Source of the DNA: Pelomyxa schiedti
Lineage: Eukaryota; Protista; Evosea
Reading direction: 5' to 3'
NCBI GenBank assembly: GCA_020536535.1
Contig: JAHLWZ010000814.1
Coordinates: 1-64,000 of the forward strand
DNA length: 64,000 bases
Part shown: positions 1-64,000 of the stretch, piece after piece
How the letters are laid out: every line of letters begins with the position of its first letter
How positions within the stretch are numbered: the stretch's first letter is position 1
Translations under genes and position numbers: made by a program
The notes under the pieces: generated by a model
Database searches by the model: none
Seen by the model: the letters and a program-made list of their open reading frames with translations, nothing else
What the model was told of the DNA's origin: nothing

Positions 1-1401
1 AACCCAACTGATTCCAAGCCTGGTGAATGGAACGATATACAAAGCACAAGTGGAATCTTCCGCCATCACTGGGGAGATGTATGACGTGGCTGTTGCTTGT
101 GAAGCCATTGAAAGAAAAGATCGACGGGATCAAATCAATGGAGAGAATCAACCCTCTGGTCTAATTTCACTACAGAGCAGTTGTACTTCGAGTCGTAAGG
201 CCGGGTCCCATATGACCAGGTTGGGTTCCAGTATTCAAGTGGCGAGGGAGGCATTGGTAACTCACGCATTCAACGTTTTTGAGCAAGTCAGAGAGATTCC
301 AGACTTGTTTGAGCAAGTTTTTGAGCAGACCGCAGTGTTTCTTGTGCAACTTCCTCAATTGAACATCATTGACGAAGGAAAACTGCGGAAGTTTGGAAGG
401 TACATACATGAAGGGTACAAAGACAATCCTTACCACAACAGTCTCCATGCAATTGACGTCATGCAGGTTTCCAGGCCCCCCATTTTTTCTGACTTACACT
501 GTGCTTAGACAGTGCATTTCCTTTTGAATCTGCCCTGTTTCTTGGGGTATTTCACCGTTCTGGAGCAATTCTCAATCAGTATCGCAGCTGCGATTCACGA
601 TTACAGACATCCTGGCAGGAACACTGACTTCTTGCGAAACAGCATGGATGCTCTTTACGTTTCATTCAACGGAATTTCTCCCCTTGAGAGCATGCACTCG
701 GCAAATTCACTTTCAGCAGCACTTGGGTTGGCCTGTGAGCGCACAGAGAATAAAACTGGCAACGATAAAGACGACGTTGCGTGGCTGGTCGAGACGCCAA
801 TGGATTTCAAACAACAAGTGCACAGGTATGATGCACAACTTGTGAAAGAAAGCCAAATGGTGTTAATTACGACAAAAGGTGCATATCACAGCTCGTTTTG
901 GCGACGGACATGTCGAAGCACGTGGAGATATTCAGTTCCTTCAAGGATCTGGTCTCCACAAAGAAGTCAGAAGCCACATCAATGTTCAGCACGGAGCAAG
1001 ACCGGCTGCTGGTCTTGAAGATGATCCTGAAGCTGGCGGACCTCTCCAACACGTATGTTCTGACCCACTGAAACACATGCTGTGATAAATAAAAGTAACG
1101 ATGATGAAATATCAGGTTCCGGCCTTGGACTGCATGTCACGAATGGGCACAGCGGCTGCAACAAGAATTCATGGAGCAAGCTGCGCAAGAACGATCGCTG
1201 GGGCTGCCGGTGTTCAAACTCGGTGATGGGACAATGCCCCTGGAGAAGCTTCAGACTTCGTTTTACCCCATGTTCGTGCTGCCAATGCTCTCCACGCTCA
1301 GTGGTGCATTCGAGGAGGTCTCCGCCATTCGAGATGTTGCACTCTCGAATTACCAGCGTTGGGCCTCCTCATGCGTTCCCCGAAGTGAAGAACAGCCCTG
1401 A
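1..1401 (+). CDS. Class I 3',5'-cyclic nucleotide phosphodiesterase, catalytic C-terminal part (5' end probably outside window; about 3 introns)
   Basis: Spliced translation gives the PDE motifs YHNSLHAIDVMQ, AAIHDYRHPG, LVLATDMSKH, LKMILKLADLSN, WAQRLQQEF and QTSFYPMFVLP. Stop TGA ends at 1401. Confidence 0.93.
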
Positions 1402-1430
1402 CACCAACTTGTAGACAAACCTCACACCCC

Positions 1431-1465
1431 CAAACCAAACCAAACCAAACCAAACCAACCAAACC
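1431..1465. repeat. (CAAAC)n pentanucleotide microsatellite between PDE and VPS37
   Basis: Directly visible: caaaccaaaccaaaccaaaccaaaccaaccaaacc. Confidence 0.9.
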
Positions 1466-1597
1466 CAAATGGGACACAGTCAGGGTAATTCTAAGCCAAT
1501 TCCCCTAGTGACAAGACTTGCCTGCGTTTCGTGTCGGTTCCACTTAGATCTTCAACGGATGATAATTGTAAATCAAAAACCACAAAAGATAAACACA

Positions 1598-3233
1598 ATG
1601 TCGCGGTACCCACCAGCACAGCCGGCAGCCTCGAACCTTGCATCTTTGTAAGTGAAGAATGCCGAACGTGGCTATACTGTGTCTGTTCTTCGCCTTCACG
1701 ACGATTGTTTCGTTGTGTTTGGGAGCAGAGGCCAACCGACTTAACTTTCGCTTCAGGAAAATGCAACAAATAGAGGGAATGAGGCAGTTGCACCCCGGCG
1801 TGAGGGAAGTGGAAAGGAATACTATTTATGAAATTCCGATTTATATTAATTCGAGGCCAGTCAGTTTTCGAATGTGCCACTACCTATTTTTTTTACTCCC
1901 TCTGATTCTTATCAACTTACAGCATGTTGCCCCCAACGTTCCCTGGTGCACCCCCACAGATTTCCATAGTACCAATGTTGAGACATAGATTTCTGGACAA
2001 AGGGTAACTGTTGTATGTTGCGTAATTCCTTCGTTTAATGGAAGTCAGTGTTGTCATCAGTGATGTGCACCACTCTCTCCACAACTGGGGACCTCAGATA
2101 CACTTGGGCAAGTTGCTTCAAGATATCATATCCAAATTTACGGAAGAACCCCCAACAGAGTATGCCCTTGCGTTTATCCTCCCCTGATTATTTCATAACT
2201 TTTCAACTTTCAAGTGGAGGACCATCATCCAATTCCCCCTATCCTCCCTCCTCTTCTTATCCCAACCCTTCACCACCGTACCCGAACACAACACCAGCAT
2301 ATCATCCGTATCCGTCTTCCACATACCCATCAACCACCAACCCAAACCCTCCACCTTATCCGAGCTCGTATCCTTACCCAAATAACGCCCCACCAAGCAC
2401 AGCACCACCCCCTTATCCTCAACCTCCAACACAAAATTATGGTACCACAGCACCAAATATGACCGCAAAGCCGACCTATCCTGCTCCCGCTGTGGCGGCA
2501 AGACCTCCACCACCTTCTACACCTCTCCCCCCAACCCCAAAACCTATACCCACTGTAGAAAGTCTCCACATTAACTGGAACTCAAAATCGTATCTCTCTA
2601 AATCTCAAGTATGAAGTAACAGTAGTTAGGGTTGAGGAACTGAGTGACCTTCTTCAAGATGAAACCAAGTTTGAACAATTCTTCCGTCAGATACCCTTTG
2701 TTCAGGAGGAAGATAAAGTACGAATTCCGTACCAATTACTCTTTCTCATTGTGTGTTAGACAATAAAAAGTACTAGGGAATCCAATGAGAAAATTGCCGG
2801 TATCCTCACGAAGTTCCTTGTTTCCAATTCACCTAAAATACTTTTCATCAGATCACTCCAAATCACTTGCTGCGGAGATAGATGGCCTATCACAGCAGTT
2901 TGCAGCAAACCAGGCAAAATTGGCTGAAGCACAAAAAGCTCTTGAGCTAGCTCTACAGTCACAAGCAACAATACAACAGGTATATAGACCCCATAACTAA
3001 ATACGAGAGTTGTACTTGGGATCTCACACATTCACAAGCAATTCGCACCCGCGGTTCTTGGCAACAAGCTGGCAGAAGCAGCCAAAAAAACTGACAGAGA
3101 ATCAGAGGACCTTGCCGCACAGTTCAGCAGTGGCTCACTGACTACTGCCGACATGATTAAGCAATACCGCGAATTGCGCACACTGTACCATATGCGTAGT
3201 GTGAAACGAGAATTCCTCACCAGGCGCACGTAG
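1598..3233 (+). CDS. VPS37: ESCRT-I subunit VPS37 (VPS37A-like: UEV-like N-terminus, Pro/Tyr-rich linker, Mod(r) coiled coil)
   Basis: APTFPGAPPQISIVPMLRHRFLDKG resembles the VPS37A UEV-like segment. PY-rich linker at 2210-2550. C-terminal ELSDLLQDETKFEQFFRQIP...FSSGSLTTADMIKQYRELRTLYHMRSVKRE fits Mod(r). Multi-exon; TAG ends at 3233. Confidence 0.85.
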
Positions 3234-3322
3234 CTTCAGAAGTGATCCATTTTTTCGAAAAACAAAAAAAAAACCAACAAAAAAAGGAGAAATACAAAAA
3301 AAGTTTAGAATTCATAGTGCTA

Positions 3323-5178
3323 TTAATGCTCGACATCGTCATCGTCATCCTCTTCACCATCCGCCCCATTGTCTGTAGATAAGAAAGGTGAGTTGAATTT
3401 TGATGTTGGGGGAGGAGAAGAACCTATAATGGGTGGCAACACAGTAGTCAGCTGTGATGGAGGGGGTGGCATAATTGCTGGAGGAGGCATAATTGCGAGA
3501 GGGGGAGACGGGGTGCTTGGAATAAGGGGTGGTGGTGGACCAATGCGAACTGCTCCAGCCGGAAGGTGTGGGGGTGCCGCGCTGGAGGATGTGTTGTCTT
3601 CGTCTCCAAAGTCATCATCTTCGTCTTCATCGTCTGAGTCTGAGCCATGCTGCTTTTGGACAGCCGATATGAGCGACTGCATTGGCGAAGGTGACGGTAT
3701 TTGAGGAGATGCCTGCAGAGCGGTTAATGCGTAGTTAAAATTAGGAGAGTAAGTACCACTACAACAGGTGAATCGGTACTACCACTTGGTGCATCAGGAT
3801 TGCTATGGTGGATTGGTAAAAGATATAGAGCTGAGATACGAATACTCTATGATTGAAGGATCAACACCAGCAGCTTCCATTTTTTGTTTAATGGCACGAA
3901 TATCTGCTCCAATTCGCAGTAATTTGAAGAATTCGGCATACTTGGGGTCGTTTTTATTCGTTAGGGCTAGAATGAGAGAATTAAGGCGAAGTAAAAGAGA
4001 AGAAGGACAAATGAAACCTGGAGGTGGTATCATTTCAGGTGGTGGGAGAGGAGTTCCTGACGGAGGTGGAGGTGGTCCCGTGATGGTTAGTTGAGTAGAA
4101 GAGGGTGGAGGGATCGGTGTCGATGTTGTGGGTGGAGGTACTACGAGAGGTGGAGAGGGAGAGCGTGGAGATGTCGATGGCGATGGGACTTCACCTGGCG
4201 GTGGTACATTTCCTGTTGTACTATTACTTAAGGTACCAAGTAGTATGATATGTACTTGGAGGTGCTGCGGCACTACTACCAGCACTGGTACTTGGTGCGT
4301 CAGGGTTGCTGTGGCTGGTTAGTAATGAAATGGAATTAGGCAAAGCGTACTCTAATACACTGGGATCCAAACCCAGTGCTTCCATTTTTGGTCTAAGTTG
4401 CATAGGTGGTACACCAATTCGAAGCAACCTGAAGAACTCCGCATACTGGGGATCATCTTTATTTAGTACGACTAATTTGGTATATTAGGAAGGTTAGGAA
4501 GGTTAAAGGGAAATTGTTAATGAAACCTGGAGCAGTTTCCACAGGAGGTGGAACAAACGATGGCGGACCCACATCTGTAGCGCTCGTGGCTGCCGCAGTT
4601 GTACTAGGCGGTGGGGTATCTGGGATATCTATCGACTTCAATTTTTCTTCTAGAATAGCCATTGTAACCTCTGTTTGGTTGTATTGTTTTTTCAGTCAGT
4701 AGGCTATTTTCAATTAAATGGCAAGAGAAGTGATTTGTTTGTGAAGCCCTCACCCATTCTATCGATAGAATTTGACACGGTGTATAACTTCTTTTCACAA
4801 ATATGTGCGAACCTTATAAACGCAAAGACGTAAAGTTAGTTGCTTTAACACGCCCTCATGTAAATATAGCTACGCAGATATATACCTGTTTACAAACAGT
4901 ACAGTGTTCGACACGAACAGGTTTACCATCGCCACCACGTCTCTCGTAGGCAGTGGCCCAACTTCGTTCAGATCCACCTTTTGCTGTTGCAAAGTGACCG
5001 TCGGCACCACGTCTCCGGGCGTCGTAGTTGGGGCCGCGGCTGCCGTAGATTGCGGCGGCAAAGATGACGACAAAGAAGCCGCGGGAGTTGACGACGACAA
5101 CGGCGGAGTTGGCGTCGCACTAGCCGCGGAAGTAGTCGTCGTAGTTGTCGTAGTTGTAGGAGGCGGAGTAGAAGACAT
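3323..5178 (-). CDS. WASHC3: WASH complex subunit 3 (CCDC53) with duplicated C-terminal module and Pro-rich/acidic tail
   Basis: VDLNEVGPLPTRDVVAMVNLFVSNTVLFVNR...AILEEKLKSI matches the CCDC53 coiled coil. Two copies of K(D/N)DPxYAEFFxLLRIG...KMEAxGxDPS match the CCDC53 C-terminal motif. Confidence 0.88.
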
Positions 5179-5331
5179 TTATGATCTCGAGATCTGGAAC
5201 CGCAGCCGTATTAGCGAGCCCCCTTTTTATTTGTTTGTAAAGGACAAGCCGACGTGCGATGACCTTTCGTCCGTCACGTCAACTTTTTAATTTTCTTCTT
5301 CTTTTTCTCCCCTTTTCCACCATGTTGACAG

Positions 5332-6860
5332 ATCTCCAATCACTGGTCTCTGAGGATTTCCTTGCCTACTGTCACGTTCCACACTGTTGAAGGTGATACA
5401 TCTTGCAATGGTCATCCGGAGGGAGCAATCCTCAAATCTCCACATCTCCAAGAAACTGATCACATAAGCCCGTTGGAACAAATGGACGATAGCACGTTAG
5501 CACGTGTGTTTGAGTTCCTGGACACAAAGTCGTTGATACGTTGCCTAAGGGTAAGATAGTAATCATAAAATGATCGATTCTAAAGTTCTTTAAATGTGTC
5601 AAGGTTAGCACAAGGTGGAATGCAGTGGCCCGTGCGCCATCGTTGGTTGGTTTACTTTTATAGTATAGTCTCACTCTGTGAGCAACTCGTATTATGGGTT
5701 TCTCTAACTGCGCCAAAGTGGAAAAAGTCACACTTGGCACTTGACACAAATGACACCAAGTTGTATAGGCTCTCGAGTCTCGGGTTTGTTCTTTTTGTTA
5801 TTTTCTATTTTTTGCTGTCATTCATTCTAACTCTTCTATCTAAATTAATCTACTGGGTGAAATACAGGGACGTCATATCCTTACAGTACCTTGAGAGTGT
5901 TTGCATAAGAGCACAAATTGATGTGTGGCGGCCACGTTCTCTGACTGATTCTGGTGTCACTTCCTTTTTTGGCAAGTGCCACAGCCTGGTGAGTGTGGAA
6001 CTGTTGGATTTGGTTTTCATAACCAATCCGTCTCTGGATAGTCTAACATTGAATTGCGCTACCACAGTACGTGGGTGCTTCGCCTCCGTTTTCTTACTTA
6101 CAGTCAGCTGACATCTGTGACTTTGAGGCGATGTGATGAGGTGACAGACGCAGGCTTATATACCATTGCCCTGCACTGTCATTTAATTTCGCACCTTATT
6201 TTGGAGGGATGCTATTCGGTCACAAATCGTGGTATCATGTTTCTGAGTGACGGATGTCCTAGATTAGAATTTCTTAGCATTGCTCAGAGCAGTAATCTGA
6301 TTTCACAAACCAACCTCTCTCAATAGTTTCTTCTCCCGTGCTCAGGGAATATTTCTGATGAGGGGGTAGTTTATCTTGCAAGAAAGTGTACCGACTTGAA
6401 ACACTTGGACATTACCTGTTATCCAACAAGAATTGGACTGACAGATCGCACTCTTGCTCAACTTGCACTGTCATGCAAAAGACTGGTCTTCCTTAACCTC
6501 TCAGGATGTGTAGCAGTGTCAGACTATGGTATTATTTCAAGTGGAATTTGCATCTCCTTTGACCTTTTTAATCAGGTATCACCCAAATAGCTTCAAGGTA
6601 TACCTGGAAATTTGGGTTGGTATTCCTAACTCCTTTTCAGCTGTTCTTTAATTCAGCGGTTTGTACTTCGTAATTGTTCACAACTGAGTGATGACATCAT
6701 AGCACCACTAACACAACTAGAACACCTCTCTGAAATTAACTTCTCCGGTGTTACTGGAATCTCATCCGAGGGATGTGCACTACTCTTATCTGTTAACCCC
6801 CTTGTAAAAATAATACCCTTGGAAGTCATCATGAGGGGCAGAAGAAACGCCTACACCTAA
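5332..6860 (+). CDS. F-box/LRR-repeat protein (FBXL/AMN1-type LRRs); true start slightly upstream and not resolved
   Basis: F-box PLEQMDDSTLARVFEFLDTKSLIRCLR|VSTRWNAVA, then Cys-containing LRRs (LRRCDEVTDAGLYTIALHC, LEGCYSVTNRGI, LNLSGCVAVSDYG). Exon at 5332 follows a TTGACAG acceptor. TAA ends at 6860. Confidence 0.88.
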
Positions 6861-7093
6861 CACAAAAAATAAATGAGAATTTCCTTTTTTCTTGTACTTT
6901 TTCGTTTCCCACAAGTGTGTTGGGCACGCCGTTTTTTGGTGTACCAAAAATGAATGAAAAAGAAAAGCAAACCTGCAAAGGTTCGTATGATGACAGTCTG
7001 TTGGTGATTATTTATGATCCAATAACGAAATCACATTTGCTGACTATTATTTTGTTTTTTTCCAACAGGGGACACAGCACTTATTTAGTTTCT

Positions 7094-9445
7094 TTAAACT
7101 GATAGCTCCTCAGGTGGTGGGAGCTCTGTTGTTGTTGAAGTAGCCACTTCAGTTTCAGTTGTAGTGTGTGTTACTGGTTCTGCTGGTGTTTCCGGTGTTG
7201 CTTCTGTTGTTGTTGTTGTTTGGGTAGGGTTTGTCTCTGTGGGTGACTCTTCAGTCTGTGGTTGTGGTACTGGGGTCTCTACAGACTTGGTATTATCGGC
7301 CGGAGTTTCTGTTGCTGTTGCTGTTGCTATTTCCGAGGCTTGTGGGACCGGTTCTGGTTTTGGCTCTGGCTCTGGAGTCACTTCTGGGGCTGATGTCGTT
7401 GTTGTTGTCACTGACACTGTCTCAGTCTCCACTTGTGTCTCTTTCTCAGCCTTTGCCTCAGGGGCAGTCTCTGTCAGAGCCTCTGGAACTTGAACAGTTG
7501 GTACTTCTGGCACTTTCTCAGCAGGGGGCTCAGAGACACTTTCTGTTTCGACCTCTGGCACTTTCTCAGGCTGTGCTTCAGGGACTTTCTCTGTCTGTAC
7601 TTCAGGGGATACATCTATCTTTTCAGGTACTTTCTCTGGCAGTGTTTCAGGGACTTGCTCGGGACGTACTTCCGGGGCTATCTCTACCTTTTCAGGTACT
7701 TTCTCTGGCAGTGTTTCAGGAACTTTCTCTACGTGAACCTCTGGTTTTGTCTCTGGCACAGAGGCTGTCTCAGGTGCAAGTGTACTTGGTTCATGTGTTG
7801 GTTGGGGGGTTGGTACAACTGGGTCTGCTGAGGACTTTGCTTGAAGGACGGTCCCTCCGCTAGACGTAGAATCTGGGGGATTGGAAGTTTGTGTTGTGGT
7901 AGTTGTGGTGGTAGTAGTCGTTGTCGTGGTGCTGACGTTAGTGGTAACTGGGGCCGTGGTAGCTGCTGCCGTAGAAGTTGCCTCGGCTGCTTCTTGGTTT
8001 TCAAGTTGGTCCAAGTCTTTCTGCCACAGAATTGGATGTTCTACGTCTTCAATGGTATCATCGCGGTGACGGCGAAGATGAACCTTGGACCAAGTAAGAA
8101 AAAGCAACAACGGAAAACCCTATACTTGGAGATGAAGGTTGACCTCATCGGCCCTGGGATAGCATATCAAAACATAGTTCGAGGGGGGGAAAAAAAAACC
8201 TTGAAAGAAAAGAAAACATTCCTCCAGATTTGAGAAGAGCAACATGAGCCTGTGGATACAACTTGTAAACTTCCTCTTTGAGGTTATTGGGTATAATATC
8301 ATCGGTGGTCTGTGGTGTTGTGTTTTGTTTTGTTTCAGGTCATTAGACATTTCAAAATTGCTTATGGAATATTCCTACATCGATTATTGTGACCCGGTCA
8401 TTCCGAAATACTTCCGCTACTGTTATCTGGAATGGAGTTGTGTTCAGGGTGAGACGTGACACGAGCTCACTATGAGTCAAGGTATCAAGCTTAATTGCTA
8501 TTAGGTATTTGGGCATTTCTCACAAACCAACCTGAGATACAACAAAGTCAACTGAATTGGCAATCTCACTTTCCATAGCACCTTGTGGGAAGTTGTTCAA
8601 AATAAATTTCTTCAACATGAACTCCGGAATGAATCGATACCTATGGATCGGGTTATTCAAAATACCAATACTGAACTGCAAAGAAACTTACATTCCAGCA
8701 AATGGGGCATTATTGCCATAGTACTTTTTTTTTTTAAAAAAAAAAAGGGAACTGTTATTCAAGCTGAAAAAGTTATAATGCACACCTGGGTGTCACAGAA
8801 TGTGTTTGAGAGAATAAGAGACTTGACCATGCGGGGGTAATGCTTCACAAACGCCTGTGCTAAAAGACCTCCAAGTGAGGTTCCATACAGATGTACCTGT
8901 GCAGAAAAGATTATCACTAGGTATGCAGAAGTACATTCCCCACCTGCGCTATGTCCATTGTTTTCAGCAAGTTGCAGAGACCATCTGCCCAGTCCTTATG
9001 TGTGTAGAAGGGCGGCCATTGGATCTATGGAAACGGTGAAGAATTCGATATTTTTCTTAGTCCGTACCAGCACAACCCTGAGTCCCTTGGAACACAAAGC
9101 AAGGGCTTGCTTGTAGAAAACCTAAACATCAACATCCAGTTAAGGAAGGCATATCAGTGTGTTACACATAATGAAACTAGTGCATCTAGCACACCTCAGC
9201 CGAGCACGCTACACCAGGGATTGCCAACAATGGTGCTTGTTCCTTAGCCCCATAGTCATACACTTTCCATATGTCGTATCCAAATCGATTGTTACGTACT
9301 GACACCTTGTTTACACAAGCCACAATTAAAAAAAAACCCATTTTCTAAACCTTAACCACTAGGTTGTTTTTGTCACTACCTTTTGCTTTGCCACCCAGTT
9401 CTGGAAATTCTTAAAATCAGCGTTGGGTTCCTTTGCGTCCACCAT
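7094..9445 (-). CDS. SPG21: Maspardin (SPG21/ACP33-like alpha/beta-fold protein) with about 330-aa acidic Thr/Pro/Glu-rich C-terminal extension
   Basis: Spliced N-terminus MVDAKEPNADFKNFQNWVAKQK|VSVRNNRFGYDIWKVYDYGAKEQAPLLAIPGVACSAE and C-terminal ADEVNLHLQ|VHLRRH match maspardin, followed by ORF 7094-8110. Confidence 0.85.
7500..7760 (-). repeat. Coding tandem repeats (PEKVPE-type) in the maspardin extension
   Basis: tttcaggtactttctctggcagtgtttcagg occurs at about 7621 and 7691; the protein repeats PETLPEKVPEK/EKVPE. Confidence 0.85.
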
Positions 9446-9529
9446 TTCGTTTATGTCTGTTTGCTGGTGATTGTTCTTTGGGGAAAAAAGGCGAAGTTTT
9501 TTTTTGATGACTTCGCGTGGAGATCGTTC

Positions 9530-11495
9530 TTACGGGTTTTTGGTGATGGGTTTTTTGGCGATACTGGGTGTTGTGGGTGTGGGTTTCAGCGAGGGAAGTA
9601 GACTGCTGAAACTCGTCTGTGAATAGTGTTTGCGAATGGAAGGTAAAGGAGGAGAGCGGAACCTCTTTGGGGGCAAGGAAGGTCTGTATACTCTCTCCAA
9701 ATAGTTCCACCAAGGTTTCGTAGTTGCCAGACAGAGCAGGGTCCAGTTGTTCAATATTCCTCACAGTCGACATTGGAGGCACGGCCCCTCTCAGATATAA
9801 ACCAGCAGCGTTCTATCATTGGTGTAAGGCGAAAAAAAACAGAGGGAAGGAAGAGAATCCCCACTATCAATGCTTCTTTCACTTTTTTCGCTTCTTGTGA
9901 GATTATGGCATCTGGGTTATTGAGGTCGCTTTCCAGAGCTCTGGTGTAGTCAGCAATCTAGGGAATGTGAATGCTAAGAGGTAGGAAAATTCATACATGA
10001 GGAATAAGTAAAAGTTGCACAGCACTCGAACCGAGAGCAGATATCCCAACAACGGCTCCATAGTGAGTTGGTAGAGGCTTTCCTCGGTCCAAAAAAGCGC
10101 GAAGAAGAGCTTTGGCCATTCGAGGTTGAATTGTAGGGTATGTGTTCCCATATCTTATCAAGTTAATTGTGAAAGTCAATTATGTTCTTAACCTTCTGCA
10201 GACAAGAGCTACAAGAGAAGATGCATAATCACGGAGACCCCAGTGGTTTTCATGTGGAGATTCACACAATTTCTTTCCAACAATACAGGTAAGTATAGCG
10301 GGCATGAATTGGTGCAGCTGCAGAAATATACCAAGGTTGACTCAGGTTGGAATGAGTAAAGAGGGTACATAAAGCTCCGTATGCAAATGAGAACTAATCA
10401 ACAATGCCTCGACCATTCGCATTAAATTCGTCAAGACAGGGAGGTTCCTCAGGTTGTTCGTTACTTCATCAGCAACAAAGCGCGTGAAGTAGGGCAAAAG
10501 TTGTGCTGTGCCACGATCCGATTTCAGGCTGTTGAGTGCTGCAGAAACAATTGTTTCATCAGACTCTACAGAGACTAAGATGCAACTCCAAGAAAAAACT
10601 ATGAGGGAAACCTTTCACAGCTTGGGTTATAGCATTGAAGTAAAGTTGCAATTCTTTTGATAAAACATGCTGTACAACTGGTTTAACTTCAACATCTTCC
10701 ATTCGCGGCCGTTTTGCTGGAGGTGCTTGGGATTCAGCTGTTTATTCATTTTTTTTTAATTTTAGTTGAAGAAGTTGGTATCTTGTATTACATACGTGCT
10801 GGGGGATTTTGTGGAATAGCAGGTTGAACACCCTCGACAGCAAGCCAATGTAGTGAGACAGCAACATCTCTTGGGCACTCAGGGAGGGGTTGCTCAATGA
10901 GGCTAACGAGGTCCACCTCTGGGTCCTACTGCACCACGAGAGAATGACAAATTTTGGGGGAGCAAAGTACGTTCGCATACCTGCACACAAAAGAGGTCCT
11001 TGGCTCCTGTCACCCGCTGAAACCTCATAGGAGGAGTAAAACTGTAACCGTACAGGGTCTGAAGTGGATGGTACTTAACAATAGACAACAGAAATACAAT
11101 AACTACCTCCACATTCTTAAGCCTAAGGGCGCTATTCACATCTGTGGTAGTCAAAACATCCCGCTTTGATCGTCTCATGAACTTGGCAGCCTCCTGCGTA
11201 GTTTATGTTTGTGTCATGCTTCCAGAGTATGGCAGAATGTTACACTCACTTGTATTAGCTCCCTCATCCTGTACTCTACATCGGATGCCAAGGCAGATGC
11301 CACTTCTTCATTGAGTCCGACGCCCATCGACTCTGCTATTACTCTCACAGAGTCGGAAGTTATAGCAGTGTGCTTAGGCGGTTCCTGTTGCAGTTGTTGT
11401 ACCTGAGGTTGTGTTTGTTGCTGTTGCTGTTGTGGCTGCTGTGTCTGTTGGGAAGGGGGCGTTGGTGCCGGCGAAGGGTAAAACAACGATGACAT
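9530..11495 (-). CDS. TAF6: Transcription initiation factor TFIID subunit 6
   Basis: Histone fold [38 protein letters not shown]...[27 protein letters not shown]6C HEAT segment [41 protein letters not shown]. The 3' end assumes a final intron giving ...ITKNP*. Confidence 0.92.
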
Positions 11496-11701
11496 CCCAC
11501 AGCTTGTGTTTATTTTTTTTTCTGGTGATTTCTGTCTGAGTTTGTCGATCAGCGTGATGACAGGTCAGCAGGGGAACTAATGTGTCGGATTACACCTAGA
11601 GTGCAGTCTCTGTGGGTCCCTCAGATCACTGGAAGGAGAAAAGATTCAGTTGCTCAAGAAGGATTTTTTCTCTTTTTTTGAAAAATCAAATAGGTGCAGG
11701 C

Positions 11702-15715
<4,014 letters not shown>

Positions 15716-15779
15716 TCCAACAATAAACTCATCAAGCAAGAAGGAAAAAAACAAAACTGATACATTTTACTTCTGCTCT

Positions 15780-16882
15780 TTAGTCCACTCTCGTGCAAAC
15801 AATCTCACAGTCCCATCGGCCATCATTCCCACGTGTTTGGCCCGTACATTGTTGGTTTTTGGTGTAGTGGTGCGGTATTTCTATTCTGTAGGCGTCACAA
15901 GCAATCACATGAACCCGTCTTTGCTGCAGTGTGTGGTAAGAAACTAGACTTTACCCGGTTACACACCTCGATGGTCTTGATTCCATGCTGCGGTTGGGTG
16001 TGCTTGCAGACTTGACACGCAGTCCAACGCTGAACGGGATAGTTGTGGGTAGTGAAATTGTCACACTGACAGGAAGTGCAAGGGAACAGGCCATATTTCA
16101 AGGGTGTTTCATTCGGCCATATTCCGGACCTACAAAAGCCTTCTATCTTGCATTTGCTTTAGATTGCGTGCCTGGAGGAAGTTAGGCAACTACCTCAAGC
16201 ATACGAGTTCTAAGATTGAAAGTGCCTCGCACCCACTCAGTCTCGCGAGAGCCAACTTTGTTTGTCAAGTAGGCATCCGGGGCTGGTGTCTTTGTCAATT
16301 GCCATTGGATCTCCCCTGTTCGCTATTTAGGAACCGCACAAGTAACAACGCATCATAGCTGAATAGCTCTACCTTTAGCTGTAAGTACTCCGTTTCCGTC
16401 TGGATTTTTATCCAGATCAATCAACCACCTATACCCAAACTCATAGCCACTTCCCCTCCACGTTCCGTCTAGGGTAAAGCTACGGTATTTCTAATAGACA
16501 CCTCGTTAATTTCCTTGAAAAAAAGCCACCCCCCCTTCCCACCAGATATATATATACATATATAAGCACAATACGCAAAATACCACACCGACGAGGTAGA
16601 AGCCACATCGCACCACGTGCGGCACACCAGCCGCGCCGACCGCATGTCCTCGGGCACCAAGTTGGAAACTATCACAGACACGATGTAGGGGTTCATAACC
16701 ACCAAGTCCCTGAGCTCGTCCGACGCCACCGCCGCGGCCTCGCACAGCGCCCCCGGCGGCGGCGCAACATCGAGTGCAGCAGCAGAAGAAGCGCCGGACA
16801 CACCACCAACGTCCACGGTCTCGAGCTCCCTGGTAGGTGCAGGCAACGTTGCGGTAGTCTCTTCGTGGGGCACGGAGGCCAT
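15780..16882 (-). CDS. F-box protein with C-terminal beta-rich domain containing a Cys/His insert
   Basis: F-box-like NPYIVSVIVSNLVPEDMRSARLVCRTWCDVASTSSVW. Spliced downstream exons give LDGTWRGSGYEFGYRW...GEIQWQLTKTP...TEWVRGTFNLRTRMLE|IEGF...CTSCQC...CQVCKH...H...VIACDAYRIEI...CTRVD*. Exon joins are inferred. Confidence 0.7.
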
Positions 16883-16921
16883 CGGTTTTTTTTTGTTTCT
16901 GTTGTTGTTTCGGTTATTGGA
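16883..16921. promoter_or_regulatory. 39-bp spacer between divergent ATGs (F-box gene / ADPRM), presumed bidirectional promoter region
   Basis: CAT at 16880-16882 and ATG at 16922-16924 are separated only by a T-rich 39-nt stretch. Confidence 0.5.
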
Positions 16922-18198
16922 ATGACAGAGGTGCGTGTTGGGATAATCTCGGACTTGCAGTACGCGGACGTGGAGGACGCAGACGGGAGGTGTCTGTCGG
17001 GCAAGCCGCGGCACTACCGCCAGTCGCTGGCCAAGGCGGCCGCGGCCATGCGCGAGTTCGAGGCGGTGGGGTGCTGCCTGGCGGTCAACCTGGGCGACTC
17101 GGTGGACCGCCAGGCTGAGGGCCGCGCAGACCTGCTCGACCGACTGCTCGCGGCCCTGCGCCCTCCTCCTCCTCCCTCGCGCGACTCGCGTGACCTGCCC
17201 GTCCTGCACTTGGTCGGCAACCACGAGCTCAGCACGTTCCCGCGGCCGCAGCTGCTGGAAATGCTGGGGTGGAGGGGGGCACCGCCTTGCGCCACGAGTG
17301 GTACCTCATCCACCGAGTACGTGGAAGCCACGAGAACAGGAACAGGAACAGAACCCGGGACTGGGAGCGGAACGGAAACGGGAATGAGAAGTGGGGAGCG
17401 GGAGGGTGTGATTCTGGGCGAGGAGGAGGATGCGGCTTATGGGTGCTTCCCAATGTGTGAATCGTGGAGTGCCATTGTGTTGGATACATACGACTTGGCT
17501 GTGGCCCCTACTGCCTATCCACCAGGTCAGCTTTGCTTTCTAATGTACAAACTTCACTACTATATCTCATCCCTCCAAACGCCAAAACTTTTCTTATCGT
17601 ACTACAATTTGGGATCACAAGCATAATATTCTTGTAATGTGTAATGCTTGGAAAAACCTCATCACCCAGGTCACCCAAAGAGAAATGAGTCCGTGGCAAT
17701 GTTCAAAGCAGGATACGCAATCTTGGATTCTTGCTTCACCCTCCACCCAGAGATCAACGGCGGAGTGGGAAGCAAGCAGCTGGAGTGGCTCGGCCGGGTA
17801 CTCATTCATTTGCGTGCAGCCCGCCGGCGGGCCGTTGTGTTCACACACGCCCCTCTGTTCCTTGGAATCACAATGTACCATGACGCCGCCTGTTGGAATC
17901 GCAAGGCAGTGTGCCTCGTTCTGAAGGAGTTCCTTGATGTCGTTGCACTGTGTGTGTCTGGACATGACCACTTTGGTGGTGCTGGCAAGGATGAATTTGG
18001 GATTAACCACGTAGTCATTGAGGCTGCTGGTACTGCACCCAACCCACAAATATATATTCTAATCACAACACAGTGGAATCTGGTCTCAGGGAAGATGCCC
18101 ACGCAATATTGCACCTCCCACTCCCCAATCAAGGTGATGTGATAACAATCACAAGCACAGGGCATGTAAGACCGAGGTGTTTTAAATTGGGATTGTGA
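16922..18198 (+). CDS. ADPRM: Manganese-dependent ADP-ribose/CDP-alcohol diphosphatase (calcineurin-like metallophosphoesterase)
   Basis: Metallophosphoesterase motifs GIISDLQYAD, RHYRQSL, NLGDSVD, LVGNHE, VLDTYD, INGGVGSKQLEWL, FTHAP, SGHDHFGG. The SDLQYAD/NGG signature is typical of ADPRM. Confidence 0.88.
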
Positions 18199-18358
18199 GG
18201 GTAATCTATCAGCTATGTCTAAAATAATACGCTTGGGCTTTCTGTTTTCACTCTACACAAGACCAGCTGCTGGCCAGTTCCTTGCCCAAGAACCCAAAAC
18301 GAGCAACCAAATAAATTTGTGTAATTTGTTGTTGCAGCTTCCCTTAGAACACTTCAAC

Positions 18359-19723
18359 TCAGTGTCCTCTGCCTTTCTTTTTGCGAGAACCAGTCGGTGC
18401 AGAGGTAGCTGCTGATGCTGAGGTTGATGTTGATGTTGAGGCTGATGCTGATGCTGATGTTGATGTTGATGTTGATGCTGATGTGGTTGGTGGAGCCACT
18501 GCCGGAGCTGGTGTTGTTGATGCTGATGTTGATGTAGGTGTTGCTGTTGTTGGGTTTTGTTTTCCTGCTGGAGGGAGAATGCGGTTAGAGGCACTGTCAA
18601 ATACAAGAATTTGTCTTGGCTGTGCTTTGAACATTTCAGCTAAGGACTTGTATCCAAATTTCTCTGGGGCAAGGTTTGCCTTGTCCCGTAGAACGCCAGC
18701 GGCAATAAGAATATCGGGTAGATCATCTAGGGAGATTCCGGAGCTGTGGGTTTTCAGAAGGTCCGAAATTGTCTACAATGTGTTATGAAAGTGGAGATGC
18801 TACTATAGAGGTACCAAAAGAAGTAGATTCTTTCTCTTGTGTTGGCGTTCAAGTTCTGCTTTTTCTTCTTCAGTCAATTCGTCGCTCTCATCACTGTCGT
18901 CGTCTTCGCTATCATCACTTCCCTCCTCACTGTCATCATCTTCACTCTCTTCACTTTTCTTCACAGGTTTTGAGTCTGACTTGGCGGCACTAGCTGAAGG
19001 TGGAGGGGTGGAAGCAGCAGGTTTGGAAGGTGTCGCAGCTGCGCCTGTAGCAGCAGCGGGTTTAGATACTTTTGCCGGTGCAGGAAATTTCATCTTAGCT
19101 TGTTCCTGAGAGAAAATGACGAGCCTTGTTGTGAGTTCCTCCTTGCTTCCCTTCTTGCCCAAACCACGCTTTACACACTCCTCTGCAAGTTCTGTCCGAC
19201 TTAAATCGCCCCACTTCAGCACCGGGAACTTCCTGCAGTAACACCCAATTGTCAGTTCTCCCCCCTTCAATCCTTTTCGTAATACATTCATTACTCACGT
19301 TGTAGCAGGATCCACAGCCGGGGTCGAAGTGACAGCACTGGAAGCTGGCTTCGTTGCACTCGATGTGGTAGCAGCACTAGAAGTGGTAGTAGAAGGTTGT
19401 GCAGCAGTAGTAGTTGCAGTAGCGGCATTCGTGCGCTCGAATTCCTCAAGTTCAGCTTGATGCCTGGACAACAGTTCGTCGTATTTTACTTGGGCTGCAT
19501 CTCTCAAAGCTCCCTTTTCGAGTCCAAACTCTACAGTAAGTACACACCGAAACAATGAATGGTGAACTGAAAAAGGAAGCAAAAAAAAAAAAAAAAAAAC
19601 CACTCAATATTGAGTGTAGGCAAACAACAGACACAGTTTTGAATTTACCTTCTTCCTCTTGAGGTCTTTCAACGCTGCACGTTGCTCCTCACTGTGCCGG
19701 TGCAACAGCTTCACTCGGTCCAT
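18359..19723 (-). CDS. Protein with OTUD6-like N-terminal helix, SAP domain, acidic linker and probable LOTUS/OST-HTH domain
   Basis: MDRVKLLHRHSEEQRAALKDLKRKK...KYDELLSRHQAELEEF; SAP WGDLSRTELAEECVKRGLGKKGSKEELTTRL; LOTUS-like ISDLLKTHSSGISLDDLPDIL...PEKFGYKSLAEMFKAQP; basic C-terminus RKKKGRGH*. Confidence 0.75.
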
Positions 19724-20206
19724 TCCTGTAGAGGAAGAAAACGATCTTTCTCCGGGATAACCAGGGGCTAACAGATTCGATTTTGTACCAATCCATTCAA
19801 ACCTCACTCACACTGCCACTATCCGCCGGGCCCCACGGAAGCCGAGACACCACCGGAGTTCCGGACGTCGACTCAGTCGACAATCACACCCACATTCCGC
19901 AGAAGCTTCGCACCCGTTTTGAACGCCGAAAATGCAGAATCAAAGGAGGGTGATTGGAGTGATTGTTACCTAACTTCCTTTTTTTTGTTCTTGTTCTCTT
20001 GGGGGTTAGTGCCGTAGATTCGGCAACACATCTCCTGCGTGGGACTCCCAAGACAACAAGGGAACAGGACGGGCGTGACGGCCCACAGTTCGGCGTTCGT
20101 TGTGGCTGGTGCCACAAGGAGGGAAAAAAAACGAAATCCTTCGAAGAAGAGATCTCTCCTGAGGCTGCACTGATTCCTTTGGAAAAAGTCGAAGGTGCTC
20201 GCAGTT

Positions 20207-23200
20207 ATGTCGTCGTCCACAACGTCGCCGCCTGTAGCGTCGATTTCTGGAAACACGATGGGGAATGCCCTTTCAGCTGAAGAAACCGCCCTGCCGTTTG
20301 TAGATAGGAACATAGAGATAGAGCTTTTGATTCGCTGGGCGCGCTTCAATGCATGCAATAGAACGTCACTCAAACCCACCACTCTTTTTTCTTCGCAACT
20401 ATTTGGGTCTGGCAAGACATATTTTGCACACAATGCGATTGGCTACTTGAGGAAAGACTTCGCCTCTCGTGGCCCAATCACAACTGTATGCATAACAATT
20501 TGTCCTTTTTTCCTTTTTTTTTTTTTTTTTTTTGCTTATAAGTCATTTCACATTTAAAACAAAAACAAAAAAGAGCTTGATATGCCCTGGTGCCGTTGCT
20601 CCAGAAGATGACAGATGTGACTTATCATTGCTGCGAAATCAACCTAGTTCTCCATTCACTGAAGAGCTGGTGTCACAATATGCAAACTCGGGAACGGTGA
20701 TCGTCGATGTGTCGCGGATGGAATCACTCCCTGGTGCTACCTTTGATACTGTTCTTGTGTACTACATAGCCTCTAAGGTAACTGGTCGGGACCCGGCAGC
20801 CCTTTTCAGGGAACATTATTGCGATACTCTGGCCCAACTTCACGAGGTTAGGTCTCCAACGGAAATCAAGACTAAAAAAACCCCCAAAAACAAAAGAAAA
20901 TGCAGGCCATTAAGGAGGGATATTGGTTCATCTGTTTTGATGAAATTGGTGCACTTGAAGACAAGGCAATCCAACGCCACTTTTCGCTTGAGGAGTTTAA
21001 CTGCTATTCGCCCCTGTTGACGTTTCTACAAAAGCTCCTCGATGTATCTGATTACAAGGTAGTAGCGCAATATTAATTCCTTGTATGGGAAGAGCATAGT
21101 TTTCATCAAGTTAAACAATTAGATCTTTTTCTTCCTCTGTGGCCGCTCTTGGAAGCTCATACAAATCACTCTTGGAAAGACTCTCAATTCCCCTGTTAGG
21201 CTCCGTTACTTGGCACTGGGTGCATTAAGTGTATGTTATGCTTCGTCTAGGTGTATGCTAACAAACCCCAGGTGAAAGACATTGAAACCATTTTACGTGC
21301 CAGTCCAATTTGTGTCTATATCAAAGAAGACGAGTTCACTTCGATTTCACAGACCCTCTTCAATTTGAGTGGTGGCGTACCGCGCTTCATTCAGCTGATG
21401 TATCTCGCCTTATTGGCTGATGCACGTAACCGGGGAAGGTCTTCAGTGACACAGATATTACTGTCTGCTAAGGAAGTTGAGGCCAAGTTGCACCCATCCT
21501 CCAAATTTGGCGGTGATATAATGGATAACACCTCTCTGGTGACTGACACAGTAAGCAGTAGCGCATCTCAAGAAGAGCTCGCTATGCACGAGACAACGCT
21601 ACTACGCCTCTGTATGAGAGAGATGCCTTCGATTCTCGTTAACATTTACTCCTCTTCACTTCACAGATATTTTGGGTGCCTTGATACCTTCACGTGAAGT
21701 CGTCAGTATTTTGAGTGTTTTTCCGTGCTATATTACTCCTGTTGGGGATGCCTTTAAACCAATCTTTTCCCCCTACTGGATTGAAAAAATGAAAAGCCGA
21801 GACCATATATCTGTTCCAGCTTTAAATCTCTCGAGCTTGCTGAAGACCGCCCCACCCGCACTTGATCAAGGGAGGATATTCGAGCTACTTGGTGCTGAAG
21901 TGATATCTTCCCGACTCCTTTTGGCACAACAACGCACATTTGGAGGTGCACTCTCCTTTCTTCAGGATACTGTATTGGGAGGAGTGCACATTAGTGAACG
22001 CGCAAGTCCCGACTCCCCAGTTTTATTTCCGTTGGGTGTTGTTCCCAGCCTTAATGTATGCACTACACCTGGCGAGCCCACAGAGCATTCCTTCAATGCC
22101 GAAGACTGGGACTTGTTCATCACCCACCTTGAACAAAACTGGATAAATCACATCGCACTTGCTTCATCAGCTCCATCACATGGCCCAGACTTGCTGATTC
22201 CCCTGGCTTGCTGCCCAGATGGAAATAACGTCCTGTTCGGCGATGAAGCCCGTAAAATCACGCACATTGTGGAGTTTGCATTCAAGAATATCCAAGGAGG
22301 CGTCGCTGACGCCAAGGATATGCAGTCCTGGTCTCATATCCGCAAAGAGGTTGCAAAATGTCTGGATGCCCCAAGGAAATGTGGTGCCAAGACATCAGGA
22401 GTCCACTTTACCCTGGTGTTCATTTCTACTGAACTTACCTCAGCTGTCTTCAAGGTTATTCAACGTTATCAAAGCCCCGCGCTTGTTCTCAGAAGCACCG
22501 ACGATGGGAGGAAATGGAGAGTTTCTGGCTCGGTACACAGTTTGTATGTAAGCACCATTCTTACACTCATCAGGAATTGGTTGAAGTGTCATATGAAGAA
22601 GCTCATTTGACATCGCGATACCGTCGAACTGTGAGTTGGTTATTCTTGGAGCCTCCGCTGTCGAAACACTATTTGGTGAAGAACTTATCGAGAGCTTGAA
22701 ACGGCATTTCAAGGGAGCCAGTATTGAGGACTATTTTGAGAGCCTCAAACACATAAACCCACATATGCTGAACCTTGGTGAAGGTACAAAAGAACTACTG
22801 GAAGAACTTTTCTCAAAGTCCTCAAATACAGTTGTGAGGAAACGTCCGCCACCGTCTCATGATCTCTGCCAGCCCCTTCCAAAAGTTTCCAGAGCAGGTG
22901 TGCCAACAAGATGTAACAAGCAATTAACACTAACAGGGATAAACAAAGTGGAGTGTCTGGCACGATGCCTGCCATCTCTCCAGGATACAACCCAGCTTGC
23001 TCGTCTAACTGGTTTCATTGAGGAAACTCCCGAGCTTAAGTTTTTCGCTGAAAATGCACCTATTACCCCAGGAAAGGCCCAAGAGTTGCTCGTTAACGCC
23101 ACAATGAAAAAAGCCGAGACAGAGGTTCGAACTTATTTCCGTTCAATCTTAATGATTTTCTAGGTTACTAGAGTCAAAGCAATGTTGCAGCAGTACTTGA

Positions 23201-23349
23201 CTACCTTGGAGACAAACAAAAAAGTCGTAGAAGACTGTATCGCATTTCTGGAAATATGTCCGTTAAACTATCAAGTGTTGCATGCCTTGTCACGTGTCTC
23301 CCAGCCAATAACAGCCATACCAGTAATTCAGACACTGATGAGCCAATAG
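20207..23349 (+). CDS. Crinkler-like P-loop NTPase fused to a PD-(D/E)xK-like nuclease fold, with a helical C-terminus
   Basis: LPFVDR...Walker A FSSQLFGSGKT, Walker B WFICFDEIG, STAND-like SGGVPR helix, then GRIFE...HGPDLLIP...IVEFAFKN. Start uncertain (possible upstream exon). TAG ends at 23349. Confidence 0.7.
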
Positions 23350-23468
23350 CCCAGTTCTTTCACGCCAATCCTTCTTGATTTTACCATCACGAAAACTGAA
23401 TGAATTCAATCTTAAACTTTTTCCTTACGGATTACGCAAAACCATTTATGAATAGAGGAGGGTTTTCT

Positions 23469-25069
23469 TTAGGTGAGTGGAGGAAAAAGGTGCATTTGGA
23501 TGTAGTAGTGGAGTTGCTCCAGTACCAATTCCTGTGTTATAGCTGGCTTGGTATATGCAAACCCAGTGGATTCTATCCTGGAACCATCAACACACAGGTG
23601 CCAGTGTGATAGGTGATCCGCATCAGAGAAGGGTGAGAGTGGTGTATTGGTAATTCCGGCTTGCTGTCATGGAGAAGTATCCCATTGTTAGCATTGCGAG
23701 GGGAAAAGGAGTGCTTACAGAACACAGATCAACCCATGGCTGCATGTGCTTCGTGTTTATATCTTCGATAGCGGAGCCTGGATAAAGCTGCATACAGGAT
23801 TGAGAAGAGGCCATGACAAGAGGAGAAATGGAAGAGACTACCATAGTAAAATTTGACCAGAAGGCGCCCCAAAATCCGGTCTTTATTCCAAAGATCCTTT
23901 CAACGAGCATATTTATGCACTGCTGATCTAGCTAATTATTTACTTCATGCATTACCTTGAATTTTAGTATACCAGTGGAACTTACCGGTATTTCCTTTGT
24001 CACACAGATTGAAAACAGAACCAACCGGCAGTAATGTAGCAGCGTGCCACATCGCCAGGCAGACGTCTGAAACGTGTACGGTGTTCATCTTCAAATCTGG
24101 TGTCTACTTGGTTATAGATGAGGTCAGAAAGAAGGTAAACACACAAACAAAGTCTTCATTCTTTCATTTAGATGCTTGTAGACAGCACCGCAAATAAGGC
24201 GTCTTTCTGATACTAATGTAAGAACTAAGAGAAAAAAAAAAGGTACGAACCAATGCCACCAGTCATGTCCCCGGGCCCGTAAATTATGGCTGGCCGCAAT
24301 ATTATAACGGGAAGACTTAACAAGCAATCAGTAAGTAAATTTGGCTTTACTTTGATGGAGTTCGTAGGCTACTTGGGAATTGTGCGGAGTTCCTTTTCTG
24401 TTTGTACAAAAGACTTTGCGAGAGCTGTCCATGGGGCGAGCTTGTCATCCTCTCTGTGTGGCCGGTTGTCTGGAGAATAAATTTCACCAGTGGATAGCAG
24501 TATGAATTTGTCAACCTTTGAAACTGTGAGCAGGCAGAGAATTTGAATAAAACTCACCTGCCTTGTTGCCGCCTCCCGAGCAAAACGTATGCATGGTACA
24601 TGCGTGTTGGCGTAATAAATTGACTCCTCCAAGCCAAGGCGTGTGTCAGCAGCACAATTAAATACGTAGTTGAACTTCAGTCCCCCACTTAAATTAAACA
24701 CAGGTGCAATGAATTCTGTACCCAAACTGATTAACATAATAAAAAGTCAATTGAGTCGTGACTGCCAGTGGGCCCACAATGCGAATCGTAATCGTGCGAG
24801 GCATCCCACAATAAACAATCAATCATTCATCGATCAGCAGGGCATTACTCACCCTCACACCGCAAGTCCGCATGCAGGAATTCGCACACGGGATCCCGCA
24901 TTGCAGCAGCGTGGGCGTCCGACAAATAGGCCAAATGCGGGGGCACTTTGTCCACGACCCTGACCAGTCCGCACATCCCCCCGCTCACCAACATATGCAC
25001 CAAATTGCGCCCCACGAACCCAGTGCCCCCCAGAACCAGCACGTTGGGCTTCGCAATCGTAGCAGCCAT
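23469..25069 (-). CDS. NAD-dependent epimerase/dehydratase (extended SDR)
   Basis: Rossmann VLVLGGTGFVGRNLV, VFNCAA, FILLSTGEIY, LRPAIIYGPG, MNTVHVSDV. Ends ...HLFPPLT* at 23469. Confidence 0.88.
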
Positions 25070-25407
25070 GGTTTTCGTGAAAAGTGGTGAACGGGGAGCT
25101 TCCCGCTTACCTGAAAAAACTCGCAGGCTTGATTCTAACCTCTTCGAAGACCCTCAAGCGGGTCAACAGAGGATCGCCCCTGCCGATTGATTGGAGCCCA
25201 TGGTGGGTTGCCTCTAAAGGAAGCTGCAAGGAATCTCCCCAATCTTTTTCCTTGAACTGCCCACCAGGACTTTAGGTAATAAAGTACCACCACTTGTTGG
25301 GGATTCGCCCTGCCGTGCCGCCCGGTATCGTCACGACTGCACTAGGGACCAACAACAACAACAACAACTACCAACCAACCAACGCCACCAACGAACAGTT
25401 CGGAACT

Positions 25408-26437
25408 ATGGCAGCGGCAGCAGACCCCAACGTCGTGGAGATCATGCTGATCGGGGAGCCCAACGTGGGCAAGACGTCGCTCACGCGGTGCTTCATGCTG
25501 GGCCGGCCCAGCGTCGTGGGCGGCGTGGCCGGCGGCGGCGTCGACACGAGCGGGGGAGGGATGCCCGAGCGCGACTCGGAGGGATTTTACTCCAAGCCCA
25601 GGAAATTAGGCAAGAGGAATGTTGACATCAAGGTTGGTTGCGTCGTTGTTTTATGTTGAAAATGTTTTTGCTTTCTTTCTTTGTTTCTTTGTTTCTTGTC
25701 TCATAAATTGTTTGGGTTTTGTGAAGGGTAGAAGTAGATATGTGTAAGTGTTAATAGGATTTCTCGATGTTATTATGTTATTATGTTATTATTATATTAT
25801 ATCTGGAATAGTAGTGTTGGAATGAACTGTGTCTGAATACCTTGGAATATAGGTGTGGGACTCTGCTGGTGAAGAGAAATTCGCACATATTACGGTCTCT
25901 ATCTTTAAGAAATGCAAAGGTAATGTGCATTTGAAGGGACAAACTCTTAATTTACCAACTCCCCTAGGTTGTATTGTTGTCTATGATGTTACTGATGCTG
26001 AGTCACTCCGAGGAGCAAAAGGGTGGTACTCCCAGTTTGTACGGTTCAGTGAGCCATCTGCTTCAGAAGGGCCCCCAATACCCATCGTTTCTTACCTTGT
26101 CGGAAACAAAAAGGACCTTCCCAGAACTGTGCCAAAGGCGGATGCAGAGCAAGTAGCACGAGATATGGGAGCAGCCTATTATGAGGTAAACTCACTCTTA
26201 TTACTAGTTGTTGCTTAGACAATTTTTTTCAAACTACAGACTTCTGCCCTTTCTGGAGAAAGTGTACTGGACATATTTGAGGAAATGATCCCAGTTGTCC
26301 ATTCCAATGTAACCACAGCAATTGCACAACTCGAAGAATCTCAGCGGCTGGCAGCAAAGAAAGCTCATGACCGTGCAAAAGACCCTCACAAGCCAAAGCC
26401 AATGAAGGGCAAAGGTAGTGGCTGCCTCCTCCTGTAA
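25408..26437 (+). CDS. Divergent Rab/Ras-superfamily small GTPase with CaaL C-terminus
   Basis: G1 GEPNVGKTS, G3 WDSAGEE, G4 GNKKDL, G5 ETSALSG, C-terminus GSGCLLL*. Three introns. Confidence 0.9.
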
Positions 26438-26674
26438 AAATTTTGTTATTTGAAAAAACCTTTTCCATGTCCCTCTGTATGATGGCACCGTTTGAAGGAA
26501 ATAATAAACAGAAAGAGTGGCAGTAGAAAAACTATTTCTATTTTACTGCAGTTCCACATATGTGAGTAAGGTGGCTGGCTCAGGGAATGGACTCTGTTCT
26601 GGCACAGTGACAGTCAAATAGCCCACTTTGGTAGTAGTTTTAACAACCACGCATGGCATTCCCCTCACTTTTTT

Positions 26675-27478
26675 TTATAAGTTCTTTTTCTTTGGAGCCA
26701 ACATGATCTTCTTCCCGCCAGGCGTTTTCATTGGTTTTGGCTTTGGCTTTGCTTTCGCGCTGCCCTTCTTCTTTCTAGCCCCGCCGCCATTACCAGAATC
26801 GCCCCCCAGCTGCGGAAAAACCGGCTTCCTCACAGAATCCCTCCCCCCTGCTCCAGAACCAGAGCCACCGCCAGATGACGTCCTCCTCTTTTTCGTGGGA
26901 GTAAGCTGCCTCTGCCCCTCCTCCTCTTCCTCGTGGTCACTGCCGTCGTCGTCACCCCCGCGGGCCCCCCTGCCTTTTGCTGACTTGGCCATTTCCCTGG
27001 CGGCGGGGGACATCGAGGAGTCGTCGCGGGAGCGCTTGCGGCCGGCGGCCTTGGCGGGCACCTCGACGCCCTCGGGCAGCACGGAGCTCAGCAGGTCCTC
27101 CGCCTTGGTCTCCTTGATGCGCTTGATCAGCTTGCGGTGCCTGTCCTTGAGCTTGCGGCGCAGCCTCTGGCCCTTGGCCAGCCGCCGCCGCCCCGCCTCG
27201 TCCGCGTCCCGCAGCCCCCGCGTCTCGTCGCTGATCGCCCGCGCCACCACCCGCGAGATCGACCGCTCCGTCGCCGCCCGCTGCTGCTCGTCCCAGCCCG
27301 CCGTCTGCTCGCGCCTCTGGTTCCGCCCCGCACGCTCCTGGTTGATGGCCTGCGCCTGCGTGGGCTTCTTCACCGTCACCACCTTGGGCTTGGCCTTGGT
27401 GCTGAGGCCATCAGTCTTGTTTGTTGTTGCACCTGTGGACTTCTTCTTGCTCGTCGTAGTAGTCGTTGCGTGCTTCAT
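26675..27478 (-). CDS. Intronless Lys/Arg-rich hypothetical protein (267 aa), possibly nucleolar
   Basis: Uninterrupted ATG-to-stop ORF with GC-rich codon usage, a helical core (RLRRKLKDRHRKLIKRIKE) and NLS-like clusters (PTKKRR, RKKK). No family recognised. Confidence 0.7.
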   Translation of the reverse strand: MKHATTTTTSKKKSTGATTNKTDGLSTKAKPKVVTVKKPTQAQAINQERAGRNQRREQTAGWDEQQRAATERSISRVVARAISDETRGLRDADEAGRRRLAKGQRLRRKLKDRHRKLIKRIKETKAEDLLSSVLPEGVEVPAKAAGRKRSRDDSSMSPAAREMAKSAKGRGARGGDDDGSDHEEEEEGQRQLTPTKKRRTSSGGGSGSGAGGRDSVRKPVFPQLGGDSGNGGGARKKKGSAKAKPKPKPMKTPGGKKIMLAPKKKNL

Positions 27479-27621
27479 CGTCGGTAGTCGGCGGGCCTAT
27501 CGATAGAGATCGGGCGGCGGCAAATTACACAACGCAACTGCGGTTGTTTTTTGTTTGGTTTTTTATTGTTTCTTGGAAAGTTAAAACAATTCTGATGAAC
27601 ACGAAGATGTCTTTTGGCCTA

Positions 27622-30600
27622 TCAAGATAGAAGAGGGCCACAGTACATGAATGTGGCCTTACCATCACAAAAGCTTAGGCCGTCATTGCTTACGCGGACT
27701 GAGGCTAGTGTTGGCCCACCGGTGGCGAATGTGTTGGTGTGTGGTACTGTGCATATCAATGTACCTTGATAGAGGTAGGGTGGGTGAGAAATTTCGGTTG
27801 TTTGGTTAGTTGTGTGGAAGATAGAGCGTTTAGTGAAATGACTGTGGGGTGTACCTTGTTCATGGAATGTGGGTATGATTACACTGTCATTGAAAGCAAC
27901 GCGTAGTGCGGGTGTGTTGAGGAAATTGGTACCAAGTACAACAACCCTTGTTCCGGGGGGGCCTGCTTGTGGCAGAACCTCAATTACAGTAGGAGCCGGT
28001 TGTCCACTAGCTAAAGCGGATGATTTAGGTATTGGCACAGAGAATGTTCTGTAGAAACCTTCTTTTCTTTCATTCAGATACAGGGTATGTGAGAATACTT
28101 CAATTGGATCGGATAATGCAGTGGCACCCTGTACTGTGAAGAAATCGTTGCCAATGTAACTGTAGAAGACGAAATAAGGGCAAAGTAATTGGAAGAGTAG
28201 GCGCAACTGTTTTAAGGTAAATCGTACACAAAATTGTGTTCCTTGTTGCTGTGTAGTGCACAAAATTTTTAATCTTTTGAATGTTGCAAACACACCGGCT
28301 GATATCTGCCATAGCATAAATATCGAGCTTGTTTGTAATCAAACTTACCCTGACTATTTTTGTTCCCTCCAAGAAAGTTGGTAACTCAGTTTCGTTATCT
28401 GAGCGCCATAGAGTAGCTTCAATGAACAAGTTCTCAGTGGACAACTGTGCAGTAGGTCCAATCATCATCACTGATGGAAATGGACGTAAAATCCGTTGAT
28501 AAACGGTTTTGTTGGGTGGCTGTCTGGCGATTTTTAGTGAGAGTGAGCCAGACAGAGGTGAGGGTTGGGTGGAAGTAGGTGTTGTTGGTGGTGGAGGCGG
28601 TGGAGGTGCAGGTGTTGTGTTGGGTGCGGATGAGGGGTGTGGTGGAGCTGGTGTTAGTGATGCAGGCTCATTTGCTCTTGAGTATGGTTTGGAAGCTGTT
28701 TATTGCAACGTTAGTCATTCGATGGTTTTTTTGTTGTTGTGTTTCATTACATTTGGTGTATCTTCTTCTTGGAACCACAGGTCCTGAGGATTGTAAACGA
28801 GGTGATAAATTTAATGGTGAAAGCGTTGGTGAAATTGAAGGTGTGTGAGTTGGTGTCGTGGGAGCAGAAGGAACTATCGAAAAATTCTGGGAAAGACAGG
28901 GTGGAGGGGTAACAGTTGTTGGAAGGTTACTTGGAAGCTGTGAAGGTGATTGTGTGGGAGGTGTAGAAGTGGGCGAATTAACAAATGAAGGGAATGTGGG
29001 TGTGAGGGTTACTTGTGAGTTGAAGGTTGGTACACAATTAAGTTGATTTTGTTGCGTTTGTCCTGTCTGATAGTATGGTGAATTGTACACAAGAGTATGA
29101 GGTTGAAGAAGAGGAGCCATGAGAGTGGTTGGTGTATATGTCTGTTGCGTGTACTCTGGGGGTTCAAAGAGACCCTGTTGCTGGAGTTGTTGTTGCACTT
29201 GCATATGCTGAAGTTGAAGTCTTTGCTGCTGCACATTGGGTTGGGTTCCGCCGCAAATGGGGGTGGGTGCTGGGGTTTGCTGGCTCGAGTCAACAGGTAA
29301 GAGAAAGTCATCAGAGGACTGAGGGAAGATATCGAAGACATCGTTTTGTTGTTCAGGTTGTAGTGGTACAGGGAGAATGTTTGCTGCGCTTTCTGCATGC
29401 AGTGGTGGTGTGAGTGCTGGTGGTGTGGATGGAGGTGGTGTCATTGGCGGTGGTGTTTGTGCAGAGTCTGGGGCAATAGCTTGTTTGATAAAAACAGCAA
29501 CATGCCCTTCGACCTTCATTTTTGTATGAGAAAGGAAGCGACCAAAAAAAAAAAAAAAACCTGTAGAAGTAAATGCAACCGAGCCAACTGATTGGGGCTT
29601 AATTGGCAGATCAGGTCCGTGAAGGAAAGAAGCTCCCCAAGGGGTAACCGAAGAAGTTCCAGGAAAAACACGATGGTCTTGGAAAAGTTACATGACAAGT
29701 TATCTGAGTTGGTGATAATGGGTGGGTACCTCATGAGGAAGGTGTGGAATCATCTTCATCATGGTCGATCTCTGCACAGTATGTGGGACACGAAGGAGGG
29801 CTGCATTGCAGTGCTCCAGCAAAGAGTGATCAACATAGGTGAGGAGTGTGTCACGGATTTTATGTATGAATTCCAGGGATAAGTGAAAAGTGTATGGTGG
29901 TGGTATGGCATGCAAAGTCAGACGAAGAAGTTGAAGTTGTGTTACACTTTGCAGTAGTTGCTGTACTTCAACAAAGTCAAACAAAGTGTTTATTGACTCA
30001 GCACTACAACCACCAGTCATTGCCTCAACTTGAAGGGTATCGGTCTGCAAAACAATAAATAAACTCAAGAAAGCAACAAAACACGATGCAGAGAGAATAG
30101 TAATCAACGTTATAATTGAAACAGACCTTGTCACCAAGCCGCCAAGCCACAATCAATTCCAGCACCGCGGGCTTCTTTTGTATCTCGTCCAGAAGAGCGG
30201 GGACTTCCGAAAGCATCCTTTGTACCACGGTCAACCTGTCCACAGGCTCGGAATCCAGCAGGTTTGGAGTAGTTGCGATGCTTGGTGACAAGGACAACGA
30301 TGGCGGGTCACCCTCCCCGCCCCCAGGCAGCACCCCAGGAGACACCCCAGGAGTGTTGATCACAGGCGAGTAGGATAGCCTCGAAGCCCTTGGCGGTGTG
30401 GATGTCACAGGAGAAGGTGCAGGTGAAGGTGAAGGTGACCGCGAGGGTGGCACACCCATCTGCGCTTGGTTCTGGCTAGTCTGCTGCTGGATCCCGTGAG
30501 ATTGGCCAACAACAGCAGGGTTTCTGCCAAGGGACTGAGGCCTCGGGGTCAAAGAATCCAACAGCAGGAGTGACTTCATGTCCCTGCAAGCCAAGTCGTG

Positions 30601-31224
30601 CAGCGCCCAGTACAGCTGAGCCAAGTCACTCGACGTCGCCCTCCGTATAGCATCACTATCTCCCTCGTACCCACCGCACCCATAACCCATTCCCATGCCC
30701 ATTGTTCCCATCCCCATCCCCATCGCCCCCATTCCCATAATCCCGAACGAGGCCTCGGACAAGGGCGTGGGCTGGGCCTGCTGCTCCTGCTGCAGGGGCG
30801 GGGGGTCGCAGAAGGCCAGCATGTGGCGCGGGGTGTAGAAGGACGGCGAGGAGACGCGGTGCGAGGGCGACGCGGGCTCGGAGCGCACGGTGGCCGCCCC
30901 GAGGCTGCCGCTGCTCGAGGTCCGCGCAAAGTGCAGCGACGACGGCGACGAGGACGACGACGACAGCGACAGCGTCAGCGGCGAGTGCGTGGGGTTGCTG
31001 CTGAGAGTGGCTGTCGACAGGGACGGCGACGGGTTGCACAGCCCGCCGCTGGTGTTGAGGCTGTTGCTGTTGTTGCTGTTGCTGTTGGGGTTGGTGTTGG
31101 TGTTGTAGGAGGACGAGGAGGAGGAGGAGGAAACTCCGAGGTCGGAGGTTGTGGGGGTCGAGCCGCCGCTCATTGGCGTGGGCGACGGCGAGTTTGTGGG
31201 GGTGAAGTTTCGTTCTGGCTTCAT
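27622..31224 (-). CDS. Probable transcription factor: S/P-rich N-terminus, helical domain, Q/P/T-rich linker, velvet/STAT/Rel-like Ig-fold DBD and C-terminal IPT/TIG domain
   Basis: Exons splice in frame (e.g. LHLLLQ|VEGHVAVF). QPPNKTVYQRILRPFPSVM...LEGTKIVR|ISAGVFATFKRLKI...FCVRFTLK...SDPIEVFSH, then IPT PTVIEVLPQAGPPGTRVVVLGTNF...VRVSNDG...FMY. Confidence 0.75.
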
Positions 31225-31504
31225 AATCGATCGATACCGATGACAACAGATCGCCGGGCAGGGCGAGAAGGCGGGGCCGACGAAACCAATTTAAAATAAA
31301 ATAAAAATAATCAACCTTTGATGTTTCTTTTGGTACAGCATTTGCGGGAACAGCAAACATTGTTTTACCTTAATTTGATTGGTCTCAGAACGGTACCAAG
31401 GTTATCAGCCCCTAACTCAATTCTCTAAAACACCGTCACCCTACACATTGTTTTATGTCTTGAATGCAGAGCTATGGAATGAGTGAAATGGAAATGACTT
31501 TGTC

Positions 31505-32853
31505 TTAGTCTGATGTGGGGCTTTGGAGAAAGGATAGAATGAGACCATTGACTATGTCTGGCTTTTCAAGAAGTACTGTGTGACCGGCATCTTCAATGAC
31601 ATGCACAGTTGCCTTTTTTTTTTTGTTGTGGTTGTGGGGTTAATACCTTTCTGTTTTTTAGAACTACACACACATGGGGAACAAGGGTCCTTAAGGCAGC
31701 CACTGGCTTTTGAGGGGGTACCGTTTGGTCTTGAGCTCCCCATATCACAAGAACCGGGGTGGATTTAGGTATGCTTGCAAATGCCGGGGATAATTTTTGT
31801 AGTGGGAAGTAACACATCGTACTATAAAATGCATTCTATTGCCTTTAGGGTATGAAAGTAGTGGGTTTCTTACCAAGAATCCATCTTTCTCTGTAATCGC
31901 CTTAAAATGTATGTTAGTTTTGGAGAAAAGAAAGATACAGGTACTGACCCATTCAGTGTAGTGCAGTAACTTGTGCGAAAGTTCGTCAGGAGGGAGATTC
32001 TTGAAATCATTTGATAAACCATAAGTTCTGAGGCGAGATAACATGGCGTCTTTGCCGTATGTGTTGAATACCCACGGTCCGATAAGGGGAGTGTACATGA
32101 GCCTTTGAAGTTATTTAAAAAGGAAGGTTTGATGCTGAGAAACCATGAATATAACCACGCAGACCACCGCATATCAAAGGGCATGCCTGCAGTGCCGATG
32201 AAAACAAGTCTCTCTATTCGGCTTGGGTGGTGCAGGCACAATGAAGCTGTTATGGCACCTTAAAGCAACATCACGTGAAAGGAGTGCTATTTAGAGGCAT
32301 TAACTTTACCACCCTGAGTTGGAAATGAGTATTTATTATAAGTATTTTTCAGATAAAACACACAAGTGAAAAGCCTATGACAGTTGCTTTCGCAATGTGT
32401 AAGTGATCAAGGAGCCGGACAGCTTGACCCACAAACAAGGCGTCATCATAAGTCTCAGGTGGGGAGTCAGAGTTTCCTCTCCCATACAAATCTGGTAACA
32501 ACATAATAGCACAACAACAGCCCATGAAATTTCAAGAATTTTCAAAAACATGCAATACCAAATAGAACAACCCTGAAACCAGCAGCAACCAGTACCTCTT
32601 TGATGTAATCAAAAACAAAACTGGGCCTAACGCTTCGAGTCAAAACAAGCATACAGAACTGGAATAATAAACGCACTGTGTAAGGCCGTGAATGCACAGC
32701 ACGACTTTGCCACCGTCTGATTACCCATAATGGAAAAAAAAGGTAAGTACCGCGGCACAATCCCCATAACCACGCCACACCACTGCCGTGCACAGAATAG
32801 CTCGTTCGGTGTCCCGGCTCCCCAAAAAATTCTTCACTGTGTGTTGCTGCCAT
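31505..32853 (-). CDS. Alpha/beta hydrolase (Abhydrolase_1 type)
   Basis: VLCIHG, DLYGRGNSDSP, nucleophile elbow in IGFSLGG context, VLVIWGAQDQTVP (Asp), IEDAGHTVLLEKP (His). Confidence 0.9.
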
Positions 32854-33109
32854 TGAGGGCACACAGAAACGCAAAGTTACTTGGAATACATTCGAGTTGA
32901 TTGATTTCGCTGAAGACGCAAAAAAAAGGAAGAAAGCGCAACAGACCCCTTTTATCAAGCACAATCACAAGGACCAGATTTTTCTCAACAAAGGAAGCTT
33001 ACCTGTTGTGTATCTTTTTTTTATTGTAATTGCTCTTACAGGCAGAAAGAGCTTGCAGAAAGTTCTATTTCTACAGCCTAGTAAAGAACGTGGGACGGAT
33101 AGTTTGTCC

Positions 33110-36100
33110 TCAGAGGATGATAATAAGGCCAACCAAGCTCAACAGCAGGAGCAACGAGGCAACAGCACCCAAAGACTGGGCTGAGCACAACCACAGCTTC
33201 CCGCTTCCATCACACTCACCGTCAGGGTACTCATCCACAGACGCCGCGGCTTCGTCGCAGCCGAGTGCTGCTGATGAGTAGCTCGTGAACGTGACCAATC
33301 CTCGCTCGCCGTCGCCAGTTGTGTGTGTGCACTTTAGTGACCAGCACCCGCCCTTGTTGTTGCACAGGCAGTCGCCGCCTCGGTAGAAGAACACCTCGGT
33401 GATTTCCTCAAGGTTGCAGCTATCACTTCCGGATGACAACAAAACGGCTCTGCGTGTTTGTCAGTTAGTTCGTTGACAGAGTAACTTTCGGAGCGATATG
33501 GATAACTCACCCTCCCTCGAAGGTGGTTCCTGCCTCGGAGATTGATGACTGGTCCAGGCAGGTCTGGTTGAGGTACGTGCCTGATTCCTCATCCTCGACG
33601 TTGCAGTTTCCATCCTCGGAATACCCACAGAATCTTGTGAGTGTGCCTTGAACATAAACCGGTACACCACTGCAATCTTTTTTTTCAGGGAAGAGGTCAG
33701 TTCAGTTTTGGCCATGGTTGATTGATTCATAAAGAGATATGTTCATTCAATTGAGTTCTGGGGACTAACCATCATCGTCGATGAGAATCTCCACGTTGTA
33801 TCTGATGAGATCGTTGAACGCGCCACAGCTGGAAATCTGATAGTACTCCGTGTTCAGCTCATCGTCAAATGAGCTCCCCTGGTCATTGCACACAGTGGAA
33901 GGCACTCTGGTGGGTGTGACAATGTCATATGAGTAATAAACAGACTCGAGTGATGTTGGGCACTCTGTTCCGGCGAATGTTGCAAGCTGTGTGTTGTGAT
34001 TACAATATCTAGCAAAGAGGAATTATCAGCATACAGTGACTTCGGCATTGTCAATGCTGCAATAAGAGAGGAATGCATAATATGTGGTATCCATGGCCAT
34101 GCAGTCAAGGTTGTACCACGATGTGTATGCAACGTTCCCAGTGCAAGTGCTGTCCGTGAACCATAAAATCTCAACGGGGCTGTTCCAGTGATTGAGTGGA
34201 ACAAGAAAAGGAGAAATCCCACATACTCATCAGTGAAGTAGTCACCACCCTGTGGGTCGTCGCCAATCTCGCGGCACACAGCCTCGTAAAAAGACGAGCC
34301 AAGGGTTCCGTTTAATTCTTGACAGAACGGGTTGATGTATGTCACAATCCGGTAGATCGGGTCTGTGTTTCGTGGTTATTTTCGATGGGAACGTGTACTT
34401 GCCACAAACCATCTTCGTCATACAAGTGCATCTTCACGACTTGCCACATGTTGTTGGGTGAAAGGCAGAAGTAATCTGTCGTGTAAGATTCCGTGTTCAC
34501 ACCAACAGGTGTCACTGAATAAATCGTCGAGGTTCCCGTGCAGTCGGCTGTTGAGGAGTATGACAATGTCTGCAGAGAAAAATGAGCAATAAGAACGTGA
34601 AAAAATGAAAGAAGTGTTACCGAAATGGAACCATCAAATGTGGAAGTCTCCCAAGTGCACAAGTGGGAATAACTTGCTGCTGCAGTCTGGTGTGGAACGC
34701 ACCCTGGGTTATATCCCCATGTGCTGTCAACTGTGTCGTCATCAGTGTCGATGACATGAACAACATAGGCACTGTTTTGGGTGGTGAGGAGAATTTGTGA
34801 TAGGGTCAATCATACTCGTCCCACAGGCTGTATACGTCGGGTTCATCGGCAGTGCAGGCAGCAACCTGAACGTAGTTGCTGGAGGCATAAGTCCAACCAA
34901 TGTTGTACTCCACGCAGTTCTCAGACCAGAAGTAGTGCACCTCAATCACCTTGTCGGAGGTCGTTTCTGTGAGTGATAGTCAGCTCATCCAAAATGTAAA
35001 ACAAAGGTGGTTGAGAGTGTGAGAGATGAGAGAAACGACAATGCCATACCTACCCACTACATTTGGTCCAGGGAACGAATAAATAGCCTGCCAAGCCGCG
35101 TTGGCTGGGGCACATTCCACAGTCATATACGAGCCGCTTTTTTCATCCCAGAAGCAACCATCGGGATATCCGCTCCACCTCGTGGCGTCAACTTCCTCAG
35201 AGAAATAAGAGCACGAACCTCGGCACTCGTCAAGTGTGTCTGCGTCGCAGCTGTAAACCTGTTGTTAAATGTTGTCAGGGTTTTCTTGGAAGGACTTGGG
35301 TACGGAGGGGAATACCTCAATGTCGGCCTTCGACTCGTCGGCAGAGCACATGACGTGATAAGAGTCGGTTGTGATGTCAGAGTTGTGGCACTCGGGTGAA
35401 TAATAAGTCCAGTGGTTAGTGGATGTCGTGCATGTCGAGTCTGAGAACCGGCTCACGGTGATCGGCCTGTGTGTACGTTCGTGAGATGTGGTGGGTGGAA
35501 GAAAAAGAGCTCTCACATGTCAATGTCGATTGTAAGTGTGTCAATTGAAGCTTGGCATGAGTAGTGAAGGGCGAAGTTAGAGGATGTTGGTTCAACTTCA
35601 GTGCAGTACTGTGTGTAAAAAACTTCAACGGAAATAAGCTCCGCTGCACAGTCCAAAAAGTCAGTGAATGAAGAACAAAAGAGGAAGGAACGGAGGATGA
35701 TATGTGATGTGCCGTCGAGGGCGAGTGAGTACGGAGAGAGGGAATGGAGAAGAGAGAAAGTACTCTTTGCGGTGTCAGTGTATGTCTTGATGATCTGATA
35801 GCCCGGGTTGGGTGGATCACAGTGAAGCTCGAAGTAACTGTCGTCTGCGTAATATGCGGGGTAGCAGTAATCTACAACATGGGTGGGGGAGCTATCCTCC
35901 AGGTAGAAGTAAGACCCGCCGGTGCAGTTGGAATCGCCTCCTTGATAAAGCTGGTGTTGTGGTTAAGAAGGAGGAATTTGAGAAACAAAAGGAATCTACC
36001 TGAAGGCTTGCAGCATCGGCATTTGAGCTGCAGTCAAAGTGCCAGTAACCCTTGGATGTGTCCACATCCGCAACACAGTCTCTGTTCATTGCCCTCCTGT

Positions 36101-37726
36101 ACAACCAGTCCCTGCTTTCTCCACACGTTGATGCTTCAACGCCGTAATACACATTCAGGAGTGCACTGAGGTTTCAGTTAGAGACATCAACAACCAACAC
36201 CAACAAAACGCAACTCGTTCCAATAGTCATCAAACGGATCAGGCAGTGTGTCCAAGTCGGTGCACAACCAGTTCTGAAACATTTCACTGTCAGTTGCAGA
36301 GACTGTCTTTGTCTCACAGTAATGGGAGAAATACTGTTCGGTCATCATGGTAGTTGCTGTGGGCTTTGAGTAATCCTTTGAGCACAACGTAAAAAAGAAT
36401 CACACCTGTTGCGTCAGCACCGGCGTGATACTCCACAGTCTGGTACTTTTCATTGGTCACCTGGTTCTTCGACAAAGTGTACCACACTTCCTCATACGTA
36501 CTATAGCAACCTGGGACCATCCAGTCACCACCCTTGGAAATGTAATCCACACTTAAGTAGACACCAGTGCAATCCATGGAAGAAAAGGACTCAAAGTTCA
36601 GAGAGGAGCTGCTTTCAACGACTTTGAGTGAAGTGGATGAGAGTGCCAGGCAAGATGATTTCCATAATTGGGTCGTGAAGACGTCACCACTGCAGAAGTT
36701 ATCATTGGTGTCAATGTACTGCAGAACAAATGGCCTGTATGCAAGTGAGCGAAGAAAGAAACGAGGAAAAAAGGCATACGGGTTTGTGGTGTCAGGGATC
36801 AGAATCGTCGGTTCAGGCTCGATGTCTGTGCAAGACAAAGTCTCTTTCCACACAAAACCAGGACCACATTCATAAGCATCCTGAATGACGCAATCGTCCG
36901 TGTAGAAGTATTCATACCCGAGGATTGGAGACCCGACACACGTGGCACCTGTTGTTTTCTTTGAGAAAGAAGGAATTCCCAACAACAGGACACACTCGAA
37001 TCATGCTCGATGGCATAGTACGTGATGAGCTGATAGCCTGGAATTTTGGTGTCGCAATTGAGGGCATACCATTCTTCGGAATCATAATAGAAAACCTCAC
37101 CCCATCTGTTGTAGGAGGATGGTGTGATATCATCGTAGTGAGATCCAGTTATGCAATCTGAATCTGAAGAGTAGCTGTATTTCTGAGAGAGCTCAGCTCT
37201 GGTGTGGTAAAAAAGTAGCCTTACACACAGAGAGTTTTCCAGTTAACTCATCACAAACCCAGCCTCGGTAAGAGCCAGACCAGATAGACATCACACAGGA
37301 TTTCTCCACCACAATGAAGCCAGTGACTTTGGTTCCCAACATATCAGACCAAATGGTTGAAGAGTAATACCTGGACATCAGTGGAAAGGAATGGACTGTG
37401 AGGTTCGAAACCAAGTCGAGAACACATACTCATCCTCAAAATAGGAGTCCATGTCAGGCATTTGGTCGTGGCATTTTACCAGCCAGTTGTAGTCATACCC
37501 AGAATAGCAGTATGATGTCTCACTACACGAGGACGTCTCGAGTACCTCAACATAAATCAGGCTGTTGCACGTAGAATAATCTAAAGAACAATGAGGAACT
37601 CAAAAAAAAACGAGGGGGAAAAAGAGTGTGCGTACCAGACATTTCGTAGTAGAGGTGTTCTTCCCAGACTGCAGTCGATGTGCCCAGAAACAGAACAAAG
37701 GAAGATAAAACCAACCGGTACTCCAT
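33110..37726 (-). CDS. Large secreted/GPI-type surface protein of seven tandem Cys/Tyr-rich modules
   Basis: Signal peptide MEYRLVLSSFVLFLGTSTA; repeated modules with spaced Cys (e.g. CVGSPILGYEYFYTDDC, DCSGVPVYVQGTLTRFC); hydrophobic C-terminus SAQSLGAVASLLLLLSLVGLIIIL*. The exon junctions traced are in frame. Confidence 0.78.
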
Positions 37727-38005
37727 TCGTTGCGTGTTTTATTTATGTGGGTGTGTTGCTTGTTGGTGCTAAAAAGTTAGCACCGCCACGACATTACTTC
37801 AGGAAAACCCAAACAAAGGAAGTTTATTATTGTTTGTCGTTGTTTGCTGCGTTGGTGGCTTGTACCTTGTTGTTGTTTGTTGTGTTGGGGATGGTTGAGT
37901 TTTCAGTTGAGGGGGTTGGCGCTTGGGTGTTGGACTGGTTTTGAGCTCGTAACAACGCCAAGTCCAGTGCCACCCCCCTACACCACCACCTTTATTTTTG
38001 CCATA

Positions 38006-38022
38006 GGGGGGGGGGGGGGGGG
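38006..38022. repeat. G17 homopolymer
   Basis: Run of 17 G upstream of the helicase pseudogene. Confidence 0.9.
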
Positions 38023-38149
38023 CTCCAAATCCCTTACAAACACCTCGGACAGTGTGGGTGCCGCAGAGAAAAGAGGTGTAGAGTGTAGACCTGGGCAAGA
38101 AAACGTGGGACTGTGTTGTGGCTTTGCGACCGTACTTGTTTGTTGTTAG

Positions 38150-39200
38150 GGTGCTTGTGTTAAGGCCTAGAAAAGGAATCGCGGTTCACTGGCAGTGGTG
38201 GCATATCTCCTGGCAGGTATCTTTGTGCCCTTCCTACCTCTACACCGCTATTGTACATTAATGCACAGCCAATCCTGAGTCTCACATCAAAAATACATGC
38301 CTACAACAAGGAGTCGAAATTGTAATTGCAACCCCTGGTCGCCTGAACGACATGCTCGAGGGAAGAGCACTTTGTTCTGGATGAAGCTGATAGGTAACAC
38401 ATATCTCCCACCTTTGTTTTCCTCCCCTCACGAATTCAGATATGGGATTTGAAGGTTTGAAAAGAATCGTTGGACAGTTTTGCCCAGACATACAGACAGA
38501 CAAGATAAGACAGACACTTATGTGGACTGCCACATGTGAGTTTTCCCTTCATACATTCTTCCAGATGATCTTCAAAGGGCCAGAGGAAATACAAAAGATT
38601 GCAGCTGAGTTTCTTGTGGATCCTATCACAGTAAGCATCTCAACTATTTTGTGCTTTAACTTTAACAAGTAGGTTACAGTTGGTTAACTTCAACTCATGC
38701 AACACACACGGTCCGACAAGTTCTGGAAGTACACACTGAAACTGACAAAAAAGACAAGCAGAAGCTCTTTTTTCACAATACAATTCACCATTACTGCAGG
38801 CTGATGAAACTTCTCGAAATAAAATACTGGATGGATCAAAAATTCTCATACAAAAAAAAATAAACGATGGATACTCTGACAAGATCTTTGAGAACAGATG
38901 GCTATCCTGCCCTTTCAATGCATGGGGGTCGGTATCCCACCTTTGTTATTCCTTCCGACTATTTTTTAGATAAAACTCAACAGCAGGATAGGATGACTCC
39001 CATTTTGATTGCCACAGATGTTGCAGCTAGGGCTTGGTAAGGTAGCTCTATTCAACAAAACCGAAACTAAAACTTGTACGCAAAACTTCTGGCTCTGTCT
39101 TCCCAGCAGACATCCTGTGGCATTGTATTGGTTTTCGTTTCGGAAGAGAGGTGCTCCTAAAGCTGTTGGATGTCACCTTTTAGTAGCTTGTTGGCAGTGC
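38150..39200 (+). pseudogene. Degenerate DBP2/DDX5-like DEAD-box helicase
   Basis: Motifs VLVLRPR (Ia), VEIVIATPGRLNDML, FVLDEADR, MGFE, RQTLMWTAT, LRTDGYPALSMHG and TPILIATDVAAR appear in order but in different frames, with deletions between them. Intron remnants persist. Confidence 0.8.
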
Positions 39201-40129
39201 AGCCTGTGATTGGAAACCAATGAGAGGAGGGGCCCGACATTGGCAACGCATTTGTGAGCGTTGTTGCCACAGGTGGCAAGTGCGAGAGGACTGACTGGCA
39301 TGGTGGCAGTAGCATTGCTGTTTGCAGTTGTAATTGTAGTCCCGGTCTCTGTTGCTTGTGCGGAATTGTGTGCGGTTGTATTTTATAGTTGTGGTATCTG
39401 TGACTCATGTGGGGTTGACTGCGACTTGTGGCAGTGTTATATTTGTGGTTGTAAATATTGTGTGTAGTTGTTGTTGCGAATACGATATGATTGTCGGAGG
39501 TGGGATGACGGTAAACGTCGCCGTGCGTCGTGCGGCGATTCAAATGGTGAATGAAGAACCACTGATCGTCATGAAAACCACCATCCCACTGCACCCAGCA
39601 AAAAGCCACGCACGAGCTACTACCACGACACACAAGGAGAAAGGGAATTGTGGGGGAAAACAAAAAGCACGTATAAGCACTAAAGAGAGGACCAACAATA
39701 AGAGCAGATTTCCTCCGGGTTTTCCAGGAAAAAAAACCGAAAAACCCATAATGTCCCCTCGGGGAAAATACCGGATACTATAAGGAGGAAAGAGACCTTG
39801 GAATGTGGAATGGGTTCGTATTTGGATGGGATGATCGAAACGCATCGATAGTACACGAGGATGCATCTGGGCCCTGGCCAGGCTTTCGGCGCGTCTCTTG
39901 TTCAGTGAGGGGTGTTTTGACGTCAGAACAAACAATTCACAGTGCAGGCTGTTGTCCAAAGTTGGTGAGAAATCCACCAACAACCATTTTTGACTGTACA
40001 AAGCTGAACAAAGAAACACTTTTTACAAAAAAGCCCCATCTGATGTGAATTCACAACCCAGGAGCACCGTGGGGTGGTCCATTCCACATTTTTTTTTTCC
40101 TTGATGTCAAGTCCTCTGGCCTACTTCCC

Positions 40130-40400
40130 ACCTACTTGAAGCCTTGCAGCATCAGCATTTGCCCAGCTGCCATCAAAGTGTCAGTAAAGTCATCATCATG
40201 GTATGAAATCCACACGACTGTAACGTACTGTTGTAGCTACATTTCGTAAACACATCCCACAAGTATGGAAAACTAAAGTTTTTTCGATTGCTGTCCCACA
40301 ATCGCCCGACTGTGTGTGGCACCTGTGATCATTGGTTCGTGTGTTCATAGTGGTTGGCCCAACGCCAGCCAATTTGATTGCGTCACAGGAATCTTGTTTT
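40130..40400 (-). pseudogene. Decayed fragment paralogous to module 3 of the surface-protein gene
   Basis: 40138 gaagccttgcagcatcagcatttgcccagctgccatcaaagtgtcagtaa aligns to 36002 gaaggcttgcagcatcggcatttgagctgcagtcaaagtgccagtaa (HFDGSWANADAARLQ vs HFDCSSNADAASLQ), with the same gtag donor. Surrounding frames are broken. Confidence 0.7.
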
Positions 40401-40440
40401 GTTCTCTTTGTGGTGGGGTTTGTGTGGCAAAGAACAGGGG

Positions 40441-43249
40441 TCAAGTTCTGTAGATGAGCTCAAAGTTGAGCTTGAAGGAAAATCGGAAGTGGGAGAGGCC
40501 ATTGAATGCACTGGTAAACTGCATACAGTATTGTGGTGTCCTCACAAGTGCCAGTGGCTTGTAGTATTTACTGGTGATCAACGGGTTAGTGAAGAGCTCA
40601 TTCAGTGCAGCACCCAGCTTCCCGGAACTATGTGCAGTGAGCAATCGTTATTTTACTAGTGTTTGTATGAATATACTTGAGAGCTTCACAGACGAGTGCC
40701 CTAAACTTCATGTTATTGTCCTTGTGTACAGTAATTATTCTGTCCACTAATCCTCTCAACGGTTCACTTCCCTCTTGTGAGGTAGAAGCTGCAGAGGTCA
40801 AGGTGCTACTTGCGCCACTAGGTGACAGGAAAACTGGCATCTGAAGAGGAGCACTTTTGGGTGCAAAAGCCACCTCTTCAATGAAATTCCATATGTGAAC
40901 TCTGGTAGGCCGCATAAAGTAATGAAACATACAGTCTGCAATTGCACTACATATGTCATAACGGACTAGTTTGGAAGTTTTTGAAGACGGCTTGTCTTCT
41001 TCTCCAGGAGCATGAAGGAGGTGCGAAGTCAGTGTGGTGATGCTGGTCTTCAAGTTTCCTAACAATTGCTCTTTTTCTGATTAATATGTGTATTCTTGGA
41101 AGTAGCAGGGAAGTAACCTATTTTTTTGGAGGGATCTTCAGGTGGCTCTGGTCTGATGGAGAAGATAGAACCCAACACCTTGAAGAAAAATAACGTTAAA
41201 CCAGTACATAAGCGGAACTTATTTAATAAAAAGGTGGAAGAAAAAAACCTGAAACACCCCAGAGCTCTGCTGAGTCGGCTTGGTGGTTGGAGTTGGGGTA
41301 CTACTGGAGGCTGTAGGGCCAACACTTGAAGAAGCACTTATTTGAGTTGGTGCAGTGGTGGTCTGAGGAGGTGGTTGGTTTGTAGCAGTCTCCGCAGGTT
41401 CCAGGCCAAGGAATGAAGAGAATGTAGATGACAGTTGGCTTATACTATTTGAGGCAGGTCGGGTGCTTTCGATCAAGTCTTTGAAAGCATTGGTAACAAT
41501 AGAGGGGAGGATGTTGTCATCATTAGACACAGGATTAACATTTTGTAGTTCCCAAGTATCGTTACTTTTTATTGAAGTAAGAAAGGGAAGTGGATTTCAA
41601 GTGGTAGTACACGAAACACAGTGCCAAAGTGGGAGTCATCTGAGCGCTATACGTTGGCGCATTCCCCTTCCTCTGTAATAATTTAGAGAGATAAGAAGAG
41701 TGTGAGAAAACCAGTGCTTCTTGTTGATCAGCGATTTCTGCTGCAAGTTCGAAATTCTGCTTTCTGACGGCTTCTTCCTGTTCTCTCTTGAGCCTTGCCA
41801 GCTCCTGTTGTGCTGGCGGGATAATTGTGGTATCTCCTTGGCTGTTTAGTTCCCATTTTGAGTTTTTCTCATCCCAGTCAAAAATACAGGGTCCAGCAGT
41901 GATGCCTTTGAGACCCGAGGGAATATTTTTGGCCAGAAGGCCCTTTATGTTTTAATTTATGTGAATCAGCACCACTCCCTATCCCCACCCCCTCCCTAAG
42001 CGCCTCTCACATGAAGTTGCTTTGGGGTAGAAATTACAGCATATCCCTCAGCATTTATTGGAATCCTGCGGTCTTGCGGAACGGTTGGTGTTTTCTATGA
42101 GCAAGTTAATATTTAAAAATAGCCTTTTACTTGTGTGTAGTGTTACAGAAGATTCTGCGTCATCTTCGAGAGGTAGAGTTTGTGAATCTTCTGGAGGGTT
42201 TAGACCTCCTGATAATGGGTCAAGGAATTTATATCCCACTTGAAAGAATCACACCTGCCTGCAAAGTTGATTGTGTTGAGATTAAGGGAGCGTTTGCTTC
42301 CGACTGTTCGTCATTTGGCACCATTGTAGAAGAGGAATTCCAGTCCATATTGGCTGCTGCTGCCACTATGGATGCTGGGAGATAATAGTAAGCCTAGGTA
42401 TCGTAATAAGAACTCATACCACTCCAGAGTACAGAACTCGTGCTATCGAATATATTGGTGTCATTTTTCGTTGGAGGGAGGATGGAATTGGTTGGTGACA
42501 TGCTCCTGGTCGAGCTAGTTGGAGAATGGGTAGTGTCAGAAAACGCAACAGATGAAAGGGGTGAAGTGGATGGTGGAGTGGCAGATTTATGGGCACCCAC
42601 AATCAACTCCTTACGCCCTTGAGCCACTGAAATAGGCTGAGAGACAGGTGCCACCACAAGTTGACTTGCTGAGGGCAGGGAAGTCGGTAAACTTGTGGGT
42701 CGTGGCGGGGCAGAGTGGGGCTTCCTTGCCTCGATAACAGGGTCCTCAAAAGGGTTCGTTGACCCCACAGGTGAAGGTGACTTGACTGCAAGTGCCGGTT
42801 GCGTTGATGTGGTGTGCTGGGAAATGAATAACGGAGGCGGTGGGTGATGGGGTGAGACTTGTTGGCGCTGCCTGCCCGTTGTGTCAGTTCCTGCAGAATA
42901 GGAGTCGTCGAAGGGATTGGTTGTACTGTTACTACTGGTGCTTGGAGAGGTGAGGAGAGGCGATCGAGGGGGCGATTCCTCGAAGGGGTTAGTGCTTGCA
43001 GAGGGTGCTGGGGAGGGTGTGTCTTCGAACGGGTTCGTGCTAGCCAAAGGAGCACTTGAGGCTGGTTTCACTTGACCAACCACTGGCGAGTGTGGCTAAC
43101 AACATACAAAACAAAAAAAGGGAAGTACAAAAGGGGTAAAAGTGAGCAACAACAAGAAAAGATCTAGGGCAAGACACAAGAGATATGCTGCCAGGCCTGG
43201 ATCTTCCTATCAATGCCTTGTGTTCCACAGACGGGCTGACTGTTGCCAT
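40441..43249 (-). CDS. RUN-domain protein with N-terminal NPF repeats and a UVR-like coiled motif
   Basis: Four TNPF(E/D) motifs; QQELARLKREQEEAVRKQNFELAAEIADQQEAL; RUN-like C-terminus HIWNFI...KFRALVCEALK...LNELFTNPLITSKYYKPLALVR...LSHFRFSF. Confidence 0.8.
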
Positions 43250-43479
43250 CACCCTTCCTTGATTATTTTGTTGTTTTGATGAGACTTCGAAACGGAACGA
43301 TTCGGGGCAACGAGCCGGGGTTTTACTTTGGGTGTGGATTGACAACATTCCCCTGCGCCAGAATCCTATTGGCAGTTAAGGTGTCATTCGGTGATAACAT
43401 AGTTTCCCGTATTGGCTCAGATCTTCTTGTGTTTTTATTCATTTGGGGTTCTGCAAAAACTCAAAGAAAAAACCAACAA

Positions 43480-46161
43480 ATGGGAAACCGATGTGGCTGC
43501 AGCGGTAGCAGTGTTGTCGACAGTTCAACAACGGGCGATATGCCTGGAGAGTACTACGTCGTGCCGCACAAGAGAAGAAAACAAAACTCGGGCGCGGGGG
43601 CGCACAATACTCGTTACAAGTCCAAGCCAGATCTGTGGAGCGGATTTTCGTTCACTCCAAAACCGGCTCTCTCTGTTGTGGATTCATCATCGAGCTCTTC
43701 GTCTTGTTCGGAATCCGACGATGACGACGTTGAAGAGTACCTTGATGACTATTCCAATGTGGTCGCGGACGAGCCGGAAGACGATACGGGCGGAGCGACT
43801 GCTGAGGAGTGTAGTGGATCCTCCAGTTTGAGCACACCCCACACGGAGACCCCCTCTCCTTCATTGCCCTCTGTAACACTTGATACGCAGAGTTTGTCAC
43901 CTCAGAACACTCGATCCTCCAGAGCATCATCCAACCCAATTTTGCCTAAATCTAAATCAGCTTCCAAAAGGGCTCTGTCAAAATCTGAAATTAACTGTGT
44001 ACACATGAAACCAATACAACTTCACAATCAATTTTTGGGGCAAGTTGCACACAGCCAATTAGTTGAGAATAAGGATCACCAGCAAAAAAGAAGACGAGTA
44101 AAGAGTACAGGTCCTGGAGTGTTATCTACACTTCCCCATCCTCATTCCCATCACCATTCACACAAGCATAAAACACTTCCACCCAATGCGCCAGAATTCA
44201 CTACTGCAAATACTCTCTCAGAAACAGCAAACAACAACACCTCCGATAATTTAACGACCGGTCACACTGAAACAAGCCAACCTCCTGCAAGTTCATCAAC
44301 AGTACAACAGAATACGACAACAGTAATGCCCCCAGGTCAGAAACTAAACACAGTTCTCTCCAGCACTTCTAGTGATTCTGCTCCCATTCATCTCACCAAC
44401 GACTTGCACGAACCAAGTATCCCTGCACTGCCAAGTGAGAATTTTGCAAATGTTTCATGAAATCTGATTTTCCACTTTAGGTGCGTTTTTAGTCGCTGTG
44501 GACGATCCCAGTGATTTCTTCTTCCCTTCGTCAAATGACTCTCCTGTACGAGAACAAATACCACCCCCTCCTGAGACTGTATCTTGCACCCCCACTACCA
44601 CCACTTCCAGCTCGTCAGCAAGTTCAGCCGCGAACGCCGTTCCCACCTCTACACCGAGTCCTCTTTCTCAAGAACAGTTCGATTCTAATACAACAGCATT
44701 TGCTGAAGTGGACTTGGAGGAGCTTTTTGATCGCGATGACCCTGGCATTTCCCGCATTGCTATCGCCCCTCTCTCCGTATTAACTTGGTCTTCTGTTGAT
44801 ACGGAACTTGACACACCGACGAATAGCACATCCTCTACTAAACAAGAAAGCCCGGAACAAAACTCTTCTACTTCCTGCACTACTACTTCTGTCGTCCAAG
44901 GAGACGGCACGGAAGAAAATACTGCTCCTCATAGTTCGTGGACAATTTTAATTTCTATGTTATATTAATCTTTTTTCTGTTAGGTCTAGTACCAGAATAT
45001 CCCGCCTTCAAGTCCAGATTGTCTTTACCTCCACACATGAGGTGAAATGCGCCGCTGCAACCACTTCTTGCTAACGTTTCTCTAGAAAGACTAGCTTCCA
45101 TAAAATAAAATCGAATTCTACAAGTTCCTTGTTCATCAAACAAACAATGCAAGAGCCGGATTTATCTGAGCTTCTTATGTGGTGTGTCTTGTAAGAAACA
45201 TGGGTTATCCGCTAAATGACACCAAAGCATGGCGAATGCACTTCAGTATCACATAGTCAAAGATGTGAGTGAAATGCCTCCCTCCAAAATGGAATATCCA
45301 ATATTCTCTGAAAAGTTCAATCCTCTTACAGTAAGTTTTCTATTCTTATTACAAATCTGTATCAGTAACTGGCATCAGAAAGAATCCTCCGACTTGAGTA
45401 CGATACCGACAGTGGAAACAATACACGCATTCTTCATGAAAATATTCTTATCAGAAAAGGTATGAGAGATGATATGTTATTTAAGTCAACGCAAACCAAA
45501 ACTTGCTACAGTTGGACCCAGAAATAGCAATAATGTGCTTGGTAAGTTTGTGTTCTTTACCAACTGCATTTTTATCGTTGTTACAGGCGTATGTTGAACG
45601 TGTCCACAATAACAAAGCATTGTTGCTGCCAAGTACATGGCGGCGGATCTGCTTAGCTGCATTGATTTTAGCATCCAAGGTAATGAATTTATTGGGGGAG
45701 GTGTCGCTCAATGTATTCCGGCAGGTCTGGGATGAACAATCTGTTTGGAATGTTGACTATGTTCACATTTTTGACAATGCAACGGCTCTTGATCTCAACA
45801 AACTAGAACACCAGTTTCTTGAGCTAATTGAATTCACTGTGGGGTTGTCTGCCAGTCTGTATGTTTCTTAGATTCTTTCTTCCTTGACCTGAGATTTGTA
45901 TGAAAGCTATGCCAAGTACTATTTTGCCTTGAGGGACTTCAGCAAACTCAGTCCCGACCAGTTCCCAATGAAAGAGCTAGACAAGAACGGGGCACGGCGC
46001 CTAGAGGTACAGCAGCACCATTCCCAACACCCTTTTGAAATCTTATTCCTTTGTTCTAGGCCACAACATTCCGAACTCAAAACGAAATGCAGCAGAAACA
46101 CCGACGATCTTCCAGTGCGGACATGCCCGTTACTGTTGTAGGGCGACATGTCATAAACTGA
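43480..46161 (+). CDS. CCNY: Cyclin Y-like protein with long low-complexity N-terminal region
   Basis: MGNRCGCS acylation-type N-terminus; cyclin box YVER...STWRRICLAALILASK|VWDEQSVWNVDY...LNKLEHQFLELIEFTV...YAKYYFALR; C-terminal RRSSSAD resembling the cyclin Y 14-3-3 site. Confidence 0.9.
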
Positions 46162-46364
46162 AACCATCCAATCATGCACCCTCAATGTAAACCAGTAATA
46201 ATAAAAAACCCGATACGTGATCACGCGGCAGTTCCCAGGAACTCCACTGTACCTCTGAGGTAGAATCTGACATCTCTTGGAACGACGTTTTTGATGGCCA
46301 GTTTTTTTGGGGAAGTTTCTGCCCTTTGGAAACAAAAAGGAAACAGAAAAAGAAACCGAGCGCG

Positions 46365-49300
46365 ATGGCCGCGAACGCGAGCGCCAGTACTTCCAGCAAG
46401 GAATCTAAATCCAAGTTGTTGTTGAGTCTCAAAGATGAAATGGGAGGACTCAAGAAACAATTGGCTGATGACAAAGTCACTCTCGACAAAGTCGTATCGT
46501 GGATACGACAGGTGGGCCCGTTTTTCCCAGTATTTTTATAAAACGCCATTACAACAATGAGACTGTGAAGGGTTTTGGGAGGATTTCAGATGACTTGACT
46601 GAGACTTCTGCAAAACTTATGCAAGTGGATGCTACCACCAAAGAACTAAGCTCGTCTCTCAGTGAAACTGAGGATGCCAGAGCAAAGTTGTTACCTTCCC
46701 AGTGATATTATTGATAAATTGAACCTCTTCGTTGCAACCTGACTTTGCTATATAGATTACAGCAGTGGATTAAAGATAATCTAGGAAATAACTTAGAGAT
46801 GGTAGGAATATTGCATGACAATAAATTCAGGCAGGAAAGGTAAGCTTATACCAATTTCGCAAATTTTTACAATGCCCTCTCTTGCAGAGAAGGTCTCATC
46901 AAAGAAGTTGAAACAATGATTGCAGATGAGGCTTCTAATATGCAAGTCGAACAACGTCGCCTCAGACTGGAAGAAAAGCGCACCCTTTTGGAGGAGGTCA
47001 AACAAGTCGTTACAGACCAGATACAACTTGCTTTGGGCAAATATAGACTATCTATTGATGATCAGATTAGAGAATCAGAAGAGCGTGTTCAAGTAGAATT
47101 TCAGGTTTAAATTTCAGGGAACTAGTTGGGAAATACCGGTTTTATTTATCGGTATTAGAAATCTATCCAAAGAGTGCTAGAAAAGCACATGGCTGATATG
47201 CAAACTGTAGAAGAAAGACTAAGAAACTTGTATGATTCTATCTGTAGAGCTAGAACGGAAGATAAAACTGCTGTGCGTCGAAGTCAGTTTCCGAAATAGG
47301 AATTTAATGCTCTTGGCAGGTAATGGATGAACTATCAACACAACTCTTGTCTCTTCAAAAAGAAGTGCTATCAGCCATTGCTGAAGACCACGACCTTTGG
47401 GTGGAGGCACTTGAGAAGGTAACTTTCTGCTTCACAACAATGAGGAATATTTGAAACGACTGCACCCAGGGAAGAGTAGAAGGAAGAAAAATGGCTGCAA
47501 TTGAAGCCAACAAAGCCTGCAATACCCTGCAGCAAACTATGGACGACCGATTGATAGAGGTTTGCAAATTAAAATTTCAACTTGGACCAAGAAAAGAAAT
47601 GTGTAGGCTCAAAAAGAGCTTCTTACTAAGCTTAAAACGACTCGAGAAGAGACATTCCAGTACAGACGCGATTTATCACTGTATCCACTTCTTGTACCAA
47701 TCAGCTGCCTGAAGCTTACTTACCATAATTTTTTTTTTCCTTTTAGAGTGGAAGACAGACTGGCAAGTGTTGAGAGCGATCTTGATAAAGGAAGAGAAGA
47801 GGATAGAGCTTGGTTGACAAAGGAAATTTCTAGCGTGAGATCTTTGGTAGGGAACGCTGGTGCACTTTTAGCTGGTAAGGCTGCAGCAACAGCAGCAGTA
47901 TCGAGTACAGGTGACTTGAATACACGTGAACCTCAAGTTAAAGGTTGGTAGAAAAGCCTATGATTTCGCTAATTTCACACAGAAATATCAATGTGGTTGA
48001 CATCTATCAACATGGGCAAATACCACGACATATTGGTTTCGCACGGTTTTGACAATTTCCAGGTGGGACATTGTGAGTAAAGTGAGAAAACTTCTAAGCA
48101 TCCACAGGCGTTATCATCATTGGAAGAGGCTGATCTAGATACCCTTAACATCACTCTGCCTGGGCATAGGTTTCTCTCCCTTTTTTTCATAGTTATTCCG
48201 ACTGCATAAAAGAAAAGCGCTTCTCGCTGCAGTGAGGGATCTCCGAGCAAAAGGGGTTCCTCCAACTGATGGTGTGTTTTATTAATCTAAATTTCTTCTC
48301 ATTCTTGAAAAAAGGAGCATCAACGACGTAAACTCTGTATAGTCCTACTCTTCTTTAACCTTCCCTCTTCTAGGAAAGACCGAGAAACTAGAAAAGTGAT
48401 GGAACGTAAGCAATTTGAGGAACAACAGAAAGCTCTTGCACTCAAAGTTCTAGTGTTCTTATGGGAGGATTTTTTTTTAATTCATTTCAGCGCGAGGCAC
48501 AACAACGTGATGAAGAGCTACAGCTTGAACAAGAAAATCAAGCAAGAAAAGAGAGGCTTGCACAATTACAGTAATTATTTATATTGGCTTCTTCTTAGTT
48601 AACTCATTCACTCAGACTTGAGGCAGAAAAGCGTGCTCATGATCTGGAGGAAGAACAAAAGCAATTTCAAGAAGCAACTCTCCTTCGTGAACGTGAACGA
48701 GAACTTACAAGACAACATCAAGAACAAGAGAGGGCAGATTCTCTCCGGTACTTTCTATTTGTGTAAACACCTTATTTACCTTCCCCTCCAGGCAACGACA
48801 AGAGGAACTGAAGAAGACTCAAATTTCTAAGATTGATCCCCTTGACTGGGCGGTACCAAATACTACAAATACCGCTGGTTCAACAGAATTAAGCCCGGAC
48901 ATGGATGATTGGCTTACCCCTACTGCCAATACCTCTCAAAAGTAAGTCACATGCCTTTTGGGTGATATCTGACAATTTCTAGAACTCCAAAGCCTAATAA
49001 GCACCGGAGTGACATAGAGGCTGAAGCTCAACGGATAAAGGACATGGAGGCGGCACGTAAGGCCCGTGACGAACGTGAAAGACAAGAGTTGGATGAACGT
49101 CAAAACAAACTTCGTGAAGATGCAAGACTCAGAGAAGAGAAACGCCAACAGGATGAACGAAGGGAAGCTGCACGAAGAGTGGAGGAGGATGCAAAGAGAG
49201 AGCAAGAAAGAAGAGATGAAGAGAATAGGAGAGAACAAGCAAGACAGGAACAAGAAGAAAAACTCAAGTTGGAGCAAGCCAGAAACCAGAAACACTGGAG

Positions 49301-51663
49301 TCCAGACGCTTCTTCTGATTCTGAAACTGAAGAAGTAAAACCAACTCGAAAAGAGAGAGCCGTCTCTCCGAGTACAGATATTTCTAGCATTTCATCAAAA
49401 CCTGCAACTGCACCACAAACACAACAAGACAGACTGCTTGAGGAAAGACGACAACAACTACAAGAGAGAGAAGCTGCGATAAAGCTCCGACAACAACAAG
49501 CGCGTGAACGTGAAGAAGCCAGAAAGGCTGAAGCGGCAAGAAAAGCTGAAGAGGCAAGAAAAGCGGAAGAATCCCGACAAGCTGAGGAAGCAAGGCGACT
49601 GGAGGAAGCCAGCCTTGAGGAACAAGAAAAACAACTCAGAGAGGAAGAGGAGAGGATACGCAAGGAAGAAGAATTATTATCCGCGGATCTGGAAACTGAT
49701 GTACTTGAAGATACCAAGGTGGTAGACATTCAACCCAGCAAACATGTTACTGAAGAGTCAGCACCGGAGAAACATCCAAGCAAAACTGTGACAGAAGAAC
49801 TACCCACAAAACCCAAGGAAGAAGTTGTCCCTCCATCCAAACCTCGTACTCTCCCAAAACAACCACCTCAGCGAACTCCTGCTGCGAGCCCCAAGCCAGT
49901 GTCAGCTCCCTCTCTTGAAAAGACAGAGGACGCACCAAGGTTGTGTCTCGTTTAAGTTTCTTTCTAATCATTTTTTTCTTCAGACCCAAATTAGAGGTGA
50001 AGCCAGAGCCTAAAACTGTCGAATGTATGAACAACTTCAACTCGCTTAATTATTAATTGTTCGCGTCAGCACCTGCCTCTGGGAGGAAAGGAGGGGAGCC
50101 CCATTTTGACGAAAGTATTGGAAATGCGTATGATGAGGTTCGGAACGACGTGTCTGATGCCAATTGGTATATCTTGATTTTCAATCAAACCCAACACCCT
50201 CAGGCTTATTATGGGCTACAAAACTACACAAAACAATCTGTTCCTTTACGGATCTGGAAATGGTACTTCATTTAATTTGATTGAAGTTCTAAGTGTTTAA
50301 GGGGGCTCAACGGAATTTGTGTCTGAGCTTGAGTCCTACCCTGGTGAAGTGTTATATGGATTCTTGAAGTATCTCTATGGTGCAAATGACAGACCCAAAT
50401 TCATAATGGTTACTCTTGTACCTGATTCACTCTCCGGGGTTGCCAAAGCTAAACCAAACGCACACAAACCTTTTGTGGAGGCTTTTCTGAAAGTATTAGC
50501 CCCTCTGTTTTGCAGACTTCTCACACAGCCCCTTTTTAGTATTCGCACACCCACTTTAACATCTCAAGTCCCTCTGAGCTTTCTGAAGTGGCTATAGAGG
50601 AAAAGTTGTACACTGCTGGAGGGGCTCATTATGGAGGTGACTCGAAAAGTGTATGCACCCCCTCCCCCTCCCCGGATGACTAATCCTAAGTAGGCTCCGG
50701 CCAAGCCCAGTGCACCAAAACCCACTTCAACTCCCACTTCTTCTGCAAAGGCTGCCCCAAAACCACAACCAGCACCCGCGGAAAAACCGAAGCCACCAGC
50801 CCCAGAAACAAAAGTAAAGAGCACACCAGCACCAAAACCCTCCGCAAAGACATCGGCAGTAGAAACCCCAGCACAACCCATCTCCAAGCCGCCTCCAGCT
50901 ACAAAGGTAACAACGCAAACCCCACAAAAGCCAGCCACCACTACCCCCGCCAAACCTAAACCGGAGCCTTCACCAAAACCTAAGCCCTCTGAGGACCAAC
51001 CAGCAAAGGTATTCTCAAAAACAAAAAAATTCGCCATTTCACACTAAAACAGGCCTCTCGAACTCTTCCTCAGCCTGGGAAACCTTCCACCCAAACCGCA
51101 ACCACACCTACTACAACTAATGTAAGTACACCACCACCTCAAACCGAGCCCCAGCCTCCTCCTGAGGGCTCGGACTTCCTTGCAAGTTTCCATCAAAGAA
51201 AAGCAGCAGCCTTGAACAAAACCCCATCAGAGAAGCCATCTCCAGCAAAACCATCGCCTTCAGCACCAGAAAAACCGAGTGCTAAACCAGCTCCTACTCC
51301 GGAAAAACCCGCTTCTAAGCCGCCTCAAGCTACTCCCCCAGAGCCAAAACCAGCTGTACAAGATGGGTATCTAATCCATTTCCAGTACCACCTCTCACTA
51401 AAACAACTAGTCCCGCTTTAGAAACGCAGATACGGAAATGCAGTGATTTCATCAAGAAAACTGGTGTAGAAAATGATGGTTTCTTCTGTGTTCTGTGGGA
51501 AGACCTCATCAAGCAATATGACGCAGATACACTTAAAATGATGCGGACCAAGGTCTTGTCCCTCTTCCCAAAAGGATCATCCCTTACCAGTTTCCAAAAA
51601 CAGGATATCTTGGACTTTCCAGATGACCCTGAACCCGATGCTGTAGTAACTCTTATGGAGTAG
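46365..51663 (+). CDS. Multidomain cytoskeletal scaffold: coiled coil, SAM, ER/K-rich helix, coactosin-like ADF-H, Pro-rich region, Costars-like domain
   Basis: The junctions traced splice in frame. SAM ISMWLTSINMGKYHDILVSHGFDNFQ|ALSSLEEADLDTLNITLPGHR|KALLAAV; ADF-H AYDEVRNDVSDANW...YGFLKYLYGANDRPKFIMVT...EEKLYTAGGAHYG; C-terminus QIRKCSDFIKKTGVENDGFFCVLWEDL...DTLKMMRTK|DILDFP...AVVTLME*. Confidence 0.78.
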
Positions 51664-51854
51664 TTCTACTCCGCTAATGGATAAAACCTTAATAAAATAA
51701 CAACACACCTGTCATTTCTATTCCCCTTTGGTGCGGCACCAAATTCCACCCTAAAACACAAGACCCTGAGGGAAAAAAAAAAACTCTCTCTGACCCAGAT
51801 GATTCACATTTTCGAAAAAAGAAAACAAACAAAAAAAAGCACAGGACAGTGGTG

Positions 51855-52820
51855 ATGCGGACACGTGTCGGCGCGGGGGCGACACCCAGCAGGTGGTTTT
51901 TTGCGGCGGTTGCGGCGTTGGTTGTTGGGGGATGTGGCGTGGTGAGCGCGTTCTCGTTTTCCATCTCGCCACATAGCACGGACTGTTTCAAAGAGTGGTC
52001 AAAGGCAGGCGAGGATGTAACGGTCATATACCAAGTCTTGTCTGGTGGCCAAATGGATGTCGATTTTGAGGTCAGTCCTATTGTTTTTGCTTGTTTTGTT
52101 TGTTTTGTTTAGTTTGTTGGGGTTTTTTTGTTTGTTTGACCTGTGATTGATGAATGCCCTGTGTAATGCGGGGGTAAATGGATGATGGGTCGAAATATCT
52201 GGCGTGGCTGTTTGATTGTTGGCATTTTGTTTAACTTTGCAGTAGGTGCTTGATCCACTGGGCGAGGTTGTGTATAGCCAGCACCGCACAACGAGCGAGA
52301 ATACGGGATTCACAACTGATAAAGAGGGTTACTATCAATTCTGTTGGGGGAACAAAATGAGCACCCTCACACCAAAGACTCTCTCCGCGATGATTATTGT
52401 GGGTGACGACATACCTCACGCTGACTTCGCGGGTGCCGCTACTGCAAGTAGGTCACCCCTTCACATCAACATGTATTATTTTACTTGTAGCTTGGGATTT
52501 TTTTTTTCCCCACTCCACTATAACATTTGCTCATACTGGCTTAGGTGACCTCACTCCCCTCGACCTTGCAGTGGAAATGCTTGCACAAGGTGTAATGGAC
52601 ATAAGAACCGACCAAAAACACATGCACATGAGAGATATTGCTCATAGAAATGGTTGTATTTTTTTAAAATTCCAACTAACACTAACAAAAACAAGTGAGT
52701 GAGAGCACCAACCAACGTGTGTTGTATTGGTTTATATTTGAGGCCGTTTTGATAGTAGCCCTGGCCCTTTGGCAAGTTCTCAGTCTACGCAAAATCTTCG
52801 AGCAAAAGAGAATAGTGTGA
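51855..52820 (+). CDS. p24/emp24/gp25L (TMED) cargo receptor
   Basis: Signal peptide, GOLD domain (DCFKEW...YQVLSGGQMDVDFE...GYYQFCWGNKMSTLTPKTL), coiled coil, ESTNQRV, TM helix, tail KIFEQKRIV*. Confidence 0.93.
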
Positions 52821-53052
52821 AAATTTGCAATTGCCAAGCGAACAATAGGAAACCTATTTTCGTACTCCGGGAAAATTTGGTCGCTTAAGAGATTCGACGT
52901 TGGATCCGATAAAGACATTTTACCCCTGCCAAAATAATCAGAATCCCAAAATGAAAGGGAAAAGAAAAATCATAAAATACATTAAATCAACACACAGCAC
53001 AACACCAATACAGGCGGTCGGTACAAAGAAATAAGCGACAAAGAGAAAGGAA

Positions 53053-53960
53053 ATGGGCGGTAGTCGAACGCTAGACTACGTGTATCACCTTCCGTGGGAG
53101 ATCGTTGTTCGCGCTTACGTGTCGCGGTACCCTCTACACCCTCGTATTCCAATGATGCTCGCTGCCGACATAATGTCGGTCGACTGGAACCCCGACACTG
53201 GTATTCGCTTTTTGAATGCGTTTCGGGGCGGATTCTAATGTTTGTTAGGCAAGCTGGTGGTTGACAGGAGAATGAAAGCAGGTTTTTTTTGAAATCATCC
53301 AAAAGCGACCCTTACCTCGGTACAGATCTGGAGGCCCCTTACTGGCTCAAGCGTGTGTTTGGCGTGTACTGGATGTACATGTGGCAAACTACAACGCTCT
53401 CTATGAAGGAGAAGAAACTCGTCTCCGTGTCCCATTCGAATCCTGCGTCAACCCTTTACAAGGCTGGGGAAGTGGCAACATGGGAGGTGCACCCCGAGAA
53501 TCCCAACTGGACTTTGTTTACAGTAACTGGTACCCTCGAGCTTGAGAAATTCTTCTGGAAGTATGGCTTCATTTCATTCTTCCGGTTTGCTTCCTACTTA
53601 CACTCCCAAAGTTTCCAGAGCATCATCGAGTCTTTGCTTCTTCGCACGTACAATACACAATTCGCATTGGCGCGCAAGATTGACCATGAATTTATTGACC
53701 AGCTTACTAAGCTTGACGAGGATAACAACGAGCTTTATACTCATCTTCGTTCTGACAATGTGAACACCACTTCCGCCTCTGCCTCCGCTTCCGCTTCTGC
53801 AACCCCTACCGTGTCAGTAGCATTGGATCCAAGGATAGAGCAGGTACAACAACGCCACACAGAGCTTGTGATCCTGGCTCTTCAAGTACTCCTTTTCTTT
53901 CCCTTACTTGACAAACCCCTTCCTCCTCCCCAATTTAACCCACACCCAAGGGCTGGATAG
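53053..53960 (+). CDS. PRELI/MSF1-like lipid-transfer domain protein
   Basis: YVYHLPWEIVVRAYVSRYPLHPRIP...DLEAPYWLKRVFG...WEVHPENPNWTLFTVTGTL. The C-terminal end is less certain. Confidence 0.82.
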
Positions 53961-54439
53961 AAAGGTCATATGCCAAGCAAAAGCACACCGCGGCGGTGGA
54001 TTTCAGGGCTTCTTTCCACCACGACGTACCCGTTGGACCCTGCGAGGGGAAGATGTTGTAAAAAAAAAAAGAACCACCCCCAACAGGCTCCCCAATACAA
54101 CCAACCACCTCTGCCTTGTGCCACCTCAACCCTAAGTTCCTGTGCCACACTACAAAGCATTCCTTTGTGTAATAATTTCTCTTGTTTTTTTTCTCTTTGT
54201 TTTTGTTTTGGGTCTGTTTCACTGCAGTGCGAGATTTTGATGTACTGCTTTTATCTGAATTCAAGATTAGGAAATCCATTACAAAAAGTGTGTAACTTTC
54301 CTTCACAATCACAATCGGCCTGGTGCACCAAAATTACAACCACAGCGGGCTTTTAAATCGTCTTGGAGTTTTGGCCAAAAGAAGAAAAAACCCAGGCAGT
54401 AGAGGCGTTGCTGATCTCCCACCATAAAAGAAATAAAAA

Positions 54440-55706
54440 ATGATCTCAGTGAAGACAGTGGTTGCGGCATTGTGCGTGTTGTTTGTTGCTAGATCCCTTG
54501 CAGCAGGGTGTTTCGATGGATGGTGGGAAATAGGCTCATACGAAATCACTGTCAATGACCCTGTTCGGTGTGTAAGTCTGTTTTGGAGCCTTTGTGCTTG
54601 TGAGAGTTATTTTTGTTCATTTGTAACTCTCGCGTAGTTGGTACAGAAGTACATTTAAGGCTGAAGTACATTACCCAAGCAACGCTGGATCATGCACTTT
54701 CCCCATGGTTGTTTTCAGCCATTCCTACATGCTGGGTGCTGGGTATTTCTTTAGAACTTTGGAGCTATCTCCATATCCTTGTATCACTAATTTCCTGAGC
54801 ACAGGTGTTACGACTATCTATGGACAACCCTGGTTCCCTTGGGGTTTGTATTTGTCGATATGGACGATTTGGCGTATGACCCTCTTGGTATCTGCATTGT
54901 GTCCACATGTTTGCATAACTAATTCCCTCTCAGAGGAACCAATTGAGGCAGGCAAGGATATGGCTGCCACTCGCAATAGGCTCCTTAGTGACAACGTCGA
55001 TGACCCATCAAGCCCCGTCTATGGAAAGTTGAACGGCATTGTTGGAGCCATGGGCCACTCATTTGGAGCTGCTGCGTCCATTGTTGCCACCTCCAGCCCA
55101 AATGTTCTCGCAGAGTACAATGCTACGTGGGATATGGTTCTCCCAATGGCTCCTCCCGATTTCACTGATGTTGTTGACGACTCGATTGTTACCATCCCAG
55201 CCCTTATGATGGGTGCTACGAAAGACTGCATATGCCCTCCCGATACTAACGTGTGCGTATTCATATTTCCAACAGTGGAAAAAATTCCCGAATATTTTTC
55301 TTTTTTTTTTGACATTTCACAGAGACCGTGTCTTCAGCCGGTCAACATCGACTTGCAGGACCCTGATTGACATTGTGAATGGTACTCACTGCAAGTTCTG
55401 TGATTTGGCACCTGTCTTTGAAGATGTAAGACTCTAACTGTTGGGTACATTCGCGAGAGTAACCATACTAAGGCCTGCATTGCTGTTGAAGATGTACCTC
55501 TCACCTGTGGTTCCGTCTTCTTCAGTGACACGATTGATATAGAAATTCAGCACGATCTAGTTTTACGGTACACAGTGCCATGGCTTCAGTACATACTACA
55601 AGGAAACTTGGAGGCTGCCAAGACTCTCTCCAGTGCAGTAGGAGCTGACACTGGCAGTGGCGCTATTGTCTCTCAACATAGCACACCCGCCTGCCCTGGC
55701 TTTTAA
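54440..55706 (+). CDS. Secreted alpha/beta hydrolase (chlorophyllase/cutinase-like)
   Basis: Signal peptide MISVKTVVAALCVLFVARSLA; AEVHYPS...FPMVVFSHSYML; GAMGHSFG nucleophile; LMMGATKDCICP; IVNGTHCKFCD. Ends ACPGF*. Confidence 0.85.
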
Positions 55707-55776
55707 GTGAGCACGGGTGCCTCCTTGAGACTTTGTATTTTGAAAGCATAAATGAACATTGCCCATTCATTGGCAT

Positions 55777-56953
55777 TTAGAGTGAAGAACAATATTTTAT
55801 AGTCCACGGGCAGTTGCACATGCATAGCCCACAAATGCTGTGCCCAAACTTCTCCCTCATAGAACCACAGCTAGTAAAGCAGTGTCAGTGTTAATTGATT
55901 AGAAATGAAAGAAAACGAAAAATGCAATTCCACACAACATACTGTGCAGCACAGGCCTCTACATCTAATAGGTCCTCACGTGATGTTGTTTCTTGTCCTC
56001 GCCATTCAGTCCCTTTCAGTACTCTGGGAGGGCATGCATTGAAGCAAGCTTGACAGGAACCACACCGGGATGCCAATACCTGTGTTTGAGGAGATGGTGG
56101 TGCCATATCACACAGAATGGTGACCAACCTGTGAGAATTAGGTGGACAGAACGGCAAAGAACCAGCGAGAACGGGAGTCCTTCCTACCTGATGGCGCTTC
56201 CAAAGTTCTCGTTGACAAGGAGGCAGGATTTTCCTATCCAGCCTAGTCCAGATAGTGATGCAATGGTTTTGTGAGGTAGTTCAGTGCCAATTGACCCACC
56301 AGGTCCCTAAAAGTACTTGACTTTGAGGGTGCTGACATCATTTGCATAAAATCACATACATTTCGAGGTAAGCTTTGGCTACCCATCAAAGTGGGTGGTA
56401 CAGGTACACTGTCAGGGGCAACGATTAGCGAATTAATAAGACTGATTTAAGGCTCAATATGCATAAGACAAGCAACCAGTTGGATGTAGCAAACAAAAAA
56501 AAAAACACAAAAACACAAACAAACATGGCATTATGGCCCATGCGTCGAATTTCTTCAGTGCACAATTGAGATAGAGCACTCAATACAGTGTTGGCACGCT
56601 CGTACTCGTTTTTGTATTCCATAGAGGGTGCCCCTGACGTCCTAACACCATCCACAATCCGTTTATCCAATCCAACTGCAATACTAGTGGTTTCACGTAG
56701 TTAGAGACACAAGAAGAAAAAACAGGTTATAATTTTGGTGGGTTTTATTCCATGTATTAATAACGGTACATTTGCATTGTTAATCTTCACTTGTTGTGCT
56801 ACATAGGGCGAATTTGAAAAAAAAGTGCCTTATTCCTACAGGCATATTTCGCCTGACATCTGAAGGTATTGCCGTGTGCGTGAGATCTGCAGCTCCCACA
56901 AGTCCAGCCCCGTGCCGTTTTAGCGTCTCAAACAACGCTGCGTACTTGTCCAT
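55777..56953 (-). CDS. Bacterial-type QueG (epoxyqueuosine reductase)/reductive-dehalogenase family protein with two [4Fe-4S] motifs; five introns
   Basis: Spliced: GAGLVGAADL...MPVGISIAVGLD...YKNEYERANTVL...ELPHKTIASLSGLGWIGKSCLLVNENFGSAIR|LVTILCD...CGSCQACFNACP...DVEAC...ICGLCMCNCPWT. Confidence 0.88.
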
Positions 56954-57168
56954 CAGGTGACTGTTTATCGAAATTGTGATTGAATTTCATTGATGAGAAA
57001 CAAGTGAACATCGAGTCGATGTCATTTCAAGATCGATTTGCTTCTAGAAGCTGGGTGACAACTTGGGAAACTTGCCCTGGTTCTGTCTGGCCCACTTTTC
57101 TGTACGACCATTTAAGAGTGAGAGAAAAAGACCAAAGCAACATAAAAAAAACCCAAAAAAGCAACACG

Positions 57169-60100
57169 ATGAAGGGCCACATTCCCTCCACACAAACCGA
57201 CCCGCAGTCTCAACAGCCACAGCAACAAGAACGAAACCAAGCAAGTTATGGGACCCCTCCTCCAGCAACTGCGACGGTGGCGACATCTGCAACTACTTCA
57301 ACAAGGGCCGATTCCCTTGGTCCTACTTTTGCTGCTCCGATTCCCGTTTCCGGAGTGGGTGCTGCTTCTTGTTCGTCGACGAGCCTGGGTTATGGGAACC
57401 AAAGGGACACGTCCACTGCAGCCTATTCCAAAGTTACTGTGAAAGTCATTTTTGATAGCAACTCTGGGAGGCCTTCCCCATCAAGAGTTGTCAGGGAGCT
57501 TAATGCCAATTTTGCCTCTACATTTGGCTCTGGAGTAGTTTCGTCGTGCTCAGATAGGTATTCTGGTTGGAGCTATCCTATTACTTTTGCAAATCCTGAA
57601 ATTGCAAGGCACTTGTTGGGTCTAAGCTGGTAGTGTCTAGCCAAACTTTTTTTTTTTTTTTTGTTTTTCTAACACTCGAATAGCATTACAATTCAGGGAG
57701 TTAGAGCACAAATCCGCAAGTATCGCTTAAAGTCTCCCTATGACCAAGAAATGGAAGCTATTTTGGCACCACATAATATTCGAAAAGACATCACCATCTC
57801 AATAAAACATGGGAGCAGTGCAACTCTCATAAATACTTCTGTTATGTACACTCTGAAAATTACCAATGATGGCTCTAGACCTTTTGACGTGTATTATGTG
57901 AGGTTGGTTCACCCTATGTTTTTTTTTAGGTTTATCTCAACGTCCTGTTAGGAGACTGGGAAGTGGAAACTTCTATCTTCACAAACCCCGTACAGGCATA
58001 ATAGCTCGTTGGTATCCCGTTTCAGTGATTGCATTAACACTCCATAGAAACAATTCTGCCCGAGAAATCAAAAATTGTGAATGTAGAGTTTAAATCGGCA
58101 AAAAAAGGGGTTTGTTTCGCCATTGAAGCCTAATTGCTTACATTACAAGACTTTCACAGCTGTGTTTATTTTTGATACTTCTATTGGCAGTGCGGCTACT
58201 ACAATGTTCTGTGTTGCTAGCAAGCTCAAACCTCCCTGCCAGAAGGCCCCCACTACAGTAGAGTAAGTAGCATACTCTAATTCCGCCATTCTTACTTCTC
58301 AACCAGTGCTCCTAAAGAGGAATCTCCCAAATTTTTACGAGTTGACTTCTTCAAGAATGTAGCTGAGGCCAAATCAAGCCATATCCACAACAAGTACTTG
58401 CCATATGAGTGGTCTTTCCAGGTACAATACCTTTCCTATCTGAGTTGTGTAATTGAGAAATAGCCCCCAGAATATGAGCTTCCATCTGAGTTTTCTCTTG
58501 AAGAACTAAGCCAAAAAATACCTCCACGTGCAGTCAATCCGTGGGCTCAAAGGCAACTGCACAAAAACCGACTTCATGATTTGTTATGGATCGAAGAGGC
58601 ACAATCTCTTCATGACCTTGAGCAATATAGCATACTCAAGGCATCACTCGGTAATTGTTTGACTCAAGATGGAAAGCAAGGTTATTCTGTCACGGTGTGT
58701 ATGTAAACGGGGAAGTGTCACGTAAGTTACTTGAAACTTCAAGGTGCCCGGCATTGCAGAGAGTAGGCCGTCTGTTCAATTCAATGATGAAATCTATGCC
58801 TCCAACGCTCAGGAGAGGGTGGAATACCAGGGATATGTTGTTGGAATTAAAAATCAAGAAGTGATCATGCAATTCAGTGACATATTTGTAAACAAGTAAG
58901 CAATTTCTTTCCTCTCTTCTGTTCGCCTGAGAAATGTAGCTTTCAGCCAAGCAAGAAATATGATATCCGTTTTTCTTTTGATCGGATGTCTATGCGAATC
59001 CTCCATTGGGCTGTTGACAACACATCATTAGATCAGATTTGGCCCAATATCTTGTCTATTGAGGAACCAAGTGCCCCAACAGTGCTAAATGGGCTTAGCA
59101 CCCAGTTTACTTTTGATAGGGAGCAAATGATGTTTATCCAGAATTGCTTTAAAAGGTGGGCAATTTTAGTTTGTTTTCAATATGTTCATCGAGCTTTTGT
59201 TCAGATCCTCCAACAATACTCCTCAAGTTGTGTCTGGGCCTTTTGGAAGTGGTAGTTATTCTCACTCACACTTCCCCTTTCACAGCTCACTTCTGAAAAG
59301 GGAAGACAGCAACTTTAGTGGAAATCATCAAATTGTTATTACTTTCCAGTAACAATAAAATACTTGTTGCCACCCCTACTAATAGGTGATAACCCACTCT
59401 GTTTTCCATTGTCATTCTCAATTACTTTCAGTGCAGCGGACAGCTTTGTTCTTTCCCTGTCAAAAATATTACCCCTGGACTACCTTAAAGTGAATTTACT
59501 ACGTCTGGTTTACTTCCGCAGGTGAAGGGATATCTTGGGAAGACCTAACTAAAGTCTCAAAAATTTTTTTTTGCCCTTTTGATGAAGGCATCGATCCACT
59601 GTACCATCATTTGTCCTGCCCTTCACAATATATGACGACAAGCTGGACATGTTTTCGCTTCCACCCCTGTCCAAACTGCTGCAGTACAAGATAATCATTA
59701 CCACAAGGTAACACTCAACAAAGCACTTCAAGTTTCATCCAACCCTTCGGCAAAGTCTCACTGCTGCGTATCTTGCCTTTGCTGGAGTCGGAAAAGATTT
59801 TTTTACTCACATCATTCTTGATGAGGCTGCTCAAATGTCAGAACCTGATGCGCTTGTAGCACTCAGTTTAGCAACATCTTCAACACGTGTATTCCTTTCT
59901 GGTGATGCCAAACAACTTTCATCACGTGTGAGATCTCGGACGGCCAGAAAAATGGGTCTTCAAACATCTCTTCTGGTTGAATACTTGTGATTTTCTCCCA
60001 AACTTACCTCACACAGGAAAGAATACTTGCTCTAGACGCATATATGTCTGATACTCAATTTCAGACCCATGTTCAGGTTTCTGTTGCCCTTTCTAGTCCG

Positions 60101-62729
60101 TATTTTTCTTAAGGATGATTAAACCAATCATTTAGTTGTACTCGAATTATAGGAGCCATCCTGGGATCGTCCAACTCTGTTCTGAAATATTTTATGGCGG
60201 AACTATAAAACCTATTAATCGTGTCGAAAACCCCAAATATAATGTACTTCCCGATGTACATTTAGTTACAGGACTTATGTGGGTGATCGGGGATTTGGGG
60301 AAAACAGTGGTTAATATCCTGGAAACCGTTTTTGAGCAAGCCAAGCAACCCAGTCGCTTTCGTTGCGAGCCACGCCCCCGAGCAAAGTGATCCTGACTCC
60401 CCCTCGTTTTTTAATGCTGGAGAAGCTCAATTGGTTGTACCTTTTTCCAAAGTTGTGCTTTTGCCAATTCTGAGGGCAGATTTGTTCTTTGATCCAAGAA
60501 GTATTATCAAAATCTTCAGACCTTGCACCAGATCCATCAGATATTGCAGTCGTCTGCCCTTTCCAACTTCAAAAGAAGAAAGTGCGTGAAGTGCTGAGGG
60601 CAGCTTCTCTAAGGCAAGAAAATACATTAACTCATAGTCTTAATTTGCTTTAGTCGTGTAAGTGTTCTGGGTGTTGATGAAATACAAGGGCAGGAGAAGA
60701 AAATCATTTTCGTGAGCTGTGTGCGCAGTGAGCCCTCGAATGTAAAGAAATATGACCAAAAGTAAGTTCTATCATCAGGCCTTTACTTTTTACTCACATG
60801 ACTGAAGATTTGATGTGGGATTCATCAACAATCCCAAGAGAGTGAACACGACGTTTTCACGAGCAAAAGGTTTGAAAATTACTCTTGCCCGCGGTATGTG
60901 ACCATTTTTTCCAGACTGCCTTGTAATTGTTGGAAATCCAAATGCACTCTGTTGTGACAATTTGTGGAAGACTATCATTGGTTGGTGCAAAGAAAACGCC
61001 AACTACAAGGAAGTTCCAAAACCATCGAGTATCACTTGTCCTGCACTGCATGCTGACATAGAAATACCAATAATATCAAAACTTTCCCCAAATCCAGAGA
61101 TGGATTTTGAAGAAATGAACACTCAAACTACACCGCTTCAGAGTGTGCACCAGGTCATGGTTAAGTTGTCCAATAACTCACTGACTGACGCTCCCAGCAG
61201 GTATGTGAGGACTTCTGGAAGGAACCAATTCAGTCGTGTCAACTTGACTTGAGCACTCTTTCCAACACCTGGGCAGAAGTCAAAATTAACGAACCCGAAT
61301 TCGTTTCCTGTGTGTTGGGTCATTTCCCTTCTAAGTTTCCTGATTTTCCCTCGATAGTGGCTCACTTTGGTGACAGCTGGCATCCTTACACTCTTATGCG
61401 ATCCCTGCCAGGGGCTCCCCTACCTCCTGAAACCCATTTTGAGAGAGGGAATTTCTTCAACATGTTCATTTTTTTCCCCGTCATCTACCTTGAGTATTTG
61501 CCTTCTGCCTTTTTCACCAAATAACTTTCCTTTCTCAGAGTCAAGAGGACATTAGTAGATACGTTATATTTATGTGTCAACAAGTCTTTCCAAATGGAGC
61601 TAAGATTACCTCCAAAATATGTATCTCAACATTCTACAAGAGATAGTCTCAATTTCCCTAGGATGTGAACACCTGCTGTCTGAATGTTTCTAGGCCACCT
61701 TTTGCCTTGTCAGATATTATCTTCATCTCAGCAAAGGAAAGAATGATGTTTGCCTATCCACAAAGGACACCACCTCCTCAACTAAATTCTAGTCATAACC
61801 TTTATTCGCAAGAAAGAGCCAACACCTGCGCCACAGCCCCTTCGCATCTGCCAGCACAACCTCAAGTCCAAACACAACAGCCAGCTCACCCGCTTCCAGT
61901 ATCGCCTAAACCTCAATCTGAGGCCCCAGCACCAGAACGGGATACAAGGTCAGAACCTCAGCCAGTACCCAAGCCCCTTGAGAAAAACAAAACGCAGCCA
62001 CAGTCAGTAAAGTCCAAAACAAAGTCCAAAAGTTCCCCTAAACGCACAACCAAACAACCCCCAAGTAGCACAGAGCCAAATCTTTCACAAAATCAACTCA
62101 AATCCGAATCCCAACTACCTCCATCGCAAACAACAAGTTCCTCTACAACAAGGTCTAAAAGAAAGCCCAAGTCCAAGTCAAAGCCAGAACCTAAGCCTAA
62201 GGTTGAGGCCAACAAAACTCCCACACAACCAATTCCCCAGACACAAATCCCCAATCAGCAACAGCAACAGCAACAGCAACAAAACCAAAAGCAACACACA
62301 ATAATCATTACTCGCAAAAAAGAAATGCTTCCTCCTGCTCCTCCCAAAACAACTGTGGCTCAGACCAAAACCAATCTCAAACAAAAACAAAAAGTTCAAT
62401 CACAGCCCGCCACACCTGCATCCAATGCGAACACTACAAAAGCCACAACCACCAAAGCAGGAACACCAACAATACTAAAGTCAAAAGCAAACACCAACAC
62501 CAACACCAACACCAAAACCAAAACCAAAACCAAAAACAAAACCACAACAACAACCACAGCAACAACAGCACCCTCACTAAAGCCCCAGGCAAAACTGCAT
62601 GTTCCTAGTTTGGGTGCTTCTCAATTATCACCATCATCCACAGCAAAACCAGTAGAAGTTCACGCTCAAGCAACAGCCAAACCCAACACTCCACAACAAA
62701 CTAGCACAAAACGCCAGCACAAATCCTGA
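57169..62729 (+). CDS. MOV10/SDE3/Armitage-like SF1 (UPF1-like) RNA helicase with long C-terminal extension; 3' end uncertain because of the adjacent gap
   Basis: RLHDLLWIEE...VPGIAESRPSV (MOV10 1B domain), VSGPFGS|GKT, LVATPTNSAAD, HIILDEAAQ, LSGDAKQL, YRSHPGI, SFFNAGEA, VDEIQGQEKKIIFVSCVRS, NPKRVNTTFSRAK, VGNP. Confidence 0.88.
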
Positions 62730-62836
62730 ACAACAGGCCACTGGCCCAGAAATATGTGAAATTCAAGTTTTTTTTCAAGCGAAAACGCAGTGTGTTTCTT
62801 ATCAGTCCCACAATTGGAAACGGCAGAAAGAAACCT

Positions 62837-62936
62837 NNNNNNNNNNNNNNNNNNNNNNNNNNNNNNNNNNNNNNNNNNNNNNNNNNNNNNNNNNNNNNNN
62901 NNNNNNNNNNNNNNNNNNNNNNNNNNNNNNNNNNNN
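62837..62936. other. Scaffold gap (100 N) flanked by an exact 121-nt duplication
   Basis: 62716-62836 is identical to 62937-63057, typical of unmerged overlapping contig ends. Confidence 0.95.
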
Positions 62937-63433
62937 AGCACAAATCCTGAACAACAGGCCACTGGCCCAGAAATATGTGAAATTCAAGTTTTTTTTCAAG
63001 CGAAAACGCAGTGTGTTTCTTATCAGTCCCACAATTGGAAACGGCAGAAAGAAACCTTTCCTGCCTCGAGGCAGCATGGGTAAGTTATTAGTATGCAGTC
63101 GATCCGTTGCACTCAATTCTTCTACACCAACACATTCCAACTCCTGGAGTCTCACCCACTCCATGCTCGAGATGGAGCCGAGCTGCACTGTCTTCCAGTG
63201 ACATCACTCGAGATTTGGCATTGCAACTGCGCAGCTCCGTTTCCTAAGGGAAGGAACTCTCAGAATCTGTAATCGACTCAGATCTAACCAAACCTATTCC
63301 GGCATTAGTTTTAAGGAAACAAAAAAATTGCACATACATCGGCTTGTCGGTGTGTCGGTCGTCGTCAGCAACCGCGTCGGTTTTTTAAAGACTACCTTTG
63401 GAAAGAAGAAACGTGCTTTCTGTTACAATTACA

Positions 63434-63813
63434 ATGCAGACTGACTTGAACGTTGACATCAACCACGATTGGATTGACGAAGCATCGTCAGGTACATTTG
63501 GAGAACCGTTTGCGTTGTGTTACGCTTGAAAAAACCCACTATCGTTTGCTAATTCGATGCGCGATACGATGATCTGGATGTCTTAACACTGCCGAATAGA
63601 TACCGCAACAAAAAAGGGAGCCCCACAAAACACGGGACCTGCACCGAAATCTACTGCGTGGTCTACAGCTCCGCCCAAATCAACACCCTCTGGTTTGCAT
63701 ATGCCCTTGTTTACTTGAAATCGTGGATTTTTGCAGTAATGGGTTTTTTTTTTTTTTTCTTTGCAGGTTCAATTGACAAAGAAAGTTACCCTGCCTTAGG
63801 ACAGAAAACCAAG
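63434..63813 (+). CDS. Possible 5' exons of a gene running off the window
   Basis: ATG ORF MQTDLNVDINHDWIDEASS followed by a GT donor; a later TTGCAG-acceptor exon (SIDKESYPALGQKTK) ends at a gtatt donor. No family recognised. Confidence 0.3.
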
Positions 63814-64000
63814 GTATTTTTTTGTTCTCCTTATGTAGCTCTTATTTTGTTTCAAGCCAAAAAAAGGAGCTGAACCTGCCAAGCCGTAATTCCTTTTCAC
63901 AAATATCTCTCCACTTAGCAATTATAGGCCTGCTCCAAAAGCTCCAGAGACCTACCGCCCACCTGCATCTAACACATATGCAAATAGATCAGATGATAGG

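What the first reader, a model, noticed from the sequence alone, without database searches (positions are those of the whole stretch)
55777..56953. Intron-containing eukaryotic copy of a bacterial cobalamin/[4Fe-4S] reductase (QueG/reductive dehalogenase family)
The spliced protein (about 250 aa) has the family hallmarks: VGxADL, HKTxAxxSGLGWIGKSCLLV...FGSAIRL, CxxCxxCxxxCP and C-x15-CxxCxxxCP. These are typical of short QueG-like proteins of anaerobic bacteria such as Clostridia. Eukaryotes are not known to make queuosine de novo or to respire organohalides. A domesticated copy with five introns therefore implies horizontal transfer and an unknown B12/Fe-S-dependent reduction: salvage of epoxyqueuosine from prey or endosymbiont tRNA, cobalamin processing, or dehalogenation. 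This is the best candidate in the window for an undescribed pathway.
Basis: partly seen in the sequence, partly recalled or inferred. Interest (0 to 1): 0.78.

Follow-up and report, generated by a model that had tools for sequence, protein, structure and literature searches.

The report
Bacterial-type B12/iron-sulfur reductase gene in an amoeba
The anaerobic amoeba Pelomyxa schiedti carries a real, spliced nuclear gene, taken long ago from bacteria, for a small enzyme of the vitamin-B12/iron-sulfur reductase class; databases call it a queuosine (tRNA) enzyme, but it lacks that enzyme's defining parts and its substrate is unknown.

Summary
Intron 1 is GC-AG. An RNA contig shows intron 4 spliced.

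The genome is Pelomyxa schiedti. The gene is in GenBank as 'epoxyqueuosine reductase'. That model wrongly splices out 42 nt, which deletes the first Fe-S motif.

The protein aligns end to end (E 4e-51, up to 45% identity) with a large family of about 235-aa proteins of anaerobic bacteria and archaea. It nests among bacterial sequences, and I saw no other eukaryote with it. Horizontal transfer is therefore supported, but the donor is unresolved.

It is not QueG:
- It has no HEAT-like tRNA-binding domain and no DYH motif.
- The catalytic Asp is Ile.
- Scores are far below the QueG and RdhA family cut-offs.

The predicted fold matches QueG and reductive dehalogenases equally well (Z 14-15). All eight Cys are kept, and an invariant Arg aligns with PceA Arg305.

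Best reading: a working, minimal 'class III' corrinoid/[4Fe-4S] reductase for a small substrate, or for the corrinoid itself. Corrinoid binding and the substrate are untested.

The parts
56829..56953 (-). Exon 1 (ATG at 56953): residues 1-41 plus 2 nt, including GAGLVGAADL
   Evidence: The same N-terminus is used in GenBank protein P0121. It aligns with the N-termini of the bacterial homologues.
56684..56828 (-). Intron 1, 145 nt, GC-AG, phase 2
   Evidence: It is the only junction that keeps the frame and gives 'VGISIAVGLD', colinear with the bacterial 'AVSIAVALD'. P0121 uses the same junction. GC-AG introns make up 1.59% of P. schiedti introns (PMC8887013). No RNA contig covers it.
56525..56683 (-). 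Exon 2: holds the family-invariant Y65, E68, Y69, R71 and N73 at the start of the long helix
56409..56524 (-). Intron 2, 116 nt, GT-AG, phase 2; contains an A/C-rich low-complexity run
   Evidence: Not covered by RNA contigs.
56360..56408 (-). Exon 3 (49 nt): the variable loop VPVPPTLMGSQSLPRN
   Evidence: This region has low pLDDT in the model.
56307..56359 (-). Intron 3, 53 nt, GT-AG, phase 0
   Evidence: The RNA contig ends exactly at 56306, the 5' edge of exon 4.
56188..56306 (-). Exon 4: the family signature LPHKTIASLSGLGWIGKSCLLVNENFGSAI(R)
   Evidence: It matches positions 130-158 of TIGR00276 at 23.4 bits. It is covered by an RNA contig.
56129..56187 (-). Intron 4, 59 nt, GT-AG, phase 2; seen spliced in RNA
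   Evidence: RNA contig record 6 of run X3 joins 56126/56186 ('cut +2', CT..AC on the + strand). That is removal of 56129-56187.
55943..56128 (-). Exon 5: R151 (aligned with PceA Arg305), the first cluster motif CGSCQACFNACP, the W193/R201 loop and Cys210
   Evidence: An RNA contig runs without a break over 55985-56126.
56024..56065 (-). A 42-nt GT..AG segment inside exon 5. The GenBank model treats it as an intron, which deletes CGSCQACFNACPPR.
   Evidence: P0121 lacks these 14 residues. The RNA contig keeps them, and all homologues have the motif.
55871..55942 (-). Intron 5, 72 nt, GT-AG, phase 2
   Evidence: Not covered by RNA contigs.
55777..55870 (-). Exon 6: the second cluster motif CGLCMCNCPWT and the stop codon (55777-55779)
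55400..55782 (+). 3' end of the convergent neighbour gene (a PETase-like hydrolase). It has a 47-nt GT-AG intron at 55426-55472 and a poly(A) site at 55782, and it overlaps the stop codon of the reductase gene by 6 nt.
   Evidence: RNA contigs of X3 and X6, the joint, and a loose end of A's..

Best explanation
This is a working nuclear gene of Pelomyxa schiedti, acquired from an anaerobic bacterium and since given five spliceosomal introns. It encodes the minimal core of a 'class III' corrinoid enzyme: a nitroreductase-like corrinoid-binding domain of about 150 aa followed by a ferredoxin domain with two [4Fe-4S] clusters, and nothing else.

Inferred mechanism, by analogy with the solved relatives: reduced ferredoxin feeds electrons through the two clusters to a base-off corrinoid. 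Lys124 of the invariant HK motif lies under the corrin, where QueG has Arg141. The resulting Co(I) attacks a small substrate and removes a leaving group, a halide or an oxygen function. An invariant Tyr (Y65 or Y69) and Arg151, the counterpart of PceA Arg305, would supply the proton.

It is not the tRNA enzyme QueG. It belongs to a large, uncharacterised family of about 235-aa proteins in strict anaerobes that pipelines mislabel 'epoxyqueuosine reductase'.

Shown here: the gene structure, splicing of intron 4, the eukaryotic context, family membership, the fold, and retention of conserved residues.

Inferred only: corrinoid binding, the electron donor, the chemistry and the substrate.
For: Gene and its context:
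- Six-exon model.
- A spliced RNA contig across intron 4, and a polyadenylated, spliced convergent neighbour.
- GenBank contig JAHLWZ010000814.1 is 117.8 kb, with PRELI, EMP24 and MOV10-like neighbours.
- CDS GC is 48.6% against 36.6% in the introns.

Family:
- End-to-end blastp hits, E 4e-51.
- 3720 proteins at E<=1e-10.
- The best hit after the protein itself scores 134 bits against 522, at 36-41% identity.

Signs that the protein works:
- It keeps 56 of 63 columns that are at least 90% conserved in 62 prokaryote relatives, including all 8 Cys.
- The three exonic differences between two DNA contigs are all synonymous.

Fold:
- AF2 model of the nearest bacterial relative: pLDDT 94. All top 46 PDB matches are QueG, PceA or NpRdhA (TMq 0.62-0.71), followed by MMACHC.
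- The Pelomyxa model gives Z 14.9 to QueG residues 4-256, 14.4 to PceA and 14.0 to NpRdhA.

Active-site residues:
- Arg151 aligns with PceA Arg305 and with the NpRdhA Lys, whereas QueG has Tyr there.
- Lys124 aligns with QueG Arg141.

Transfer:
- The protein nests among bacterial rows.
- The nearest relative with a long contig lies beside CotJ spore-coat genes.

Corrinoid supply and use:
- B12-dependent methionine synthase is reported in P. schiedti (PMC8887013).
- RACo and MtaA-like (URO-D) genes lie beside the family gene in 4 loci from 3 phyla.
Against: - No member of the short family has, to my knowledge or in the literature searches, been shown to bind a corrinoid or to have any activity. 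Class III enzymes have no sequence motif for corrinoid binding (PMC4646009).
- Which invariant Tyr sits above the corrin is ambiguous: MAFFT and hhalign disagree.
- RNA evidence covers only exons 4-5.
- There is no gene neighbourhood conserved across the family that would point to a substrate.
- The tree placement is only moderately supported (87/83, 73/93; no starred clade in the careful tree).
Confidence: 0.6

Rival explanations
1. It is a corrinoid-processing or corrinoid-activating enzyme, an anaerobic counterpart of CblC/MMACHC. The bound corrinoid would be the substrate: it is reduced through the two Fe-S clusters to strip or exchange its upper ligand, serving methionine synthase and other B12 enzymes of the amoeba.
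For: - MMACHC is the next structural match after QueG and RdhA (E 9e-4; Z 8.8).
- RACo (reductive activator of corrinoid enzymes) and MtaA-like URO-D methyltransferase genes flank the family gene in Nitrospirota, Peptococcaceae and Latescibacterota loci.
- The family is highly conserved with one apparent active site across bacteria and archaea. That fits a universal substrate such as a corrinoid better than diverse xenobiotics.
- P. schiedti has B12-dependent MetH. Earlier unchecked scan notes report several B12 radical-SAM genes in this genome.
Against: - The corrinoid-linked context appears in only 4 of 102 loci.
- The fold is much closer to QueG and RdhA, where the corrinoid is a fixed cofactor (Z 14-15 against 8.8).
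- I know of no biochemical precedent for an Fe-S-containing CblC analogue.
Confidence: 0.15
2. It is a true epoxyqueuosine reductase, acting on tRNA or on free epoxyqueuosine/epoxyqueuine salvaged from prey or symbionts.
For: - JGI and NCBI pipelines give the family and the Pelomyxa protein this name.
- QueG is the top sequence match in the PDB (E 1.7e-18 with the family profile), and TIGR00276 is the best NCBIfam hit.
Against: - Scores of 51-75 bits (relatives) and 23 bits (P0121) fall far below the TIGR00276 cut-off of 200.
- The alignment and fold match stop at QueG residue 256-257, where the HEAT-like tRNA-binding domain begins (PMC5175355).
- The QueG insert in the corrinoid domain is missing.
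- The DYH motif is absent under either alignment, and the catalytic Asp134 position is Ile (PMC4646009).
- The Arg151 position is Tyr in QueG.
- At least 11 archaeal loci carry the family, including methanogens, Bathyarchaeota and Nitrososphaeria, and archaea are not known to make queuosine.
Confidence: 0.08
3. It is an Fe-S redox protein that no longer binds, or never bound, a corrinoid. The N-terminal nitroreductase-like domain would bind a flavin, another ligand, or nothing.
For: - No corrinoid-binding sequence motif exists to check (PMC4646009).
- Flavin nitroreductases are remote structural matches (Z about 6).
- Pfam recognises only the ferredoxin part.
Against: - Every strong structural match is a corrinoid protein: QueG, PceA, NpRdhA, then MMACHC and CblD. 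Flavin nitroreductases lie far below.
- The HK/Arg141 position and the Arg305 position are both invariant.
Confidence: 0.1
4. It is not a working amoebal gene. It is either bacterial or endosymbiont contamination, or a decaying relic of a transfer.
For: - Pelomyxa harbours Syntrophus, Vesiculincola and Methanoregula symbionts (PMC10579272).
- RNA contigs cover only exons 4-5, at low depth.
- The GenBank model lacks a cluster motif.
Against: - There are five introns with eukaryotic splice signals, and intron 4 is removed in RNA.
- The gene sits inside a 117.8-kb contig between eukaryote-specific genes and is present in two DNA assemblies.
- The reading frame is intact, 56 of 63 conserved columns are kept, and the allelic differences are synonymous only.
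- Syntrophales and Methanoregulaceae homologues are only about 30% identical.
- The 42 nt that GenBank removes are present in RNA.
Confidence: 0.04

Closest known systems
Epoxyqueuosine reductase QueG (TIGR00276; PDB 5D08, 5D0B, 5D6S)
   Same: - The corrinoid-binding and two-[4Fe-4S] ferredoxin core match: Z 14.9 over QueG residues 4-256, and hhalign probability 98.9% over E. coli QueG 7-257.
- The AGLGW-GK segment is shared.
- A basic residue (Lys) stands where QueG has Arg141 under the corrin.
- All eight cluster Cys are present.
   Different: - No C-terminal HEAT-like tRNA-binding domain, which is about 130 aa in QueG.
- No roughly 28-aa insert in the corrinoid domain.
- No DYH motif, and the catalytic Asp is replaced by Ile.
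- Arg where QueG has Tyr in the GS..(R/Y)L segment.
- Scores are a quarter or less of the family cut-off.
Reductive dehalogenases RdhA: PceA (PDB 4UQU, 8Q4H) and the catabolic NpRdhA (4RAS, 6ZY1)
   Same: - The fold match is as good as to QueG: Z 14.0-14.4, TMq 0.70-0.71.
- The invariant Arg151 aligns with PceA Arg305 and the corresponding NpRdhA Lys, the partner of the catalytic Tyr.
- The GA-LVG-A-L N-terminal strand is shared (domain 1).
   Different: - About half the size.
- No Tat signal, N-terminal extension, RdhB partner or reductase module.
- It scores 36-56 bits against TIGR02486, whose cut-off is 160.
- The active-site residues are highly conserved across phyla, unlike the variable RdhA pockets.
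Short 'epoxyqueuosine reductase family' / Fer4_16-only proteins of anaerobic bacteria and archaea (about 220-250 aa, uncharacterised)
   Same: - Full-length colinear homology at 30-45% identity.
- The same length.
- 56 of 63 highly conserved columns are kept.
- Predicted structures within the family are near-identical (TM 0.84-0.96 between P0180 and ESM Atlas clusters).
   Different: - The Pelomyxa copy is the only one seen in a eukaryote and the only one with introns.
- It has a longer, poorly modelled loop before the HK motif (exon 3).
CblC / MMACHC, the eukaryotic B12-processing enzyme
   Same: It has the same nitroreductase-like corrinoid-binding fold (Z 8.8; Foldseek E 9e-4). It is the only relative of this fold previously known in eukaryotes (own knowledge; PMC4646009 describes it as distantly related).
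   Different: MMACHC has no ferredoxin domain and uses flavin or glutathione. Sequence identity is about 9%.

Membership tests
QueG (tRNA epoxyqueuosine(34) reductase, TIGR00276) | Score at or above the curated cut-off of 200 bits | tested here: not met
   Exon pieces score 23.4 and 17.8 bits. GenBank protein P0121 scores 22.9 bits. Intact bacterial relatives score 51-75 bits.
QueG (tRNA epoxyqueuosine(34) reductase, TIGR00276) | C-terminal HEAT-like tRNA-binding domain (B. subtilis Leu257-Leu385) | tested here: not met
   The protein ends 10 residues after the last CP motif. The alignment with E. coli QueG stops at 257 of 379. The structural match covers QueG 4-256 only. Domain borders are from PMC5175355.
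QueG (tRNA epoxyqueuosine(34) reductase, TIGR00276) | Strictly conserved DYH motif and catalytic Asp (Asp134 in B. subtilis, Asp130 in S. thermophilus) | tested here: not met
   DYH aligns with E-Y-E under MAFFT or falls in a gap under hhalign. The Asp position is Ile in Pelomyxa and varies across the family under both alignments. The motif definitions are from PMC4646009 and PMC5175355.
QueG (tRNA epoxyqueuosine(34) reductase, TIGR00276) | Arg under the corrin ring (Arg141) | tested here: inconclusive
   The aligned residue is the invariant Lys of the HK motif. It is basic but not Arg, and its position was not checked in coordinates.
Reductive dehalogenase RdhA (TIGR02486) | Score at or above the curated cut-off of 160.35 bits | tested here: not met
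   Relatives score 36-56 bits. The exon 6 piece scores 10 bits.
Reductive dehalogenase RdhA (TIGR02486) | Catalytic Tyr plus Arg/Lys pair (PceA Tyr246-Arg305; NpRdhA Tyr-Lys) | tested here: inconclusive
   Arg is met: the invariant R151 aligns with PceA R305 and the NpRdhA Lys. For Tyr, two invariant residues (Y65, Y69) lie at the start of the long helix, but their equivalence to Tyr246 was not shown, because the sequence alignments do not reach that region.
Reductive dehalogenase RdhA (TIGR02486) | Tat signal with RdhB anchor (respiratory type) or a fused reductase/vestigial domain (catabolic type); length over 300 aa | tested here: not met
   The protein is 243 aa and its N-terminus is colinear with the bacterial homologues, with no extension. 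No anchor gene is conserved next to family members.
Class III corrinoid/[4Fe-4S] enzymes (the QueG + RdhA superfamily) | Nitroreductase-like corrinoid domain followed by a bacterial-type 2x[4Fe-4S] ferredoxin domain | tested here: met
   The predicted models match only class III enzymes at the top. The motifs CxxCxxCxxxCP and C...CxxCxxxCP are both present.
Class III corrinoid/[4Fe-4S] enzymes (the QueG + RdhA superfamily) | Bound base-off corrinoid | not testable with these tools
   There is no sequence motif for it (PMC4646009). It needs purified protein and UV-vis, EPR or metal analysis.
Short Fer4_16-only 'epoxyqueuosine reductase family' of anaerobes | Full-length colinear similarity, plus the invariant residues H, K, GLGWIGK, R, W and 8 Cys | tested here: met
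   E 4e-51 over residues 7-242. 56 of 63 conserved columns are kept.
Eukaryotic spliceosomal-intron gene (as opposed to contaminant DNA) | Introns with splice signals that are removed in RNA, and eukaryotic flanking genes on the same contig | tested here: met
   Five introns. Intron 4 is removed in an RNA contig, and the neighbour is spliced and polyadenylated. PRELI and EMP24 neighbours lie on the 117.8-kb contig. Introns 1, 2, 3 and 5 were not seen in RNA.

The most novel reading that the evidence does not exclude
Pelomyxa schiedti would be the first eukaryote known to use a class III (QueG/RdhA-type) corrinoid-iron-sulfur enzyme. That would add a further kind of B12-dependent enzyme to the few known in eukaryotes. 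The enzyme would represent a third, uncharacterised branch of the class. It is minimal in size, carries the RdhA-type Arg and lacks the QueG motifs. Its conserved substrate, an organohalide, an oxygenated metabolite or the corrinoid itself, is shared by thousands of anaerobic bacteria and archaea. Corrinoid-rich methanogenic and syntrophic endosymbionts may have made such enzymes usable by the amoeba.
Probability: 0.45. Interest if true: 0.65.

Novelty: new variant of a known kind. Interest (0 to 1): 0.5.

Why it matters
By established knowledge, eukaryotes use very few B12-dependent enzymes: methionine synthase, methylmalonyl-CoA mutase and, in some protists, a class II ribonucleotide reductase. 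A working class III corrinoid/Fe-S reductase in an amoeba would widen that list.

It would also give a eukaryotic handle on a very large prokaryotic family that is currently mislabelled 'epoxyqueuosine reductase'. Payne et al. foresaw that further B12/[4Fe-4S] families might exist (PMC4646009).

There are two practical points:
- The GenBank model deletes an Fe-S motif and carries a misleading name.
- Counting this family as QueG inflates inferred queuosine biosynthesis and B12 dependence in metagenome surveys.

Against this, gene transfer from anaerobic bacteria into Archamoebae is common, and nothing here shows the chemistry.

Tried and rejected
1. Gene model with a GT donor at 56803 and the acceptor at 56675 (model B, 249 aa). 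Rejected: it inserts RHFFFKFALF and loses SIAV relative to all homologues.
With exon 5 it gave 485 pattern matches but no relative. I replaced it with a degenerate DNA pattern for HK..A...GLGWIGK, which gave 120 loci.
3. An alignment of one bacterial scaffold plus the exon pieces (A2) was badly aligned and I dropped it. A1 was used instead, but its ranking was dominated by Zixibacteria.
4. A search for a gene neighbourhood shared across 102 prokaryote loci found none. Only small lineage-limited associations appeared.
5. Literature searches for a description of this gene, or of short QueG homologues, found nothing; supplements of PMC8887013; no supplements are held for PMC8136499. The cold-seep RdhA survey excludes proteins under 300 aa.
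6. A scan of JGI metagenome contigs for close relatives found none.
8. Contamination and pseudogene readings were rejected (see rivals).
9. I did not type the spliced 243-aa protein into any tool. Full-length comparisons were done in scripts from window coordinates, and the database searches used P0121 (229 aa, lacking 14 residues) or exon pieces.
Full report
**What is in the sequence**

Reading the minus strand of 55650-57100 in three frames and fixing the splice sites by frame gives a six-exon gene.

- Exons: 56953-56829, 56683-56525, 56408-56360, 56306-56188, 56128-55943, 55870-55777. They sum to 732 nt, or 243 codons plus the stop.
- Introns: 145, 116, 53, 59 and 72 nt.
- Four introns are GT-AG.
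- Intron 1 keeps the frame only with a GC donor (AAG|gcactt) and the acceptor cactag|.
- That junction yields PVGISIAVGLD, which aligns without a gap to the bacterial FAVSIAVALD. GenBank uses the same junction.
- GC-AG introns make up 1.59% of introns in this species (PMC8887013).
- An alternative GT donor (model B) inserts ten residues that no homologue has, so I rejected it.

Exons have 48.6% G+C and introns 36.6%. The window holds only this one copy.

**Is it a real eukaryotic gene?**

The protein search returned the window's own product as 'epoxyqueuosine reductase [Pelomyxa schiedti]' (P0121). It is encoded on GenBank contig JAHLWZ010000814.1 of assembly GCA_020536535.1, which is 117,788 bp. 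Its neighbours are a MOV10-like helicase, a PETase-like hydrolase, a PRELI protein and an EMP24/GP25L protein. The last two are eukaryote-typical families.

Laying the contigs of four public runs on 55400-57400 showed three things:

- A single-cell RNA-seq contig joins 56126 to 56186 (cut +2). That removes 56129-56187, which is my intron 4. The contig ends exactly at the 5' edge of exon 4.
- The convergent neighbour is spliced (55426-55472, GT-AG) and polyadenylated at 55782. It overlaps the reductase stop codon by 6 nt.
- Two DNA contigs carry the locus. One differs from the window at three exonic sites (56659, 56849, 56861). All three are synonymous third positions (R50, R35, S31). Substitutions and indels are dense in the upstream intergenic region.

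RNA contigs do not cover exons 1-3 and 6, so introns 1, 2, 3 and 5 rest on frame, homology and the GenBank model.

**An error in the public model**

P0121 has 229 aa. It equals my model except that it lacks CGSCQACFNACPPR. The annotators spliced out a 42-nt GT..AG segment, 56024-56065. The RNA contig runs without a break through 55985-56126, and every homologue has this motif. The 42 nt are therefore coding, and the public model deletes three of the four ligands of the first motif.

**What family is it?**

- Exon pieces hit QueG model TIGR00276 at colinear positions, but weakly: 23.4 and 17.8 bits against a cut-off of 200. Pfam sees only a ferredoxin domain.
- A degenerate DNA pattern for HK..A...GLGWIGK fetched 120 prokaryote loci.
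- The spliced protein aligns over residues 7-242 with their 220-250-aa ORFs. The best matches are Zixibacteria at E 4e-51 and 40% identity.
- A profile search found 3720 proteins at E<=1e-10. Nearly all are about 235 aa, carry only Pfam Fer4_16, and are named 'epoxyqueuosine reductase' by JGI or '4Fe-4S double cluster binding domain-containing protein' by NCBI.
- Intact family members score 51-75 bits against QueG (cut-off 200) and 36-56 bits against RDH TIGR02486 (cut-off 160).
- The family profile matches PDB QueG (E 1.7e-18), PceA (1.5e-14) and NpRdhA (1.3e-7) only from the HK motif onward.

**Fold**

- An AlphaFold model of the nearest bacterial relative with a long contig (P0180) has pLDDT 94 and pTM 0.90.
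- Its top 46 PDB matches are all QueG (TMq 0.62), PceA (0.70) or NpRdhA (0.71), followed by MMACHC.
- The model of the Pelomyxa protein (P0121, pLDDT 85) gives Z 14.9 to QueG residues 4-256, 14.4 to PceA 141-398, 14.0 to NpRdhA 350-576, 8.8 to MMACHC and about 6 to flavin nitroreductases.
- The protein is therefore the bare corrinoid-plus-ferredoxin core of class III enzymes, about equally distant from QueG and RdhA.

**Why it is not QueG**

- The alignment with E. coli QueG ends at residue 257 of 379. That is where the HEAT-like tRNA-binding domain starts (B. subtilis Leu257-Leu385; PMC5175355).
- QueG's roughly 28-residue insert in the corrinoid domain is missing.
- The QueG-specific DYH motif (PMC4646009) is either E-Y-E (MAFFT) or falls in a gap (hhalign).
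- The catalytic Asp (Asp134) aligns with Ile in Pelomyxa, and with variable residues across the family, under both alignments.
- At least eleven of the loci are archaeal: Methanobrevibacter, Methanosphaera, Methanothrix, Methanospirillum, Methanoregulaceae, Methanoperedens, Bathyarchaeota, Nitrososphaeria and others. By established knowledge archaea lack queuosine.

**What it shares with dehalogenases**

The family-invariant Arg (Pelomyxa R151, in FGSAIRL) aligns with PceA Arg305 and with the Lys of NpRdhA. QueG has Tyr at that position. Payne et al. note that QueG has no equivalent of Arg305, the partner of the catalytic Tyr.

Two invariant Tyr residues (Y65, Y69) sit at the start of the long helix, where QueG has its Tyr. 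Which of them lies over the corrin is unresolved. The invariant Lys of the HK motif aligns with QueG Arg141, which lies under the corrin.

**Is the amoebal copy still under constraint?**

It keeps 56 of 63 columns that are at least 90% conserved in 62 prokaryote relatives. These include all eight Cys, HK, GLGWIGK, R151, W193 and R201. The reading frame is open, the RNA is spliced, and the few allelic differences are synonymous.

**Origin**

- An exhaustive phmmer search of the 61-aa exon 5 piece against 1.84 billion representatives found 33 hits. One was the protein itself, and all the others were at most 52% identical over the piece.
- With P0121 as query, the self-hit scores 522 bits and the next hit 134 bits at 36-41% identity. 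All named hits are bacterial.
- JGI metagenome contigs hold no close relative.
- In trees of 122 rows, Pelomyxa groups with three metagenome proteins: P0208 (87/83), then P0180 and P0226 (73/93). These lie inside a 48-row clade with Zixibacteria, Atribacterota, Synergistota, Latescibacterota and a Bacillota row (83/94 in the careful tree; 96 in the quick tree).
- P0180 lies on a 39-kb contig beside CotJA/CotJB/Mn-catalase genes, so it comes from a spore-forming Bacillota. P0226 lies on compact bacterial contigs.
- Homologues from Syntrophales and Methanoregulaceae, the lineages of today's symbionts, are only about 30% identical.

The best reading is an old transfer from an unsampled anaerobic bacterium. 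The donor phylum is unresolved, and the family tree itself does not follow taxonomy.

Whether other Archamoebae have the gene could not be tested beyond these databases.

**Clues to function from prokaryotes**

No neighbourhood is shared across 102 loci. Small associations exist:

- RACo and MtaA-like URO-D methyltransferase genes lie beside the gene in Nitrospirota (2 loci), Peptococcaceae and Latescibacterota.
- The family is fused to a GNAT acetyltransferase in a Sedimentisphaerales protein (L031) and in a 54-member Bacillota cluster of the ESM Atlas. A GNAT gene is also adjacent in three Methanobrevibacter genomes.
- An AraC/GyrI-like regulator lies upstream in three Bacteroidales.

These point to small-molecule or corrinoid-linked chemistry rather than tRNA, but they are few and partly lineage-bound.

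**Context in the amoeba**

P. schiedti has B12-dependent methionine synthase (PMC8887013). It lives with methanogenic and syntrophic endosymbionts (PMC10579272). Earlier notes of this scan, which I did not check, report several intron-bearing bacterial-type B12 radical-SAM genes in the same genome.

I found no paper that mentions this gene.

**Verdict**

The most likely mechanism is ferredoxin-driven reductive chemistry at Co(I) of a bound corrinoid, acting on a small substrate, with a Tyr/Arg proton relay as in dehalogenases. A CblC-like corrinoid-processing role is the main rival. Corrinoid binding, the electron donor and the substrate are all inferred, not shown.

Interest is moderate. It is a credible first eukaryotic member of class III corrinoid enzymes and a pointer to a large mislabelled family, but gene transfer into Archamoebae is common and the function is unknown.

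Noticed in passing
window 56024-56065 (minus strand, inside exon 5): The GenBank protein for this gene (P0121, 229 aa) omits CGSCQACFNACPPR because a 42-nt GT..AG stretch was annotated as an intron. An RNA contig keeps these bases. The public model therefore lacks most of the first Fe-S cluster motif.
   Followed up: yes
window 55400-55782 (+ strand): The convergent neighbour is a PETase-like alpha/beta hydrolase. It is expressed, has a 47-nt intron (55426-55472), and is polyadenylated at 55782. That is 6 nt inside the reductase gene's last codons, so the two 3' ends overlap.
   Followed up: partly
window 56659-57207: One of the two DNA contigs (run X2) differs from the window by 25 substitutions and many small indels. 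They are concentrated in the intergenic stretch 56965-57207, upstream of the reductase ATG, and there are none between 55400 and 56658. This looks like a second haplotype or strain joined in mosaic.
   Followed up: partly
L031:3745-4938 (minus strand) and an ESM Atlas cluster (row 3); also L047, L049, L104: The short reductase family occurs fused to a C-terminal GNAT acetyltransferase in a Sedimentisphaerales MAG and in a 54-member Bacillota cluster. A GNAT gene also lies divergently next to it in three Methanobrevibacter genomes. This may be a clue to an amine-bearing substrate.
   Followed up: partly
L001, L030, L119, L085: In Nitrospirota, Peptococcaceae and Latescibacterota, the family gene lies beside RACo (reductive activator of corrinoid enzymes) and/or an MtaA-like URO-D methyltransferase. 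This links it to corrinoid methyl-transfer systems.
   Followed up: partly
L008, L017, L056: In Bacteroides, Parabacteroides and a Bacteroidaceae MAG, an AraC-type regulator with a GyrI-like small-molecule-binding domain sits directly upstream on the same strand.
   Followed up: no
L122:6995-7936 (minus strand): Next to the closest bacterial relative P0180 lies a 313-aa paralogue. It matches QueG model positions 52-305 at 121.8 bits, still under the cut-off of 200. A third, intermediate-length form of the family therefore exists in the same genome.
   Followed up: no
window 55777-55788 (C-terminus of the protein): The amoebal protein ends in -CSSL, where the bacterial relatives end in basic tails. 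-SSL resembles weak peroxisomal PTS1 signals, and P. schiedti has anaerobic peroxisomes. This is pure speculation and was not tested.
   Followed up: no
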